The notes below the pieces were generated by a model, which had not been told where the DNA came from, ran no database searches, and was given only the letters and a program-made list of their open reading frames with translations. The translations under genes were made by a program, and so were the position numbers. 43,753 nucleotides of DNA, from the NCBI GenBank assembly GCA_964605215.1, contig CAZSBD010000001.1, positions 1 to 43,753 of the forward strand, given 5' to 3'. Positions 1 to 43,753 of this stretch are shown here, in pieces. The DNA comes from an uncultured Oscillospiraceae bacterium. GTDB taxonomy: Bacteria > Bacillota > Clostridia > Oscillospirales > Butyricicoccaceae. Position 1 is the first letter of the stretch. Each line of letters begins with the position of its first letter.

Positions 1-513
1 CCGGAAACCGAGTCCCAGGGCCGTGTTCAGACCTCTACGGCTACGGTTGCCGTTTTGCCTGAAGCGGAAGAAGTGGACTTTGAAATCAATCCCGCAGATT
101 TGCAAATCGACACCTTCCGTTCTTCCGGTGCCGGCGGCCAGCACATCAACAAGACCGAGTCCGCCATCCGTATCACCCACCTGCCCACCGGCGTTGTGGT
201 GGAGTGTCAGGATGAGCGTTCCCAGTATAAAAATAAGGATAAGGCCCTCAAAGTGCTCCGTTCCCGGCTGTATGAGGCGGAGCTGGAAAAGCAGAACGCT
301 GCCATTGCCGCTGAGCGTAAGAGCCAGGTGGGTACCGGTGACCGTTCCGAGCGGATCCGTACCTACAACTATCCGGAAAACCGAATCTCCGACCATCGGA
401 TCAAGCTGACCCTGTACAAGCTGGATCAGTTTATGGACGGCGTCCTGGATGAGGTCATTGACGCTTTGATCACTGCGGCTCAGGCGGAAAAGCTGGCGGC
501 TGTGGATCAGTAA
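1..513 (+). CDS. prfA: peptide chain release factor 1, C-terminal portion (5' end lies outside the window)
   Basis: Frame +1 is open from base 1 to the TAA at 511-513. The translation begins [25 protein letters not shown] (RF1-type PxT motif) and contains [24 protein letters not shown] (universal GGQ motif). Confidence 0.9.
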
Positions 514-573
514 AAAGCCCCTGCATATCCGTCCCCTGTCCCTCATAAGAATTATGGACAGGGAGATGATCGT

Positions 574-1305
574 TTGACTTTGACCACTATTACCCTATAT
601 GGCCTTTTCACCGGGGTGGCAGGCACGGGCCTGGGCGGTGTTCTGGGCCTGTTCTGCCGCGAAAAAAGCGCCGCTTTTTTGTCCTCGGTTTTGTCCTATG
701 CCGCCGGAGCTATGCTGGCGGTGGTCACCTTCAGCCTGCTGCCGGAAGCCTTTTCCCAGGCTTCCCTGCCTCTGGTTCTTTGGGGGGTGGGGGCTGGTGT
801 GGCTTTTCTCACCTTTTCCGAGAGCTTTAGCGATAAACGCCAAAAGACGGACAGCGACTGCGGCCATATGCGCCGCCTGGGACTGGTGATTGCCATCGGC
901 ATTGCCCTGCACAACCTGCCGGAAGGCCTGGCCATCGGCAGCGGTATGCAAGCCGCCCCCGGTCTGGGTTTTTCCCTGATGGTCACCATCCTCTTACACG
1001 ATGTACCCGAAGGCCTTTCTATGGCCATCCCCCTGCAAAAGGGACGGATGCGGCCCCCACAGGCGGTGTGGATCTGTGTCCTTTCCGGCCTGCCCACAGG
1101 AGTGGGCGCCTTTTTGGGCGCGGCGGCCGGTTCCGTGTCTCCTTCCGTGCTGGCTTTTTGTCTCAGCCTTGCGGCGGGGGCTATGCTGTATGTGACGGCA
1201 TCCGACATTCTGCCCCAGGCGCAGACCCTGTATCCCGGCCGGATTCCTGGCGCATTTATGATCCTAGGCGTAATAACTGGTATGATTATTTCTATTTGTA
1301 TATAA
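574..1305 (+). CDS. ZIP-family divalent metal (zinc) transporter
   Basis: 243-aa multi-pass hydrophobic ORF with a TTG start downstream of GGGAG. It carries the paired ZIP signatures HNLPEGLAIG and HDVPEGLSMAIP. Confidence 0.75.
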   Translation: MTLTTITLYGLFTGVAGTGLGGVLGLFCREKSAAFLSSVLSYAAGAMLAVVTFSLLPEAFSQASLPLVLWGVGAGVAFLTFSESFSDKRQKTDSDCGHMRRLGLVIAIGIALHNLPEGLAIGSGMQAAPGLGFSLMVTILLHDVPEGLSMAIPLQKGRMRPPQAVWICVLSGLPTGVGAFLGAAAGSVSPSVLAFCLSLAAGAMLYVTASDILPQAQTLYPGRIPGAFMILGVITGMIISICI

Positions 1306-1316
1306 CGAGGTATCCC

Positions 1317-2945
1317 ATGCAAACCCTATATTTAGACCCGGCAGCGGATGAAAACGCTATCCAAACTGCCGCCACCCTGCTTTTGCAGGGCGGAATCGTG
1401 GGCATTCCCACAGAGACGGTCTACGGTCTGGCAGCCAATGCTCTGGACGGTCAAGCCGTCCGGAAAATCTTCCAGGCCAAGGGCCGTCCCCAGGACAATC
1501 CCCTCATCGTCCATGTGGCGGATTTTGACCAGATCCCTTCCCTGGTTTCCTACCTGCCGGAAGGGGCGAAAAAGCTGGCCGATGCCTTTTGGCCCGGCCC
1601 TATGACCATCATTATGCCCAAGGGAGATTGTATCCCGGAGGAGGTTTCCGCTGGCCTCGACACGGTGGGCATCCGCATGCCCTCCCATCCCATAGCCCGG
1701 GCCTTGATCCGGCTGGCAGGCGTGCCGCTGGCGGCTCCCTCTGCCAATCTATCCGGCCGGCCCTCCACCACCACCGCCCAGCATGTGCTGGAGGACTTAA
1801 ACGGCAAAATCGCCGCTGTGTTGGAAGGGGGCAGTTGTTCCGTAGGTGTGGAATCCACGGTCATCTCCCTGGCTACGCAGCCGCCCCGGCTGCTGCGGCC
1901 CGGCGGGATTTCCCTGGAGCAGCTCCGTTCTGTTTTGGGAGAAGTGGAAGTGGACAAGGCTCTCTATGAAAAAATTGATAACAGCGCCAAGGTTTCCGCG
2001 CCGGGCATGAAATACCGCCACTATGCCCCTAAGGCCTCTGTGACCGTATTCACCGGCAATCCGGCTCAGACTGCCCGGTGTATCGCCCGGTTTGCCCGGA
2101 AAACCAGCGGTGTTTTATGCTTTGATGAATATCAAGACGATTTTCCCCAGGCGGGAGCTGTCCTGACCTTTGGCAGTCAGGATAATGTACCCGACCAGGC
2201 TCAGCATGTTTTTGACGCCCTGCGCCATTTTGATAAAACATCGGTCACCGAAATCTACGCCCAGTGTCCGGATGACCGAGGCATGGGCCTGGCTGTGGCC
2301 AACCGGCTGAAAAAGGCGGCGGGCTTTCATGTCATCGCCCTGCCCCGGGTTTCCATCATCGGCCTGACCGGCGGCTCGGGCACGGGAAAGGGCGCCGTGG
2401 CGGCGGAATTTGCAAAACTGGGCATTCCCTCTGTGGATGCCGACGCTGTCTATCACCAGCTGCTGGTAGAAAACACAGCCATGCTGCAGGAAATCGCCCA
2501 GCGCTTTGGAACCGATATCCTGGACGGCCAAGGTATGCTTTTGCGGAAAAAGCTGGGGGCCAAGGTCTTTGGCAATCCGGCGGCTCTGAAGGAGCTGTCC
2601 GCTATGACAGATCCCTACATCTTAAAGGCCTGCTTTGCCCGCATGGACGCTTTGGCTCAACAGGGTGCCAAAACCGTCCTCTTTGATGCCCCTACTTTGT
2701 TTCAGACCGGCGGCAACCGTTACTGCGACGCGGTTTTATCTGTGCTGGCCCCGGAGGAGACCCGCATCCAGCGGATTATGAACCGGGACGAGGTTTCCCG
2801 GGAATATGCTGCCTCCCGTATTTACGCCCAGCCCAAGGACGATTGGTATCGGGAGCGGTCGGATTACATCCTGGTCAATGACGGAAATCTGGAACAGTTA
2901 AACCATTATGTGCGAAATATTTTCAAACAAATCGAAAAGGAGTAA
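1317..2945 (+). CDS. fusion protein: L-threonylcarbamoyladenylate synthase (Sua5/TsaC type) plus dephospho-CoA kinase (CoaE) domain
   Basis: ATG at 1317 follows GAGG; the ORF-track start at 1068 overlaps the ZIP gene and is rejected. The N-terminal ~340 aa look like YrdC/Sua5 (GGIVGIPTETVYGLAANA, PLAAPSANLSGRPSTT). The C-terminal ~200 aa look like CoaE (P-loop IIGLTGGSGTGKG, SVDADAVYH, LFDAPTLF). The frame is uninterrupted. Confidence 0.8.
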   Translation: MQTLYLDPAADENAIQTAATLLLQGGIVGIPTETVYGLAANALDGQAVRKIFQAKGRPQDNPLIVHVADFDQIPSLVSYLPEGAKKLADAFWPGPMTIIMPKGDCIPEEVSAGLDTVGIRMPSHPIARALIRLAGVPLAAPSANLSGRPSTTTAQHVLEDLNGKIAAVLEGGSCSVGVESTVISLATQPPRLLRPGGISLEQLRSVLGEVEVDKALYEKIDNSAKVSAPGMKYRHYAPKASVTVFTGNPAQTARCIARFARKTSGVLCFDEYQDDFPQAGAVLTFGSQDNVPDQAQHVFDALRHFDKTSVTEIYAQCPDDRGMGLAVANRLKKAAGFHVIALPRVSIIGLTGGSGTGKGAVAAEFAKLGIPSVDADAVYHQLLVENTAMLQEIAQRFGTDILDGQGMLLRKKLGAKVFGNPAALKELSAMTDPYILKACFARMDALAQQGAKTVLFDAPTLFQTGGNRYCDAVLSVLAPEETRIQRIMNRDEVSREYAASRIYAQPKDDWYRERSDYILVNDGNLEQLNHYVRNIFKQIEKE

Positions 2946-2951
2946 ACTCAT

Positions 2952-4343
2952 ATGACGGACAAGGAACTTTTTTACGATAAAAAAACCGGCTTTGACCGGC
3001 TGGGACAGGATGAGCAGCAGGCCATCCACTTTTACGCGGAGGGCTACAAAAGCTTCCTGGACGAAGGCAAGACCGAGCGTGACGCCGCCGCTTATATGGT
3101 GCGGGAGGCGCGGGCTCACGGCTTCCGTCCCTACAAGCGGGGCGAGGCTTTGCAGCCTGGCGACCGGATCTATAAGGTAAACCGGGAGAAGGGTCTGGTT
3201 ATGGCGGTTATCGGCAAGGAGAGCCTGGCCAAAGGCGCCCAGATCACAGCGGCTCACATCGACTCCCCCCGCATTGACATCCGCACCATTCCAGTTTACG
3301 AGGATGACCACCTGGCCTTTTTTAAGACCCATTACTACGGCGGCATCAAAAAATATCAGTGGCCCACCATCCCGCTGGAGCTGCGGGGCGTGGTTTCCCG
3401 TTACACAGACAGGGGTCTGGAAAATATTGACATCCATATCGGCAACAAGCCGGAGGATCCGGTTTTCGTCATCACCGACCTGCTGCCCCACCTGGCTTCC
3501 CAGCAGATGCAAAAGCCCATGATCAAAGGCATCGAGGCGGAAAAAATGAACATCCTGGTTGGCTCTGTGCCGGATAACAGCGAGGAGGATGCCAAGGATA
3601 AGGTAAAACTAGCCGTAATGAAATTCTTAAATAATACTTATGGTATTACAGAGGAGGATTTCCTGTCTGCGGAGATCGCTGCGGTTCCCGCTTTTAACGC
3701 ACGGGATATCGGCTTTGACCGGAGCATGATCGGCGCTTACGGTCACGATGACCGGGTTTGCGCTTACCCGGCAGCCACCGCCCTGTTTGACCTGGATGAG
3801 ATTCCTGCCAAAACCGCCATCTGCCTGCTGGTGGATAAAGAAGAGATCGGCTCCGAGGGCGTGACCGGTATGAAGAGCCAGTTCTTCGATATGTTTATCA
3901 ATGACCTGTGCCGTTCCCAGGCGGTGCTGCGGGAGGATTTCTGCGAAAATTCCACCTGCCTGTCCGCCGATGTTTCCAACGCCTATGATCCCAATTTCCC
4001 GGAGGTTTCCGACAAGCGGAACGACGCCAAGATAAACTGCGGCCTGATTATCACCAAATACACCGGCGCCCGGGGCAAGAGCGAGACCAACGACGCTTCC
4101 GCCGAGCTGATGGCCAAGATCCGCTACATGATGCGGGACATCTGCTGGCAGACCGGCCAGCTGGGCAAGGTAGATCAGGGCGGCGGCGGTACGGTGGCTA
4201 TGTATATGGCAAGCCGCAACATTGAAACCGTGGACGCCGGCGTGCCGGTACTGTCCATGCATGCCCCCTTTGAGGTCATCGCCAAGCTGGATCTGTATAT
4301 GGCATACCAGGGCTTCGGCGCATTCTATCGGTTTGAAAAATAG
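2952..4343 (+). CDS. M18-family aminopeptidase (aminopeptidase 1-like)
   Basis: 463-aa ORF with AAGGAG 8 nt upstream of the ATG. The N-terminus (MTDKELFYDKKTGFDRL...FLDEGKTERDA), HIDSPRIDI, GHDDRVCAY and EEIGSEG metal-ligand-like motifs fit the clostridial M18 aminopeptidase family, recognised from memory. Confidence 0.7.
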   Translation: MTDKELFYDKKTGFDRLGQDEQQAIHFYAEGYKSFLDEGKTERDAAAYMVREARAHGFRPYKRGEALQPGDRIYKVNREKGLVMAVIGKESLAKGAQITAAHIDSPRIDIRTIPVYEDDHLAFFKTHYYGGIKKYQWPTIPLELRGVVSRYTDRGLENIDIHIGNKPEDPVFVITDLLPHLASQQMQKPMIKGIEAEKMNILVGSVPDNSEEDAKDKVKLAVMKFLNNTYGITEEDFLSAEIAAVPAFNARDIGFDRSMIGAYGHDDRVCAYPAATALFDLDEIPAKTAICLLVDKEEIGSEGVTGMKSQFFDMFINDLCRSQAVLREDFCENSTCLSADVSNAYDPNFPEVSDKRNDAKINCGLIITKYTGARGKSETNDASAELMAKIRYMMRDICWQTGQLGKVDQGGGGTVAMYMASRNIETVDAGVPVLSMHAPFEVIAKLDLYMAYQGFGAFYRFEK

Positions 4344-4357
4344 TACAAATATGAAAA

Positions 4358-4390
4358 AAGACCCGACCAAAAGCGGGTCTTTCTTATTTG
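4358..4390. terminator. bidirectional rho-independent terminator between convergent genes
   Basis: Stem AAGACCCG (4358-4365) pairs with CGGGTCTT (4374-4381). It has an A-run upstream and TTCTTATTT downstream, and sits between the aminopeptidase stop and the minus-strand gene stop at 4384. Confidence 0.7.
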
Positions 4391-4701
4391 CATTGCCGGA
4401 TATGATCGCTTCCATTCTCTTTCCGGCTAGGATTTTGGGGATACCAGCCCTTTGCCACCCGCCGGGTCTGCTCCTTCAGTTCCTTAATGCTCCACAGGCA
4501 GGTGAAGCCCAGCACCCCCAAAAGACTGGAAATCAGCGGCCCTTCAAACCGGGTGGAACAAAAGATAAACACAAGACCCAGGATCAGGAAATATTTCCAC
4601 ACCTTATCCGTAAAATAATACTCACATTTGATAACGATGGGATGAAAAATGCCGATAATGAGAAAAGACAAAATGCCGATCAAAATTCCCTGAAAATTCA
4701 T
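4384..4701 (-). CDS. small integral membrane protein (three hydrophobic segments; DUF4491-like)
   Basis: 105-aa ORF with AAGGAGAGAGAT immediately before the ATG. The sequence is hydrophobic (MNFQGILIGILSFLIIGIFHPIV...). The family assignment is from memory only. Confidence 0.55.
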   Translation of the reverse strand: MNFQGILIGILSFLIIGIFHPIVIKCEYYFTDKVWKYFLILGLVFIFCSTRFEGPLISSLLGVLGFTCLWSIKELKEQTRRVAKGWYPQNPSRKENGSDHIRQCK

Positions 4702-4820
4702 ATCTCTCTCCTTGATCCATTGGATTTAAGGCGCTCTCCTCACAAAAAGGCCTTTTGTCACAAAACGACCCGAACCTTTTGATCCGGGCCGCTGTTCCTC
4801 TTTTGTAAAAAAATTTGAAT

Positions 4821-5294
4821 TTATTTTTTGCCTTTGGCTGTGATATGCTCCACCGTCAGCGCATATACCTTGGCAGCCTTTCCGGAAGCGGCAATATACT
4901 TTTCTCCTGCTTCCTTGAAATCTGCGGAAAACTTATGAAGCAGCTTCCGGAATACCCGCAGACGCTCCTCTTCCTCTGTGACTTCCGCCACCTGACCAAA
5001 AGCAATGACGCTGCGGAATTTGGTGTTAAAGTCATCGGGGATCAGAGCTACATCCGTCACCACGCAGAAAGAAGCCTTGGCGTTAAATGCCAAATTATCC
5101 ACCTTATGACCCTCTGTGGCAGAATGGAACCAGATCTTCCCCTCTCTTGCATCATATACGAAATTTACCGGCACGCCATAAGGCATTCCATCCGCATCGA
5201 CGGTGGACAAAACCCCATACTCTTCTCTTGCCATAATCTCGTTCAGTTCTTCTTGAGACAACGCTTTATCTTTTCTTCTCATTTCCCGAACCAT
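4821..5294 (-). CDS. pyridoxamine 5'-phosphate oxidase-like FMN-binding protein (Nim/PNPOx superfamily)
   Basis: 157-aa ORF with AGGAGG 7 nt upstream. Its pattern (MRRKDKALSQEELNEIMAREEYGVLSTVDADGMPYGVPVNFVY...IWFHSATEGHKVDNL) is typical of the split-barrel flavoprotein family. Confidence 0.75.
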   Translation of the reverse strand: MVREMRRKDKALSQEELNEIMAREEYGVLSTVDADGMPYGVPVNFVYDAREGKIWFHSATEGHKVDNLAFNAKASFCVVTDVALIPDDFNTKFRSVIAFGQVAEVTEEEERLRVFRKLLHKFSADFKEAGEKYIAASGKAAKVYALTVEHITAKGKK

Positions 5295-5418
5295 AAATTT
5301 TCCTCCTGTTCTTTGTTTTTTACACGACTTATGATACCATGAGCATAAAAGAAAACCGGCCCAAAGTAAAGAGCCAATTCCGACAAAATTTATACAGCCA
5401 ATTTTAGGAGGGATTTTT

Positions 5419-6819
5419 ATGCTATGGATTGACCGCCAATCGCCCCAGCCCCTATACCGTCAGCTTTATCAGCAGCTGCGGCAGCAGATTCTGGACGGTA
5501 CCCTGCCTGCCGGCTGCGTCCTTTCCCCCACCCGGGTGCTGGCTCATTCCCTGGGAGTGAGCCGCAACACCGTGGACACCGCCTACAGCCAGCTTTGCGC
5601 GGAAGGCTATGTGGATGCCAAAGGCGGCAGCGGCTTTGTGGTACAGGCCTTGGGGGCGCCTTATCCTGTCCCGGCCATGCCGGCTCCTATCCCTCACGAA
5701 CAGGGCGTGGACACTGTCATCCCTTACAACTTTCAATACGGCCGCCTGAGCCTGGCAGATTTCCCCCTTTCCTCCTGGCGCAAAGCCCTAAACCGCGCCC
5801 TCACCCAGGAGGGGTCAGAATGCCTGATGGCCTACAACGACCGGATGGGACAGCCCGGCCTGCGGCATGCCCTGTGCCGCTATCTGTTTTCCTCCCGGGG
5901 GGTACGCTGCACCCCGGAGCAGCTGATTATCACCTCCGGTACCCTATCCGCCGTCAGTCTGCTGTGCCAGCTTTTGGGGACAGGCAGCCCGGTGGCCATA
6001 GAGGATCCGGGTTATGATTCCATCCGCCATGTGCTGGAAAACCACGGCATGGCTGTACAGCCTGTGGCTGTGGAAAAGGACGGTATTTCCCTTGCCGCCT
6101 TGGCGCAGACCGAGGCAAAAGGGGTTTATCTCACGCCCTCCCATCAGTTCCCTACCGGGGCGGTGATGCCCATCGGCAAGCGGCTGCAGCTGCTCGCTCT
6201 GGCACAGGAGCATGGCTTTTATGTGCTGGAGGATGATTATGACAGTGAATTCCGCTACGACAGCGATCCCATTCCTTCCCTGCAATCCCTGGATTCCCAA
6301 GGCAGCGTCGTTTATTTGGGCACCGTATCCAAGGCCTTTGCTCCCGGCCTGCGGCTGGCTTATGCGGTGCTGCCTCCTTCCCTGCTGGATATCTGGAATA
6401 CCCGCTTTACCCGCTACAACTGTCCCGTCCCCTGGACTGAGCAGACTGCCCTGGCCAGCCTGATGGAGGACGGCACATGGCAGCGCCATCTGCGCCGGGC
6501 CTGCCGGATCTATGAGAAAAAACGAAACACCATGATAGACGCCATGAAAAAATCTTTCCGAGATCGGGTTACCATCCAGGGAACAGACGCCGGTTTCCAT
6601 CTTTTGGTGCAGATCCCCACAGCTCCCAGCGAAGACTGGCTCATAGACCGGGCTGCCATGTATCATGTCAAGGTTTATCCCGTCTCCCGTTACTGGGCAG
6701 ATCCGGCAAATTGTCCTGCCCCTATGGTTTTGCTGGGCTTCAGCAGCCTGACGCCGGAGGAGATCCGGGAGGGAATCGCCCGGCTGGAAAAAGCGTGGTT
6801 TTCCCCGGTGGAGGAATAA
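5419..6819 (+). CDS. MocR/GabR-type regulator (GntR winged-HTH fused to a PLP-dependent aminotransferase-like domain)
   Basis: 466-aa ORF with AGGAGGG upstream. It has an N-terminal GntR HTH (PLYRQLYQQLRQQILDGTLPAGCVLSPTRVLAHSLGVSRNTV) and a fold-type-I aminotransferase body with a PLP-lysine context (YLGTVSKAFAPGLRLAY). It is divergent from the PNPOx-like gene. Confidence 0.85.
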   Translation: MLWIDRQSPQPLYRQLYQQLRQQILDGTLPAGCVLSPTRVLAHSLGVSRNTVDTAYSQLCAEGYVDAKGGSGFVVQALGAPYPVPAMPAPIPHEQGVDTVIPYNFQYGRLSLADFPLSSWRKALNRALTQEGSECLMAYNDRMGQPGLRHALCRYLFSSRGVRCTPEQLIITSGTLSAVSLLCQLLGTGSPVAIEDPGYDSIRHVLENHGMAVQPVAVEKDGISLAALAQTEAKGVYLTPSHQFPTGAVMPIGKRLQLLALAQEHGFYVLEDDYDSEFRYDSDPIPSLQSLDSQGSVVYLGTVSKAFAPGLRLAYAVLPPSLLDIWNTRFTRYNCPVPWTEQTALASLMEDGTWQRHLRRACRIYEKKRNTMIDAMKKSFRDRVTIQGTDAGFHLLVQIPTAPSEDWLIDRAAMYHVKVYPVSRYWADPANCPAPMVLLGFSSLTPEEIREGIARLEKAWFSPVEE

Positions 6820-6894
6820 ATTTCTTCCCCTGTTTTCGGTTGCATTTTCTTTTTTTCCATAGTAAAATTGAACTGCTGATTTTAAAATCTTACA

Positions 6895-7115
6895 GGATAA
6901 GTTAAAGCTTACCCTCAGCTTGTCAATAAAAGCCTTTTGCGCGAAGCGCATATTGAGATATCAAAAAACCTGGCGTATACGTAATTTCTTTGACGCTTTC
7001 CGCTTAGAAAATCGCATCTTCTGGCTTTTTCTAAGCGCCTGGCATTCTGAAAGAGAATGTCCTTGTCGAAAAACTGTAGTTTTCCGACAGTCTCAGGGTA
7101 GGTTAAAGCCTACCC
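6895..7115 (+). repeat. structured intergenic repeat, copy 1: ~181-bp core (6915-7095) bracketed by two ~20-bp hairpin copies
   Basis: The core aligns along its whole length with 18352-18536 (shared blocks include tcagcttgtc, ttttgcgcgaagcgc, attgagatatc, cgcttagaaaatcgc, ggctttttctaagcgcctggcattct, cttgtcgaaaaactgtagtttt and cgacagtctca). Flanks are GGATAAGTTAAAGCTTACCC (6895-6914) and GGGTAGGTTAAAGCCTACCC (7096-7115). Confidence 0.8.
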
Positions 7116-7152
7116 TTTTGGTTTTGTTTTTTCCCGGAAAGGAGCCTGCTTT

Positions 7153-10100
7153 TTGGAACAGATACGATTTCTCCCGCAAAATTTGCCGGCCTATAAAGCC
7201 TTAACCCGCGCTCTGGCGGATGGCCGCTCCCCCCTGCTGCTCACCGGTGTTTCCCCCATCCACACCGCCCATTTCGCCGCGGCTCTGTGCGCCGCCCGGC
7301 CTGTGGTTCTGCTGACGGCGGACGAGAGCGCCGCCGAGCAAATGCGCCGCTGTCTGGCCGCTTTTTTAGAGCGGGAGCCTGTCACCCTGCCCCAGCGGGA
7401 ATTTGTTTTTCACAATGTGGAGGGCGTCTCCCGGCAGTATGAGCATCTGCGCATAGCGGCTTTTTCCGCCATGCAGGCCGGACAGCAGCCGGTGGTGATG
7501 TCCATCGGGGCAGCGGCTATGGCAGCCATCCCCCCGGAAATTTTGTCCCAAGCCTCCTTTACCATCCATTCGACCGATACCGTTTCTCCGGAAACCCTGA
7601 TTGCGCGGCTGCAAAGCTGCGGCTACCGCCGGGCGGTGCAGGTGGAAGGCGTGGGACAATATTCCCTGCGAGGGGGGATTTTGGATATCTTTCCTCCTTG
7701 CGCCGGAGCACCCTGCCGGATTGAATTCTGGGATGATGAGATTGACTCTATGTCCCTTTTCGACATTGACAGCCAGCGACGGGGCGCGGCGGTGGAGGAA
7801 CTGTTGTGCCCGCCTAACGGCGAAGTGCTGCCTGCCTTTGCCAAGGGAGGGGTTTCCGGCCTTGCCCAGCGGATTGCCGCTTTGGCTCAGGCGGGCAGCC
7901 ACCCGGATCTTGCCAAAAACCTGAACCGGGATGTGGAACGGCTGCAAAACGAGGGCTTTTTCCCCGCTTTGGACAAATATCTGCCTTTGATTTATGAACA
8001 TCCTGCCTGTGCCGCAGATTATTTCTCCCAGGACGCTTTGGTCATCTTCTGCGACACCCCCCGCATCCGGGAATGCGCCCAGCGGATGACGGAGCGGATC
8101 GCCCAGGATCTCCTTTCCCTGACAGAACGAGGACTGCTCCCCGGCGGGGAAACCGGCTATTTCCTGGATTTCCCGGCCTTTTCCAGCCGGCTGGCAGCTT
8201 TTTCCCTCCTGCGGGCGGATACCTTTTTAACAAAAATCGAGGAACTGCCGCCTGCCCATATAGAAGACCTGCTGTGTAAGGAGCTGGGACAGAACAGCCT
8301 GAGCGCTATGGCGGCGGAGCTGGAAGCCTACCAAAAAGACGGCTATGCTGTGGCCCTTTTGTGCGCCGGCTCTATGCGGCGGCAGGCTACCCAGGAAATG
8401 CTGGCGGAAAAGGGCATTGCCGCCCGAATCACGGATAATCTGCCCAAGCCGGGGCAGATTGCTATTTTGGAAGGCTCTCTCCCCGCCGGTTTGGAATATC
8501 CCCAGCTTCGGCTGGCTATTTTATCGGAAGGTTCTCCCCTTGCCAAGGCCAAGAAAAAAGCAACCAAGCGCCGCCGGGATAAGCGGGACACGGTGAAAAG
8601 CTTTTCCGATCTGACCCCGGGAGATATTGTGGTGCATGAGCATCACGGCATCGGCCGGTTTGTGGGCATTGAAACCATTGCCGTGGACGGCGCCAAACGG
8701 GACTTTATCAAGATCGCCTTTGCCGGTACAGACTGCCTGTATGTCCCCGCCACCGGTCTGGATCTGATCTCCAAATATATTGGCGCCGGCGGCGAGGATC
8801 GGCCCGTACGCCTGAACAAGCTGGGCGGCACGGAATGGCAGAAATCCAAGGCCAAGGCCAAAGCAGCTACCAAGGAGCTGGCCTCCAAACTCATCGCCCT
8901 GTACGCCCAGCGGCAAAAGACCATCGGCTACGCCTTCCCGGAGGACGATGTTTGGCAGCAGGAATTTGAGGCTGCTTTCCCCTATGAAGAAACCGAGGAT
9001 CAGATCCGCTGTACGGAAGAGATCAAATCAGATATGATGAGCCCCCGGCCTATGGACCGGCTGCTGTGCGGCGATGTGGGCTTTGGCAAAACGGAAGTGG
9101 CCATGCGGGCTATTATGAAATGCGTGATGAGCGGCAAGCAGGCGGCCATCCTGGTGCCTACCACCGTTCTGGCCCGGCAGCATTATCTCACTGCCTGCCA
9201 GCGGTTTTTGGGTTATCCCATTCACATCGAGGTCATCAGCCGCTTCCGCTCCCAAAAGGAGGAGGGAAATATTTTCCGCCGCCTGCGCTCGGGTGACATT
9301 GACCTTTTGATCGGCACCCATAAGCTGTTTTCCAAGGCCCTTCAGTTTCATGATCTGGGCCTTCTGGTCATTGACGAGGAACAGCGCTTTGGCGTGACCC
9401 ACAAAGAGAAATTAAAGGAAATATCGAAAAATGTGGATGTCCTCACCCTATCCGCTACCCCCATCCCCCGTACCTTAAATATGGCCCTGTCCGGTATCCG
9501 GGATCTTTCCATCATTGAGCAGCCGCCCCAGAACCGGCATCCTGTGCAAACCTATGTGCTGGAATATGATCTGGGTGTGATTGCCGACGCCCTGCGCCGG
9601 GAATACTACCGGGGCGGGCAAAGCTACTACCTGCATAACAACGTGGAAAGCATTGAGCGGACAGCCATGATGCTGCAAAAGGAGCTGCCCGAGGCGGTGA
9701 TCCGCGTGGCTCATGGTAAAATGCCCCAGCGAGAGCTAAACCGCACCATGAACCAGATGTCTGACGGGGAAATTGACATTTTAGTCTGCACCACTATAAT
9801 CGAAACCGGCATTGACATCCCCAATGCCAACACCCTGGTTGTGGAAAACGCGGACCATATGGGTCTGTCCCAGCTTCACCAGCTGCGGGGACGGGTGGGC
9901 CGTTCCGCCCGCCATGCCTTTGCTTATTTTACCTACCGCAAGGGCAAGGCTTTGTCCGAGGTCTCCCAAAAGCGGCTAAGCGCTGTGCGGGAGTTCGCGG
10001 AATTCGGCTCCGGCTTTAAAATCGCCATGCGGGATTTGGAAATCCGAGGGGCGGGCAATCTGCTTGGCCCGGAGCAATCCGGCCATCTGCTGAATATCGG

Positions 10101-10620
10101 TTATGATTTATACCTGAAGCTCTTGGAGGAAGCGGTTCTGGAGGAAAAGGGCGAGCAGACCGTATCCGCCACAGAATGCCAGATCGAGATCCCCATCCAT
10201 GCCAACCTGCCGGAAAGCTATGTGGCTGACCCAGGCCAGCGGGTGGATCTGTATCGCCGCATTGCTCTCATCCGCTGCGGCGAGGATATGCAGGATATGC
10301 TGGATGAGATGATCGACCGTTACGGCGAACCGCCAAAATGCGCTATGGCGCTGTGCCAAATCGCCCTGCTGCGGGCTAAGGCTGCCCAAAACGGTATTTC
10401 CGAGATCAAGCAAAGCGGTCAACGGATGCTGTTTACCTTTGAACAGGGTGACTTTGCCCGCTTTGCCGCCCTGTGCGGTATGCCGGTGTACAAGGGCCGC
10501 CTGCTTCTGAATGCCAGCCAGCCGCCTTACCTTTCCCTGCGCCTGAAAAAAGACGAAACGGTGCCGGAGGTCTGCTTTACCCTGCTGGAGGCCTATCAAA
10601 ACGCAGGGGAGGAAACCTGA
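7153..10620 (+). CDS. mfd: transcription-repair coupling factor
   Basis: 1155-aa ORF with a TTG start 8 nt after AAGGAG. It has a CarD-like segment (DLTPGDIVVHEHHGIGRFVGI), superfamily-2 helicase motifs (GDVGFGKTEVAMRA, LLVIDEEQRFG, TLSATPIPRT, QLHQLRGRVGRS) and a TRG-type C-terminus. Confidence 0.95.
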   Translation: MEQIRFLPQNLPAYKALTRALADGRSPLLLTGVSPIHTAHFAAALCAARPVVLLTADESAAEQMRRCLAAFLEREPVTLPQREFVFHNVEGVSRQYEHLRIAAFSAMQAGQQPVVMSIGAAAMAAIPPEILSQASFTIHSTDTVSPETLIARLQSCGYRRAVQVEGVGQYSLRGGILDIFPPCAGAPCRIEFWDDEIDSMSLFDIDSQRRGAAVEELLCPPNGEVLPAFAKGGVSGLAQRIAALAQAGSHPDLAKNLNRDVERLQNEGFFPALDKYLPLIYEHPACAADYFSQDALVIFCDTPRIRECAQRMTERIAQDLLSLTERGLLPGGETGYFLDFPAFSSRLAAFSLLRADTFLTKIEELPPAHIEDLLCKELGQNSLSAMAAELEAYQKDGYAVALLCAGSMRRQATQEMLAEKGIAARITDNLPKPGQIAILEGSLPAGLEYPQLRLAILSEGSPLAKAKKKATKRRRDKRDTVKSFSDLTPGDIVVHEHHGIGRFVGIETIAVDGAKRDFIKIAFAGTDCLYVPATGLDLISKYIGAGGEDRPVRLNKLGGTEWQKSKAKAKAATKELASKLIALYAQRQKTIGYAFPEDDVWQQEFEAAFPYEETEDQIRCTEEIKSDMMSPRPMDRLLCGDVGFGKTEVAMRAIMKCVMSGKQAAILVPTTVLARQHYLTACQRFLGYPIHIEVISRFRSQKEEGNIFRRLRSGDIDLLIGTHKLFSKALQFHDLGLLVIDEEQRFGVTHKEKLKEISKNVDVLTLSATPIPRTLNMALSGIRDLSIIEQPPQNRHPVQTYVLEYDLGVIADALRREYYRGGQSYYLHNNVESIERTAMMLQKELPEAVIRVAHGKMPQRELNRTMNQMSDGEIDILVCTTIIETGIDIPNANTLVVENADHMGLSQLHQLRGRVGRSARHAFAYFTYRKGKALSEVSQKRLSAVREFAEFGSGFKIAMRDLEIRGAGNLLGPEQSGHLLNIGYDLYLKLLEEAVLEEKGEQTVSATECQIEIPIHANLPESYVADPGQRVDLYRRIALIRCGEDMQDMLDEMIDRYGEPPKCAMALCQIALLRAKAAQNGISEIKQSGQRMLFTFEQGDFARFAALCGMPVYKGRLLLNASQPPYLSLRLKKDETVPEVCFTLLEAYQNAGEET

Positions 10621-10643
10621 AATTTTAGTTTCCTCTAAAAATA

Positions 10644-10672
10644 TTGCGGCCCAGCCTGTAAAATGATATAAT
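10644..10672 (+). promoter_or_regulatory. sigma-A-type promoter upstream of the PrsA-like gene
   Basis: TTGCGG (10644-10649), a 17-nt spacer, then TGaTATAAT with the -10 at 10667-10672. It lies ~120 nt upstream of the ATG at 10795. Confidence 0.55.
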
Positions 10673-10794
10673 GGATATTAGTATTCAGGAAAAACGCTGG
10701 AGGTGTCCAACCCTTATGATTTCCCGCAAATACAACAGAAATATCTGTCTAAGACCTGACCGATATCAATATTTTTAGAAATGGAGAACGTAAT

Positions 10795-12009
10795 ATGAAG
10801 AAATTTTTATCTTTGATTCTGGCTGCTTCTATGTGCGCCGGCGTTTTGTCCGGCTGCGGCAGCCAGGTCAGCGACACCACAAACCCGGACAAGGAAGCTT
10901 CCCTGACAGTAATGACCATCAACGGCGAAGCGGTTTCCTCTGAGGAGCTGGCTGGCTTTTTGTGCTATGAAAAAAACATATACGAAAGCTATTTTGGCGC
11001 TTATATGGGCGACTCTTCCAGCTCTACTATATGGGATGACGAGACGATGCGCCAGCAGGTGGAGGACGCCGCTTATAACGAGATTTGTTACGGCTATGCC
11101 ATCCAGAGCCTGGCCGAGGAACTGGGCATAGAGATGGACAAGTCCGGCAAGGATAAGATGGAGCAGATTAAGGAGCAGTATTATACCAACCTAGCCACCG
11201 AGGCCACCAGCACACAGGAGGCAAAATCCGGCGAGCAGGGCTATGTGGAATACATCAATTCTATGGGCTTCTCTCAGGATATGTTTGACAAGCTTTTGGA
11301 GAATTCCGTCCTATTGGAAAAGATTACCGATTATTATTACGGCGCCAACGGCACGGAAAAGATTACGGAGGACGCCATTCAGGATTATTACAACGACAAT
11401 TACTACCATGTCAAGCACATCCTCATCAGCAACACCGATGACGACGGCAACGAGCGGGCGGACGGCGGCCTTTCCATTGCCAAGGAAGTGGTTTCCAAGC
11501 TCCAGGCCGGCGCAAGCTTTGATGACCTGATGGAACAGTACAACACCGACACCGGCGAGCCGGAGGATGGCTACACCTTCTCCGAAAACGATTCCTTTGT
11601 ACAGGAATTCAAGGACGCTTCCAAGGCTCTGGAAATCAACAAATATACCGTAGAGCCAGTTCAGTCCACCTATGGCTATCATATTATTATGCGCCTGCCC
11701 CTGTCCGAGGACACCTTAAATGCTGCCACCGGCTCTGTCAGCGGCGGCAAGATCTATGATGAGATCGAGCAGTCTATGGAAGACATCGACAGCAAAATCA
11801 ACGCAGCCCTGGAAAAACTGGATATTCAGAAAACCGAGGATTATGACAAGGTAAATATGACCACTTTCCACAAGTACACCCAGGTTCAAGTAGAGGGCAT
11901 CCAGCTGAGCGAGGAAAGCGGCAAAACGGACACTGATGCCGAGGCAGATTCTGACACTGCCGCTGCCGGCCAGGATACCGAAAACCAAGCTTCTTCTAAC
12001 GAAGAATAA
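10795..12009 (+). CDS. PrsA-like lipoprotein peptidyl-prolyl isomerase (parvulin/PPIC domain)
   Basis: Lipoprotein signal with lipobox (MKKFLSLILAASMCAGVLSGC). It has a parvulin core (YYHVKHILISN...SFDDLMEQYNTD...GYHIIMRL) and an acidic low-complexity C-terminus. Position after mfd is common in Clostridia. Confidence 0.8.
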   Translation: MKKFLSLILAASMCAGVLSGCGSQVSDTTNPDKEASLTVMTINGEAVSSEELAGFLCYEKNIYESYFGAYMGDSSSSTIWDDETMRQQVEDAAYNEICYGYAIQSLAEELGIEMDKSGKDKMEQIKEQYYTNLATEATSTQEAKSGEQGYVEYINSMGFSQDMFDKLLENSVLLEKITDYYYGANGTEKITEDAIQDYYNDNYYHVKHILISNTDDDGNERADGGLSIAKEVVSKLQAGASFDDLMEQYNTDTGEPEDGYTFSENDSFVQEFKDASKALEINKYTVEPVQSTYGYHIIMRLPLSEDTLNAATGSVSGGKIYDEIEQSMEDIDSKINAALEKLDIQKTEDYDKVNMTTFHKYTQVQVEGIQLSEESGKTDTDAEADSDTAAAGQDTENQASSNEE

Positions 12010-12026
12010 ACTCTCCTGCGACAAAT

Positions 12027-12056
12027 AAAAAGCGGCCAGAACATGGCCGCTTTTTT
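12027..12056 (+). terminator. rho-independent terminator
   Basis: Stem GCGGCCA (12032-12038) pairs with TGGCCGC (12044-12050), followed by T6. Confidence 0.75.
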
Positions 12057-12078
12057 CAACGAAGCTTTTCTGTTTTTT

Positions 12079-12114
12079 GCAAAGGCTCCCCTTTTGGAGA
12101 GCCTTTGCTTTTTT
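12079..12114 (+). terminator. second tandem rho-independent terminator
   Basis: Stem GCAAAGGCTC (12079-12088) pairs with GAGCCTTTGC (12099-12108), followed by T6. Confidence 0.7.
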
Positions 12115-12143
12115 ATCTGATCCAATGATGCCGCATTCGGAAT

Positions 12144-12666
12144 TTAAAAATCCTTCCAGTTCTTGTGTAGGTTTTCCACGCTGGTGGCCTCTTTGCACCA
12201 AATTGTGCCTTTCAAATTATTTTTCGAGGTCCGGCAAACCAGATAGTAGTCGCTGTCCACATAGGTGCCTGCCGGGAAGCCGGAATCTGCCCGCGTGTTA
12301 TCTTGCTCTAAAGGCTTGCCGCAATAAAATTCCCGAAAAGAATAAGCGGGGAATGATCAGAGTCTCTCCCACCTGCGTGCCATGGGACGCACCTGCACGG
12401 GGGCAATCCTTCATCAGGCTGATTTTCATCGCATCTGCGGATTGGTTGTTGACGGCGATCTTCCAATAGCGGAATTGTGGGTCCCAAGGCTCAATTTCAT
12501 ACGAACTGTAAGGGTTCAGCCGATAAGCCTTCTGGGTAACCGGCTTATCTGCGGAAACTGCACCGGCAGATATTACCATAGATGCTGCCATACATCCCAA
12601 AAGTGCTGTACACAATACTTTTCTCCAGTCGCCTGCAGCGACAGCTCCCGCGTCCGGGTAACACAA
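12144..12666 (-). pseudogene. secreted or lipoprotein-like protein of unknown function, interrupted by a frameshift
   Basis: ORF 12298-12666 (signal-like ...KVLCTALLGCMAASMVISAGAVSA) ends in non-protein-like sequence. A second frame continues from ~12355 with clearly coding-like sequence (AYSFREFYCGKPLEQDNTRADSGFPAGTYVDSDYYLVCRTSKNNLKGTIWCKEATSVENLHKNWKDF) to the TAA at 12144-12146. The switch maps near the C4 run (attccccgc on the minus strand, ~12350). The start codon is uncertain. Confidence 0.6.
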
Positions 12667-12768
12667 AACCTAACCCATGATCACAACCACAGGCCGGGTC
12701 AGCTATTTTATAGCATCCGATAAAAAAAGCTTTTTTCCAGAATATCCATGGAATTGTACGTAAAATTT

Positions 12769-13740
12769 TTATGGGATGGGTACCCTAGCGAGTCTGTTGT
12801 TCGGATCATAGCCTGTTTTCATCTGATCAATTTGGAGGCTAATCCAGCCTGTATTTTTGCCGTATTCCACGGGAATTCCTGCTAATGCCTCTTCCAGGGT
12901 GGCATTCCCCTCCAGATCCGCCAGATACTGCTGAATATATTTCAGATTGCTTGCGGTTGCCTTCCGCATTTCCGCAACGGCATCCTTCAAAAATTCCTGA
13001 TCCGGCATTTTGTTGTTGGTCATCTGATCCAGGTCGGAAATCAGCTCTCTGGCATATTTGGCCGCCTCTTCCCTGGTCTCGCTTTTATTGAGAGCAATCT
13101 TATCCTGTGTTGCTTTGCTTTCCAGGGCATACAGCTGGTTGATATAAGCCTTACATTCCGCCGCCTGCTCCGCCGTCATTCTGGTGCGAAGATAAATGAA
13201 CTGATGCAATTTAATCGTATCCCGTGTTCCGTCCCACCATACCTGCATATTGGAAAGCTCGCCGATATTACGCAGGGGCAAATAGGTGGTGCTGTTATAA
13301 ACCAGCGGGGTGACCGGTTCGCCCTTCACGTTGCAGAAGGTTTGCTTTTCCCCGTCCAAAACCACGGAAATTTCCGAGGAAAGCTCCGCCTTGACAGGGG
13401 TTCCGTCCTTGATTCCCAACCAATCCTCGTCCTCCATACCCTCACCGGTATAAAAGCGCCGGTCGGTTGTGCCGGACAGGTTCACGGTTTTGGTCGCGCC
13501 GTCCCAGGTCACCTCCTTGCCCATCCATTCTCCCGCGGTGCGGATGGGAATATAGGTAGAGCCGTTATATTGTAGGTAAGGCGCTTGCTTTTTTTGTTCA
13601 TTGAGACAGATTGCAGACCATCCCTCTACCATAACGCTCTGATTGTGGATGCTGGCATTGACCTGGGCTGCCATGGCGTTTCCAGCCAGAGGGAGGGTCA
13701 TGGCCGCGGCGGCAAATATGGATATTATTTTTTTGTTCAT
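12769..13740 (-). CDS. secreted protein with two copper-amine-oxidase N-terminal-type (stalk) domains and a helical C-terminal region
   Basis: Signal peptide MNKKIISIFAAAAMTLPLAGNAMA, with AGGAGG upstream. It carries two repeats of the YNGSTYIPIRTAGEWMGKEVTWDGATKTVNL / YNSTTYLPLRNIGELSNMQVWWDGTRDTIKL type. Confidence 0.75.
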   Translation of the reverse strand: MNKKIISIFAAAAMTLPLAGNAMAAQVNASIHNQSVMVEGWSAICLNEQKKQAPYLQYNGSTYIPIRTAGEWMGKEVTWDGATKTVNLSGTTDRRFYTGEGMEDEDWLGIKDGTPVKAELSSEISVVLDGEKQTFCNVKGEPVTPLVYNSTTYLPLRNIGELSNMQVWWDGTRDTIKLHQFIYLRTRMTAEQAAECKAYINQLYALESKATQDKIALNKSETREEAAKYARELISDLDQMTNNKMPDQEFLKDAVAEMRKATASNLKYIQQYLADLEGNATLEEALAGIPVEYGKNTGWISLQIDQMKTGYDPNNRLARVPIP

Positions 13741-13818
13741 AATCGACCTCCTGGAGCTCCGTTTGGGGACGTCCGGTTTGAGCGTCCCTTTATTTTCATT
13801 CCAATTATCGCTTTTCCC

Positions 13819-14559
13819 TTAATAGCTGCCTACATAAGCGATGCAAGCTGCGTAACCAGTCGAGGTAGTACCGCTGCTTGCGTAAACGGACATGGTGGCG
13901 CCGGAAGAAATTGTACATTTACCCGAGCCATATGTTTTTGCAGCATAGAAGTAAACGATGAAATCATTATCCGACACATTGATTGTCTGATAGCAATTCC
14001 GATCTGCGCTATTGGATGGCAAAGCGCCGTTTACAATGCGAACATTCAGCTTATCCAGTAAAAGAACATTAAAGAAATTAATTTCCACATAATTCCAATC
14101 TTGACCCTGGGATGCTGCCGGAACAGTACCTGCACACATTTTCGTAGCACCGCTGGATGACGGCTTGATGGTCATTGTATTGCCGCCATCAGAATTTTCG
14201 GAACGGGCAAATTGCCTTCTTTCCGCAATACCTCTTGTGACACTTGTCAGGCCTACAGTTTCCCGAGCAGCCTGGGAAGATATCTCAGACATTTCCGCAT
14301 TCGTTGCGTCTTTCGGAATGGCTACCGTAAATTCCTTCTCCACTGCTGTTCCGTCTTCCTGCACGATATAAGCCGCGCCTTTGATCGTTTCCCCAGCATA
14401 AACACTCTTTGCCTGCGGCTGGTTCATGATACCCTGCAATTTCACGTTTTGTCTGGATTGTTGCATCTGTATTTTGATCCACTGCACTTGCCATTACGCC
14501 CATGCTCAGCGCCATCGTCGTTGTCAAACCATAGCAACTAATTTGTTCATCTTTTTCAT
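13819..14559 (-). pseudogene. secreted protein of unknown function, disrupted in the signal-peptide region by two compensating frameshifts
   Basis: AGGAGG (14569-14574) plus 9 nt plus the ATG at 14559 opens MKKMNKLVAMV, then TGA at 14524-14526. The signal core and cleavage site (TTTMALSMGVMASA/VDQNTDATIQ) run in another frame (ORF 14285-14527). The long ORF 13819-14487 returns to the frame of the ATG. Candidate slip sites are the TTT run at 14526-14528 and the AAAA run at 14447-14450. Confidence 0.55.
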
Positions 14560-14802
14560 TGTGTTGAACCTCCTAAAAAAATTATGTAAAATAATAGACA
14601 ATACAGGAACTTCGGTCAGCACAGCTTCTGCTGTCCATTTCCTGCCGGTCCAGCCCGTACGCGGCTGCGGCCTCCAGGGACTTGTCTAATTTCCCCTTCT
14701 AAATATAGAAACGTACGAAAATGCCTTTTTATCACATTTTTTTTAAAATTTTTAAAAATTAAAAATTTTTCCTTACGCGCTGTCTTTCTCCGGTTTTTTC
14801 CG

Positions 14803-14837
14803 CGCAAAAAAAAGGCTCCCTTTTTTGGGGAGCCTTT
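14803..14837 (-). terminator. rho-independent terminator of the MATE gene
   Basis: Stem AAAGGCTCCC (14811-14820) pairs with GGGAGCCTTT (14828-14837). On the minus strand it is followed by a T8 run (plus-strand A-run 14803-14810). Confidence 0.75.
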
Positions 14838-14862
14838 CACTTGTTGATAAAATCTTTTTTCC

Positions 14863-16242
14863 TTATACTTCTTCCTCTTTCTCTTTCTTGGGCAAAATAC
14901 CGATGACCTTACGCAGGAAGAGCACGCTCAGCGCCACCGAGGCAAGCTCCGCAATGGGGATCGCCCACCAAACCAGGGTCAGGCTGCCCAGCTTGGATAA
15001 AAGATAGGCCACAGGCACCAGCACCACCAGCTGACGGCCTACGGAAACCACCAGGCTGTAAACGCTGCGTCCCAGAGCCTGGAAGAAAGATCCTATCACA
15101 ATGCAGAATCCAGCGAAAATATAGCTGATGGAGGCGATACGCAGCATGGTGCATCCCATCTCCAGCATGGAATCCGAAGCGTTGAACAGCCGGAGCAGCA
15201 CATGGGGCCAAATCTGGAACACGGCACAGCCCAGAAGCATAATGGTTACGGCAAAGATCACGCAATATTTCACCGTTTTCAAAATTCTCGCCCGATTGCC
15301 TGCGCCAAAGTTAAAGGCCACAATGGGTACCATGGCATTGTTCAGACCAAAGACTGGCATCATAATAAAGCTTTGCAGCTTGAAATACACACCAAAAACC
15401 GCCACGGCAGTGGAAGTAAAGGCAATGAGGATTTTATTCATACAGAAGTTCATCACCGAACCGATGGAGATCATCAGGATGGAAGGGAAGCCGATCATCA
15501 GGATGCGCTTCATCATCACCGGATCCGGCTTGAGATTTCCTGCCTTTAAATGGATGTCATCGTTTTTCTTGTGGTTATAAGTGAGAGCCAGAAGCGCTGC
15601 TACAATCTGGCCGAACACCGTTGCAAGAGCCGCACCGGCAATGCCCATCCTGGGAGCGCCAAAAAGGCCGAAGATCAGGATGGGATCCATAATGACGTTG
15701 ATAATAGCGCCGGTGGCCTGGGTGATCATGGTGTAAAAAGTACGGCCGGTGGCCTGAAGCATCCGCTCAAAGCTGAACTGGCAGAACAGGCCCACGCTGC
15801 AGAAGCAGCAAATCTGGATATAGGTGGTAGCGGCGGTCAAAATGGACTGGGAGTCCGTCTGCACCTTCAAAAACAGCCCGGTGCCGAACAGGCCAAACAG
15901 CAGGAACAGCACATAGCCGCACAGGTTGAGAATAAAACCCTGCATGGCCGCCTTATCCGCCATTTGCTGGTTTTTTTCACCCAAGGAACGAGACAGATTG
16001 GCATTCATACCAACGCCGATACCGGAAGCCACGGCAATCATCAGATTTTGCACCGGGAAGGCCATGGAAACCGCCGTCAGGGCGTCTTCGCTGATCTGGG
16101 CAACAAAAATACTGTCCACAATATTATAAAGAGCCTGCACCAGCATAGATATAATCATAGGGATGGCCATATTGCAAAGCAGCTTGCCAATGGGCATAAC
16201 ACCCATTTTATCTGCCTGGGAAGCGGTTTGTTGTTTTTCCAT
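14863..16242 (-). CDS. MATE-family multidrug/sodium efflux transporter
   Basis: ATG at 16242 lies 7 nt after AAAGGAGG. The 459-aa, 12-TM-like protein has a typical MATE N-terminus (MGVMPIGKLLCNMAIPMIISMLVQALYNIVDSIFV). Confidence 0.85.
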   Translation of the reverse strand: MEKQQTASQADKMGVMPIGKLLCNMAIPMIISMLVQALYNIVDSIFVAQISEDALTAVSMAFPVQNLMIAVASGIGVGMNANLSRSLGEKNQQMADKAAMQGFILNLCGYVLFLLFGLFGTGLFLKVQTDSQSILTAATTYIQICCFCSVGLFCQFSFERMLQATGRTFYTMITQATGAIINVIMDPILIFGLFGAPRMGIAGAALATVFGQIVAALLALTYNHKKNDDIHLKAGNLKPDPVMMKRILMIGFPSILMISIGSVMNFCMNKILIAFTSTAVAVFGVYFKLQSFIMMPVFGLNNAMVPIVAFNFGAGNRARILKTVKYCVIFAVTIMLLGCAVFQIWPHVLLRLFNASDSMLEMGCTMLRIASISYIFAGFCIVIGSFFQALGRSVYSLVVSVGRQLVVLVPVAYLLSKLGSLTLVWWAIPIAELASVALSVLFLRKVIGILPKKEKEEEV

Positions 16243-16484
16243 TGAAATTCCTCCTTTTCCCATTTGGCCAAAAAGAAAGGCCCTATAACAAGCCTTGGCG
16301 CTGGGGGTAATTTTTTCTTCCTTTTATTATATCATATTAAATAAATTTTTGTAGTATTTTTTATTATTTTTATACAATGCCAGAAAAGCTGCCTTTTTGT
16401 TCTATCCTTTTTGTCCAAATTGCTTTTCAGATTTTTTCAGATCCTGCATATACTAGGAAGAAGCGAATATTTGGAGGTGCTTTT

Positions 16485-18308
16485 ATGTGCGGAATCGCCG
16501 GATATCTGGATTTTGTCCACCCGCAGACGGCGGAGATCGGAACCCGAATGCTGGAAAAGCTGACCCCCCGGGGGCCGGATGACAGCGGCATTTATCTCTC
16601 CCCCTGCGCTTGCCTTGTACATCGGCGGCTAACCATCATTGACCCGGAGGGAGGCCGGCAGCCTATGTCCCTGAAAACGGACTGCCATTACACCTTGGTG
16701 TATAACGGAGAGTTATATAATTCACAAGAATTACGAAGTGAACTGTCCGATCTGGGCCATACCTTTCAGAGCCATTCGGACACGGAGGTGCTGCTTCACG
16801 GCCTGGTAGAATGGGGCCGGGACTGCCTGCCCCGCTTAAATGGCATTTTTGCCTTCGCCCTGTGGAATGAGGAGAAAAAGACCCTGCTTCTGGCCCGGGA
16901 TCCTATGGGGGTTAAGCCCCTGTTTTACAGCGTGACGCCAGGGGGCTTTGTTTTTGCTTCCGAGCTGAAGGCCATCCTCTGCCACCCGGATGTGCCGCCG
17001 GAGGTGGACGAGGAGGGGCTGAACCAGCTGTTTTTCCTGGGGCCTGCCAAAACCCCAGGCTCCGGCGTGTTTCGCCGCATTGGGGAAATCCTCCCCGGCC
17101 AGTGGGGGCAGTACGGCAAAAACGGCTTCACCGACGGCTTTTACTGGAAACTCACTGCCCGGGAGCATACCGATTCCCTGGCGGAAACCCTGGAAAAGAC
17201 CCGCTTTCTCATCGAGGACGCCGGACGCCGTCAGCTGGTTTCCGATATGCCCCTATGCTGCTTCTTGTCCGGCGGCCTGGATTCCAGTATTCTTTCCATG
17301 CTGGCTGCCCGGGAATACGCCAAGGAAGGCCGCCAGCTGACCACCTTTTCCGTGGATTACCAGGACAACGACCAGTATTTCCAAAAGAGCCTGTTCCAGC
17401 CCAACAGCGACAGCGAATACATTACCATGATGGCGGAATTTTTAGGTACGGATCACCGGCAGGTCATTTTGGATAACCGGCAGCTTTTTGCCGCCTTGCC
17501 GGATGCTGTCCGCGCCCGGGATGTGCCGGGTATGGCGGATATTGATTCCTCTCTCCTGCTGTTTTGCCGGGAGATCCGGAAGGATTTTGCCGTCGCCGTT
17601 TCCGGTGAATGCGCTGACGAGCTGTTTGGCGGCTATCCTTGGTATCACCGTAGGGAAATTCTCTTTGCGGATACCTTTCCCTGGTCCCGGTCTCTGACCC
17701 TGCGGCGCAAAATTTTAAAGCCGGGACTGCTGCCCCGGGGAGAGGATTATGTCCGCCAGCAATATCTGGACACCATCGCCCTGGCCGATAAGCTGCCGGG
17801 AGAACCGGCGGAGGACAGCCGGATGCGGGAAATGTTTGTCCTGAACCTGCGCTGGTTTATGCAGACCCTGCTGGACCGCAAGGATCGGATGAGTATGGCC
17901 ACCGGCCTGGAGGTGCGGGTACCCTTCTGCGATAAACGGATCACGGAATACGCCTACAATATGCCCTGGCGTTTTAAGGCTCTGGACGGCCGGGAAAAGG
18001 GCATTGTCCGCAAAGCCTTTGCCGATGATCTGCCGGAAACCATCGTCTGGCGCAAAAAAAGCCCTTATCCCAAGACCTGGAATCCCATTTATCTGGAGCT
18101 TTCCCGGTGCGCTGTGCGCAGGCTTCTCAAGGATGAAACCTCACCTCTTCTGCCCTTCTTGGATACGGCGCAAATCAATGCCCTGCTGGAGGATCCAGCC
18201 GGCATCACAGAGCCTTGGTACGGCCAGCTGATGCAGGCACCTCAGATTTTTGCCTATTTGTATCAGCTGGATCTGTGGATGCGGGAATACCAGGTGAAAA
18301 TAGTATAG
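16485..18308 (+). CDS. asnB: asparagine synthase (glutamine-hydrolysing)
   Basis: ATG at 16485 lies 5 nt after GGAGGTG, giving the N-terminal MCGIAGY nucleophile Cys2. It has the Ntn amidotransferase domain and the PP-loop CFLSGGLDSS. The upstream ORF extension from 16377 is rejected. Confidence 0.9.
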   Translation: MCGIAGYLDFVHPQTAEIGTRMLEKLTPRGPDDSGIYLSPCACLVHRRLTIIDPEGGRQPMSLKTDCHYTLVYNGELYNSQELRSELSDLGHTFQSHSDTEVLLHGLVEWGRDCLPRLNGIFAFALWNEEKKTLLLARDPMGVKPLFYSVTPGGFVFASELKAILCHPDVPPEVDEEGLNQLFFLGPAKTPGSGVFRRIGEILPGQWGQYGKNGFTDGFYWKLTAREHTDSLAETLEKTRFLIEDAGRRQLVSDMPLCCFLSGGLDSSILSMLAAREYAKEGRQLTTFSVDYQDNDQYFQKSLFQPNSDSEYITMMAEFLGTDHRQVILDNRQLFAALPDAVRARDVPGMADIDSSLLLFCREIRKDFAVAVSGECADELFGGYPWYHRREILFADTFPWSRSLTLRRKILKPGLLPRGEDYVRQQYLDTIALADKLPGEPAEDSRMREMFVLNLRWFMQTLLDRKDRMSMATGLEVRVPFCDKRITEYAYNMPWRFKALDGREKGIVRKAFADDLPETIVWRKKSPYPKTWNPIYLELSRCAVRRLLKDETSPLLPFLDTAQINALLEDPAGITEPWYGQLMQAPQIFAYLYQLDLWMREYQVKIV

Positions 18309-18332
18309 TTTGATTTTTTGTCCCATAGAAAA

Positions 18333-18555
18333 GGACCCCTTTCCGGGGTCCTTCAGCTTGTCGACAAAGTTTTTTGCGCGAAGCGCTCATTGAGATATCC
18401 AAAAAAGTTGCGGCGTGTACGTAACTTTTTTGACGCTTTTCGCTTAGAAAATCGCCCGTTTGGGCTTTTTCTAAGCGCCTGGCATTCTTGGAGAGAATGC
18501 TCTTGTCGAAAAACTGTAGTTTTTCGACAGTCTCAAGGACCCCTTTCCGGGGTCC
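18333..18555 (+). repeat. structured intergenic repeat, copy 2: ~185-bp core (18352-18536) bracketed by identical 19-bp hairpins
   Basis: GGACCCCTTTCCGGGGTCC occurs at both 18333-18351 and 18537-18555. The core is homologous to 6915-7095 and folds into several hairpins: GCGCGAAGCGC; an 11-bp stem AAAAAAGTTGC/GTAACTTTTTT; an 11-bp stem CGCTTAGAAAA/TTTTCTAAGCG; GCATTCT/AGAATGC; and a 10-bp stem GTCGAAAAAC/GTTTTTCGAC. Confidence 0.8.
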
Positions 18556-18596
18556 TTCTACTTTTACATGCGGGGCAGGATGTCCTGCATCTGTTT

Positions 18597-21500
18597 TTAC
18601 TGCTTGCTGATTACATCGCCGGGGCTGGTGGAAGAGTTGTTGGTTGCCCATTCCCTCTCCAAAGCTGCCCAATCCCGGATTGACAGTTCCTCGGTCCAGG
18701 TTTCCTCGGTCTTATCTGTGTCCCAGGTATAATCGTGAGAATTGGTGGCTTCCTGCATACCTGCGTAATACCACTTAGCGGTATTCTGGTTGTCCGGCCA
18801 TGTGATCATATCCTCGTCGCTCAGAAGCTTGCCCACAACCGGCTTGCGGCCAATGGTGTTATTGACAATGGTTACAGCTTCTGCACGGGTGATGTTGTTG
18901 TTGGGACGGAAGGTGCCATCGGTATAACCATCGACCAGACCGATGTCTGCTGCCGCCTTGATATATTCCTCTGCCCAGTTGCCGTCAATATCGCTGAAGA
19001 AATTGTCCTTACCGTCATAAGTAGAATGGAAGAAACTTACAGCCATTTTGACAAATTCCGCTCTGGTGATGCTCTGATCTGGCTTGAAGGTCCCATCGGT
19101 ATAGCCATTGATGATGCCCATCTTGCTCAGAGTAGAGATGGCGTGGTTGAACCAACGGTCAGCGGAGACATCGCTGTAATTGTTGGTCTGTGCCCAGTTT
19201 GCGCTCCGGCTGTCATCGGTCAGCAGGCGGAAGAAGATGGTTGCCACTTCCGCTCTGGTGATCTCCGCTTCCGGATGTACCAGACCATCGTCCCGGCCGA
19301 TAATGTAAGCGTAATGGTTTACCGTATCCAGATCGGAAGGCGTGGAAGGCGTGCTGCCTCCGCCGCCACCACCGCCACCACCGCCGGTGTGGTCGGAGGA
19401 ATAGGTGCGATAGTAATCCACATAGATAATGTTATTTTCCGCACCGCCTGCAGCTACTGTCAGCTGGATCGGGGTATCTACGGTGTTATTGGCATAATCC
19501 TTACCCAGATACTTATAAGTATTGCTCTTATATCCAGAGGTTGCGTCTGGCAGATAAGAGATTTCCTCTCCTGCTGCTGCGGAAATTGCGGAGCCTTGCT
19601 TAACCGTATCGGTCAGGGAACCATTGGTATAATACCGGTAAACGATCTGGTAAGCGCTTTCTTCCTTATCTGTACCGTCACCAGAAATGTCACGCTGATA
19701 AATCAGAGTGATGATATTCTGGGCCGGGTCTACAACAGTCTTGATAGACGGAGTAGAGCCATTTTCCTGATAAATATAAGAAATGCCGTTCAGGGATGCA
19801 TAAATCGCAGGATCAACTGTTACTGTTTCGCCAACACCCGCTGAAATCTTATCGCCGGTTACCGTGCCGTCCAGCTCAAAGTCACCCTCTTCGGTCCACT
19901 TAGTGTAGTACTCACGGACGATCTGATAGGTTGTTGTTGCCGGCGCACCGGTAATCTCGTAAGAAACGGTAGGCTTGTTAAACGCCTCCGGGAGGCCATC
20001 ATAACCATCGCTGTCTACCGGATACAGGACTGCGCTGTTGTTGGTGTACAGCCCTGCCAGCTTCTGGCTGCCATCCTCATCGTATTGGCCATAGGTACCG
20101 TTTGCCTGCTGGGGATTGGTCAGCTTGACGGTGTAGGTCAGCTGAACCGGAGCAAAATTACTTACAGGAACGTTGATATTCCAAACAAAATGCTCTGTAT
20201 CCTGCTTATTACCCTCAACATAGGTCAGTGTATAAGCATAGGAACCGTCATCCAGCTTGTTGAAACCATATGTATTTGCATCCATAACCTCTGCTTTGTA
20301 TTCTGTATCACCAACCTTCATAGTCAGAGCGTTGGCATCATTTATAAAATCAAAGTTATAACCGTTCTCACCATCTGTATAGCCCATATAGTCTTCAACC
20401 TTGGAACCAGCAGCCAGCAGATAATAAATATCCTTCTGAATCTGCGCAAAGCTTACTTCCTGACCGTTTGCCAGATAAGACATAAAGGAAGGACCGAACG
20501 GATAGGTGTTCATTTCTGATTCCACGCCAGAGCATACTGCATAGGTGTGATACTTTTCAGCCAATGCCTGATATGCCTGATATGATTTGTACAGCGCAAT
20601 ATCTACAGTAGAAGCGTACTCGTCCTTTTCGCTATAGGCAACGAAGGGCTTGTCAGCGGTAGCGTTGTCGCCGCGCTCATAGAGGCTTGCTTTTTCCGTT
20701 ATCGTTTTCTCCATCAGCTCCTGGATGGATGTCAGTTCTGTTGCCCAACTTTCGGGAACATAGCCATTGCCGTGCTTTACATCCCAGCCATCGGGACCGG
20801 CCAGCATCGGTGTGTTTGGTGTATCTCCATTTGCGAAGTTCACGCCATAGTTTTCTTGCTTTTCGGTTTCGTCATCATCCCAGATATAAGTGATCCCATC
20901 GCTGACTAAAATAACATATTTACGGTCATCGGCAACCTGAGTATCAGCCTCCAGCATCTTTTTTGCTGCCAACAAACCTGCGTTCATATTGGAACCGCCA
21001 GTTTCCGGACGCTCACTCATAAATGTTGTCACAACTGTTTTGGTATCCTCTGTTAATTCTGTCAATGGCAACTGGGTCACTTCACCACGGAACTGTACTG
21101 CGCCGACTTTAATCTTAGCGTCAGTATTGTCAATCTGCTGATACAACTGACCCAGCATGTTGCTAACATCATCCTTTACCGGCTGGCTGCAGCTGGATTC
21201 ATCCAGTACAAATACAAGATCAGAGGTAAGCTCTTCTTCTGCTGCTGGCAGAGACAGGGTTACCTTGGATTCGTAGTTGGAATCCAAATTGGTTGCGGTC
21301 TTGGACTTGGAAGTTGTCCAGTTCGGCCTATCCGGATCATCCGGATCTACCGGCTTTAAGCCATGGGCTGCCTTGAGGGCGATTGCCTCAGAAATCTGAC
21401 CTGCACCAGTTTCTGAATCAAAATCTGTGTACTCCTCTGCATGATAAGGCTTCTGACCGTGTGCCTTCCAACGGTTATCTTTTGTATCGTCATACCAACC

Positions 21501-22805
21501 ATCAATAGCATCTTCGCAGTCCGGCGCGCCGTCCAGCGCCCAGCCTGTGCCAACCTTGCCAAAGGTGATGGTGCCGGTGCTGGTGTTGTAAATGTCATCA
21601 CCAGCGGTGCCTGCGTGGTTGTTGTAGAGAACTACGTTATTTGCGATAGCTGCGTTAGCTTTATTATAAATTCCGCCACCGTAAGATTTTGTGGTGTTTT
21701 CTGTAATAGAGCCTGCCTTCATATTTAGCTTGTATGCATTATAAATGCCGCCGTCTTTATTGTTATGGATTTCAACATGTGCGCCATTTTCAATGGTGAC
21801 ATCTCCATACCAATAATTTGAGCCGGAATACACCCATAAGCCAGAACCAGCGTTGCCATTCAGAATTACGTTTGCGCCAGATGCAATCGTTCCTTCGCCA
21901 CCAACTGTGAGACCCGCTGCTGCATTGCTGCAGGCACTTATAGTAGAAGTACTATCTAAAGATAATTCTTTTACAAAAATACCCCAACTAGAGCCTTTGT
22001 TGTTATCCGCTTTAACTGTAGAACCATTTTCTACAGTCAGCTTACCATAGTAGCAGCCTAGACCGCCGCCATAGTCCGGATTGCCGTTTCCGGTTAAATC
22101 CACGGTAGAATAATCCTTTACTGTTACATTAATCGGATTGATCGTCATGCCGTGCCAGTCACAATCGCTGATTGTCAGTGTAGAAGCGCCGTCAATTACA
22201 ATATTTCGGTTTGGTTGACCAGCATATTCCGAGTTATCTGCATAGATGCCACTTGAACGTTCCTCGTTGAATTCAGATATGTTGATTTTTGAACCATTCT
22301 GAATGTATAGATTACTCTCCTGATACAGATAAATGCCACTTGCTTTTTGGTTATGATCGCTTTTCAGTGTCATTTCCGTGCCATTGAAGGTCAAATCAGT
22401 ATTAGAAATCAGATTAGCGGTAGCACCACTCTCCGAGGGATTGCTGCTAATCACCATATTGATTTTGCAATCCTTAAAAGTAAGCTTGCTTTTCACCGCA
22501 CAAATACCTGCTGTTAGGAATGAAATTGTCGGCTTTGCCTCTGCATTTCCTTGAATTGTCAAGTCTTTCTCCTCGATGGATAAACCATTTGACGTGCAGT
22601 CCGCCAGCAGTTCAATGGTAGCGCCGTCTGTTGCCGCTTCCATGGCTTCGTCCAGCGTTTGATACTTTGTGCTATCAATTTGAGCCACGTATTCAGGCTG
22701 CTGCCCGCTGTCACCCGTTGGCTCCTCTGCCGCAGCGGGGAATGCCATGGCCGTTACCAGCATTGCCGCCGTCAGCAGAGTTGCCAATAGTCGTTTCTTT
22801 AACAT
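18597..22805 (-). CDS. giant cell-surface protein: signal peptide, beta-helix (Pmp-like) repeats, vWA domain, repeat modules, Gly10 linker and three SLH domains
   Basis: Signal peptide MLKKRLLATLLTAAMLVTAMAFPAAAEE. Gly/Asn-rich GGGIYN-type repeats fill the first ~450 aa. vWA/MIDAS-like motifs are present (LVFVLDESSCS...GGSNMNAG...ILVSDGITY). Two modules begin YQIVREYYT / YQIVYRYYT. The C-terminus has three SLH repeats (for example FSDIDGNWAEEYIKAAADIGLVDGYTDGTFRP). GGAG lies upstream of the ATG. Confidence 0.85.
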   Translation of the reverse strand: MLKKRLLATLLTAAMLVTAMAFPAAAEEPTGDSGQQPEYVAQIDSTKYQTLDEAMEAATDGATIELLADCTSNGLSIEEKDLTIQGNAEAKPTISFLTAGICAVKSKLTFKDCKINMVISSNPSESGATANLISNTDLTFNGTEMTLKSDHNQKASGIYLYQESNLYIQNGSKINISEFNEERSSGIYADNSEYAGQPNRNIVIDGASTLTISDCDWHGMTINPINVTVKDYSTVDLTGNGNPDYGGGLGCYYGKLTVENGSTVKADNNKGSSWGIFVKELSLDSTSTISACSNAAAGLTVGGEGTIASGANVILNGNAGSGLWVYSGSNYWYGDVTIENGAHVEIHNNKDGGIYNAYKLNMKAGSITENTTKSYGGGIYNKANAAIANNVVLYNNHAGTAGDDIYNTSTGTITFGKVGTGWALDGAPDCEDAIDGWYDDTKDNRWKAHGQKPYHAEEYTDFDSETGAGQISEAIALKAAHGLKPVDPDDPDRPNWTTSKSKTATNLDSNYESKVTLSLPAAEEELTSDLVFVLDESSCSQPVKDDVSNMLGQLYQQIDNTDAKIKVGAVQFRGEVTQLPLTELTEDTKTVVTTFMSERPETGGSNMNAGLLAAKKMLEADTQVADDRKYVILVSDGITYIWDDDETEKQENYGVNFANGDTPNTPMLAGPDGWDVKHGNGYVPESWATELTSIQELMEKTITEKASLYERGDNATADKPFVAYSEKDEYASTVDIALYKSYQAYQALAEKYHTYAVCSGVESEMNTYPFGPSFMSYLANGQEVSFAQIQKDIYYLLAAGSKVEDYMGYTDGENGYNFDFINDANALTMKVGDTEYKAEVMDANTYGFNKLDDGSYAYTLTYVEGNKQDTEHFVWNINVPVSNFAPVQLTYTVKLTNPQQANGTYGQYDEDGSQKLAGLYTNNSAVLYPVDSDGYDGLPEAFNKPTVSYEITGAPATTTYQIVREYYTKWTEEGDFELDGTVTGDKISAGVGETVTVDPAIYASLNGISYIYQENGSTPSIKTVVDPAQNIITLIYQRDISGDGTDKEESAYQIVYRYYTNGSLTDTVKQGSAISAAAGEEISYLPDATSGYKSNTYKYLGKDYANNTVDTPIQLTVAAGGAENNIIYVDYYRTYSSDHTGGGGGGGGGGSTPSTPSDLDTVNHYAYIIGRDDGLVHPEAEITRAEVATIFFRLLTDDSRSANWAQTNNYSDVSADRWFNHAISTLSKMGIINGYTDGTFKPDQSITRAEFVKMAVSFFHSTYDGKDNFFSDIDGNWAEEYIKAAADIGLVDGYTDGTFRPNNNITRAEAVTIVNNTIGRKPVVGKLLSDEDMITWPDNQNTAKWYYAGMQEATNSHDYTWDTDKTEETWTEELSIRDWAALEREWATNNSSTSPGDVISKQ

Positions 22806-22844
22806 TTTTTCTTCTCCTCATTTATTCTTTTTCGATGTTGCTTC

Positions 22845-24029
22845 CTACATGTATTTTTTATCTCCCTCCTTTTTCGCCTTGCCCAACGGAACAATCGTCT
22901 GCCCGGCGTTCCCTTGTTCCGCCAGGATCGTCCGATATCGCGCCTGATATCCGGCCTTACTCCTCCCGGCACAAACCGGGCATCCGCATTTCTGCGGCCC
23001 GGTTCTGGATTGAATCACCGCTTGCCAGACATGGCCCTCGGGGCACTGCCACCATACCTTTCGGTGGCTGCCCATGGTCACCATGTCCGGCGTTAGCGTC
23101 CCGTTCAGCATGGGATGCCACTGGGCAGCCACCTTTGGTTCCCGTGTTGCCAGATCATTGAAACCCGCTAATGCTTTTCGTCCCGCGCAATACGGACAGC
23201 CGGAGCCTTTTTCTGTCCTTGCCCCTACGCTGGCCGTATAGTCATGCCCAAGCGGACAGCGCCACCAGACCTTGCGGCTGCTGGACGGAGAAACCATGTC
23301 CGGGGACAAACTGCCGTTTCTTGCGGGATGCCACTGGGCGGCGATGACCGGAAAATGGGTGGCAAGGTCATTTTCTCCGGCAACAATCATTTTTCCGGCG
23401 CAAACGGGACAGCCCGCCCCGTTGCTGGCCCGGGAGACAATGGATGCTTGCCATTCGTGACCCTTGCCGCAGCGCCACCAGACTTTTCTGTGCGTCCCAG
23501 CTACAACATCTCCGGGCGTCAATTTCCCGTTTTTTGCGGGATGCCACTGGGCGGCCAGTTCGGGATGGGTTGTCGCCAAGTCGTTTTCACCAGGTAAAAG
23601 CACCCGGTTGGTACACACGGGACAGCCGCAGCCGTTGGCGCGGGATTTCACCGCAGCCTGCCACACATGGCCTTTCTCGCAAATCCACCATGCTTTATGG
23701 TGGCTGCCTATGGTCACCATGTCCGGCGTTACGCCGCCGTTTTTGGACGGATGCCACTGAGCTGCAAGATCCGGCATCTGAGAGGCGACATCATTTTCAC
23801 CGGAATATGCCCGCTTTCCCGCGCAATATGGACAGCCGGAGCCGACGCCCGTGCGGGTGTAAACCGCTGCTTGCCATTCGTGGCCCTTGCCGCAGCGCCA
23901 CCAGACTTTCCGCTTGCTGCCATAGGAAATGGTTTGAGGCGTCAGCGGGGCATTTTTAGTTGGATGCCATTGTTGAAGCAAAGCGGCCTTTCCTTGTTCC
24001 ACGCAGTAATCAGATAACAATATTCTCAA
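22845..24029 (-). CDS. protein made of five ~71-aa zinc-ribbon (C-H-C-C) repeats; function unknown
   Basis: The unit WHPxKNGxLTPxxVxxGSxRKVWWRCxKGHEWQAxVxSRxxxxxGCPxCAG is repeated five times. The preferred start is TTG at 24029, 5 nt after GGTGGTG. The longer ORF to 24128 has no RBS and begins inside the invertible segment. There is no signal peptide from the preferred start. The resemblance to the DUF4379 'probable zinc-ribbon' family is from memory. Confidence 0.7.
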   Translation of the reverse strand: MRILLSDYCVEQGKAALLQQWHPTKNAPLTPQTISYGSKRKVWWRCGKGHEWQAAVYTRTGVGSGCPYCAGKRAYSGENDVASQMPDLAAQWHPSKNGGVTPDMVTIGSHHKAWWICEKGHVWQAAVKSRANGCGCPVCTNRVLLPGENDLATTHPELAAQWHPAKNGKLTPGDVVAGTHRKVWWRCGKGHEWQASIVSRASNGAGCPVCAGKMIVAGENDLATHFPVIAAQWHPARNGSLSPDMVSPSSSRKVWWRCPLGHDYTASVGARTEKGSGCPYCAGRKALAGFNDLATREPKVAAQWHPMLNGTLTPDMVTMGSHRKVWWQCPEGHVWQAVIQSRTGPQKCGCPVCAGRSKAGYQARYRTILAEQGNAGQTIVPLGKAKKEGDKKYM

Positions 24030-24079
24030 ATATTCACCACCGCCTTTCGCTGCACGGACACTCCCAACGGCTGTCAACA

Positions 24080-24094
24080 GAATCAATATTCCGT
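24080..24094. repeat. left inverted repeat (IRL) of the candidate invertible segment
   Basis: gaatcaatattccgt is the exact reverse complement of 24331-24345. Extended outward to 24077, the match is 17/18. Confidence 0.85.
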
Positions 24095-24140
24095 ATACGT
24101 TTCCCCGCCATGGCATTTGCAAACCCAAGTCTTTAGAGCC

Positions 24141-24185
24141 AAAAAAAAATGCGGCCTTTTACCCTTGTCAGCAGTAAAAGGCCGC
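24141..24185 (-). terminator. rho-independent terminator inside the invertible segment (functional on the minus strand in the present orientation)
   Basis: A 12-bp stem GCGGCCTTTTAC (24151-24162) pairs with GTAAAAGGCCGC (24174-24185). On the minus strand it is followed by T9 (plus-strand A-run 24141-24149). A second, weaker hairpin AGCCGCA/TGCGGCT lies at 24195-24222. Confidence 0.75.
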
Positions 24186-24253
24186 AAAAAAAGAAGCCGC
24201 AAAAAAGTGATTTTCTGCGGCTGAGTTTTCACGCCCAAAATATGGGAACCATA

Positions 24254-24282
24254 TTGCATATCAGAAGAAAATATGGTATCAT
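24254..24282 (+). promoter_or_regulatory. sigma-A-type promoter inside the invertible segment, currently firing rightward (away from the zinc-ribbon/SLH operon)
   Basis: TTGCAT (24254-24259), a 17-nt spacer, then an extended -10 TGgTATCAT with the -10 at 24277-24282. No comparably good promoter is seen on the opposite strand of the segment. Confidence 0.6.
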
Positions 24283-24330
24283 TTATTTGTAATATGTAAT
24301 CGCAAAGATTTATTACGCGGCTTTTTTGCG

Positions 24331-24345
24331 ACGGAATATTGATTC
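24331..24345. repeat. right inverted repeat (IRR) of the candidate invertible segment
   Basis: acggaatattgattc ends 6 nt from the recombinase stop codon (24352-24354). Confidence 0.85.
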
Positions 24346-24351
24346 CGTGTA

Positions 24352-25197
24352 CTACGAGACAAAGCCCAAACGGTCAAGCTGTTTGATATGCTCCTTCCCG
24401 GTGGTCAACAGATAAATTCTTGTAGTTTCAATGGAAGAATGCCCCAGCACATCGGCCAGCCGCGCAATATCCTTACAGGTTTTATAAAACGCTCTGGCAA
24501 ACAGGTGGCGCAGGTTGTGCGGGAACACCTTAGACGGTTCTACGTTTGCGTATTTGCATAGCCCTTTCATTTCCGCCCAAATCTGGCGGCGCGACAGGCT
24601 TTTTCCGCTTCTGGTGAGAAAAATCTCACCGGAAGCGATTTTTTGCTTTTTGGCGTATTTTTCCAGCTTGCGGCGCAGCTTGTTTGGCAGCAAGATCGTG
24701 CGGATTTTGCCCTTCAGAGAGATTTCCACCCGGCTCCGCCGCACCGCTTCCACGGTGATATATTTTACCTCGCTCACCCGGATGCCTGTAGCGCAGATGG
24801 TTTCCATTACCAGAGCCAGCCGGCTCTGTCCTCGCTCCTTGGCCTCTGCCACCAAACTGTCATACTCCTGTCTGGTCAGTTCCCTGGACTGCTCCCGGAA
24901 CAGCCGCTTTTGAACCTTGAGAAATTTCACACGGCAATCCTCCCAGCCAAGAAAACGGAATAAACCGTTGAGAGCGGCTATCATGGCGTTAATCGTGGAG
25001 GAGGCGTACTGCTGAGATAAAAGGGATTCCTTCCACTGGGTAACAACCTCTTTTGTAACAGCTCTGCCCTCCAGCCATGTGAAAAAGGCCCGCACATCCC
25101 GCAGGTATTTTTCAACCGTGGCAGCGGCCTGCTCCTCCGCTTGCAGATGATGGCTGTAGGCGGCAATCTGTGCCGCTGACAATACGTGCTTAGACAT
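24352..25197 (-). CDS. stand-alone tyrosine site-specific recombinase (XerC/D / phage-integrase family)
   Basis: ATG at 25197 lies 6 nt after GGGAGG. It has an N-terminal SAM-like domain (TVEKYLRDVRAFFTWL) and catalytic-domain signatures (ATGIRVSEV, HNLRHLFA, LGHSSIETTRIY with the terminal Tyr). Confidence 0.9.
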   Translation of the reverse strand: MSKHVLSAAQIAAYSHHLQAEEQAAATVEKYLRDVRAFFTWLEGRAVTKEVVTQWKESLLSQQYASSTINAMIAALNGLFRFLGWEDCRVKFLKVQKRLFREQSRELTRQEYDSLVAEAKERGQSRLALVMETICATGIRVSEVKYITVEAVRRSRVEISLKGKIRTILLPNKLRRKLEKYAKKQKIASGEIFLTRSGKSLSRRQIWAEMKGLCKYANVEPSKVFPHNLRHLFARAFYKTCKDIARLADVLGHSSIETTRIYLLTTGKEHIKQLDRLGFVS

Positions 25198-25217
25198 AAA
25201 AAAACCTCCCAATTCAA

Positions 25218-25245
25218 GTAATACCAGTATTTTGTCTTGTCCAAA
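25218..25245 (-). promoter_or_regulatory. possible extended -10 promoter of the recombinase gene
   Basis: The minus strand reads TTTGGA, a 16-nt spacer, then TGgTATTAC, ~20 nt upstream of the RBS. The -35 element is weak. Confidence 0.3.
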
Positions 25246-25503
25246 ATATTCTATTCATAAAAAATGCTCCGCGCCGTCCTTATCCTTGGACAACGCGGGG
25301 CTGAAAAATCTGTTCCAAGTGGAAACCCCTTATTTTGCGCGGAAAACCGATCTGCCAACAAAGGGGCGCTCTTGACAGCGATGATACCGATGCCTTCCTC
25401 TCCCTTTTTTCATGTTTACTTGCCGTTACCTTTGCGATACCTCTCAAGAAGACGGAATTCCCCCTGTTTTCTTCTCCCGGATTTTGATTTTCATCGGAAA
25501 GTC

Positions 25504-25539
25504 AAATCGCCTGAATCCACAAAAGGATTCAGGCGATTT
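25504..25539. terminator. 15-bp-stem hairpin terminator (bidirectional context)
   Basis: Stem AAATCGCCTGAATCC (25504-25518) pairs with GGATTCAGGCGATTT (25525-25539). The tail is gTTTTa on the plus strand. It lies 4 nt after the stop of the minus-strand membrane-protein gene. Confidence 0.7.
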
Positions 25540-25542
25540 GTT

Positions 25543-27441
25543 TTATGACTCCAATATTTTAACCGATTCAAATGTCTCATCCGAAACCTGAGATTCCGTC
25601 TCTTCCTGTGCCTGGGTTTTTACCGCCTTCTCCGGCTCCTGGCCCTCCCGGGCAATGGAATCCGCAGACAGAATGCTGCCTTCCGCCGGGCTATAGGTGA
25701 TAGTCACCCGGTCGCCGGTGTTGAGGATCACCGCTAAGGGATACTCTCTGGCGTTGATGGTGTAATACGCATCGCCGCCCTCCAGCCGGAAGAAGAAGAA
25801 GGTATCGCCGTTCATATTGGCAGACCGGATCTCTGTAATGGCACCGGTGACGCTCTGGCTTGCCTCAGTACCGCTGGACTTGCCTGTGCCGTCATCATCA
25901 ATCAGCTTATTTTTGATGAGCATCGTATGATAATTGTCCTGGCAGTCCTCTACCGTGCTGCCAGTGGCTACAATCTGATACTGCTGTACGTTGACCATAG
26001 CATACATCTTGACCAAGCCGCCGTCATCCTTCAAAGCCATAAAATACGTGGGCTGATCGGAAATATTCAGCAGCAGGGGGAAGGTAGCGCTGTACTTATA
26101 CTGCTGCACGGCGCCTTCCGCAGATTCCATAGCGGAGAACTCCTCCGCGCCGGCACAGGAATAATACTTGGATTCCTTGGTACGCTGGTTGACCAGGATG
26201 AAGCCGATATTACCCCGGTCACCGGTAATGGAGGTGACGCCGGTATACAGCCAAACATCATCGTTCTGGGCAATATAGTTATAGCCGGTGGTGGTGGCGG
26301 TACAGCCACTCTGGCCGAAAAGGGAGTTCCAAAAACCGTTGTGATATTTGCCGTAGTAGTTATACTGCTCAATCACCAGGGAAGCGGAGTTGACCCGATC
26401 CACCCAGGTGGGCACGTCAGCCACATCGTAATACTGGCTTTCGCCGGTGACCGCGTTTAAAATCACGGCTCCCTTGACATCCGCGCCGCCGAACAGGCCG
26501 ATGGTCTTATCAATTACAGAGGCCACCCAATAGGGGGTTCCGTTCTCAAAATTCACATCGTTGAACATTTTGGTCGGATAATGCAGGCGGAGGTAACGGT
26601 TCAGATCCCGGTTCAGGTATTCTGAAGGGGAAATGCGGATGCCCTGATCCAGACGGGCTACCTTGACGTCCTGGGTCACCATATCCACAATCATATAGGC
26701 GGGAATGCCTTCCCTCTGGTTGGCAAACCACTTAAAAATATTGCCGTAATTCAAGTACGTCACCCGCACCGGCTTGCCCTTATAGTTGATCTGAGCGGTG
26801 GAGGTGCTGACGGTGAACTGGGAAACCAGATCGGAAAGCTCGCCCAGCTTTCGGTTGGTCAGCTTGTTGGCGGAATCCTCGTCCAGCATGGGGATCTGGT
26901 CAAAGGAAATTTCCGCCACTTCCTCTGTAAAATCTCCCGTCTCCGTTTTCAGCAGGGAGGAATACGCCTGGGTGCGAAAGATCACCAAGCCGGATACCAC
27001 GCCGATAGCCACCACAATCACCATAGCGATCAGGATGAAAAAGGGAACTCGCAGATTTTTTTTCGTATAAGCCAGATATTCCCCTGGGGTCTCCGCCCGG
27101 AAGCCGTTTAACACGATCCTGCTCACGCTGTAAACCAGGCACAGCCAGAACAGGAACCAGTAGGTTTCCGGCGCATGAATATTGATGGGGGGAATTTCCA
27201 CATAAAAATAAATGGCGCCAAAAATCAGGGTAATCAGCAGGCTTTTTATCAGCCGGCTGGCCGGTGTGCCCTTGGGAGGCTTTGACTCTCTTTTGGGCCG
27301 GGGAGAACCGCCGGAGCTTTGACCGCCGCCAAAGGGATTTTGCCCTCCGTCAAAAGCTCCCTGACCGAAACCGCCTTGGCCAAAGCCGCCCATATTGCCC
27401 ATAGGATTAAAAAACATTTGTAGGATTTTCTGAAATGACAT
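25543..27441 (-). CDS. membrane protein of unknown function: Gly-rich N-terminus, ~3 TM segments and a large extracytoplasmic domain
   Basis: ATG at 27441 lies 6 nt after AAAGGAG, giving 632 aa. The N-terminus is MSFQKILQMFFNPMGNMGGFGQGGFGQGAFDGGQNPFGGGQ. Hydrophobic segments include LLITLIFGAIYFYV, YWFLFWLCLVYSV and FFILIAMVIVVAIGVVSGLVIF. I do not recognise a family. Confidence 0.7.
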   Translation of the reverse strand: MSFQKILQMFFNPMGNMGGFGQGGFGQGAFDGGQNPFGGGQSSGGSPRPKRESKPPKGTPASRLIKSLLITLIFGAIYFYVEIPPINIHAPETYWFLFWLCLVYSVSRIVLNGFRAETPGEYLAYTKKNLRVPFFILIAMVIVVAIGVVSGLVIFRTQAYSSLLKTETGDFTEEVAEISFDQIPMLDEDSANKLTNRKLGELSDLVSQFTVSTSTAQINYKGKPVRVTYLNYGNIFKWFANQREGIPAYMIVDMVTQDVKVARLDQGIRISPSEYLNRDLNRYLRLHYPTKMFNDVNFENGTPYWVASVIDKTIGLFGGADVKGAVILNAVTGESQYYDVADVPTWVDRVNSASLVIEQYNYYGKYHNGFWNSLFGQSGCTATTTGYNYIAQNDDVWLYTGVTSITGDRGNIGFILVNQRTKESKYYSCAGAEEFSAMESAEGAVQQYKYSATFPLLLNISDQPTYFMALKDDGGLVKMYAMVNVQQYQIVATGSTVEDCQDNYHTMLIKNKLIDDDGTGKSSGTEASQSVTGAITEIRSANMNGDTFFFFRLEGGDAYYTINAREYPLAVILNTGDRVTITYSPAEGSILSADSIAREGQEPEKAVKTQAQEETESQVSDETFESVKILES

Positions 27442-27629
27442 AGATTTCTCCTTTTTGTTCCAAGCACTGTTTGATGCCCCCGATGGGGCCAGGCCCCCAG
27501 CGCTGTAGAGCTTCTGTCCATTTATTATAGCAACATCCCAAATAAAATACAAGGCGGGAAGGCCGCCAGCACAGGGAATCCAGATTTTGGATATCTTTTT
27601 TATTTCTCTCCGCCAGCTTATGAGAAGGA

Positions 27630-27658
27630 GTTATAAATTTCCATCTCTCTCATACAAT
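27630..27658 (+). promoter_or_regulatory. possible mother-cell sporulation sigma (sigma-E/K-type) promoter
   Basis: CATACAAT at 27651-27658 matches the sigma-E -10 consensus CATACA-T, with an ATA-containing element (TTATAAA) upstream. It lies ~30 nt before the ATG at 27688. The spacing is not ideal. Confidence 0.3.
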
Positions 27659-27687
27659 GGAATAGTACCATTTTTAGGAGGAATTTT

Positions 27688-28077
27688 ATGGCTGATCAAG
27701 AATACGGCTTTCTTAAGGTCTTTGTCACCACCGCCAGCGGCACCATTCCCCTGCCCGGCGCCGCCGTTGCAATATCCCGGCAGGAAAACGGACAGACCAT
27801 CCTGCTTCATACCGCCCGTACGGACGCAAGCGGCCAAACGCCCATCTTTTCCCTGCCTGCGCCGCCTTTGGCTTATTCCGAATCTCCGGGGAATCCCACC
27901 CCCTTCCAGATGTATTTGGTGGAGACCACCCTAGACGGTTATGTGCCGGTTGCCAAGTATCAGGTTCCGGTTTATGCCCAAACCCAGGCCATTCTGCCGA
28001 TTGCTATGATCCCCACCGGCATTGATGGCCAGCCCCCGATCTTTATCTCCTCTGCCGGCAATGAGCCAAATCTATAA
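27688..28077 (+). CDS. SleC N-terminal pro-region-like protein (carboxypeptidase-regulatory-like beta-sandwich)
   Basis: 129-aa ORF with AGGAGG upstream. The sequence (GFLKVFVTTASGTIPLPGAAVAISRQ...TDASGQTPIFSLPAP...YLVETTLDGYVPV) resembles, from memory, the N-terminal segment of clostridial SleC pre-pro-enzymes. Confidence 0.5.
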   Translation: MADQEYGFLKVFVTTASGTIPLPGAAVAISRQENGQTILLHTARTDASGQTPIFSLPAPPLAYSESPGNPTPFQMYLVETTLDGYVPVAKYQVPVYAQTQAILPIAMIPTGIDGQPPIFISSAGNEPNL

Positions 28078-28089
28078 AGGAGGTTTGTT

Positions 28090-29502
28090 ATGCCCGAAGT
28101 CCTAACCCCTATCATTCCCAACAATATCACCGTCCATTTGGGGCCTCCTGCATCCAATGCCCGAAACGTGACGGTACCTTTTGTGGATTATCTCAAAAAC
28201 GTGGCCTCCAGCGAAATCTATCCCACCTGGCCGGAAAGCGCCCTGCGTGCCAATATCTATGCCCAGATCTCCTTTGCCCTCAACCGGATCTATACGGAAT
28301 GGTATCCCAGCCGGGGCTATAATTTTGACATCACCAATTCCACCGCCTACGACCAGTCTTTTGTGGAAGGCCGGGATTTTTTTGAGTCAGTCAGTCAAAT
28401 CGTAGATGATATTTTTAACAATTACCTGGCTCGCCCCGGCGCGATCGAGCCGCTTTTTGCCCAATACTGCAACGGCACGACCGTCACCTGTGACGGCCTG
28501 TCTCAATGGGGCACAGTACCCCTGGCTCAGCAGGGGCTCACCCCTTATCAGATCCTGACCACCTACTACGGCAATGACCTGAACATCATCCGCAACGCCC
28601 CTCAGGGGGAAAACATCCCCTCCTATCCGGGCACGCCTTTACGCCTGGGCGCTACCGGCAACAACGTCCAGCGGATTCAGCGGCAGCTGAACCGGATTTC
28701 CACCAATTACCCGGCCATTGATAAGATCTATCCGGAAAGCGGCGTTTATGACCTGAATACCGAGACCTCTGTCCGGCAATTTCAAGAGATCTTCAGTCTG
28801 GAGCCGGACGGCATTGTGGGCAAGGGTACCTGGTATCAGCTCATCCGCATTTTCAACGCCGTCAAGCATCTTTCCGAGCTGGACAGTGAAGGGCTGACCA
28901 TGAACGAGGTTTCTTTTCAATATTCAGAAACCCTGCGGCTGGGCAATTCCGGCCTGGCCACGGAAAGCCTGCAATATTTTCTGCGGGTGCTTCGTCAGTA
29001 TTATCCGGAGATTCCGGAGGTTACCATGGACGGCTATTTTGGGGAGCAGACCCGTCAGGCTGTGCTGGCTGCCCAGCGGCTGTTTGGCCTGCCTCAGGAC
29101 GGCATTGTAGGCCCGGTGACCTGGAATGCCCTTTTGAACGCCTACCAGAATCTGATCGATTCCCAGATCCTGGTCTTATCCCCCAGCGGCGCGCCCCTTT
29201 ATCAGGGCCGGCCTTTGGTGCTTGGCATAAGCGGCGATGATGTTCGGATGCTGCAGACCTATTTGCAGGAAATCAGCCGCAGCTATCCCTCCATTCCCTC
29301 TGTCCCGGTAACCGGCTATTACGGAGAACAGACCCGGGCGGCTGTCATCGCCTTTCAGGAGCTTTTCGGGCCGGAGGTGACCGGCTCTGTAGGCCCGGTG
29401 ACCTGGGACGCCATCGCCAGCCTGTATGTTGAACTGAAGGACAGCAGCCGGACTTCCCAGGGTCAATATCCCGGCTATCCCATTGGAGGAGGAGAGGAAT
29501 GA
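28090..29502 (+). CDS. SleC-like spore cortex-lytic enzyme body with three PG_binding_1 repeats
   Basis: AAGGAGG lies upstream. The N-terminal ~170 aa (ITVHLGPPASNARNVTVPFVDYLKNVASSEIYPTWPESALRANIYAQISFALNRIYTEWYPSRGYNFDITNST) resemble the SleC catalytic region. Three peptidoglycan-binding repeats follow (...DGIVGKGTWYQL, ...DGIVGPVTWNAL, ...GSVGPVTWDAI). Confidence 0.65.
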   Translation: MPEVLTPIIPNNITVHLGPPASNARNVTVPFVDYLKNVASSEIYPTWPESALRANIYAQISFALNRIYTEWYPSRGYNFDITNSTAYDQSFVEGRDFFESVSQIVDDIFNNYLARPGAIEPLFAQYCNGTTVTCDGLSQWGTVPLAQQGLTPYQILTTYYGNDLNIIRNAPQGENIPSYPGTPLRLGATGNNVQRIQRQLNRISTNYPAIDKIYPESGVYDLNTETSVRQFQEIFSLEPDGIVGKGTWYQLIRIFNAVKHLSELDSEGLTMNEVSFQYSETLRLGNSGLATESLQYFLRVLRQYYPEIPEVTMDGYFGEQTRQAVLAAQRLFGLPQDGIVGPVTWNALLNAYQNLIDSQILVLSPSGAPLYQGRPLVLGISGDDVRMLQTYLQEISRSYPSIPSVPVTGYYGEQTRAAVIAFQELFGPEVTGSVGPVTWDAIASLYVELKDSSRTSQGQYPGYPIGGGEE

Positions 29503-30038
29503 GATATACCCATGAACAGCAGCGGGAGCATACCCGTCAGTTTCAGCGCTTTTTGCGCACCATTCATCAATACACCGGGGATATCCCCAATGTAGACGCC
29601 AACGGCGTCTTTTCCCAGCAGCTGGGCGAGGTCATCGCCATTTATCAGCAAAAACGGGGGCTGCCTGTCACCGGCCTGGGAGACCGGGAAACCTGGCATA
29701 CCGCTTATGAAGAGCAGCAGAATCTTTTGGAGCTTTTCAGCACAGCCACCGCCATCCATATCTTTCCCAGTCTGAATTTTACCCTGCACCTGGGCAGCAC
29801 CGGCGGCATCGTTTACATCATCCAGGCTATGCTCAACGCTTTGACCCCCCATTTTGATAATCTGGAGCCTGTGCCCTACACCGGTCTTTTAGACGGCGCC
29901 ACTGCCGAACAAATCCGTCTGCTTCAGCGCACCGCCGCTTATCCGGAAACCGGAGAAGTGGATAAGCGGACCTGGAATCTGCTGGCCTCTATGTTCAACA
30001 GCTACGCCGCCCGCCGGCCTACAGAATTTCCCGGTTGA
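29499..30038 (+). CDS. peptidoglycan-binding domain protein (two PG_binding_1-like repeats)
   Basis: The ATGA overlap with the upstream gene suggests translational coupling. Repeat ends are ...LPVTGLGDRETWHTA and ...PETGEVDKRTWNLL. Confidence 0.65.
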   Translation: MRYTHEQQREHTRQFQRFLRTIHQYTGDIPNVDANGVFSQQLGEVIAIYQQKRGLPVTGLGDRETWHTAYEEQQNLLELFSTATAIHIFPSLNFTLHLGSTGGIVYIIQAMLNALTPHFDNLEPVPYTGLLDGATAEQIRLLQRTAAYPETGEVDKRTWNLLASMFNSYAARRPTEFPG

Positions 30039-30138
30039 TTTTCCGTGAGAAAGAGCTGGAATTTTCTTGCTTCCCCCGTTATTTTACGGTATAATAAGAA
30101 CTAACCATGTGATTCTTATGACCTGTCGGAGGAAGTCT

Positions 30139-30900
30139 ATGAAACGATTTGGCGTTCTTTTTTTGTCTGCCTCTTTGGCTGTAACCATGACCGCATGCGG
30201 CTCCCCGCCGTCTACCAATTCTTCTAACGTCCCAGATGCCTACACTTCTTCCCATGTAAGCTCCGGGGAGGATTCTTCTGCCACTCCCTTTCCTGGCTCC
30301 CAGGCCAAAACAGAGACCCTGTATGCCAAGCTGGTGGAGCAGGTAGAGATGGGCAATTATTACGCCGCTTCCCATACCTATCAGTCTGGCGGCTCCGCCT
30401 TGGCTGAATATCAGGACGCTGCCGCTTATGACCAGTACGCCCGTGCCCTTTTCCTGTATCATAGCAAGGAAAGCAGCTGCTTAGGCCAGCCATATTTTTT
30501 GCTTGACCAGATCCCGGCGGATTTCCTTTCCACCGCCCAAGTGAAGGAAGAAATCCAAGCCCTGGTATCCCCCTACGAGGGTGTCTATACCATGTCTCAA
30601 AACGGGGTCCGCTACCGCATCAGCATTCATAACGGTCTGCTTTCCTTTGAGGTGATGACCAGTTCCTCGGGAAATCTGGGGAATTATCAGAGCCAGCTGA
30701 TCCAAATAGAAGATGGGAGCGACCCTGTGATGTACAGCACCAACTTGAATTACACCGGCCGGTCTGATCTAAATTATCGGCTGCGCTTGGAAGCGGAGGG
30801 TCAAAGCCTGGTGGTCGAAAACGCGGAGGACAGTCCTTTTGATGTGTTTGTGGGAACCTATGAAAAAATCTCAGACACCGCTTTGGACAGCAGAAAATAA
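30139..30900 (+). CDS. lipoprotein of unknown function
   Basis: ATG at 30139 follows GGAGGAAG. The signal and lipobox read MKRFGVLFLSASLAVTMTAC. The upstream ORF extension is rejected. Confidence 0.7.
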   Translation: MKRFGVLFLSASLAVTMTACGSPPSTNSSNVPDAYTSSHVSSGEDSSATPFPGSQAKTETLYAKLVEQVEMGNYYAASHTYQSGGSALAEYQDAAAYDQYARALFLYHSKESSCLGQPYFLLDQIPADFLSTAQVKEEIQALVSPYEGVYTMSQNGVRYRISIHNGLLSFEVMTSSSGNLGNYQSQLIQIEDGSDPVMYSTNLNYTGRSDLNYRLRLEAEGQSLVVENAEDSPFDVFVGTYEKISDTALDSRK

Positions 30901-30904
30901 GACA

Positions 30905-30945
30905 GAAACCTCTTTTCCTGTGGGAAAAGAGGTTTCTTTTCTTTT
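30905..30945. terminator. bidirectional rho-independent terminator between the lipoprotein gene and serS
   Basis: Stem GAAACCTCTTTTCC (30905-30918) pairs with GGAAAAGAGGTTTC (30923-30936), followed by TTTTCTTTT. Confidence 0.8.
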
Positions 30946-30951
30946 GATCTT

Positions 30952-32238
30952 TTACTTAATGATTTCCAGACCGCCCATATAAGGCCGCAGAGCCTCGGGA
31001 ATGGTAACGGTACCGTCTTCATTCTGGTAGTTTTCCAGAATGGCGGCAACGGTTCTGCCCACAGCCACGCCGGAACCGTTTAAGGTATGAGCATACCGGG
31101 GCTTGCCCTTCGCATCACGGCAACGGATGTTGGCTCTTCTTGCCTGGTAATCCAGGAAGTTGGAGCAGGAAGAAATCTCTACATACCGGTTATAGGAAGG
31201 CATCCAAACCTCGATATCATAGGTACAGGAAGAAGAGAAACCGATATCGCCGGTGGTCAGGCAAACCACCCGGTAGGGCAGGCCCAGGCCTTGCAGAACC
31301 CGCTCTGCCTCGGCAGTCAGATTTTCCAGCTGATTCCAGCTATCCTCGGGAGCGGTAAAGTTGACCAGCTCTACTTTGTTAAACTGATGCTGACGAATCA
31401 GGCCACGGGCGTCACGGCCGGCAGCGCCAGCCTCCCGGCGGAAGCATGCGGAGTAAGCGGCATAGCGGATGGGCAGCTCCTCAGCAGGGAGGATATCATC
31501 CCGGTACATATTGGTAACCGGCACTTCCGCAGTGGGGATCAGGAACAGATCCTTGTCCTCGCCGTCTTCCCGACCGCCTAAATTATACATCTGATCCCGG
31601 AACTTGGGCAGCTGTCCGGTACCGGTCATAGAAGCCTCATTGGCGATGAAAGGAGGCAGGATCTCGGTATAGCCGTTAGCGGTGTGGGTATCCAGAAAAT
31701 AGCTGATAATCGCTCTTTCCAGGCGGGCGCCCAGACCCTTGTAGAAATGGAACCGGGAACCGGTTACCTTGCCGGCAACCTCCGGCAGCAGGATCCCCAG
31801 ATCCTTACCAATGTCCCAATGCGCCTTAGGCTCGTAAGCAAAGTTTTTGGGCTCGCCGATGCGGCGCATTTCTACGCTTTCATTTTCCGCGCCCTCTGGC
31901 ACCTTGTCCGCCGGTACGTTGGGAACCAGCAGCAGGGTTTCCTTGAGCTGTGCCTCTACCTGAGCCTGCTGGGCGTCCAGAGCCTTGACCTCCTCCGCGA
32001 TCTGCTTCATTTCCGCCAAAGTCTCTGTTACATCCTCCCCTGCCTTTTTCTTGGCGGGAATGGACTTGGAAACCTTATTCTGCAGAGCCTTCTTCTGCTC
32101 TACAATGCCGATGATCTCTTTTCTCTTGTCATCCAGAGCCAAAATCTCATCAATTTCCTCATCGTAGGATTTACCTCGCATAGCCAGTCTTTCCTTGCAC
32201 TTTGCTGTGTTTTCCCGAATAAATCTAACGTCTAACAT
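30952..32238 (-). CDS. serS: seryl-tRNA synthetase
   Basis: 428 aa with an N-terminal coiled-coil arm ([11 protein letters not shown]...) and class-II motifs ([39 protein letters not shown]). Confidence 0.95.
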
Positions 32239-32256
32239 ATGATACTCCTCTTTCCG

Positions 32257-32901
32257 TTAATTTTCTGTTTGTTCAGCATTTTCCCCAGCTACCGCCTGGC
32301 GGATGGTCTGATATTCATCCCAAGCAACGCCGGTAAGCACGCCCTTCTCCCGATCCTGGAGTTGATTGCCGTAAGCGGTCTCCATCTGATCTATGATCTG
32401 CCGGCAGGATTCCCACTGGTCTTTCTGATAATTCTTTTCCAGCCGCCAGAGATAATCCAAAGCCTGGTTTTTTTCATCCAGAATCTTGCGGGCATCTGCC
32501 GCTGTCTGATCCTTTTCCACGCCGAAGATCTTATTATATTCCTCAATGGTTTTCTGCTGATCTGCAACCAAAGCCTGCAGCTTTTCCGCCTTGGCCTTGG
32601 CGCCTTGGGCCGCAGTGGTCTGCTCCGTGAGCTGAGAGTTCAGCCGGTTGGCCTTAACCTGGGTCACATAGGACATACCAATGAGCACCAGGGCGATAGA
32701 AAACAGGGCGATGATATAAAAGGTTAAAAACCGCCGGCCCTGCTTTTGAGCCTGGGTTTTGTCCGGTTCAGACTGAGTGTTTGCCGGCTCTGCCGGTTCG
32801 TTTTTTTCCCCCTGGGGATTTTGGCTTTCCCGCGCCGGCTCCGGTGAAGGCGGATGCCCCTTAATCTCTTTTTCCTCGGGAAGCTTTTTTTCTTCGTTCA
32901 A
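32257..32901 (-). CDS. membrane-anchored coiled-coil protein of unknown function
   Basis: TTG start lies 7 nt after AAAGGAGG. It has a Pro/Glu-rich N-terminus, one TM segment (FLTFYIIALFSIALVLIGMSYV) and a coiled-coil-like C-terminal half. It lies between parB and serS. Confidence 0.6.
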   Translation of the reverse strand: MNEEKKLPEEKEIKGHPPSPEPARESQNPQGEKNEPAEPANTQSEPDKTQAQKQGRRFLTFYIIALFSIALVLIGMSYVTQVKANRLNSQLTEQTTAAQGAKAKAEKLQALVADQQKTIEEYNKIFGVEKDQTAADARKILDEKNQALDYLWRLEKNYQKDQWESCRQIIDQMETAYGNQLQDREKGVLTGVAWDEYQTIRQAVAGENAEQTEN

Positions 32902-32914
32902 GCTTTTGCCTCCT

Positions 32915-33778
32915 TTATAGATTGAGTTTTTTCAGGCTCTGAAGCAGACGCTCCAGATCCTCGCCGCTATAAAATTCCAGGGAAAGCTGCCCCTTATCCC
33001 CATTTCTATGCAGGGTGACCTTGCGGCCCAGAGCGCTTTCCAGCTGTGCAGCGGCCTGCAAAGCCGCTTGGAAAAGGGTGTTCTCCTCTTCCCCTTTGGC
33101 TTGTTTTTTCATTCGCTTGATATAGCTTTCCGCCTGACGCACGGACATTTGCTTTTGGATCACCGCCTGGGCAGCCTCTGCCTGCCGCTCTCCTGCCGCC
33201 AAAATCGCCCGGGCGTGGCCGCCGGAAAGCTTGCCTTCCCGAACCAGCTTGCCAACCTCCGGGGTAAGACCCAAAAGCCGCAGGGAATTGGCCACGGCAG
33301 AACGGGATTTTCCCATCCGCTCCGCCACCTCCTCCTGGGTCAGGCCGTATTCCTGCATCAAGACGTGATAGCCTTCTGCTTCCTCCATCGGGTTCAGATC
33401 CTGCCGCTGCAGGTTTTCGATGAGGGCCATTTCCATGGTAGTCTTGGCATCCGCCCGAACCACCTTGGCGGGAATGGTCAGCAGGCCAATGTTGCGGGCA
33501 GCCCGCCACCGCCGCTCACCAGCGATGATCTGGTAATAGCCTTCTTCCTCAACCGGGCGCACGGTAATGGGGGTGATAACCCCATGCTGGCGAATGCTCT
33601 CCTCCAGCTCCCGAAGAGCGGCTTCCTCAAAATTTTTACGGGGCTGCTGCCGGTTTGGCTCAATTTTCACCAGTTCCAGATCATGCAGCCCTTCCTTTAA
33701 AGACGGCTTTTCCGTAAAATCCTCCCCCAACAAGGAGGAAAGACCCTTACCCAAACCGCTGTTTTTTCGATTTGCCAT
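32915..33778 (-). CDS. parB: chromosome partitioning protein ParB/Spo0J
   Basis: The ATG at 33778 gives MANRKNSGLGKGLSSLLG. It has the ParB box (IIAGERRWRAA) and HTH (GKSRSAVANSLRLLGL), and sits directly downstream of parA. Confidence 0.9.
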   Translation of the reverse strand: MANRKNSGLGKGLSSLLGEDFTEKPSLKEGLHDLELVKIEPNRQQPRKNFEEAALRELEESIRQHGVITPITVRPVEEEGYYQIIAGERRWRAARNIGLLTIPAKVVRADAKTTMEMALIENLQRQDLNPMEEAEGYHVLMQEYGLTQEEVAERMGKSRSAVANSLRLLGLTPEVGKLVREGKLSGGHARAILAAGERQAEAAQAVIQKQMSVRQAESYIKRMKKQAKGEEENTLFQAALQAAAQLESALGRKVTLHRNGDKGQLSLEFYSGEDLERLLQSLKKLNL

Positions 33779-33804
33779 AGTATTCCCCTTTTCTTTGCAT
33801 TCCA

Positions 33805-34572
33805 TCAAACCCGGCTGTTGGCCTGTAAAAATTCATCGGCCAAGGCGGAGTAGGCCTCCGCACCCCGGCAGTACCGGTCATAAGCGTTGATGGGCTTGCC
33901 ATGGCTGGGTGCTTCGGAAAGCCGCACGTTTCGAGGCACCACGGTGCTGTAAACCTTGCGGCCAAAGTGCTTTTTTACCTCTTCCACTACCTGAACGGAA
34001 AGATTGGTTCTGCCGTCAAACATAGTTAAAAGCACACCCTCCAAGCGAATTTTCGGGTTAAGAGCCTTCTGCACGGTGCGCACCGTACTCATCAGCTGGC
34101 TCAAGCCCTCCAGGGCATAGTATTCGCATTGCAGCGGCACAATAAAGCTGTCCGCAGCGCATAAGCAGTTGACCGTCAGCAGTCCCAGAGAGGGGGGGCA
34201 GTCGATCAAAATATAGTCATAATCCTCGCCAACCTGCTCCAGCACGGTTCTTAAACGATATTCCCTCCGATCCATGCCGATCAGGTCCAGCTCCGCTCCT
34301 GCCAGATTGACATTGGAGCCAATCAGGTCAATCCACTTGGTATGTATAATGGCCTCTTTGGTTTTCAGGCTGTTGTCTACCAGCAGATCATAAATAGAAA
34401 TTTCCAGACCGCGGGGATCAACGCCAAAGCCGGAGGTCGCATTTCCCTGCGGATCGAAATCGCACAGCAGGATCTTTTTATTTCTTTCGCTGAGAGCCGC
34501 CGCCAGATTAACCGCTGTGGTGGTTTTGCCGACGCCGCCCTTTTGATTTGCAAAAGCAATGATTTTTGCCAT
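33805..34572 (-). CDS. parA: chromosome partitioning ATPase ParA/Soj
   Basis: It has the deviant Walker A motif (ANQKGGVGKTTTAVNLA) and is 255 aa long, in the canonical position. Confidence 0.92.
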   Translation of the reverse strand: MAKIIAFANQKGGVGKTTTAVNLAAALSERNKKILLCDFDPQGNATSGFGVDPRGLEISIYDLLVDNSLKTKEAIIHTKWIDLIGSNVNLAGAELDLIGMDRREYRLRTVLEQVGEDYDYILIDCPPSLGLLTVNCLCAADSFIVPLQCEYYALEGLSQLMSTVRTVQKALNPKIRLEGVLLTMFDGRTNLSVQVVEEVKKHFGRKVYSTVVPRNVRLSEAPSHGKPINAYDRYCRGAEAYSALADEFLQANSRV

Positions 34573-34652
34573 AATTTCCTCCGATCCTTTGATTTTTCGA
34601 CTTCTCCTATTATAGCACTTCTTCTTGATTTTTCAATCACTTTGTGAGATTT

Positions 34653-34668
34653 TGTTTCACGTGAAACA
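34653..34668. promoter_or_regulatory. parS centromere site (perfect 16-bp palindrome)
   Basis: TGTTTCACGTGAAACA matches the Firmicute parS consensus TGTTNCACGTGAAACA. Confidence 0.85.
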
Positions 34669-34688
34669 AAAAGCCCCTTCGGCTTTTT
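34668..34688. terminator. hairpin terminator between the two parS sites
   Basis: Stem AAAAAGCC pairs with GGCTTTTT around a 5-nt loop. It is symmetric, so it is usable on either strand, and lies downstream of the noc-like gene. Confidence 0.55.
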
Positions 34689-34714
34689 GCCAAAAGGGGC
34701 TAAAACTGTCTATG

Positions 34715-34730
34715 TGTTTCACGTGAAACA
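34715..34730. promoter_or_regulatory. second parS site (perfect)
   Basis: TGTTTCACGTGAAACA lies one base from the stop codon of the noc-like gene. Confidence 0.85.
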
Positions 34731-34731
34731 T

Positions 34732-35529
34732 TTATTGCTTTGCATTGGGAATCATGATTTTAATCAGCAGGTCGTTTTGCTGCTCCTCCCGCTCAATTTT
34801 AGCGTCCACGCCAGATTCCTGCATCAGACCCACCGCCTTGTCCACCGTGTTCAGGAAAAACCGGACATCCTTAATCAGCTTCATCACTTCCCGCTTTGGC
34901 GCTGTTTTTTTCGCCAGCAGACGTTCTATGTATTGTTCGCTGTTGTGCACATTTAAATGATACCGGATGATGTGTTCTGTAGCCTGTATGCGTTCCTCTT
35001 CTTCTTCCAAGCGTAGAATGCAGCGGGCATGGCGTTCCGTCAGCCCGTTCTCTCGAATCAGCTGCATAATTTGGGGGGAAAGCCTGAGCAGGCGCAGCTT
35101 GTTGGCCACGGCAGATTGGGTCTTGCCTACCCGTTTGGCCGCTTCCTCTTGGGTCAAGCCATAGGTCTCGATCAAACGTCGGTAACCGCAGGCCTCCTCG
35201 AAAAAGTCCAGATCCTTGCGCTGCAGATTTTCCACCAAGGCAATGGCGGAGGAATCCTCCTCATCCGCCGTCATAACAATGCAGGGAACCTCTGTCATCC
35301 CTGCCTGGCGGGCTGCCCGCAGCCGCCGCTCTCCGGCGATTAACTCGTAACCGTTTTCATCCCGGCGTACAGTCAGCGGATTCAAGATGCCATACTGGGC
35401 AATGCTTTCACTGAGCTCATCAATGGCGCTCTGCTCAAAGTATTTCCGGGGCTGAGCCGGATTTCTGCGAATCTGGTTAATTCGAATTTTTTTCAAGGTT
35501 CGATTTTCCATCATATTTTTCAGAAACAT
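34732..35529 (-). CDS. noc: ParB-family paralogue in the Noc (nucleoid occlusion) position
   Basis: ATG at 35529 follows GGGGAGGGGA. It has LIAGERRLRAA, QSAVANKLRLLRL and LTERHARCIL, which are Noc-like rather than Spo0J-like signatures. The gene order rsmG-noc-parA-parB fits. The 63-codon upstream extension is rejected. Confidence 0.7.
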   Translation of the reverse strand: MFLKNMMENRTLKKIRINQIRRNPAQPRKYFEQSAIDELSESIAQYGILNPLTVRRDENGYELIAGERRLRAARQAGMTEVPCIVMTADEEDSSAIALVENLQRKDLDFFEEACGYRRLIETYGLTQEEAAKRVGKTQSAVANKLRLLRLSPQIMQLIRENGLTERHARCILRLEEEEERIQATEHIIRYHLNVHNSEQYIERLLAKKTAPKREVMKLIKDVRFFLNTVDKAVGLMQESGVDAKIEREEQQNDLLIKIMIPNAKQ

Positions 35530-35757
35530 AGTCTCTTGTCCCCTCCCCGGATGTCCGTTATTTTCCTTACAGTTAAAGTTTACCATTTTATTCCAAAAAG
35601 TAAATACTTTTTTGTAGCCATTTTGTAACTTATGTTTCCTAAATCCTCGCATTTTTTTTATTTTCCCTGATTTTTCGGCACAATCTGCCTTATTTTGAGA
35701 CAAAGATCTTTTCGACAAAAAAAATGACTTCCCCTTTGGAGGAAGCCACCTTTTTTC

Positions 35758-36495
35758 TTATTTTTCCCTTTTCTTTTCCTGCGAGCCGCCCAGCGGTTCT
35801 TTGGAAATTTTATCAAACCGGCGGGGATACGCCGCCGGGGTAGATTTTACCTTGTCGATGACAATCACCCGATGGGTAATATCCGTAAAGGGAATGGGAT
35901 AGTCCACCATCCGACTCACCTGACCGCCCAGGATATGGATTGCCTTTTTTGCCTGCTCCAGCTCCTCATCGCTGCCTGTGCTCTTCATAGACAGAAACTG
36001 CCCTCCTACCTTGACGAAAGGCAGGCACAGTTCGCACAGGACAGGCAGCTGGGCTACAGCCCGGCTGACCGCATAATCATAGCTTTCCCGTTCCTTTTTG
36101 GCCTGTTCCTCCGCCCGGGCATGAATGGCCTGTATGCGGGTCAGCTTTTCCTCTTCCACAAAGCCTTGCAAAAACCGAATCCGCTTGCCCAGGCTGTCCA
36201 GCAGGGTAATATCCAGCTCAGGCCGCAGCAGCTTTAAGGGAATGCCGGGAAATCCGGCGCCGGTGCCGATATCAATGAGCCGCTTTTCCCCCGGCGCCAG
36301 CAGCTTTGTCAAATAGGCGCAGTCCAAAAAATGCTTGGTCACCACTTCCTCCGGCTCCCGGATGGCGGTAAGATTCATCACCTTATTTTGTTCCAGCAAA
36401 TAAACGCCAAAACGGAGCAGCTGATTCAGCCCCGGTTCTTCCGACGCAATGCCCATTTCCGTTAAGCCTGCCTGCAATAATTTTTTCGGAGTCAT
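35758..36495 (-). CDS. rsmG: 16S rRNA (guanine527-N7)-methyltransferase
   Basis: It has the SAM-binding motif ([15 protein letters not shown]), overlaps mnmG by ATGA, and sits in the conserved position. Confidence 0.9.
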
Positions 36496-38363
36496 GATTT
36501 TTCTCCTTCCGCATAGATCATCAAAGCGGTGATATCTGCCGGGCTGACGCCAGAAATTCGGGACGCCTGACCAAAGTTTACCGGCCGCACCTGATTGAGC
36601 TTCTGCCGAGCCTCCAGCCGCAGGGAGGGGATGCGGTCATAGTCGATATGTTCCGGCAAAAGCTTGCTTTCCAGCCGCCGGAACTGCTTCACATCCTCCA
36701 TCTGCCGCTTGATATAGCCGGCATATTTAATGGAGATTTCCACCTGCTCCCGGATATCCAAAGGCAGCGCAGGCCGCTCCGGATCAAAGGGCGCCAGCCC
36801 CTCATAGCTAAGCTCAGGCCGACGAATCAGCTCGGAAAGCTTGGCCCCGTTTTTCAAGGGAGCGCTGCCGCAGCTTTCCAGATAAGCCTGTACTTCTGGC
36901 CTGGGGCCTACCGTGACCTTTTCCAGCCGGGCAATCTCCGCCTCTACCTGGCGGTATTTCTGCTCTACCCGATCGCAGCGCTCCTTGGTGTTCAGCCCTA
37001 CCCGATAGCCAATGGGTACCAGCCGGATATCCGCATTGTCCTGCCGCAAAAGCAGGCGGTATTCCGACCGGGAGGTCATCATCCGGTACGGCTCATTGGT
37101 ACCCTTGGTAATCAGATCATCCACCAGGGTGCCGATATAGCCGTCCGCCCGGTCCAGGATCATAGGCTCCCGGCCTAAAATCTTAAGAGCGGCGTTAATA
37201 CCTGCTACCAGACCCTGAGCCGCCGCTTCCTCATAGCCGGAGGAACCGCAGAACTGACCTGCGCCGTACAGGCCGCTGATCTTCTTGGTCTCCAAAGTCG
37301 CTTTCAGCTCCAAAGGATCCATACAATCGTATTCAATGGCATAGGCGGGGCGCATCACCTCCGCCTCCTCCAGACCCAAAACAGAGTGGAGCATCTTTTC
37401 CTGGACATCCTCCGGCATAGAGCTGGAAAAGCCTTGAATGTACATCTCTTCCGTGTCCAGACCCATGGGTTCGACAAACAGCTGATGCCGTTTTTTATCT
37501 GCAAAACGAACGACCTTATCCTCAATGGAGGGACAGTACCGGGGGCCGATCCCTTCTATTTTGCCGGAATAAATAGGTGAACGATCCAGATTTTCCCGGA
37601 TGATCTCATGGGTGCGCTCTGTGGTATAGGTCAGGTGGCAGACCGCCACGTTTTTCGGCTTTTCCCTGGTTTCAAAAGAAAAAGGAATGATATCCTCGTC
37701 CCCCTCCTGCAGCTCCATCCCTTCAAAATGAATGCTGCGCCGGTTAACCCGGGCAGGGGTGCCGGTCTTAAAGCGCATCAGCTTAAGACCCAGCCCCTTG
37801 AGGCATTCCGTCAGCCCCAGGGCGGCAAACATACCGTCCGGCCCGCCCTCATAAAAATGCTCGCCGATGATGATCCGCCCATGGAGATAGGTGCCGGAGC
37901 AAATAATCGCGGCCTTGACCGGATAAACCGCCTCCATTTTGGTCACCACAGCGGTGACCCGGCCTTCTTCCGTCCGAATTTCCGTGATCTCCGCCTGCTT
38001 CAAATATAAATTTTCCTGTTTTTCCAAAGCATGCTTCATATAGCTGCGATAAGCGATCCGGTCCGCCTGCGCCCGCAGGGAATGGACTGCCGGCCCTTTG
38101 CCCCGGTTTAACAGCCGGTACTGAATGCATGCCGCGTCTGCCGCCTTCGCCATCTCGCCGCCCAAGGCGTCAATTTCCCGCACCAAATGGCCCTTGGCTG
38201 TGCCGCCAATGGCCGGATTGCAGGGCATGTTGCCCACAGCGTCCAGGTTGATGGTAAAGCACAGGGTGCGAAGCCCCAGCCGGGCACAGGAAAGCGCCGC
38301 CTCGATCCCGGCATGGCCCGCGCCGATAACAGCCACATCGTAGGTTCCTGCCTGATATTCCAA
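36492..38363 (-). CDS. mnmG: tRNA uridine-5-carboxymethylaminomethyl synthesis enzyme MnmG (GidA)
   Basis: TTG start lies 7 nt after AGGAGG. It has the FAD motif ([16 protein letters not shown]) and is 623 aa long. Confidence 0.95.
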
Positions 38364-38447
38364 AGGATCCCCTCCTGAAATTTCGTCGTTTTTTTGCAGA
38401 TTTTTCCCTTGCTTTTTCCCCAGTTTTCCCCATAGTTTTCCCCTAGT

Positions 38448-38477
38448 TGTGGAAAACTTTGTGGATAATGTGGATAA
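38448..38477. promoter_or_regulatory. cluster of three same-orientation DnaA boxes
   Basis: TGTGGAAAA (38448-38456) has one mismatch. TGTGGATAA (38460-38468) and TGTGGATAA (38469-38477) are perfect reverse complements of TTATCCACA and abut each other. Confidence 0.7.
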
Positions 38478-38579
38478 CCTTTTTACGTAATCCTGTAACT
38501 ATGGAATTTCCAAGGGTTATATCCCCTATTACATGATACAAATCGTATATTCACAAATTTTGTTTGTTATAAAATCCAA

Positions 38580-38600
38580 GGCGCGCCGATTTGACGCGCC
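38580..38600. terminator. GC hairpin downstream of mnmE
   Basis: Stem GGCGCG (38580-38585) pairs with CGCGCC (38595-38600). There are T-rich tails on both strands. Confidence 0.45.
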
Positions 38601-38638
38601 TGTTTTTCTGCCGATATCTACTAGATGTAAAATTTCTT

Positions 38639-40003
38639 TTATTTACCCACACAGAAGGTAGAAAAAATCTTATCCACAATATCATCTGTGACAGACTGGC
38701 CGGTGATCTCGCCCAGAGCCGCGATAGCGCCTTCCGCGTCCATAACCACAGCGTCCGGGGTCAGGCCGCTTTCCGCCGCGAAGAAGGATTCCTCGCACCG
38801 CTCCGCCGCCCGAGCCAAAGCCGCCGCCTGCCGGGCGTTGGTAATCAGCTCACCGTCACACTGGAGATTCGCCACGCCGATCACCTCTTCGATGGTTTGC
38901 ATCAGCCGGGGAATGCCTTCCCCGGTCTTGACGCTGACCTCCACCGTGTGAGCAAAATGACTCTTGATGTAATCCACATCCATCCTGCATTCCAAATCCT
39001 CTTTATTGATGACGGCGATGGAGCGCTTGCTCCCCGCCCGGGCGATCACCATCAGATCCTCATCCGTAACCTTCGTGGATCTGTCAAACACACACAGCAC
39101 CAGAGCCGCCTCGTTGGCTCGCTCCATGGCCTTCTGGATGCCGATCTTTTCCACCGGATCCTCGGTTTCCCGCAGACCTGCCGTGTCAGCAATTCGCAGA
39201 ACCACTGGCCCTACCTGGATGCATTCCTCCACAATATCCCGGGTAGTTCCGGGGATATCCGTCACAATGGCCCGTTCAAAGCCGGCCATCGCATTTAAGA
39301 TGGAGGACTTGCCCGCGTTGGGCTTGCCCAAAATGGTACAGGTAATCCCTTCCCGAAGTATCCGGCCCTTTTCGTAGCTTTCCGCCATGGCGTACAGTTC
39401 GCCGGTGGCGTTATGCAAAACCTCCTGAGCCTGCTCAAAAAGCGATTCATCAATCTCCTCGTCGGGAAAATCCACAACAGCGTAAAAGTTGGCCACAATA
39501 GCCACAATTTCATCCCGGATCTTCTGCACTTTTTTACCCACAGCGCCCCGCACCTGAGCGGCGGCGTTTTCCACCGCCTGGGCGGTCTGGGCGCAGATCA
39601 AATCGCCCACTGCTTCCGCCTCGGAAAGATCCAGTTTGCCGTTTAAAAAGGCTCGCTTTGTATATTCTCCCGGGCCGGCAGGCTGGGCGCCCTGGGCATA
39701 TAATGCCGCAAGGCCCTGCCGCAGGATTTCCAAAGAGCCGTGACAATGCAGCTCTGCACAATCCTCCCCGGTATAGCTATGGGGTCCCGGCATGATCACC
39801 GCCAAACAGCTGTCAATGATCTTGCCCCCCTCATTTTTTAAATTTCCATAAACCAATTCTCGTTCAGCACACTGGCTGAGTTTTTTGCCGTTTGCAGGGG
39901 AAAACACCGCTTCTGCAATCCGGATCGCCTCATCACCGGACAACCGGAGAATCCCCACTGGCCCGGAAACGGGCGCCGTGGCAATCGCAGCAATCGTTTT
40001 CAC
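38639..40003 (-). CDS. mnmE: tRNA modification GTPase MnmE (TrmE/ThdF)
   Basis: GTG start lies 7 nt after AAGGAG. It has G-domain motifs (GKPNAGKSSILN, DTAGLR, NKED) and the C-terminal CVGK (C-I/V-G-K motif). Confidence 0.95.
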   Translation of the reverse strand: MKTIAAIATAPVSGPVGILRLSGDEAIRIAEAVFSPANGKKLSQCAERELVYGNLKNEGGKIIDSCLAVIMPGPHSYTGEDCAELHCHGSLEILRQGLAALYAQGAQPAGPGEYTKRAFLNGKLDLSEAEAVGDLICAQTAQAVENAAAQVRGAVGKKVQKIRDEIVAIVANFYAVVDFPDEEIDESLFEQAQEVLHNATGELYAMAESYEKGRILREGITCTILGKPNAGKSSILNAMAGFERAIVTDIPGTTRDIVEECIQVGPVVLRIADTAGLRETEDPVEKIGIQKAMERANEAALVLCVFDRSTKVTDEDLMVIARAGSKRSIAVINKEDLECRMDVDYIKSHFAHTVEVSVKTGEGIPRLMQTIEEVIGVANLQCDGELITNARQAAALARAAERCEESFFAAESGLTPDAVVMDAEGAIAALGEITGQSVTDDIVDKIFSTFCVGK

Positions 40004-40080
40004 TTAGAACTCCTTTTTATCTCTGTTCTTACTCGTCACGGAATAAGGCGGCGGCTCCCGTTCCGCCGCCTCTCAGCAGT

Positions 40081-40956
40081 TTAGTTTTCATCTTCTTGTG
40101 TACTGTTAAAGCCGTCCTTACTGTAGCCGCCCCGGCTGCGGCGGCCGTGATAGTGGCCTGCGTTTTCCACCGCGATGACAATGCGGCGGTTAGGCTCGCT
40201 GCCAGTGGAATAGGTGGTCACGCCGCTGTAATCCTGCAAGGCGGAATGGATGATCCGCCGCTCGTAGGGATTCATCGGCTCCAATGTCATGTTTCTCCGA
40301 TATTTTACCGCCTTGCCCGCCATCTTACGAGCCAGCCGCTGGAGGGATTCCTCTCGTCTTGCCCGGTAATTTTCCGTATTGACGGCCACCCGAATGTGGT
40401 TGTCTGCCCCTTTGTTGACATACAAAGAAGTCAGATACTGAATGGCGTCCAGCGTATCGCCCCGGCGGCCGATGACAGCGCCCATATTCTGACCCCGGAT
40501 ATCCAGCTTAATGTAATCTTCCCGGGAATCCTCTTCCAGGAAGGCTTCGCCCTCAATACCCATCTTGGCCAAAAGCTCGTCAATGAAGGACTTAGCTTTG
40601 GCCTGGGCGTCCTCCAACTGTCCGTCTGTTTGAACCGGCTCCTGGGCAGGCTGTGCAGCGGCAGCTTGCGGCTTAGGCTCCTGAGGCTCCTGCATTGCAG
40701 GAACCTTGCCCTCTGGCGCCTGGGAAACAGGTTCCGGCTTCTGCGGCTTTTTCTCCGCCGCTGCCTGAACCGGCTCGTCCGGCACTTCATAAGTAACCTT
40801 AACCTTAGCCGGCTTACGGCCGATGCCGAAAAGACCCTTTGTCTCTTTTTCGATCACTTCGACCTGTACACTGTCCCGATCCAGCTGCAACTCACACAAA
40901 GCATTTTTAGTCGCCTCATCAATGTTAGCGCCTGTCATTTCTAATGATTTGAGCAT
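40081..40956 (-). CDS. jag: Jag/KhpB-type RNA-binding protein (Jag_N, KH and R3H domains)
   Basis: It has an N-terminal Jag_N domain (ATKNALCELQLDRDSVQVEVIEK), a Pro/Gln-rich linker, a KH segment (IGRRGDTLDAIQYL) and an R3H segment (LEPMNPYERRIIHSAL). Confidence 0.85.
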   Translation of the reverse strand: MLKSLEMTGANIDEATKNALCELQLDRDSVQVEVIEKETKGLFGIGRKPAKVKVTYEVPDEPVQAAAEKKPQKPEPVSQAPEGKVPAMQEPQEPKPQAAAAQPAQEPVQTDGQLEDAQAKAKSFIDELLAKMGIEGEAFLEEDSREDYIKLDIRGQNMGAVIGRRGDTLDAIQYLTSLYVNKGADNHIRVAVNTENYRARREESLQRLARKMAGKAVKYRRNMTLEPMNPYERRIIHSALQDYSGVTTYSTGSEPNRRIVIAVENAGHYHGRRSRGGYSKDGFNSTQEDEN

Positions 40957-40970
40957 GGCTGCCTTCCTCC

Positions 40971-41957
40971 TTATTTTTTGTGCTTTTTCTTACTCTTATT
41001 GGGAATGTTTTTCATTTCCTGCATCTGCTGCTTGATTTCCTTCTGTGTACGCGGCATCTGATCCAGCTGCGGTTTTCTCTCCCTGGGCTGATTCGTCTGC
41101 GGAGTAGGAGCCGGAGTCTGAATCTTCAAAACCTTAACAATAAAGATCTCCTGGAAGAACATCAGCACGTTGCCGGCGATCCAGTAAACGCCCAGGCAGG
41201 CAGGCAGGATAAAGCCGAAATAAACGCTCATCAAGGGCATCATGGCCATCATATATTTCATCTGATCGAAGCCCTGCTGCCGCTGCTGCTTTGGCATACT
41301 CTGCTTCTGGAACTTATAGTTCAAAAAGCTGTAAAGAAGAGAGGTAAGGCCGGACAAAATAGGAATCAGCCACAGAATGCTGGGATCCTTGATGCTGGGG
41401 GTCTGGGTCAGATCAAAGCAGAGGAAGTGGAAATCAATATTCACCAGCTTGCTGGTGATCTCGGTTCCCAGGGTCTGCAGCTTGTCAAAGTTTTCGCTGA
41501 GCAGACCTGCCATATCCAGCTCGATATTTCTGCTTTTTTTGGTATACTCCAGGCCCATCACAGCGGCAATTTCCTTCAGCTGGCTGGTGTTCAGACCCAT
41601 CATAAAGGTCAGGGGCTTCTGGATGATGCCATACAGGCCCCACAAAATCGGCAGCTGGATCAGCATAGGCAGACAGCCGCTGGAAGGGCTGATGTCGTTG
41701 GATGCATACAGCTTCTGCATTTCTTCGTTGATTTTGACTTTGTCATTCTTGTACTTACGCTGGATCTCCTGAATCTTAGGCGAAAGCTGAGACATGGCGG
41801 CGGTGCTCTTCCGGGCTCTGACCTGCAAAGGCATCAGCACAAGCCGGACTGCCAGAGTAAACAGCAGGATCGAGATACCATAGGAACCCACCACGTTGTA
41901 CAGGGCCATCAGAACGATACCAAAGGGTCTGGTGACCAATAAATAAATGATTTGCAT
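40971..41957 (-). CDS. yidC: membrane protein insertase YidC/SpoIIIJ family
   Basis: ATG at 41957 lies 5 nt after GGAGG. It has multi-TM YidC core motifs (LLFTLAVRLVLMPL, GCLPMLIQLPILWGLY) and a basic C-terminal tail. Confidence 0.9.
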   Translation of the reverse strand: MQIIYLLVTRPFGIVLMALYNVVGSYGISILLFTLAVRLVLMPLQVRARKSTAAMSQLSPKIQEIQRKYKNDKVKINEEMQKLYASNDISPSSGCLPMLIQLPILWGLYGIIQKPLTFMMGLNTSQLKEIAAVMGLEYTKKSRNIELDMAGLLSENFDKLQTLGTEITSKLVNIDFHFLCFDLTQTPSIKDPSILWLIPILSGLTSLLYSFLNYKFQKQSMPKQQRQQGFDQMKYMMAMMPLMSVYFGFILPACLGVYWIAGNVLMFFQEIFIVKVLKIQTPAPTPQTNQPRERKPQLDQMPRTQKEIKQQMQEMKNIPNKSKKKHKK

Positions 41958-41990
41958 GGTTTCCTCCAAAAAGTTGAAATCTCCCCGGGC

Positions 41991-42203
41991 TTACGGCACA
42001 GGGTCGTAAGGGTCCCGATGGGAAAAGGGGTGGCACCGGGAAAGGCGCCGAAGTGCCAGAAAACCGCCCTTCAAAGCGCCATACTTTTCAATGGCTTCCA
42101 GGGCGTACCGGGAGCAGGTCGGAATATACCGGCAGCTTGGCGGGGTATAAGGCGAGATGCATCGGCGGTAAAATCGAATCATAGCCAGTAGAATGCTTTT
42201 CAT
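41991..42203 (-). CDS. yidD: membrane protein insertion efficiency factor YidD
   Basis: 70 aa, with the conserved C(R/K)(F/Y)xPTCS(x)Y motif ([16 protein letters not shown]). Confidence 0.9.
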
Positions 42204-42208
42204 GATTG

Positions 42209-42565
42209 TTACCTGATTTCTGTTTTAGGCTGGTCCAAAAGGCGCAGCTTAGAGGCTGCTTTGCGGAAGGATTTTTCCACCTCCCAAAAAGTGGCGCCTA
42301 CAATGCGGCTGCGGGCCACGATGACAAAATCCATGCCTGTGGGCAGCCGGTCCTCATAAAAGCGATAGGCTTCCCGGATCAGCCGTTTGGCCCGGTTTCT
42401 TGTGACGGCATTGCCGATTTTCGTGCTGACGGTAATGCCCAGCCGGTTGTGATCCAGCCTGTTTTTTTTGCAGTAAACGGCCACATGGCGCCCCGCCTGG
42501 GACTGACCCTTGTGATACAGCCGTCTAAAGTCTCGGTTCTCCTTGATGGGAACGGTTTTTTTCAT
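42209..42565 (-). CDS. rnpA: ribonuclease P protein component
   Basis: ATG at 42565 follows AAGAGGAAAA, giving 118 aa. It has the RNR motif ([15 protein letters not shown]). The long in-frame upstream extension in the ORF track is rejected. Confidence 0.9.
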
Positions 42566-42800
42566 ATGTTTTCCTCTTAATTTCGTCTTCCGGTATGCCC
42601 TGACGCTTTCCCCTTCTGGGTACGGCGTGCCGGAATGACCTGATCGGCTCTGCACGCTATGCCGACGCTGGCGGACCGCTTGGTTTTCAGGAAAGAGAGG
42701 CGGCCGCCCGGTTCCTGTTCTCTCTCTCTCCCAGATCTTCCGCATAGAAAAATCCCCGGCGGATTCTTGTAAGCCGGATCCGGATTCACGCAACGAAAGA

Positions 42801-42826
42801 AAAGGACCGCAGTACTGCGGTCCTTT
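42801..42826 (-). terminator. hairpin terminator or attenuator downstream of rpmH
   Basis: AAAGGACCGCAG-TA-CTGCGGTCCTTT is a perfect 12-bp stem, followed on the minus strand by TCTTTCGTT. Confidence 0.6.
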
Positions 42827-42845
42827 GCAATTCATTTTTTCGACT

Positions 42846-42980
42846 TTATCTGGAAAGTCTTTTTCTGCCTCTGGATCTGCGGTTTGCAAGGACTTTTCTG
42901 CCGTTGGCAGTGCTCATTCTCTTCCGGAATCCATGAACCTTACTGCGCTGACGCTTCTTAGGCTGATAGGTTCTAAGCAT
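42846..42980 (-). CDS. rpmH: 50S ribosomal protein L34
   Basis: It is not in the ORF track because it is shorter than 60 aa. GGAGGTG lies upstream of the ATG at 42980. The translation is [44 protein letters not shown] (44 aa). Confidence 0.95.
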
Positions 42981-43189
42981 AACTATGCACCTCCATTTAA
43001 AAATTTAAACACGGGCACCGGCACAGGGCCGAACCTTCGGGCTCATGCCGCTGCCTGCATCCATACCGTGAAACAAAAATATTATAATCTCTTCCAACCT
43101 GTTTGTCAATACAGTTTTGCTTTTTTCTTCCCTGTTTTTCCCGATTTTTTATGAAAAAACTGCATAAACCTAAACTTTTCCCCAAGCCT

Positions 43190-43520
43190 GCCCAGATATA
43201 GGTTTTTTCCGGTCTTGATTCCTACTATATTTTGTAGCGTGTCAAAAAAGAAAAGAAAACTTTATGAATTTTTTATCCTGATTTGTTACAAAACTATAGC
43301 TTTGGACAGAGCAGGCTGCAGAATTTTGCCTTCTGCCTTTTCCCCCAAAAAAACAATTTTTCCCACAATTTGTGGATCGCTCATGATTTTTTTCTAAATA
43401 CTGTGGTCAGACAATGGTTTTCCTTGTTTTTCCTTTTTGGAAAATTCTGCTTTTCCATCAAAACTTATAAATTTTAGGGAAATTTTTGGGTAGTTTTGTG
43501 TTTAATTTCGTTCCGTTAAA
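43190..43520. other. AT-rich region upstream of dnaA (probable part of oriC) with degenerate DnaA-box-like elements
   Basis: It lies between rpmH and the expected dnaA gene. It has long A/T tracts. The palindrome CCACAAtTTGTGG (43363-43375) is formed by two convergent two-mismatch DnaA-box-like 9-mers. No perfect TTATCCACA was seen here. Confidence 0.45.
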
Positions 43521-43523
43521 TTC

Positions 43524-43551
43524 TTGACAAGGCTAAAAAACATAATATAAT
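43524..43551 (+). promoter_or_regulatory. near-consensus sigma-A promoter facing the right window edge (probably dnaA)
   Basis: TTGACA (43524-43529), a 16-nt spacer, then TATAAT (43546-43551). The window ends ~200 nt downstream in ttGGGAG, a likely RBS. Confidence 0.6.
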
Positions 43552-43753
43552 ATAAATGTGTGGTTTTGTCCTGAGAAGCCATATGCTTAATACTTTTGCG
43601 GTTATTTGATATTGGCGTATGCGGCGTTTGGCGCTTTGTCCCGTGCGGGCGAAGGCATTTCCGTCCCATCCGCATCGGATCTGCATCTACGCGGAACGCC
43701 AGACAAGAGCATCGCGCTGGTATTAATATAAAATCGAATAAATTTTTTGGGAG

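Follow-up and report, generated by a model that had tools for sequence, protein, structure and literature searches.

A probable phase-variation switch with an invertible promoter beside a surface-protein operon in an uncultured Oscillospiraceae bacterium

Background

In the Cre/loxP, Flp/FRT and Xer/dif systems, recombination sites consist of inverted half-sites around a short asymmetric overlap, the orientation of which sets whether the DNA between two sites is inverted or deleted. Inversion of this kind is also employed to control gene expression. Among gut commensals, promoter invertons located upstream of surface-structure genes are found in Bacteroides, where the serine recombinase Mpi acts globally. 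In C. difficile, the tyrosine recombinase RecV is encoded away from its switches and serves several of them.

The E. coli fim switch has a recombinase gene followed by the invertible promoter segment fimS and by a co-directional operon for a surface structure (PMC8777976), and a Rho-dependent terminator within fimS is described as making fimE expression depend on orientation (Hinde et al. 2005, cited in PMC12360218). The promoter of the C. difficile cwpV gene lies instead outside the invertible region, the OFF state results from a terminator formed in the leader, and the ON state is the minority one, at ~5% (PMC2784873). More recently, a survey of the hCom2 defined gut community linked an 'inverton group 139' to an 'invertase group 35' (PMC11892184, Microbiome 2025). 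As the survey presents it, 32/33 of the group's members come from Clostridia, they are distributed over 17 strains, including the Oscillospiraceae member Intestinimonas butyriciproducens, and nearly all lie near a tyrosine recombinase; their interiors measure 206-228 bp and their inverted repeats (IRs) 13-25 bp, and read-level flipping is reported during passaging and on mucin carriers (PMC11892184). The link between inverton and invertase that it reports is statistical, describing neither the architecture of the sites nor the geometry of the promoter nor a mechanism, and nearby invertases are stated to be generally unregulated by inverton promoters (PMC11892184).

The locus described here lies in a window of 43,753 nucleotides, which is the whole stretch of DNA that was analysed, from contig CAZSBD010000001.1 of an uncultured Oscillospiraceae bacterium. 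The recombinase-switch family to which it belongs is very abundant and barely characterised, and the locus is very probably a phase-variation switch in which an invertible promoter controls a cell-surface protein operon. An ON/OFF switch of this type had been put forward in a first-pass annotation of the sequence, and the interpretation is supported by the joint presence of the inverted repeat, the core sites, the promoter and the recombinase, as well as by homologues that are found exactly inverted.

Results

The recombinase and its core sites

The recombinase gene (24352-25197, minus strand) encodes a Xer-like two-domain tyrosine recombinase of 281 aa, featuring the Pfam domains Phage_integrase and Phage_int_SAM_1. 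Alignment to XerA (4a8e) revealed that the catalytic residues R140, K164, H227, R230, H253 and Y262 are all present. The protein is Xer-like solely in fold and domain order. Membership of the XerC, XerD, XerA or XerS families was rejected, its scores falling below the family cut-offs (XerA 141.7 vs 220, XerD 127.8 vs 329.6, XerC 109.3 vs 335, XerS 81.3 vs 267), and so was membership of the FimB/FimE type, for which it reaches 28.6 and 21.2 bits against NCBIfam cut-offs of 221 and 222 (PRK09870 and PRK09871), and whose members are proteins of ~200 aa that lack an N-terminal SAM-like domain. Exact-protein look-ups with both possible starts (281 aa and 286 aa) returned no second contig. The homologue search yielded more than 8000 database proteins at E <= 1e-20, the best 120 of which are all at least 70% identical, and no homologue above 75% identity was present in the collections searched.

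Just past the end of this gene lies an inverted repeat with arms of 18 nt, ACAGAATCAATATTCCGT at 24077-24094 (IRL, on the cargo side) and ACGGAATATTGATTCCGT at 24331-24348 (IRR, on the recombinase side), which are complementary at 17/18 positions (94%) and enclose a segment of 236 bp (24095-24330). The perfect core spans 15 bp (24080-24094 and 24331-24345), so that both the coordinates and the match count of the first-pass annotation were reproduced; its distance of 6 nt between IRR and the recombinase stop codon holds for the 15-bp arm and becomes 3 nt for the 18-bp arm. Each arm represents a full recombinase core site, with inverted half-sites ACRGAAT and ATTCCGT around an asymmetric CAAT spacer. 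IRL is composed of the outer half-site ACAGAAT, the spacer CAAT and the inner half-site ATTCCGT, while IRR reads ACGGAAT, ATTG and ATTCCGT, the spacer thus running reversed in the second arm. Across the family, an asymmetric spacer between inverted half-sites was recognised in 58/59 loci, and in 54/59 it is the same in both arms, yet it varies between species, the spacers of the two arms thus co-varying.

The inverted repeat is real and not a product of chance. When the 18-mer was searched in the 43.7 kb of the window allowing up to 3 mismatches, just two sites were found, corresponding to the two arms, against a chance expectation of 0.04, and none of 100 shuffled controls contained two matches. 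Neither a target-site duplication nor further copies of the repeat were found in the window, and the Rfam search of 22700-25600 gave no family match, the weak matches being solely at an unrelated hairpin at ~25500. The repeat is also kept in homologous loci, the same placement being found in 56/76 usable species-representative loci.

Cargo operon and family-wide layout

The repeat lies upstream of the cargo, flanking a short non-coding segment, with 47 nt between it and the start of the first cargo gene (22845-24029, minus strand). This gene has a TTG start at 24029, preceded by the RBS GGTGGTG, and encodes a cytoplasmic protein of 394 aa with five DUF4379 treble-clef zinc-ribbon repeats. It is followed after 39 nt by a gene (18597-22805, minus strand) for a secreted protein of 1402 aa, with a signal peptide, a VWA domain and SLH cell-wall anchoring. 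The terminator scan detected no terminator-like site between the two genes, in agreement with the earlier description of a zinc-ribbon gene and an SLH gene 39 nt apart. A DUF4379 gene is also the first gene past the switch in 11 other loci, and in L011.

The ~110 loci of homologous recombinases that were compared, drawn from Oscillospiraceae and Lachnospiraceae, share an order in which the recombinase gene is followed by an IR-flanked segment of ~200-290 bp and by co-directional cargo. In the 56/76 species-representative loci with the same placement, the first arm begins between -2 and 26 nt past the end of the recombinase match; the distal arm mostly lies 200-290 bp beyond it, and most loci have a co-directional ORF whose start is no more than ~60 nt away from the distal arm. 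Because the loci are phylogenetically related, p-values are overstated. Surface-protein domains, namely LRR_5, SLH, Flg_new and VWA, are frequent in the cargo. Several paralogous modules with differing spacers occur per genome, and contigs are frequently broken at the proximal repeat (L012, L037, L065, L114, L136, L142, L147, L151, L162 and L185).

Some loci of the family carry three sites. The mini-cassette is a clear terminator for the P0095/P0114 species alone (L002-type), and the reading of mini-cassettes as terminators in general was discarded, since this is not clear for L026, L047 and L051.

Promoter and terminators inside the segment

The segment contains a predicted extended -10 promoter on the plus strand (24254-24282), TTGCAT-N17-TGgTATCAT, the TTGCAT element being at 24254-24259, which at present points toward the recombinase gene. 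Taken alone, this is a mediocre call: its -35 element has 3/6 matches, for which reason a generic consensus scan misses it, and a rival candidate on the minus strand scores nearly as well (9 vs 9.5). The sequence and spacing given by the first-pass annotation stand. Given the blindness of the consensus scan, positional conservation was used instead, and the conserved position across the family is what singles out this candidate. The distance between the end of the -10 element and the repeat that it faces is 31-59 nt, with a mode of 43-48, in either orientation, and this geometry allowed 46/60 loci to be classified, against ~6/60 after shuffling.

Orientation was assigned accordingly, OFF denoting a promoter that faces the recombinase and ON one that faces the cargo. 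Among the 60 species representatives, 35 are OFF, including the window, 11 are ON and 14 are unclear, compared with ~3 ON and ~3 OFF after shuffling, and metagenome contigs gave 35 OFF and 4 ON. The family promoter is thus recombinase-facing in most loci and cargo-facing in a minority. The initial call of an OFF orientation for the window fits, because the recombinase-facing orientation is that of the majority.

Two predicted intrinsic terminators lie in the same segment on the minus strand, back to back with the promoter, in the direction from the recombinase to the operon. Terminator 1 (24185-24222) has a 12-bp stem (24222-24195) followed by TCTTTTTTTG, and is placed directly upstream of terminator 2 (24141-24186), which has a 13-bp stem (24150-24162 paired with 24174-24186) and a T9 run at 24149-24141; together the two fold with an energy of -42.2 kcal/mol (z = -5.25). 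The first-pass annotation had recognised a minus-strand hairpin with T9, giving its stem as 12 bp rather than 13, and had missed the second terminator. A terminator opposing the promoter was found in 27/46 classified loci, which makes the back-to-back arrangement frequent in the family without being universal.

The presence of these terminators raises the alternative that the locus works as cwpV does, the terminators being what matters: the operon would depend on transcripts that start at the recombinase promoter and read through the segment, and inversion would take the terminators out of their path or place them in it. Two strong terminators in the appropriate direction, a recombinase gene and an operon that run the same way and have no further terminator separating them, and the precedent of cwpV itself (PMC2784873) speak for it. 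Set against this, the extended -10 promoter is the best-conserved internal feature of the family (46/60 loci vs ~6/60 shuffled), whereas opposing terminators are limited to the 27/46 loci mentioned above, so a switch based on terminator orientation is an improbable alternative to the invertible promoter. The promoter and terminator mechanisms are in fact compatible, and probably both contribute.

An antisense terminator within the recombinase gene

A further terminator-like element was identified on the plus strand inside the recombinase ORF (24606-24653), consisting of a 14-bp stem followed by ATTTTTTGCTTTTTGG, and is predicted to terminate an antisense RNA of ~360 nt starting from the switch promoter. 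Antisense terminators were found in 15/60 recombinase ORFs and sense terminators in 0/60, and 10/15 of the antisense ones lie 247-265 nt from the recombinase stop codon. At this conserved antisense site, 41/61 loci have a terminator-like sequence, and the 20/61 without one are mostly distant.

The hairpin is supported by its pairing across homologues. In its register 81.6% of the cells are paired, vs 43-47% for slid registers, 12/14 pairs vary on both sides, and 0/500 shuffles matched the observed covariation score. The excess of G.U over A.C combinations (133 to 20) was considered as proof of the strand and rejected, since slid controls range from 1:1 to 4.2:1 and the excess is partly compositional; a synonymous-codon test was therefore used instead. 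In the T-run region AAA codons account for 75% of the choices vs 36% in the rest of the recombinase gene, and CAA codons for 84% vs 19%. Judging by these codon frequencies, the T-run is created by a bias among synonymous codons. A covarying hairpin together with a T-run on the antisense strand is suggestive of a defined antisense RNA made by the OFF promoter. The OFF state itself is unlikely to be silent, since it appears to drive this RNA into the recombinase gene.

Natural inversions in homologous loci

The comparison of orientation across related genomes, which had been proposed as a check, revealed both orientations, including exact inversions between homologues. The segments of L025 and L153 match at 225/225 positions as reverse complements, with identical recombinase genes (840/840 nt) and downstream sequences (400/400); their core GAATCAATATTC is identical to that of the window, and a SNP in the inner half-site moves with the segment. 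Similarly, L107 and L116 match at 236/236 as reverse complements between flanks identical at 317/317 and 80/80 positions, and L177 matches both L183 and L184 at 232/232 as reverse complement, again with identical flanks. L029 and L031 are inverted with 234/243 matches, and for one Oscillibacter-type switch the orientations are divided 8 to 11 among contigs. As relatives are seen in both orientations in nature, the mechanism is of a known kind and not a new one.

We infer that the segment also inverts in the strain represented by the window. A flipped segment would have the left junction ...GAATCAATATTCCGT joined directly to CGCAAAAAAGCCGCG..., and a scan of metagenome contigs for the flipped junction AATCAATATTCCGTCGCAAAAAAGCCGCG gave 0 matches; this result says nothing either way, because the window's species occurs once in the collections and no homologue exceeds 75% identity.

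A switch inherited from an invertible ancestor and now fixed in the OFF state would account for the single orientation available for the window's species, and OFF is also the orientation of all assemblies examined for several related species (14/14 in the P0095/P0114 species, 10/10 in P0029). Assemblies, however, report the majority orientation only, so that uniform OFF calls are compatible with a flipped minority. Moreover, no sign of decay accompanies the locus: the two arms agree at 17/18 positions and have the same inner half-sites and spacer, the intact recombinase ORF keeps every catalytic residue, and the promoter is as intact as the terminators and the antisense terminator. A relic is a decidedly improbable reading.

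The idea that the repeat is no recombination substrate at all, being instead a chance occurrence, a long-range RNA stem (recombinase 3' UTR or operon leader), a pair of protein operators or the two termini of a miniature mobile element, draws on the frequency of short inverted repeats in AT-rich intergenic DNA and on the small RNA hairpin into which each arm may fold, and it is extremely improbable in the light of the 0.04 expectation, the half-site/spacer/half-site layout with its between-arm spacer covariation, the tie to the recombinase stop codon, the lack in the window of extra copies and target-site duplications and in Rfam of a match, and the physical inversion of the DNA between homologous arms. 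A chance repeat, an RNA stem and MITE ends were rejected on this evidence.

Discussion

The invertible-promoter reading can be set out as a sequence of steps. The Xer-like recombinase would bind both 18-bp core sites as dimers, synapse them and exchange strands within the asymmetric central spacer, and the outcome would be inversion of the 236-bp segment because the spacers are oppositely oriented. In the OFF state, the sigma-A-type extended -10 promoter would be aimed at the 3' end of the recombinase gene, and the two intrinsic terminators would stop read-through coming from that gene; with the promoter so directed and the terminators so placed, the DUF4379 and SLH/VWA operon would remain untranscribed from the switch. 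In the ON state, the promoter would be located ~48 nt, plus the repeat, plus ~47 nt upstream of the DUF4379 start, close to the spacing predicted before (~48 nt, the repeat and ~50 nt). The terminators would then face the wrong way, and the operon would receive transcription from the switch promoter as well as read-through from the recombinase gene.

The antisense terminator may add a second output to the switch. In the OFF state, an antisense RNA of ~360 nt would span the recombinase ORF over its final ~250 nt, ending at the conserved terminator embedded in the coding sequence, and recombinase expression, and hence the bias of switching, would become orientation-dependent. We tentatively propose, with slightly less than even confidence, that the family constitutes a self-regulating device with two outputs. 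The OFF promoter would make an antisense RNA over the 3' third of the recombinase gene, up to a terminator that has evolved within the ORF as a covarying hairpin and synonymous A-rich codons, and the level of recombinase would depend on orientation in such a way as to lock populations in OFF or bias them to it. On this proposal, thousands of recombinase-switch modules would share the design among the Oscillospiraceae and Lachnospiraceae of the gut, single genomes often holding several, and some species would have access to four states through a third site together with an invertible terminator mini-cassette of 32 bp.

If flipping occurs, a clonal population of this uncultured gut bacterium would toggle a 1402-aa SLH-anchored VWA protein and its zinc-ribbon partner, and the switching would be relevant to adhesion, to phage and immune evasion, and to the reading of strain-level variation in metagenomes and metatranscriptomes. 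The family has a simple, recognisable grammar, in which the recombinase stop codon is followed by a core site, a ~230-bp segment with the promoter at a fixed place, a second core site and the cargo. This grammar could help to annotate phase-variable surface genes throughout the gut Clostridia and could account for assembly breaks that recur. Furthermore, the embedded antisense terminator offers a concrete and testable route by which a switch may control its own recombinase according to orientation.

Compared with known systems, the arms share the core-site architecture of Cre/loxP, Flp/FRT and Xer/dif, with shorter half-sites of 6-9 bp, and serve regulatory inversion rather than excision, integration or dimer resolution; the enzyme itself scores under the cut-offs of the XerC, XerD, XerA and XerS families. 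The Bacteroides promoter invertons (Mpi and Tsr-type) resemble the locus in being promoter inversions upstream of surface-structure genes in gut commensals, and differ in repeat motifs, promoter type and phylum.

The likeness to fimS extends to the order of recombinase gene, invertible promoter segment and co-directional surface-structure operon, to the use of a tyrosine recombinase, to a promoter within the segment that faces the recombinase gene when OFF and, as proposed for the window, to recombinase expression tied to orientation. In contrast to fim, the window has one dedicated recombinase instead of two, a 281-aa Xer-like two-domain enzyme, with full core sites of 18-25 bp in this family instead of 9-bp repeats, and a segment of 236 bp instead of 314 bp. 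The host is a Gram-positive-type member of the Clostridia with an SLH-anchored protein as cargo, and the proposed control would rely on an intrinsic terminator of antisense RNA in the ORF, whereas that of fim relies on Rho-dependent termination of the sense mRNA.

With cwpV and RecV, the proposed switch shares a Clostridia host, a large phase-variable cell-wall protein as cargo, inversion of a ~200-bp segment between inverted repeats by a tyrosine recombinase and an ON state in the minority. The cwpV arrangement, with a promoter outside the invertible region, was not found, as the conserved promoter lies inside the segment in this family, orientation-specific terminators being present all the same; and unlike RecV, each switch has its own adjacent recombinase, with no other copy of the site in the window.

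The family is probably the class reported in 2025 as 'inverton group 139'. The general features of that group, which are a host among the Clostridia, a tyrosine recombinase no more than 5 kb away, a ~200-230-bp interior and a repeat of 13-25 bp, are paralleled in the window by a 236-bp interior, an 18-bp repeat and an adjacent recombinase. The first-pass annotation had recognised no described locus here; this particular locus is an additional member, of a class that has probably been described already (PMC11892184). Where that report considers nearby invertases generally unregulated by inverton promoters, the antisense terminator of the window's family argues for regulation of the recombinase by the switch promoter.

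Recombinase and core sites

The ON/OFF promoter-switch reading proposed in the first-pass annotation is supported by core sites, conserved promoter geometry and natural inversions in homologues, and the evidence supports the locus as genuine and intact, one of a widespread family of promoter invertons linked to a recombinase, and captured OFF for its cargo. The recombinase gene (24352-25197, minus strand) encodes a 281-aa protein with Phage_int_SAM_1 and Phage_integrase domains and, in alignment to the XerA structure 4a8e, a complete catalytic set (R140, K164, H227, R230, H253 and Y262). The protein is Xer-like, but falls under the cut-off of every named NCBIfam model, and the FimB/E models score far from it. 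Its family is very large, with more than 8000 database proteins at E <= 1e-20, the best 120 of which are 70-75% identical to the window recombinase; only one member, from Oscillibacter, has an organism given by its source. The comparison set comprised 80 species-representative loci, 80 metagenome loci and several sets of contigs encoding the same recombinase protein.

The inverted repeat (IR) previously described around a 236-bp segment and beside the recombinase stop was borne out, as two 18-nt arms (24077-24094 and 24331-24348) matching at 17 of 18 positions, the right arm ending 3 nt short of the stop codon. A search of the window for the 18-mer with up to 3 mismatches returned no copies beyond these two, with 0.04 matches expected by chance. 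Each arm is near-palindromic (ACRGAAT-CAAT-ATTCCGT), being composed of two inverted half-sites which flank an asymmetric centre of 4-6 nt, and this centre runs reversed in the opposite arm. Half-site, spacer and half-site form the core-site layout of tyrosine recombinases, as in loxP, FRT and dif, and at such sites the relative spacer orientation determines whether inversion or deletion occurs. Since the spacers of the window arms are oppositely oriented, inversion is predicted.

Conservation of the repeat in homologous loci, which had been named as a check, was found: an IR begins -2 to 26 nt past the end of the recombinase match in 56 of the 76 usable species representatives, and the partner arm mostly lies 200-290 bp beyond the first. 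Across a table of 59 loci, which takes in the window and three loci from the same-protein contig sets, half-sites flank an asymmetric spacer in 58. The spacer varies by species (CAAC, TAAC, CTAT, TCAT, GATG, TTGTTG and others), yet both arms of one locus share an identical spacer in 54 of the 59, which is the covariation expected of a crossover region.

Single genomes carry at least two paralogous recombinase genes (L028/L069, L047/L066, L042/L079, L078/L083, L029/L091, L031/L071, L058/L070, L055/L062, L086/L089 and L021/L088, each pair of loci from one genome). Their spacers differ wherever both loci show a detectable IR; the IR search detected none at L028 and L089. The pattern suggests that each switch has a dedicated recombinase of its own instead of sharing a master invertase.

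Promoter geometry and orientation

The plus-strand promoter reported as the best within the segment (TTGCAT at 24254-24259, a 17-nt spacer, then TGgTATCAT ending at 24282) was correctly read, although on window evidence alone it is the best candidate by a small margin only. Segments of the family contain an extended -10 promoter (TTGnnn-17-TGnTAnnnT), the -10 end of which lies 31-59 nt from the arm it faces, most commonly 43-48 nt, and 48 nt in the window. This positional constraint classifies 46 of 60 loci, whereas shuffled controls give about 6 of 60. The promoter points toward the recombinase gene in 35 loci (window counted) and toward the cargo, the co-directional genes beyond the switch, in 11; metagenome contigs gave 35 and 4, respectively. 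The window therefore has the majority orientation, OFF for cargo, and the earlier OFF call fits.

On the minus strand, the hairpin followed by T9 in the first-pass annotation is indeed a terminator; its stem is of 13 bp (24186-24150) instead of 12, and it is the second of two intrinsic terminators in tandem, the first consisting of a stem at 24222-24195 and then TCTTTTTTTG. The two fold jointly at z = -5.25. Of the 46 loci classified, 27 have hairpins that resemble terminators and oppose the promoter; this back-to-back design is common in the family, not universal.

Natural inversion among homologues

Comparison of related genomes, a further check proposed at the outset, revealed homologous switches in both orientations. 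The recombinase gene (840/840 nt) and downstream DNA (400/400) are identical between a Lawsonibacter MAG (L025, OFF) and a human-gut contig (L153, ON), and their 225-bp segments match at 225/225 as reverse complements; their site core, GAATCAATATTC, is also that of the window. The inner half-site carries a SNP (ATTCTG vs ATTCCG) that travels with the inverted segment (L025:3840-4110 vs L153:2340-2610), and the outer half-site and spacer are unmoved, which places the exchange in or adjoining the spacer. Likewise, L116 and L107, which share recombinase protein P0064, carry 236-bp segments identical as reverse complements (236/236) between flanks that match at 317/317 and 80/80. The switch is OFF in eight sister contigs of this protein; in L116 it is ON and faces the gene for a 1356-aa Flg_new/SLH protein. 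One Oscillibacter-type switch was found in one orientation in 8 independent assemblies and in the other in 11 (L177 vs L183 and L184, 232/232).

Contigs with these recombinase genes often end within about 20-60 nt of the recombinase stop, in or just beyond the proximal, recombinase-side arm (L012, L037, L065, L114, L136, L142, L147, L151, L162 and L185), and an N-gap occurs at this point in one scaffold. Such ends fit breaks in the assembly graph, as expected where a sample contains both orientations. L142 terminates in adaptor-like sequence, CTGTCTCTTATACAC.

In the species encoding recombinases P0095 and P0114, there are three core-site copies, the third flanking a 32-bp terminator-hairpin cassette (L001-L010, 5847-6200; L093-L096, 3847-4200). 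The cassette adjoins the recombinase gene, sits in inverted form at the opposite end of the switch or is missing. Passing from one arrangement to another takes two inversions at these sites, and nested inversions with up to four states are implied. L093 has a scaffold N-gap in place of the cassette. In L008 (5960-6010), the internal terminator hairpin has a loop that runs opposite to that of nine sister contigs (AAAGGTCAAATTTTT vs AAAAATTTGACCTTT, between stem arms CAAGCCGC and GCGGCTTG); the inverted loop may reflect a micro-inversion mediated by the hairpin or an artefact of assembly.

The window recombinase forms a single-member cluster; exact-protein look-ups in sequence collections returned no other contig, and the best other matches in protein and metagenome collections are at most 75% identical. 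The window's flipped junction had 0 matches in a scan of metagenome contigs, a count which carries no weight because the species is otherwise absent from the collections. We infer inversion at the window locus from its intact and typical membership of a demonstrably active family.

A probable antisense terminator within the recombinase gene

About 250 nt from its stop, the recombinase gene contains a conserved antisense (plus-strand) hairpin and T-run (24606-24653; 14-bp stem at 24606-24637, then ATTTTTTGCTTTTTGG). Strict scanning of 60 recombinase ORFs revealed antisense terminators in 15 loci, 10 of them 247-265 nt from the stop codon, and none on the sense strand. In a 61-locus alignment, 41 loci have a terminator-like antisense hairpin and 81.6% of helix cells are paired, compared to 43-47% with the register slid. 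Changes on both sides affect 12 of 14 helix pairs, and 0 of 500 shuffles match the observed covariation; L025 carries paired changes (GAG/CTC to GCA/TGC) which replace two amino acids but retain pairing. G.U pairs exceed A.C pairs in the antisense helix (133 vs 20), an excess which is partly compositional. Independent of that count is a synonymous-codon test of the seven codons forming the antisense T-run against the remainder of the gene: AAA encodes Lys in 93/124 cases (75%) vs 223/626 elsewhere (36%), and CAA encodes Gln in 32/38 (84%) vs 58/304 (19%), with Fisher p of ~5e-16 and ~2e-15, both overstated owing to the relatedness of the loci.

The switch promoter in the OFF state is the sole conserved source of transcription on the antisense strand, and the hairpin and T-run probably terminate its transcript. 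The simplest reading of the embedded terminator is that the OFF-state promoter would yield a discrete, ~360-nt antisense RNA spanning approximately 24289-24645. The sequence pattern suggests orientation-dependent control of the recombinase through this putative RNA, which would fit the OFF bias among assemblies.

Cargo genes

The zinc-ribbon gene and the 1402-aa SLH gene annotated across a 39-nt gap were both recovered on the minus strand: a DUF4379 protein gene with five zinc-ribbon repeats (22845-24029), then, 39 nt past it, the gene for a 1402-aa VWA and SLH protein with a signal peptide. In most loci a co-directional ORF starts within ~60 nt of the distal, cargo-side arm. Domains among 98 downstream ORFs include DUF4379 (12), LRR_5 (8), SLH (4), Flg_new (4) and VWA (3), and the family cargo is diverse and often surface-associated. 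Multi-repeat DUF4379 treble-clef zinc-ribbon proteins are encoded first past the switch in the window, in L011 (6153-6761) and in 10 other loci; these recurrent proteins have no signal peptide, and a large surface-protein gene comes next. For a subset of loci the first cargo is a ~280-293 aa protein (L107:2652-3527, L097:2642-3517, L014, L015, L020, L024, L027, L040, L043, L051 and L064), which may act as an accessory or regulator derived from a recombinase-like protein by degeneration. With all loci pooled, Phage_int_SAM_1 matches occur in 9 of the 98 downstream ORFs, and Phage_integrase is reached in four only.

Upstream of the recombinase, a hairpin with a perfect 16-bp stem and a T-rich stretch (25503-25540) sits at the 3' end of a 669-aa gene. 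Pfam and NCBIfam searches returned no match for this gene, and Rfam only weak, chance-level matches for the hairpin.

Comparison with known systems

Closest in layout and logic is fimE-fimS-fimA of E. coli (PMC8777976). The window recombinase falls outside the FimB/E family, and fimS has 9-bp repeats whereas the window has full core sites. Orientational control is reported for fimE (Hinde et al. 2005, as cited in PMC12360218), and the antisense control predicted here would be analogous to it in logic. The cwpV/RecV system of C. difficile has host class and cargo type in common with the window locus; its promoter lies outside the switch (PMC2784873), whereas that of the window is inside the segment.

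The kind of system is already known. According to a study of hCom2 published in 2025, inverton group 139 of this community comprises 33 invertons, 32 of them from Clostridia and including Intestinimonas butyriciproducens, with interiors of 206-228 bp; the group has a statistical link to a group of adjacent tyrosine recombinases, and flipping was observed at read level (PMC11892184). Site architecture, promoter geometry and regulation of the invertase are not described there. Likened by description rather than by IR motif, the window locus and inverton group 139 very probably belong to the same class.
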